A stretch of DNA of 20,000 nucleotides, from positions 76,411 to 96,410 of the forward strand of contig NW_014040481.1 in NCBI RefSeq assembly GCF_001186125.1. The letters are read 5' to 3'. Shown here piece by piece: positions 1-20,000 of this stretch (positions within the stretch are counted from its first letter, which is position 1; each line of letters opens with the position of its first letter). The notes beneath the pieces were generated by a model. The model saw nothing but the letters and a program-made list of their open reading frames with translations. It was not told the origin of the DNA and made no database searches. Source of the DNA: Sphaeroforma arctica JP610 (taxonomy: Eukaryota). Position numbers and translations under genes: made by a program.

Positions 1-913
1 CAGAAGGTGAAAGCAGAAGCCGAGACTCAAGCTAAGGCTGAGGGTAAAAAATCGGGAAATCTATCCTGTCACTCGTTAGATATGTCGGATATGAGTGCTG
101 TGTGTAAGTTCGTAGCCGACTTCCCAAAGGATAAGGCGATACACTGTTTAGTCAATAATGCGGGAGCCTTACCCTATGAGAGAGAAATGGTGAGTGGTGG
201 TAGACTAGAGAAGACGACGGCTTGTCACGTGGTAGGGCCGTACTTGTTGATCAAAGGTAAGGCTATAGCTAGTCGTAAACGGACTAGGGGAAATTATATC
301 CGTTTGCTTCTATATGACTGGTGTTGTAGTCCTTCCGTGTGGTGCGAATGCATATACATACATCCTTCATTTTATTTGCTTATTTTATTTGTATTTATGC
401 ATACACATAAATCCATTATTTTTTATGTTTATGTATATACATGTATACTTTGTTTGTTATTTGTATGTGAATGAGACCGATTGAACACGTCATCGTCCTT
501 TTCTCAGTCGTAACAACACTTCCCAGTCGGTGTTTTCTATTACTGCTGCTCATATCTTTAAGAGGAAGGCGTTTGTTTTCTTGAAAGGAACCGTCAATGA
601 TTCTCAGAGTGTGAGGTGTAGCTTATGTTTTGCAACGCAGTCGATCGCGCGCACACTGTCCTGCTACGCTACAAACAATTGGTGAAAATAGCAGTGAGGT
701 TTGTGTTTGGATTTGTTTTTGAATTGAATATATATCGATCACGATCTGGACTCGTATACTTCAACACCGGGGTTTAAATACACTACACTATTAATGTACA
801 TCGACGATTGCACGAGCAATTGAAGATAGGTACTCAATTGAAGATAGGTCCTCAAATGATGCACATTATTTACATCTACAATAAACGTGCAATTAACGAT
901 ATATACTCCATAT

Positions 914-948
<35 letters not shown>

Positions 949-1192
949 TTGTGTGTGTAAGTATATCTATCTTCCGGATTACACGAGCAATTAAAGCTAC
1001 ATACTCAAATGCTACAATATATATATATATATATATTCATATATATTCATATATACATATAAACATATATATATATATATATATGTCTGTGTCTGTGTCT
1101 GTGTCTGTGTCTGTGTACACACACACACATATATATATATNNNNNNNNNNNNNNNNNNNNTACTAAATAGCTACTACGTTATATACTATTAT

Positions 1193-1233
<41 letters not shown>

Positions 1234-2230
1234 ATGTACAAATATATATATATATATATATAGATATATATATATATACATGAGCTAGTTAGCTATGTAC
1301 TCAAATGCGACATGTTATCCACCCGCAGGCTTACACGCACAACTGAAGTTAGGCAACGGGCGGGTCATCAACAACGCGTCTGCTGGGCTATATGGCGCAC
1401 AGATGGATGTGGCTGCACTCAAAGATGGGTTCAAGACATATGTCAAGAAAGACAACAAAGTCGACGGCGCGTTAGTGTATGCTGTATGTAAACGAGCGAT
1501 GTTGGAGATGAGCGACTTCTTGGCAGACTGCTACAGCGAGGATGGTACTGTTATCATGACTAACCATCCCGGGTGGTGCGAGACGGAAGGTTTGAAGCCT
1601 CTACTGGATCAGCATGCGGGATACGGCAGCATCACATTCAGGTGAGAGAGCGAGAGATATTACATAACCTAAGAAATAGATACTTGCAAATCTTTGGTGT
1701 GCGTGTGGTAGCATCACATTCAGGTAAGAGATAGATACTTCCTACACATTGTTGTACGTGTTTTTTGTTGAGGTGTTTTCGCGTTTCTTCTCAACTGAGC
1801 CCTGCGCAACGGGTTAACGGAGGTTCCCAATATGTGCCCTAGCCTCCGATGTCTGATCCGATGTATTAAAACGCTTTCTCTTTTACGTATATGGCATGGC
1901 CTCATCACATGTATAGATACCCTGATTCTGCTATATGCATACCGTTAACTAGGCCCCAATGTTATCAAGCAGCAGCTAATCTCCCGTATGTCTGGTTGCA
2001 TTTCGTTTGTCCGTCTCAGAGATCCGAGGGATGGTATGATGGGAATGTACTACCTGTGTGTGGCGCCAGAGGTGGATACTAGCTACTCAGGCAAGTTCTA
2101 CTTCGACGGCAAGGCAGTGGAGAAACACCAGATGTTCACAAGCACCTCGAGTTCGGATAGGAGTGTCAATGAAATGATTGCCTTCTGTGAGAAATTTAAT
2201 AAGTTACCGGCAGGATCCGATGGGAATTAG
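1..2230 (+). CDS. DHRS12: Short-chain dehydrogenase/reductase, DHRS12-like; 5'-partial; exons <1-256, 1329-1641, 2020-2230
   Basis: Splice sites AAG|gtaagg (257), cgcag|GC (1328), AG|gtgaga (1642) and tctcag|A (2019) join in frame (phase 1, then phase 2). The spliced protein has the SDR motifs LDMSD, LVNNAG, RVINNAS, catalytic YxxxK (DGALVYAVCKR), HPGWCET and SGKFYFD, and ends at TAG 2228-2230. DGxxVYAxxKR and HPGW recall DHRS12; orthology is not tested. Confidence 0.85.
915..1280. repeat. Intronic microsatellite cluster: (TA)n, (TG)n, (TGTGTC)n, (CA)n, with a 20-N gap at 1141-1160
   Basis: Simple repeats are directly visible inside intron 257-1328. Confidence 0.95.
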
Positions 2231-2579
2231 CGATGTGCGTACGTCGTTTATTATAAATAAATTTATGTACGTGTCTCACTGGGTCCGATATAGCGACATA
2301 CGTATTTCATTTATTATGAATTAAATTATGTAAATGTCTCTCTGGGTGCAGTTAGAATCCGCTACGATTGGTGTTGTTTTATTTTAATTATAGGTATGTA
2401 GTTCAAGTTATGATTAAGAGAGAGTAATATACTTGTGTGTACCTATGCAAAGTGCTACATATTTGGCTGTGCTTACAGACACGTTAGTGACGCTTGTGGG
2501 AATAGTCAGAGGCTCTGTTAGAATTTTGCAGCTTATGCGGCAATTGAGTGCGCATGTGTAAGTTAGCACCAACAGCTGT

Positions 2580-4865
2580 AGATACTTTCTTTTGCTATTG
2601 ATATTGACTGCGTATACTTTATGATACTATTCATTTCTGACTGCGTATACTATATTTTGCTGTTGATAATGATTGCATATACTCTATGTTGCTATTGATA
2701 ATGATTGTATATACTTTATGTTGCTATTGATATTGACTGTGTATACTTTCTTCTGCTATTGATATTGACTGCCGATACTGTATGTTGCTATTGATATTGA
2801 CTGCGTATACTTTATTTTGCTCTTCATTCTTGACTGCAAATACTATATTTTGCTATTGATAATGATTGCATATACTTTATGTTGCTATTGATAATGACTG
2901 TATAAACTTTATGTTGTTATTGATATTGACTGTGTATACTTTATTTTGCTATTGACACTGAATGCGTATACTTTATGTTGTTATTGAATTTGACTGCGTA
3001 TACTATATTTTGCTATTGATATTGACTGCGTATACTTTATTTTGCTCTTCATCATTGACTGCAAATACTATATTTTGCTATTGATAATGATAACATATAC
3101 ATCATGATGCTATTGATAATGACTGTATATGCTATTGATAATGACTGTATATGCTATTGATAATGACTGTATATGCTATTGATAATGACTGTATATGCTA
3201 TTGATAATGACTGTATATGCTATTGATAATGACTGTATATGCTATTGATAATGACTGTATATGCTATTGATAATGACTGTATATGCTATTGATAATGACT
3301 GTATATGCTATTGATAATGACTGTATATGCTATTGATAATGACTGTATATACTTTATGTTGCTATTGATATTGACTGTGTATACTATATTTTGCAATTGA
3401 TATTCACTGTGTATACATTCTTCTGCTATTAATATTGACTGCCTATACTTTATGTTGCTCTTCATTTTTGACTGCGTGTACTATATTTCGCTATTGATAA
3501 TGACTGCATATACTTTATTTTGAAATTGATAATGACTGCGTATACTTCATGTTGTTATTGATATTGACTGCGTATACTATATTTTGCTATTGATATTGAC
3601 TGCATATACTTTATTTGATATTGATATTGACTGTGTATACTTTATTTTGCAATTGATAATGACCGCGTATAATTTATGTTGTTATTGATATTGTCTGCGT
3701 ATACTATATTTTGCTATTGATATTGACTGCGTATACTTTAATTTGCTCGTCATTATTGACTGCGTATACTATATTTTGCTATTGATAATGATTGCATATA
3801 CTTTATGTTGCTATTGATAGTAACTGTATATATTTTATGTTGGTATCGATATTGACTGTGTATACTTTCTTTGCTATTGATATTGACTGCGTATACTTTA
3901 TGTTGCTCTTCATTTTAGACTGTGTATACTATATTTTGCGATTGATAATGACTGCATATACTTTATTTTGCTATGGATAATGACTGTATATACAATGTTT
4001 TGCTATTGATAATAACTGTATATATTTTATGTTGGTATTGATATTGACTGTGTATACTTTCTTTTGCTATTGATATTGACTGCGTGTACTTTATGTTGCT
4101 CTTCATTTTAGACTGTGTATACTATATTTTGCGATTGATATTGACTGCATATACTTTATTTTGCTATTGATAATGACTGCATATACTATATTTTGCTATT
4201 GATAATAACTGTATATATTTTATGTTAGTATTGATATTGACTGTGTATACTTTCTTTTGCTATTGATATTGACTGCGTATACTTTATGTTGCTCTTCATT
4301 TTAGATTGCGTATACTATATTTTGCTATTGATAATGACTGCATATACTATATTTTGCTATTGATAATGACTGCATATACTTTATTTTGCTATTGATTATA
4401 ACTGCATATTTTTTATTTTGCTATTAATATTGACTGCGTATACTTTTATGTTGCTCTCCATTATTGACTGCGTATACTATATTTGCTATTGATAGTGATC
4501 GCATATGCGTTATGTTGCTATTTATATTGACTGCATGTACTTTATGTTGCTATTGATAGTGACTGCATATAGTTGCTATTGATAATGACTGCATATACTT
4601 CATTTCGCTATTGGTATTAACCGCGTATACTTGATGTTGTTATTGATATTGTCAGCGTATACTTTATTTTGCTATTGATAATGACTGCGTATAGTCTATT
4701 TTGCTATTAATATTGACTGCGTATAATTTATGTTGCTATTGATATTGACTGCGTATAATTTATGTTGCTATTGATATTGACTGTATATACTTTATTTTGC
4801 TATTGATATTGACTGCGTATACTTTATGTTGCTATTAACATTAACTTCGTATTTTTTACTTTGCT
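2580..4865. repeat. Minisatellite of ~70 diverged copies of a ~32-bp unit (GCTATTGATA[T/A]TGACTGCGTATACTTTATGTT)
   Basis: The monomers are directly visible, head to tail, with no unique spacers. The array includes 11 perfect copies of a 22-bp derivative at 3109-3350. Confidence 0.95.
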
Positions 4866-4903
4866 AATAATCATACTATATTTCTTGTTCTATCCCATCC
4901 CCG

Positions 4904-6856
4904 TCACACACACTTCGCTGATCGGAGTATCTTGTTCTCTGCCCTGAGACAGTCTATATCAAACCCCTGCGTGACAATCGCATTCATCATACTCTGTACA
5001 CACACGTCATCGTCGTTGGCCCCCTTATGCTCCCTCGCCAACTGTCGCAGCAGCGCACTCTGCTGCTGACACACCTCTTGCAACGCGTCTATCCGTGCAT
5101 TGGCCACATCCGCTTGCATCTGCATCTGCGCCTGGAGCGCCAGCACTGAGGCCGAAACATCCCTCATCTCCTGTCGCTGCTCTTTAATGACATCCAACAT
5201 CTCCCGCATCAGTGTATCCGTCTGTGATGGTACAGCCACATTTGCTGTTCGCGTGCCGTATGTGGCCCCGTCGTCCTGAGCTGAAGTGTTGCCCTCAGGC
5301 AAACCACTCAAGCCTACTACGTGTGGCGTTGATACTACAACCTCCTCTGTAATCGCTATCGGCAGTGACATGCGTTTAGAGGGGAAGCTCTGATTGGCCG
5401 GGGCTGAGGCTCCGGCGTGTGCCATCTCATCAAAGTCCACCGACGTGCTCGTCTCTGTGTTTGTAACCATTTGCGTGGGTGCTTGCGCGTTTCCCCGAGA
5501 AGTCCGCTTGGTGTTCGCAGGCATTTTTCGCACCGCCCCACTAACACACGTGGGTGTCGAGGGGTGCCTTGGACCGTCTGCCTTGGTATGCCCTGCACGG
5601 CCAGTCGGCAGGTCTTTATTGACTACCAATGGAGGTGGCATGTGTTGATGCAATCGTCCGCGGTGTGGGTGCTGAGGCTGCTTGATACCCTCCGATATAG
5701 TGTTTGCTTCTGTATCTGGGACCAGCTTGGATCGCTGTAGTTTGATGGGTATGGTATCTCGAGACTCGGGCGAGATGGAGCTACACGTGTCTGCGTGAGC
5801 TCGGACCACCCCAGATGCGCATCCGCCCGAGATGCTCGCACTCCTGCCGTACGTTACCTGGTTAGTGTTAGTCGGAGGCCTTGGGAGGCAACTGCCCTTT
5901 AGGCTTTCGTGAACTGAATCCACACTGTTCAGTCTACGCTGAGGTGCGGACTGGTTGGACCGCAAACCAGACCTATCATACAGATCGTCTGCGCTCACTT
6001 TTGTATCCAGGGCTGTGACTGTGAACCTTCCAGCACTACGGCCATCGCGTACCATCCAGGGTGACTGAGGTGCACTTCGAACAATCGGGTCACTTCCCGT
6101 GCGTGTGCACGTGTCCTTGTTTACATTTGTTTCTGAATATCCGATGGTAGCAGTATTGTCGTCCCCCCATCGTGAGCTAAAGGTGTGTTCTGGCGCAAAG
6201 TGCCGGAAACCTTCCTCCACCGGTGTTGAACTGTTCCTACGCATAGGTATACCTGAAGCTGGTACATACAGATTTCGAGCTGAGTGGAATCTACTTGTTT
6301 CAGAATCAAAAGAGCTCTCTGCCACATTGGGTGCGTAAGTCGGTACGCTTAGCGGTCTACCGTCGCTATTTAACGGCACGATCTTGAACCTATTTGGTTT
6401 TGTTTGATCGACTTCTGTCCTTGTACGAATAGTTCGAGGTGTGTGAGGTGTGATGCATGCACTAGCGGTCCCCTCCAAGCTTGTATCAAGTTGTCCGTTA
6501 ACATGTCTTGAACGAGGTGACAGAACATGTGTCAATTTGTCATCGCGTGAAATTTGGCGAGATGCCTGCTCAATGGTGCGCGATGTCTGGCGCACTATCG
6601 CAACGTCTGAGGGTGTCATGTTGCCGTTCACAGATAGGATTACGCCTGTGCATGCAGGTACGGTACCTACAGTCTATTTAAAAAACAAATGAATGAATAT
6701 AAATATATAGACACTATGTCATGTATTTACAACTGCTGTATTAGGTATGTAAGTACAGTATATTTATCTATTTTTTATATTATGCGTAGAATAGCTTCTC
6801 ACTGTGTCCTCTGCCCAGACAGCCCAGTGCACGCTCGTCCCTAGACTCTTTTCTGC
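4904..6856 (-). CDS. Spliced gene, 5'-incomplete: small exon 6856-6803 plus large exon 6673-~4904; disordered Ser/Thr/Pro-rich protein with RFxI/RFxV motifs and a C-terminal coiled coil
   Basis: A 1.77-kb stop-free, GC-richer frame starts right after the acceptor tttgttttttaaatag (AG at 6675-6674). An upstream 54-nt phase-0 exon (AEKSLGTSVHWAVWAEDT) is flanked by ccgcag and gtgaga. The coiled-coil-like end is LMREMLDVIKEQRQEM...LRAENKILRS. The 3' end may be TGA 4906-4904 or a GTGTGT donor near 4913. Confidence 0.75.
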
Positions 6857-7589
6857 CTGCGGTAATATTATGTATCAAAAAAAAAAATAGTGATTTTATT
6901 TGGAACTTCTGAATTATCGGTGCCAATTTTTCACTCTAAATATTAAAATAATTACACATTTACTGCTTTTAGGTTTATCATCAGTGATCAGTCAGTGATC
7001 ACTGATCACTTTTAAAATACCACTGTGCTAATCCCCGCTGATCGTCTGACGGTCTGACTCACAGTTGACAGGGGCTTGGTCCTTGTTGTGCCAGTTGTGG
7101 TTCTTCTCTCCGAATGTGTGTGACTTGGAATGGGCGCTTGGGCTTTTTGTTTTTCAAAAACAAAACCAAAAATGGCTCGTTTTTATATATTTTACATATA
7201 ACTTTTTTTTTCTCGACGAACTTTTTGTTGATGTTATTTTTTTTCAAAACAAAGCATATATTTATTCTGCAAGTGTTGTCAGCGGCGTGTCCGATCTAAG
7301 ATCATCAGATGAAGCGTTGGTTTCTCCAGCTCTATTTTTGTTTTTAAAAAATAGTATTTATTTATATACAAGAGAACTATTTTGGGGGGTTTCTAAAAAC
7401 AGGCAACACTTCTCGATATAGCCTTCTAAATAAAAAAAATTCACTCGATTTGTATTTAAAATGGTTTTCGGGTTTTGTTAGATTTTTAGTATAAGAAACC
7501 ATACATCGCCTTCTCAATTACTCATGATGAAACAATGAAATATTTATCCTCTGCAACTAGTGCAAGAAGTCTGAATTCTGCAACTGTCA

Positions 7590-7662
7590 GTCAGTCACCC
7601 CAGGGCCCAGACTCCAGTTCAGAGTCAGTCACCCCAGGGCCCAGACTCCAGTTCAGAGTCAG
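7590..7662. repeat. Perfect 34-bp tandem duplication (GTCAGTCACCCCAGGGCCCAGACTCCAGTTCAGA x2)
   Basis: Copies start at 7590 and 7624. Confidence 0.9.
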
Positions 7663-7870
7663 CACTCAGCAGCCGAGCAGCGCGATACGGTGACAGAGTG
7701 GCACTCTGTCTGTGAGACAGTGGACTGACTGTTGCAGTTGGCCTCTGTTGGAGTTTTATGTACATTTATATTTTCTAACTATTTGTATTGAAAAAATTGT
7801 ATTTACGACACAACTCGACAACTCGACAAGTATTATTTTTTATAAAAAAGCAAGTCTTAAAAAATATAGA

Positions 7871-9000
7871 TTATAAAACCGAACGCGAGTGTGTAGGACG
7901 TGCAGTGTTTTTGGTTAAAATATCGGACTGGTTGTCCCCGGAAGAAATGAATTCGACGCGAATGACCCGATTTCCTAGAGCTCCTTGGTGTGTTGTACGC
8001 GAGCATCGATGTATTTAAGGTGCTTCGTATGGCCAGTGGATGTAACGTCATGTATTGTTGATTTGTTATCACATTGTAATACGGTGGGGGTCTGCTGAGG
8101 GAAGCCGAGTTCCTCGAGGGTATTTCGAAGCCATTGAATATGTTTGGCGGCCTCAGACGCAGCGAAATATTCTGATTCCGTAGAGCTAGTAGAGATGGTT
8201 TCTGCCGGTGAGATTTCTACGCTACGGATATGTGGTTGATACGTAGGACAATATAGCCTGTTATGGAGCGTCTGGTGTCCGAGCAGGGAGCGTAGTCGGC
8301 GTCGGAGCCAGCATCGGCAATTCGGGGGCCCTTGTGATATTAGATGTGGTGTACCTTTGAGATACCGCAGGATGCGTTGTGCAGCTGACCAGTTTTGTTT
8401 TCGAGTCAAGACTGAAAGCTACTGAAGGGTGCCGATGAGTTCACGATATGCACATAGATGGCGTGGTTCCTTATTTTTAGCGACTTGTTCTTGTGTTGCA
8501 GGTGTGGGTGCAGAATGGCTTTCGGCTAGATCAAACATCTCTAGAGCCTCCTTGATGGCACTATCTTGGCCGAGACAAATAGAGTCTGGTGTAGTAAGGA
8601 CATGCACCCCTATAAGCCATCGTGGCTCTCCCAGATCCTTGCAGCTGAATTTGATCTGGATCACAAGGGATTTGAAGTGATCGACGTCTGATTTGCGTTG
8701 TCAGCATATGATAAGATCGTCTACGTATAGCAGTACGACACATTTCAGATCATCAATATCAGCGATAAACATGCACTGGTCACCATCAGACTATCGGAAG
8801 CCCATCGCGAGTAGTTTGAACTTTATCAACGCATACCACAATCGACCTGATTGTTTGAATCCATACAAGAACTTTTTGAGTTTCATGACACAGTTGGCAG
8901 GTAGTCTCGTAGCGTTTGCACCCGGTGGTGGCCTCATATAGATTGGTTCATCGAGATCGGCAAAAGGATGTGCGGTATCAACGTCTATTTGGTGTTTGTA
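7871..9000 (-). pseudogene. pol: Copia pol: reverse transcriptase (N-terminally truncated) and RNase H
   Basis: From 9000: YKHQIDVDTAHPFADLDEPIYMRPPPG...MKLKKFLYGFKQSGRLWY...GFR*SDGDQCMF...LLYVDDLII (YVDD at 8727-8716). Then KDLGEPRWLIG, YRELIGTLQ, AQRILRYLKGT, STSSTESEYFAASEA, CDNKS, and VEFISSGDNQSDILTK, ending at TAA 7873-7871. Confidence 0.93.
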
Positions 9001-9869
9001 AGTTTAGAGTTTTCTAACGCGCGTAGCTATTTCTGGCAAAGATTTCCCTCTTCAGACGATGTTGGCCTGTCTTGGTTCTGAAGAACAGTGAGTATGCCGC
9101 TGTTTTCCAAATCACGTGCCCATGATATTTGGTTTGTATGTGTAGTTGGAAGTGGGTCGTGTTCCCCTGGAAGCGGGGGGTGTGTTGATGGGCGAAGGGA
9201 TAATTGGCGTAGAACAAGAAGTGTGCTCCCCGGTAATCGTTATGGTATTTGGTTGATATGGAATTAGGGGCTGCAGGCATGTCACAAGCGGTAGTCTCCT
9301 CTGTAATATCAGAATGAACTTGATTTGGTTGTATTGTAGTAGAAGGTGAGTTCAACACTGTTGTTGTAATCTTGTTAGACTCCCCTGGAAGAGAGGTACT
9401 GGAAGAAAACTGACCGTCACTGCCGTATTGGTTGGTGTTGTTGTACGCTTGCATCTGGCGGGCGCGCTATCGCGTCATTCGCATGTTATTGGGTAGGTGT
9501 GGTTCGTTGAGTATTCCTGAATTCTGGCGGGACTCGAGTAATAATCCACGAAGTGTACGGGATTCAGGGTGACATTGAATATGTGGTCGTAATGCGTTGT
9601 TGATATTATCTTCCATAGCTGGCGCAGTATGCGATGAAATTGTTGTGTTGGACGTAGGCAGAAGTGGGCGTGGTATGGAGTGTGTTATTGGGGTAGGTAG
9701 TAGTGCAGGTGAGAGATCCCGCAGATTATTGTCATTTGTTGTGTCTGGGTTGACGATCTCGTCTGTCTGTGTACCAATAGAAGTTGTTGTGATGATGTGT
9801 GTGTTGCTGTCAGGGAATGGTGGGTATGTCTGTGACAGCAGTATCAAATTTTGGAACTGGGGTGTTGCC

Positions 9870-10796
9870 TAGCATAGTCCATTTTGGAAGGACTTGGTAA
9901 TTGAATTTAACATCACGAGAGTGACATATTTTACCCGTCTTCAGGTTGAGGATCTGGCATTCGTCTTTGTATTTGGACTGGTGGTCATGGCCTAAGTACA
10001 CACCGATATTGGCGCGGTCGTCCAGTTTGCCATCACGTGACTGATTGATGAACGCAACTTCCACAAGGATGTATGTGTTTGATTCGTTCAGTGGGTTTGA
10101 ATCCCCAAAAAAACCTCCCATGATTTTTATCCTTGTTGTGTTTGTTGTTGTGAACAGATTTCTTCAAAGCGGCAAACTGAATGGCTTCGCCCCACATGTT
10201 GTACGGCATTATAGATTGTTTCATGTCGCTGAGCATGATATCATGAATTTCTCCGTGGAGTGCAGAGGTGGCTGTGGGAACGCATAGTGTAGAAATACGG
10301 CCTCCGGTCAGTCTGAAATATCAAGATCAATTGGAGATAATACATTGGTTTTTATTTGTATTTTAAATAATTTAATACAAGCTCTTTTTCCAATATATTT
10401 CCAAAGTGTTCTAAATTCACTTTGATGGCTCCAATAGCCTGAGTATTTGGTATGACTCATCTACTTGGACCTGTTTGCNNNNNNNNNNNNNNNNNNNNGC
10501 ATCTGGACATGTTCTTGGGTATTGATTTTGTTGAATTTTTGGGAAACAAATTCACCACCTCGATCACATTTAAGTTCGCGTAGTTTAGCGAGGTAGTCTT
10601 TGCCAACCTCTGTATATAATTGGTCAAGTACACCGGTGGCGTCATCTTTGTGTTTAAAGTTATAGTCCAACATGTAGCCGCTGTTGGCATCCACAAATTT
10701 GATATCACAGATGTAGCCGCTAGGGGTGGTGGTTAGTCCGGTGTGGAGACCTACATAGAAGACCGTACCTACAAGTGGGAGTGTGTCATCGTCCAT
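9870..10796 (-). pseudogene. pol: Copia integrase catalytic core and C-terminal SH3-like region, interrupted by an insertion and an assembly gap
   Basis: Motifs FVDANSGY...FKHKDDA...LKCDRGGEFVSQKF, MPYNMWGEAIQFAA, and KLDDRANIGVYLG...KTGKICHSRDVKFN match the Copia integrase consensus. Confidence 0.9.
10285..10498. mobile_element. Nested AT-rich non-coding insertion within the integrase; right end hidden in the gap
   Basis: Integrase homology stops at 10284 and resumes at 10499. The insert starts TAGTG. The left flank ends GGAACGCA and the first bases after the gap are GCA, compatible with a target-site duplication partly hidden by Ns. Confidence 0.5.
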
Positions 10797-10939
10797 GCTG
10801 GTGTGCCGGACTGGTCGTCATCGCATTTTTCCTTCTACACAAGGAGTGCAAAATTGAAGTTTGATAGGGTGGGCAACAGTATCCGCTTCGGCAGTAAGTA
10901 GTACAGCCGTGGGCGGTACAGCATGCTTCACGTGTCCAA

Positions 10940-11369
10940 TGCTTGATACTATCCCTATGCATATGTAACGCCATTTGGGTAGTCCTACGACATCGTGACC
11001 GTTCTCGAGGAATGTATTCTCAGTTGTGCGTATGATCTTCACATGGGAGTGTAGTTGGCGAAGGGTTTGGTTATAATTGCTAGTATTAGGTATGAGTGGG
11101 AAGACCATGATGATGAGTCCATCCTCAGTGTCGCACTTGATTAGTGTATCACGCCACGATTTGCGCCGAAAGGATATGTTGCCATATAGATGTTTTGTCG
11201 GTTGATGCCAGTATTGTTGGGAGGCGTCGTTGAGGGGTGCATTGTTGTTGAGGCTGCAATACATTGGCACTTGCGCGTTTTCTGCAGTTGCGAACATGTC
11301 GATGTCGACATTGTCGAAGACTTCAGTGACATGGCGTTTGAAGATGTCCGGATGAAGCATCCACTCATC
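10940..11369 (-). other. Dam-like (phage/DIRS-type) DNA N6-adenine methyltransferase domain fused in frame within the Copia polyprotein
   Basis: The segment reads DEWMLHPDIF...DIDMFATAENAQVPMYCS...DASQQYW...LYGNISF...LIK...IIMVFPLIP...PKW. Motif order and spacing match the Dam PF05869/DIRS MT pattern (W-x-L/T...F, D-x-D-L-F-A-S-x2-N, D-A-F-x3-W, Y-x-N-P-P-F, L-V-x-P-x-W-P). The catalytic NPPF equivalent is NISF. Confidence 0.8.
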
Positions 11370-11489
11370 ATGAGAATGCTTGGGTTTGGCAGTTGGGGTA
11401 ACATTGTTGTAAAATGTCGTTGCCGTACTCTTACCACTATGTCCTAGTCTGTCATGCCACTGCTCAGCTGTATTAGTGCTGAGTTGTGC

Positions 11490-11746
11490 TAATGTATGCT
11501 GGCCGTGTGTATGAGGTATAATGTGGAGTATAGTGTTATCTTTATGTGACGTAAGAGTTGCACTGAGAGTATATTTTGTGCTGCTGTGGGCATGATAAGA
11601 ACAGTTCCAAGTCCTGGGAGTGTGCCCCGTTGAGTCAGGATGATTTGACTTTTATCGGTGAATTCTACGATAAAGCGACCTGTTTCTATATCAATAACGC
11701 CTTCAGTAGTTGTTCTTATGTGTACCATAGCTCCAGAGTCTATCAG
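11490..11746 (-). pseudogene. pol: Copia aspartic protease
   Basis: SLIDSGAMVHI (DSGA at 11740-11729) and VLIMPTAAQNILSVQLL match the Copia protease consensus. It is in frame with gag across a single TGA at 11920-11918. Confidence 0.88.
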
Positions 11747-11917
11747 ACTGGAGGCTGTGAGATACTTATCTTTTGTGGGCCCGGTAGGGGTATGATTAAG
11801 AATATGTAATCTGTAGTAGCATTCAGGGCCTCCATGTGTAAGTGTAGGGTATGGCGTATCTATAGTAGTATTAGTATCATGACTATCGTGAACACCAGTA
11901 GAGCGGGCCCCGTACCT

Positions 11918-13582
11918 TCAGTTTTGCAAGCATGCCGCGGTGTTGTGTCCTGTCTTGCCACACTTGGGGTTGGTGCATTTGAGAGTGTTGCGGTCAATTG
12001 AACACTTGTTGCCTTTGTGGTCAGACGCACCACATTTGCGGCAGATAGAGATGGGGCAGCTATGAATGCTGTACCCGACTTCCTTGCAGATGAGAGATAT
12101 GTTCTCGCGGAGCTTCGTGGTCTCCTTCGAATTAGTCTGTGCGGTTTTCTTGCTAGTGAATGCGTTGATACCAGATGAATTGGTGGTAGTTTGGAGCTGG
12201 TGATCCCCTTCATACTTGAGCGTGAGCCGGTAGACCTCATTGATGTCGAGTTTATCAGTGTCCATAGCAAAGATTGGAGAACGAAGTAATTGATATTCAT
12301 CACTTAGGCTGTATAGCAATGCGCAGATCAAGTACTTGTCAGGGATACGCTCACCAACGTCGGGGAGACCTCGGCGAATTTCTTCCAACTGTTGCGCACT
12401 CTTTTCGGTAGATCCAGTTGCCGTAAATGATGTGAGGCGCTTCATTGCGTTCCAGAAACGCCCGTGACTGCCGGTGTTGTTAGTAATAAATATGTAAGTA
12501 AAGATATCAAAAGGTCGTTTGGCATAGTGATTCTTGTCTACCGCGTTGATAAGTTCCTCTTTGATCGAATCGATCATGATGCGTCGGCAGCGTGCATCAG
12601 CAAGTGCGTCGACGCCACAGGTTTCTTCGCAGTTGGGGTGTAGTCTATGAAGCACTCCGAAGTGGGCAAGCTCCGTTTTGATACCAACAAGCCAATTACC
12701 GAAGTTTACCCAGTTTTCAAGCTTGGTGCGGTTGTAGTTGTTCTTGTATTTAGGACACTCAGAGAGTGGAACATCCGGGTCAGTAGCAGAGATACCACAT
12801 TTCTCGGTATATGTAGATGGTTCATCGTCTGTGGTAGTTGATGCTTTGAGCACGTCTATAGTGTCTAGCGCTTCTTGTAGTTCAATGCGAGTAGGGTCTA
12901 ATTCATGCTGGAGAGCGGAGAGGTTACCTGTAGACTTCTCGCTTTGCTCGTAGAGTCGTGACTGTGTTGTTGTGAGACGTTATGATATTTGTTTGTGTTC
13001 GATCTGTAGTGTTTCGTGTTTTTCTAGGAGAACTTTGTGTCCGTTCCTCAGCTGTACGTTGTGACGTTTATAGTTTTCTAGGTCAGCTTGCACGTCTTTC
13101 TTCTGTTTCTTGGCGTGGTATTGTTCACTACGAGCCATTGTGAAATGTGCAAACACAACCGCTGTAGAGCCATAAATCTTTGCTCGTAGAGACGTGACTG
13201 TGCTGTTGTGAGAAGTTTTGAGATTTGTTTGAGTTCGATCTGTAGTGTTTCGTGTTTTGTCTAGGAGAACTTTGTGTCCGTTCCTCAGCTGTACGTTGTG
13301 ACGTTTATAGTTTTCTAGGTTAGCTTGCAAGTCTTTCTTCTGTTTCTTGGCGTGGTATAGTTCACTACGTGCCATTGTGAAATGTGCAAGTACAACCGCT
13401 GTAGAGCCATAAATCGGATCGACATAAATCTGTAGTTCACGGATGACGTTGTTAATGGCTTCTAAATGGCTGTTTGAGGACTCGAGTGTCGTATATTCGA
13501 GTATGCGAGGCAAAAAATTCCGAGCGAAGGTATTATCTGCCTCCAGAGAAGTGAAAGCCTTTGGCCAAGTTATTGTCTCCAT
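11918..13582 (-). pseudogene. gag: Copia gag with an N-terminal coiled-coil extension and three zinc knuckles
   Basis: The ATG at 13582 lies downstream of the PBS. Track ORFs 12980-13582 and 11918-12853 are one frame broken only by TAA 12982-12980. Motifs include KLENWVNFGNW, LLYSLSDEY, CRKCGASDHKGNKC and CTNPKCGKTGHNTAAC. Confidence 0.88.
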
Positions 13583-13751
13583 TGTGTTACGTGTGTGATC
13601 TGTTATTTACGTGTCAGTTTAGCTGACTGTAGTGATCCGTAAGCCGCGTAGGGGAGAGTAGTAGCCTAGGGTTAGAGTTGTTTGGGATGTGGGGTAGGGT
13701 GTAGATGAGTGCTTATTGCAGTTTTGACTTACTATCGTGGAAGTAAAAACA

Positions 13752-13762
13752 GGCCCATAACC
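13752..13762 (-). promoter_or_regulatory. Primer-binding site GGTTATGGGCC (complementary to the internal/anticodon region of tRNA-iMet, as in Drosophila copia)
   Basis: The minus strand reads ...GTCTAACA|GGTTATGGGCCTG, directly abutting the LTR's terminal CA. Confidence 0.85.
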
Positions 13763-13958
13763 TGTTAGACGAATATAACTTGATGAGAAGTAACTTTATT
13801 TAACTTTCTTACTGAGAGTTTTATAGGGCTCTACCGCTTAGGGCGGGAGCCCCTTTTGCTTTTGACATGGAGTCATTATATTGATAATACCGTTCAGTTC
13901 ATGTACCGAACTATATATATTCTTCAGATAAATATCGACTGGTTTGATATGGCTAACA
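13763..13958 (-). repeat. 5' LTR, 196 bp
   Basis: It is bounded by the inverted termini TGTTAG...CTAACA. On the minus strand it contains a TATA-like ATATATATAG (13920-13911) and then AATAAA (13800-13795), and the PBS follows. No second copy is present in the window, so the outer boundary is inferred. Confidence 0.75.
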
Positions 13959-14682
13959 TCTCTGTTTACTGAACTGTAACTGTATCAGAGAAGACTAATT
14001 ACAGTGCTGATTTGTCCAAACACTCCCCTAAAAACAGTAGTACATCATGTATATTTGAGGATATAATCTACAGTGAGCTTATTGTGTAGCAGTATGTTCC
14101 TCCCCTAATTTTTTTTTCGGATTGATTCGGGTGGGTGATTGGCGGCAGCAGTGAGCATAGAGCTTGTGTTGCGGGAATATCGGTCGAGGTATGTTTTTGG
14201 TTTGGCTTCCAGACAACATATAGAACCATCTCATATACTAAGTCGAGTGTGTATTCATTTACACCTCTATTGAGGGTTTTATATGTATGTACATCCACGA
14301 GTTATATGTATTCATAGGTAGTTGTAAATACATGTCACTTATTGTAATGAACTTATTAGACACCTCATGACACCTGTCATTTGATGTTAACCCGCTGTGT
14401 ACCAAAATAGTTGTATCTGAGAACACTAATTACAGTGCTGATTTTGTCCAAACACATTCTGATTCTCCCACTTGAAAACAAAACAAAAATATTTTGGCAG
14501 TGTACGGTGTGCGGTATGCAGTGTATGTACAGTCAGCAGTGTGCACTCAGCCACTCACTGTACTGTGCACTCACTGAGCCACTGCACTGTGAAAATATTT
14601 TATAGAGTGTGCGGGAGTGTGCACCATGCACTTCAGTCATTTCTGATTAGTCTTTAACACTGAAATTTCCAACACTGTCATC

Positions 14683-14824
14683 TGTATTCCAGATACAACA
14701 ACAGTTTAGTACCAAGTAGAGTACACAAGAGAGAACTGACACCTATCAAATTTGTATTCCAGATACAACAACAGTTCAGTACCAAGTAGCGTACACAAGA
14801 GAGAACTGACACCTATCAAATTGT
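14683..14824. repeat. 70-bp tandem duplication, two copies with two mismatches
   Basis: TGTATTCCAGATACAACAACAGTT...CCTATCAAATT starts at 14683 and at 14753. Confidence 0.9.
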
Positions 14825-15872
14825 CACAAGAATTTTGAAGACATACTTAACACTAATACAAGTGAGCAGTAATTGTATATGTACAAGCGAAGGATACATA
14901 TAACCCTTGCTAAAAAGATAAATAAAGTTATTAGATACATGATTCTAGATATGCTACACTAATCCCTTCGATTTTTGATAGCATGACGTACTCCACTCCA
15001 ATCATCCAGGAATTAGTATCATCTTCTTCCAAACTTGGTAGTACCTTTGTACACAGCTTATTGCTCCTTAGTAGCCTCACTTAGATTCATTTTGTCGTTG
15101 TCATTACACGCGGCTACATGCGCCCATTAGCAGCAGTGAGCCTCACAGCTGCCGCTCAAATGTGGGCAAACCCCCAAAAACGAGCCCTCCAGAATCGCCA
15201 GGATGGGCCGCCCAATGCCGGACAAAACTCTCCTCGAAATGGATGACATAACTCCTGTATGACTCTTCTTCCGGGCAATTTTTCCCAACGGCAAGCCCTC
15301 ATCCCGATCAGTTTCTGATAAACACTGTCACGCCCAACCGCTCCTCATTCGCCACCACTTTCTCTGGTATCTCCCGTCCAAACCGGTTTTCAGAACCAAA
15401 TCACCGCGGGAGCTCCACCAGTTTCGTCCGCCTTTTTGTTCCTAATAACGCTGTCCCCCAAGTGAAACGACATGCAGCACTTACGTGGAAATGGCCATTA
15501 GATGAAATCATAGACCCCCCGCCTCCCAAAACACCCCAACGCTACGAAAGCAACATTAATCCACTATCTTCGCACTAAGCGGGAGGTTCGCTGCACACAT
15601 GAACGAGCGCCAAAAATTCTTGCCCAAAGCATGGATGCTCTACTGGATCTCCTTATCAACTCCACTAACGTAGAAATCCTTCAATTTACCACGGACCGTC
15701 TCCAGAAAGCATACCAAGAAAAACGCTGCAAACTTCTTCTCACATAACCCGCGAATCTCGACAGGCACTAAAGAACCAGCATGTGCTCAGCACGGACGAC
15801 CCCGCGTACCAACGGTCTTCCCGACACAGCTTCAACCTTCCATCTCAGACTGAGGGAACTGAGCGTCTGAGC

Positions 15873-16089
15873 CAGGGGCGCCCAGGCTTCATAACGTTAG
15901 TACGTTACCCATACACAGTGTAGACGTACTACGTTTTGTCATTTACGCCTTGAATATAAAAGTAAATATGTATTAAACAATACGTCTATGAGCAACACAG
16001 TGTGCATATAGACGTAAGCTCATAGTGTAAACGTACTACGTTTTCACGTTTACGAAAAGATTTTAAAACGTTTTACGTTATGAGACCTG
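15873..16089. mobile_element. Non-autonomous hAT-like MITE, 217 bp
   Basis: There is a perfect 8-bp TSD GTCTGAGC at 15865-15872 and 16090-16097, and the ends are CAGG...CCTG. The TIR is CAGGCTTCATAACGT (15883) versus reverse-complement CAGGTCTCATAACGT at the right end. AGTGTA[G/A]ACGTACTACGTTTT is repeated internally. Confidence 0.8.
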
Positions 16090-16681
16090 GTCTGAGCCTT
16101 CTGGCCAACTGAGAGATCTGAGGATTTTGATGATAGGAACGGTTCTATATCGGGAAAAATCCCAAATTACGCGGGAATTTAAACAAAAATAATTGCGTCG
16201 AGTATGCAATTGCAAAATGCAACAACACAAGAGGATACATAGGTGTATTTAAAAATAAATAGATATATTTACATGATGCGAAATATTTACAAAAACTTGC
16301 CCAGTAACCCACATGATATTTGTATGCTTGCATTTGCGAAACAATTTTAAATGCAGGTATTACATATAGTATCGTAGTAATGCAATACAGTACGTAGCCG
16401 TAGGATATATGGATAAGTTGTACATACTGTCATTTAATCTTTCTAAATAAAACCTCACGTGCGTATACTTAGTACTATTGCCAAGCCTATTCCTTCAGTC
16501 TGTATCACCCATACCATTGACCAAATATTCGTCACTTAGTTGAAACTCGTAACAAACTCTCGAAGGAAAAATGGAGTCCCTAGAAAAAGTGACAGCCCTG
16601 GGAGGCGAGATGGGTATGTTGGCGACAAAAAAATACTTAACATTCATACATAAACCATGCATGCAATGAAACACAGGCACA

Positions 16682-16777
16682 TATATATATGCAGTTTGTT
16701 TATAGACGCACACTCTCGCGCTCACGTAAAAGTCCTCACAATATATATATATATATTATAATATAATATAATATACC

Positions 16778-16808
<31 letters not shown>

Positions 16809-16845
16809 ATAAAATAATANNNNNNNNNNNNNNNNNNNNTTAATA
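16682..16845. repeat. (TA)n / AT-rich low-complexity tract with a 20-N gap at 16820-16839
   Basis: Directly visible. Confidence 0.85.
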
Positions 16846-19745
16846 GAACTATATTTACTTTCCAAATCTATTTATATCTGAATACTTCGGTAGCGAGATG
16901 GCTCAACCGAACATAGGTTTCTAAGGACTATTAGCGTTGCTTAGTTTATCCTCCGTTCAGCCAACCAGATGTGCCATTTTGATGAAGGCTAAGTCGGTAA
17001 TTCTTGATAAGTGGCAAGTTATTGGTTAATGCAATAACTATGGACATCAGGAGTATTTTTTTTCTTTTTTTCTAAAGATAGGATTTTATGAGTCTCTCGG
17101 ATTCGCCCCAACGAAACATACCATAGTTTCTATTAGAGTGACAACGAAACACTAAATAAAATCCCTTCGGCGAAAACAGTACTGAGAGGATTATATATAG
17201 GCAATGTCTCAGCCTCACAATCCCTCAGAGTATTGCTGTTTTAACGAGGCATACCTGACTTTACTAATAAGACTCATTTCGTTAATCTATTTCGCATTTA
17301 ACCATACTTAGACTTGATATAAGCGTTTAATTACTCTAAGACGTTAATATCGCCTTGATAGACCGAAACTTACAAATGAAGGAGTAATATACTCCTGAAA
17401 AACTTTTATTGTTTCCACAAGTAGGTTTAAATCCCAGTATTGAAATGTAAGTTCTCTATGTCAATTAACACCAGTAGCAGAATTCCATTGAATAGAAAAT
17501 CAGCAGTACCAGGGACTGCAACGAAGGTTGTGCAATGCATAGGATGTCGGCCACCGTAGACTCCATAACGTTAAGGCTGCAGCACGATTGGACTAATCCA
17601 CGAAACCTATGCCATTGAATGGCTGGTAAAATGTTGTAGACACAGCGTGTGTGAACTGAGTCTGAATGAGTTCGAGCGACCTTTCTCGACACTTCATTTC
17701 TTACACACAGACATGCATACAATCGCTTTGGCATGGAATACTCGTTGAAATTGGGAGGAGACCTTTGAGTGTGGGCCACGTTTTCGTTACACCGTTGTAA
17801 CAGTGATGGTGTGTGTTGCGTCCAAAACTCCATAGACCGCTATTGGTGTCAATTCAATAGGTATAATCGTAGCGAGTACGGATACACCAATAAAATGTAC
17901 TCACTGCTTTCCATGTTGGCGACACCCATGGAGATTTGTACAGCAGATGAATCCATTCGGTCTGCGTCCCAACTTTACTGTTATATTTCTCTTCCGTCAC
18001 TCGATGAAGATGATGTCGCCACACTATATCTGAGAATGTTGTGTGGGCAGTCTGCTCGTTGGACCATATTGAACAGAGCACTTCGAATCTCGGATACTTT
18101 ATTAACTGTATGATCGTTCTCGAAGTGACAGATCAGTAAAATCGGCACGATTCGAGCGTCTGTGGCATCTGGGCGATTCTCAGGGTCCAGGAATCCGTTG
18201 CATATTTTTGTTGCAATTTGACACAACTTTAGCAAATTAGAGCTTTGTAACTAATCTTGGTATCGGGTTTCCCTTCACCATCAAGTATTGCCTGAGTGGT
18301 TGTGTCGGACGATAGCTGTCTTCGAGTGGTTTGACGAGTGTCTCGAGCTCGTGATACCAATCGGGGGAGCAGAAAGCTTGATTCTCGTCTTTCAAAGGGC
18401 ACGATGATTTATTTTCGAGGAGGGAGTCGTAGGACACAACGAGATTGAAAAAAAAGAGAATTCGTTTTAGCGCGACTTGCACGGCGACCGGATAGTGCAC
18501 TGTTTCTAGCAGAAGATACAAATAATCCACCATGTTTGCTAGTAGATTCGGCCGCCATATGGCGCGTTTTCAGTACGGTACTACAAATACGCTATGAAGT
18601 TGAGCATCGATCTTAGATCATACATATCCCAGTAATGAGTCTGGGGCCGCTTCCCTTCCGCAGGAGGTCGTCGCAGGTTCACATTAACGCCTGGGAGATA
18701 TCCTAAAGCTACCGGCCGATAGACCTGCTGATTGTGACAAAACTAGGTGAATCTTCGCAGCTGAATATTCACTAATTCGGATTGATGCCGTCGTTATTAA
18801 AGTGTGCGTATTGGGGTGCTAGGGTATGTGAGAATCAACAGGACTGTTTGTTATGCGATCAATTGCTGAAGATAGAATAATTCCAGAGCAAATACGAGCG
18901 CTTTCAGCACTAGGACTGATACCAGCCACTGAGACTCGCGTTGTTGAAGTGTAAGAGTCGCTCTGTACCCTAACTTGCTGGCCTCCAAAGTGAACTCGGT
19001 GTTGGGTTGTGGTAAATCACAAAATTTACCCAAGACAAGATTTAAACTTGCCTCTCGCGACCCCTCCGGTTTCATAATAGATTAGATGAATGAGTGAACC
19101 AACCAACCTAGGAGTTCGACCTCTCCGGGTTTGAAGCAAACTAGGCGAATTATGGAACCAACCAGCTGAGTACTCGGTTGGTAGGTTCAATAATACACCT
19201 AATTTACCACAATTCTAAATATCTTAGCTCTGCGATTCACTCGTTCAATATGTATTCGATGCAGTTCTGGCTGACATTTTATTTCCCCCACTAGTAAATT
19301 ACCTATTTTTCTTCAGCATAGGTGGTACATTATAGAACAATGTCGCTAAATATACCTTAAAAATGTGGAAAAGTCACTAAATGTACATTCACCCTTTTTC
19401 TCGATGAAAAGGTACTGAAATATGGATCAAATATGTACAAATGTACATTCAGCGACAATTCTATATAAAAATTATGTACATTTAGTGACTTTATTGTGCA
19501 GAAATTGCTAAAATTTAAATTAAAGAGTCTCCGGCTATATCAATTTTTTTACGAATAAATGTGTTGAGGGGGGGGGGGGATGTTGTCTTTTATTATTTGT
19601 TGTTTGTATATGCTACTTCATTCAAGCTTATCTCACTGCCTAGTGCGCAACACTCGTGGTCGATGATGCTTGTTTACAGGACCATATGAGATTTGTATTT
19701 CCATCTTACTACATAATACAGCTCTAGCAGGATTTGACATTCTAT

Positions 19746-19912
19746 TTAGTAGAATATCTGTAGCATTACTATATACAATGTAACAATCACCAGGTTCCAA
19801 TGTCCGTTCTTTTGATTCCACGGGATCAAAATTTCGGACACATGTGCTGCTCCCATTGTAGAAATACGCAGCCTGCACATCATGTACCTCGTTTGATTTG
19901 TGCACAACTTAT
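19746..19912 (-). other. Possible exon or pseudo-exon with a Ulp1/SENP (peptidase C48)-like His motif
   Basis: A TACTAAC branch point and tcacag acceptor (AG at 19914-19913) are followed by KLCTNQTRYMMCRLRISTMGAAHVSEILIPWNQKNGHWNLVIVTL, which resembles the C48 pattern ILIP-x(5-6)-HW-x-L-x-I/V. This frame is not in the ORF track. Confidence 0.4.
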
Positions 19913-20000
19913 CTGTGAATTTGAGATAACGTATAGAGCACGAAAAGTTAGTACATATATATATATATATAATACATATATGTATATATATATATATATA

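What the first reader, a model, noticed from the sequence alone, without database searches (positions are those of the whole stretch)
10818..11459. Copia retrotransposon with a Dam-like DNA adenine methyltransferase inserted inside the integrase HHCC zinc-binding motif
Seen in sequence: one uninterrupted minus-strand frame reads WHDRLGH (11459-11439), SGKSTATTFYNNVTPTAKPKHSH, DEWMLHPDIF...DIDMFATAENAQVPMYCS...DASQQYW...YGNISF...IIMVFPLIP...LPKWRY, then FCTPCVEGKM (first C at 10850). After a single TGA it continues in frame into the integrase core. The second H and first C are 196 aa apart. Established knowledge: in Copia the WHxRLGH...CxxC halves are about 25-30 aa apart, and Dam-like MT domains with these motifs are typical of phages and of DIRS tyrosine-recombinase retrotransposons, where they follow RT-RNaseH. 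They are not part of the canonical Copia polyprotein. Inference: a Copia lineage captured an N6A-MTase fold as a loop insertion in the integrase N-terminus. It would then travel with the pre-integration complex and could mark the cDNA or target site with 6mA, or act as a DNA-binding/targeting module. The clean in-frame fusion without TSD or stops argues for a family-level feature rather than a random nested insertion. I do not know of this architecture being described, but cannot exclude it.
Basis: partly seen in the sequence, partly recalled or inferred. Interest (0 to 1): 0.92.

Follow-up and report, generated by a model that had tools for sequence, protein, structure and literature searches.

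The report
Copia integrase with embedded adenine methyltransferase
A broken Copia-type jumping gene, likely from a Sphaeroforma-like marine protist, has an adenine-methyltransferase-like domain planted inside its integrase's zinc-binding motif, a layout shared by related copies, which would let intact elements carry a possible DNA-marking enzyme to each new insertion site.

Summary
One open frame carries WHDRLGH, a 143-residue Dam-like domain and CTPC, 196 residues after the second His, in a decayed Ty1/Copia element (RVT_2 E 3.5e-28; order PR-IN-RT-RH). The insert models as an N6-adenine methyltransferase fold (PCIF1 Z 10.5, T4 Dam Z 8.0). It is a family trait. Seven Sphaeroforma arctica proteins in three subfamilies carry pieces of the layout, and one (SARC_09551, about 30% identical) carries all of it. 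The methylase has diverged in step with protease and integrase.

A May 2026 preprint describes Dam-bearing LTR elements, including in S. arctica, but all are Ty3/Gypsy-like and its text never mentions Copia. I found no Copia-Dam in print (supplements unseen). This scan earlier noted Gypsy-Dam and Copia-cytosine-methylase elements on other DNA, not this one.

Activity is open. All 5 copies that reach motif IV keep the Asn, none has the canonical NPP, and no intact element was seen. Likely mechanism (inferred): the methylase stays fused to mature integrase and seeds 6mA on new copies. Verdict: new variant of a known kind, interest 0.6.

The parts
13752..13762 (-). PBS-like motif directly after ...AACA (probable 3' end of a 5' LTR). 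Its match to a half-tRNA-iMet primer site is recalled, not tested.
   Evidence: PMC6317226 passages confirm only that half-tRNA-Met PBS types exist in plant LTR elements
11918..13582 (-). Copia gag with a 237-bp internal duplication, one stop at 12980-12982, CCHC knuckles at 12043-12002 and 11977-11930, and a TGA at 11918-11920
   Evidence: PF14223 E 1.6e-6, 28.1 bits over cut-off 27
11549..11755 (-). Aspartic protease (LIDSGA at 11746-11729); frameshifted against the integrase frame
   Evidence: Pol_BBD E 0.049; 42% and 37% identical to SARC_01068 and SARC_09551
11439..11459 (-). HH half of the integrase zinc motif (WHDRLGH)
   Evidence: PF13976 E 5.5e-4, below cut-off
10941..11372 (-). Dam-like N6-adenine methyltransferase-fold domain; motif-I-like DMFA within 11306-11289, motif IV NISF within 11186-11169
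10851..10940 (-). Linker with a predicted helix between the MT domain and CxxC; conserved in relatives (50-53%)
10827..10850 (-). CC half of the zinc motif (CTPCVEGK)
   Evidence: CNPC in SARC_05500, CRVC in SARC_09551
10818..10820 (-). TGA stop; a related contig has no stop at this codon, so it is likely decay in this copy
   Evidence: table 3
10500..10817 (-). Integrase core, first part (first catalytic Asp reads Gly; second Asp in CDRGGEF at 10568-10548)
   Evidence: rve E 0.0012; 55-67% identical to three S. arctica proteins
10310..10498 (.). 20-N scaffold gap (10479-10498) and an AT-rich (GC 0.30) non-Copia piece interrupting the integrase core
   Evidence: the core resumes collinearly at about 10284 (CVPT..LHG), compared by eye with P0003
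9810..10300 (-). Integrase core, second part, and SH3-like C-terminal domain (frameshifted)
   Evidence: PF25597 E 7.2e-9
8419..8994 (-). Copia-type reverse transcriptase (YVDDL at 8727-8713) with stops
   Evidence: RVT_2 E 3.5e-28, read with X at stops
7880..8310 (-). Ty1/Copia-type RNase H remnants (DADYA, ESEYFA, CDNKS, DILTK) in three frames; no 3' LTR follows
   Evidence: the motif assignment is recalled, Pfam gave no RNase H hit

Best explanation
This is a dead copy of a Ty1/Copia retrotransposon family whose integrase carries a Dam-like adenine-methyltransferase-fold domain between the HH and CC halves of its zinc motif, and in intact elements the domain likely stayed fused to mature integrase and would methylate adenines on the new cDNA or at the insertion site. 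Steps: (1) shown: Copia backbone, MT fold, position, and sharing by three subfamilies. (2) inferred: one ancestral in-frame capture from the DIRS/Gypsy retrotransposon MT pool, landing where the first Cys normally sits, 25-29 residues after H2. (3) inferred: cleaving the MT out would part HH from CC, so the MT must stay with integrase in the pre-integration complex. (4) inferred, following the preprint's model for Gypsy DAM-LTRs: 6mA laid on the new copy is maintained by host AMT1 and keeps the copy transcribed. My odds: architecture real and family-level 0.93; MT retained on mature integrase 0.7; DNA-adenine methylation as the selected function about 0.45.
For: Copia: PF14223 above cut-off, PF13976, RVT_2 E 3.5e-28, IN before RT. 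Fold: MT core modelled with pLDDT mostly 73-89; Foldseek top hit PCIF1 E 9.3e-4, then DIMT1, KsgA, M.TaqI; VIA PCIF1 Z 10.5 (rmsd 3.3, 147 aligned), T4 Dam Z 8.0, E. coli Dam 7.6; Atlas first hit carries PF05869 on 14% of members. Family: 7 of the 29 hits of the 1.84-billion-protein search are S. arctica proteins that join MT pieces to Copia PR, HH, CxxC or integrase core. SARC_09551 has H2 to C1 = 194 residues against 196 here. MT identity tracks its neighbours: 52-63% against IN core 55-67% in the near subfamily, 40-44% against PR 42%, and 30-32% against PR 37%. The insert starts 25, 25, 26, 26 and 29 residues after H2 in the 5 of 8 proteins that have this part, each with C or H three residues before the MT start. 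Motif-IV Asn is kept in 5 of 5 that reach it; NIPF in SARC_02258; NIPY lines the active site of Erm (PMC9386465 passage). Host context: S. arctica has 6mA, and its DAM-LTRs are more often methylated and expressed (preprint).
Against: No copy has the NPP triplet that the preprint calls near-universal (0 of 5). The preprint's E. coli expression of retroelement DAMs gave no 6mA. Iyer et al. place DIRS MTs in the PCIF1 clade and call them likely inactive (PMC4738411 passage). The closest solved folds are RNA methylases. No intact element was seen; every protein is a fragment or frameshifted. The 21 listed differences from the nearest related contig fall in 20 codons, 4 synonymous and 16 not, like neutral decay (integrase side only, 21 of 24 differences). 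The HH and CC ends were unconfident in the window model (pLDDT under 50) and the SARC_09551 model was poor (mean 39). The H2-to-MT spacer in this subfamily is Thr/Pro-rich and variable, which may mean a relaxed zinc site.
Confidence: 0.5

Rival explanations
1. Same architecture, but the domain is a non-catalytic nucleic-acid or chromatin-binding module that tethers the intasome, for example to 6mA-marked or RNA polymerase II-associated chromatin, like a chromodomain or Ty5 targeting domain.
For: Motif IV departs from NPP in 5 of 5 copies; Iyer et al. propose inactive DIRS MTs that bind transcripts or mimic PCIF1; negative E. coli assay; a position on integrase suits targeting (inference).
Against: The Asn of motif IV and the D-[LM]-F-[AS] motif are kept across 30%-identical subfamilies; N-I-P-aromatic works in Erm.
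Confidence: 0.25
2. The domain is active on RNA (cap-adjacent or internal adenines of the element's own transcript, or the RNA strand of the RT intermediate) rather than on DNA.
For: Best structural matches are PCIF1/CAPAM, KsgA/DIMT1 and Erm; PCIF1_WW appears among Atlas and Pfam hits of relatives; the preprint raises a hybrid substrate.
Against: T4 Dam scores Z 8.0, 2.5 below the top hit and tied with several RNA methylases, and fold similarity does not fix the substrate. A place inside integrase fits a DNA step better (inference).
Confidence: 0.13
3. A tolerated passenger: a DIRS/Gypsy fragment landed in frame once and was copied along without benefit, possibly with the zinc site lost and the elements mobilised in trans.
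For: All copies seen are decayed; one related contig has lost late gag, PR, HH and MT by internal deletion (loose end at 10909, matched by eye to 12220-12196); no DNA-level selection test on the MT was possible.
Against: The MT kept frame, length (194 against 196) and motifs while subfamilies diverged to about 30% identity, and is about as conserved as PR and IN. HH and CxxC are both kept in the two proteins that span them.
Confidence: 0.1
4. Chance similarity or assembly artefact.
For: Pfam Dam score below cut-off; a scaffold gap lies 320 bp downstream.
Confidence: 0.02

Closest known systems
DAM-LTR retrotransposons, ichthyosporean lineage (Fernandez-Moreno et al., bioRxiv 10.64898/2026.05.21.726589; whole main text read, figures and supplements not seen)
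   Same: DDE-integrase LTR element with a PF05869-type MT of the retrotransposon group; same host group (Pirum, Abeoforma, S. arctica). An Abeoforma Gypsy RT-RH-Dam protein (P0018) is among my hits.
   Different: They are Ty3/Gypsy-like with RVT_1; in the Gypsy hits I saw, the MT sits between RNase H and an intact HHCC (P0020). Here the element is Copia (RVT_2) and the MT splits the HHCC. 'Copia' occurs 0 times in their main text. All Copia copies score below the Pfam cut-off, best E 1.2e-5, against their 1e-5 threshold.
DIRS retrotransposon MT domain (Muszewska et al. 2013, PMC3783388, passages; Iyer et al. 2016, PMC4738411, passages)
   Same: Homologous MT domain, 22-40% identity in local alignments of the window domain and relatives.
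   Different: DIRS place the MT after RT-RH and use a tyrosine recombinase, with no protease or DDE integrase. This element has both, and the MT lies inside integrase.
Retrotransposon-borne cytosine DNMTs (de Mendoza et al. 2018, PMC5890265, passages; PMC12344493, passages, one sentence naming DNMT3 in Copia and DIRS)
   Same: Recurrent capture of a DNA-methylase domain into pol.
   Different: C5-cytosine enzymes, a different family; none is described inside the HHCC motif in the passages seen.
PCIF1/CAPAM, KsgA/DIMT1/Erm and T4 Dam (solved structures)
   Same: Class I Rossmann amino-methyltransferase fold (Z 8-10.5).
   Different: About 10-13% identity; host or phage enzymes. The insert is a minimal core of about 145 residues.

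Membership tests
Ty1/Copia LTR retrotransposon | pol order PR-IN-RT-RH | tested here: met
   IN and RT are linked across a 20-N gap, but the core is collinear on both sides
Ty1/Copia LTR retrotransposon | RVT_2-type reverse transcriptase | tested here: met
   PF07727 E 3.5e-28
Ty1/Copia LTR retrotransposon | Copia-type gag and gag-pre-integrase domain | tested here: met
   PF14223 above cut-off; PF13976 E 5.5e-4, below cut-off because only the HH half aligns
Ty1/Copia LTR retrotransposon | paired LTRs, PBS, PPT, TSD | tested here: inconclusive
   No LTR pair in the window. A PBS-like motif follows CA at 13762. The 3' end looks truncated after RNase H.
Integrase HHCC zinc-binding domain | two His and two Cys ligands present | tested here: met
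   window and SARC_09551
Integrase HHCC zinc-binding domain | canonical H2-C1 spacing of about 25-30 residues (recalled; PF13976 is 67 positions long) | tested here: not met
   196 and 194 residues
Integrase HHCC zinc-binding domain | halves fold together around Zn | tested here: inconclusive
Eukaryotic retrotransposon DAM (PF05869-type) N6-MTase | homology over the whole domain | tested here: met
Eukaryotic retrotransposon DAM (PF05869-type) N6-MTase | Rossmann amino-MTase fold | tested here: met
   the Atlas model of SARC_09551 also matches Dam-bearing clusters
Eukaryotic retrotransposon DAM (PF05869-type) N6-MTase | NPP-aromatic catalytic motif IV | tested here: not met
   NISF, NIPF, NI(frameshift), NQP and NPIW in 5 of 5 copies; Asn kept
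Eukaryotic retrotransposon DAM (PF05869-type) N6-MTase | adenine methylation activity | not testable with these tools
   needs a bench assay
DAM-LTR as described in bioRxiv 10.64898/2026.05.21.726589 | non-DIRS LTR element encoding a DAM domain | tested here: met
DAM-LTR as described in bioRxiv 10.64898/2026.05.21.726589 | Ty3/Gypsy-like organisation with RVT_1 (the described lineages) | tested here: not met
   RVT_2 and IN-before-RT order
DAM-LTR as described in bioRxiv 10.64898/2026.05.21.726589 | MT belongs to the ichthyosporean DAM-LTR clade | tested here: inconclusive
   16-row tree; Copia+Gypsy p-AU 0.31, Copia+DIRS-like p-AU 0.20
DAM-LTR as described in bioRxiv 10.64898/2026.05.21.726589 | raised 6mA and expression of copies | not testable with these tools
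   no methylome access; no RNA holder listed
DIRS retrotransposon | tyrosine recombinase, with no protease or DDE integrase | tested here: not met
   PR and DDE-type core present; no YR family among the 13 and 4 translations scanned

The most novel reading that the evidence does not exclude
A further independent capture of the retrotransposon Dam domain, the first into the Ty1/Copia superfamily, in which the methylase is built into the integrase zinc finger itself. The intasome then becomes an integrase-methylase that writes 6mA on each new copy as it inserts and hands it to the host AMT1 active-chromatin pathway. Such elements fall below standard Pfam thresholds and may be hidden in other 6mA-bearing protists.
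Probability: 0.35. Interest if true: 0.8.

Novelty: new variant of a known kind. Interest (0 to 1): 0.6.

Why it matters
It extends Dam capture from DIRS and Gypsy to the other main LTR superfamily, in the same host lineage, which strengthens the case that retrotransposons are repeatedly selected to exploit host 6mA. The position is informative. In the Gypsy DAM-LTRs seen here the MT lies between RNase H and integrase and could go with either after cleavage. Inside the HHCC motif it can hardly be cut away, so it points to action at the integration step and gives a single polypeptide to assay. It also shows that the integrase N-terminal domain can tolerate a 170-residue insertion. Practically, S. 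arctica has a published 6mA methylome, so the prediction can be tested now. Weak-scoring Copia-MT families may have been placed in either the DAM or the non-DAM LTR set in that study.

Tried and rejected
No genome is held for this window, so copy number, intact copies and DNA-level selection on the MT could not be tested.

Searches for longer relatives found none: P0001, 0 of 510 candidates; alignment A2, 0 of 7849. This is weak evidence. Metagenome scans found no relative: 0 of 40 stretches and 0 of 66. The range beyond Sphaeroforma is therefore unknown, not shown to be absent.

PDB sequence searches gave no methyltransferase, and the PHROGs hits were weak. The Atlas feature search on SARC_09551 gave no usable hit.

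The second AlphaFold job (SARC_09551, 8 rows) was unusable, mean pLDDT 39. Complex prediction of the HH half with the CC half plus Zn was not available, so there is no verdict.

No RNA holder was listed among 24 runs. A second read-laying over the whole element was not obtained, so LTR ends stay undefined.

An 8-bp direct repeat at the two MT edges was rejected as a target-site duplication. About 0.1-0.3 such matches are expected by chance (hand estimate), and the family is too old for one to survive.

The MT tree does not name a donor. Rows left out of it: frameshifted or half domains P0003, P0005, P0006 and P0026, redundant DIRS-type rows, and the spurious repeat hit P0021.

Literature searches for a Copia-Dam element: (open-access PMC and bioRxiv only); none described one. 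Repbase, subscription papers and the preprint's figures and supplements were not seen and could hold it.

Full report
Observation. The minus strand from about 13.76 kb to 7.9 kb holds one decayed retroelement. The frame 11651-10821 is open and contains, in order, WHDRLGH (11459), a domain starting HDEWML (11372), DIDMFA, YGNISF, LPKWRY, and CTPCVEGK (10850). H2 to C1 is 196 residues. A single TGA at 10820 separates it from the in-frame integrase core.

The element is Copia. Gag matches PF14223 above its cut-off, the HH region PF13976 (E 5.5e-4), the core rve (weak) and the tail PF25597 (E 7e-9). The RT read with X at its stops matches RVT_2 at E 3.5e-28, and RVT_2 is described as predominantly Ty1/Copia (PMC3783388 passage). 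The order is PR-IN-RT-RH. A 20-N gap and an AT-rich piece interrupt the integrase core. The core resumes collinearly, and the Copia-specific gag and pre-integrase signals lie on the same side of the gap as the insert. The copy is dead: it has stops in gag, IN and RT, a frameshift between PR and HH, and Gly for the first catalytic Asp. A PBS-like motif follows CA at 13762, but no LTR pair is present.

The insert has an adenine-methyltransferase fold. Pfam Dam is weak (E 0.001). But 21 of the 22 non-Sphaeroforma hits of the large phmmer search align over the same MT region (the other is a repeat artefact). They are DIRS-type or Gypsy-type pol proteins or fragments, and several score well on Dam. 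A profile of 12 of them covers the insert end to end at 89 bits, against 4.9 for the best of 500 shuffles (partly circular). AlphaFold with 13 rows gave a confident core and unconfident ends. Foldseek ranked PCIF1, DIMT1 and KsgA first, and VIA gave PCIF1 Z 10.5, Erm/KsgA 8-8.7 and T4 Dam 8.0.

It is a family trait, not a one-off. Seven of 29 hits are annotated S. arctica JP610 proteins, which makes a Sphaeroforma-like ichthyosporean the likely host. SARC_07328 joins HH, the MT first half and the integrase core. SARC_02258 is the MT. SARC_05500 joins the MT second half, CNPC and the core, and SARC_08604 joins the MT second half and the core. SARC_01068 joins PR, HHARFGH and the MT first half; SARC_02379 is its close relative. 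SARC_09551 carries PR, HH, the whole MT and CRVC with a 194-residue gap. They fall into three levels of identity, and at each the MT is about as conserved as PR or IN. The insert starts 25-29 residues after H2 in 5 of 5 proteins with that part, with C or H three residues before it, which is where the first Cys normally lies. In SARC_01068 the PF13976 profile runs weakly to position 65 of 67 over exactly this stretch. This points to one insertion at the canonical CxxC site. Contigs from 3 of 4 runs laid, from three studies, span 10681-12100 without a difference, so the junctions are not mis-assembled. The same call shows a related contig with no stop at 10820 whose other end jumps into gag (an internal deletion that removes PR, HH and MT together). 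A further loose end reads like the MT-to-CxxC linker of another copy. Both were read by eye.

Results against the functional reading. None of the 5 copies that reach motif IV has NPP; they read NISF, NIPF, NI, NQP and NPIW. The Asn is kept, and NIPY is a working active-site motif in Erm (PMC9386465 passage), so activity is neither shown nor excluded. Retroelement DAMs expressed in E. coli gave no 6mA, and an earlier review judged DIRS MTs inactive PCIF1 relatives. No intact element was seen, and the nearest contig differs like neutral decay (4 synonymous, 16 non-synonymous codons). Closure of the zinc site could not be modelled. The tree of 16 MT domains has the four Copia rows on one side with weak support (36/49; three of them 91/89) and rejects neither a Gypsy nor a DIRS-like donor.

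Mechanism. I commit to this reading. A Copia ancestor took the MT in frame from the DIRS/Gypsy pool present in the same hosts. Because it lies between zinc ligands it stays on mature integrase, reaches the cDNA ends and target DNA, and likely seeds 6mA that host AMT1 maintains, keeping new copies transcribed. The architecture is shown. Retention on integrase is inferred from the layout. The 6mA step is borrowed from the preprint's model and its correlative data on S. arctica DAM-LTRs. The rivals are a non-catalytic targeting module, an RNA-directed enzyme, or a passenger.

Comparison with what is known. Fernandez-Moreno et al. (bioRxiv 10.64898/2026.05.21.726589; whole main text read; figures and supplements not seen) report Dam domains in non-DIRS LTR elements for the first time, including an ichthyosporean lineage with S. 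arctica, described as Ty3/Gypsy-like. Their classification uses RVT_1, their Dam threshold is E 1e-5, and 'copia', 'HHCC' and 'zinc' occur 0 times. The Copia copies here score E 1.2e-5 at best in hmmscan, so they would mostly be missed or left as orphans. E-values differ with database size, however, and the supplement may include some of them. De Mendoza 2018 (passages) knew Dam only from DIRS. Eight paper searches found no Copia-Dam. Other papers were seen as passages (PMC4738411, PMC3783388, PMC11673190, PMC12344493, PMC12695648, PMC9386465, PMC6317226); the rest only as search listings. Earlier notes of this scan cover Gypsy-Dam and Copia with cytosine-methylase-like domains, none with this sequence.

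Verdict. The feature is real and family-level. It works like a DAM-LTR but is not a member of the described Gypsy lineages. The Copia host and the position inside the HHCC motif appear undescribed. New variant of a known kind; interest 0.6, limited by the prior preprint, by unproven activity and by the decayed state of every copy seen.

Noticed in passing
P0020 (unnamed 5.1-kb contig), P0011, P0018 (Abeoforma whisleri): Gypsy pol proteins with Dam between RNase H and integrase; P0020 is a complete 1208-residue RT-RH-Dam-IN-chromodomain protein with NIPF at motif IV. These fit the published DAM-LTR kind.
   Followed up: partly
SARC_01068 and SARC_02379 against SARC_05500: The residues just before the MT in one subfamily (LTYCN) resemble those at the downstream CxxC in another (LTFCN), hinting that the insertion duplicated the start of the CxxC motif. 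Different subfamilies, five residues; speculative.
   Followed up: no
window 12942-13415: 237-bp tandem duplication in gag, 94.5% identical.
   Followed up: no
window 10310-10498: AT-rich insertion with a scaffold gap inside the integrase core; possibly the end of another repeat.
   Followed up: partly
window 2530-4930: Large AT-rich tandem array with 32-bp units and an inner run of 22-bp units.
   Followed up: no
window 4904-6673 (-): 589-codon open frame, Ser/Pro/Thr-rich with a coiled-coil-like end, no Pfam match; probably a host exon.
   Followed up: partly
window 1-2230 (+): Exon-like pieces of a short-chain dehydrogenase host gene (adh_short E 0.006).
   Followed up: partly
window 14680-14819; 13981-14023 and 14412-14455: A 70-bp tandem duplication and a 44-bp repeat pair upstream of the PBS-like site, in or near the putative 5' LTR.
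   Followed up: no
window 15250-15920: GC-rich stretch (about 0.49) with strong skew opposite to the Copia element and two ORFs of 84-108 codons on the plus strand; possibly a fragment of another element.
   Followed up: no
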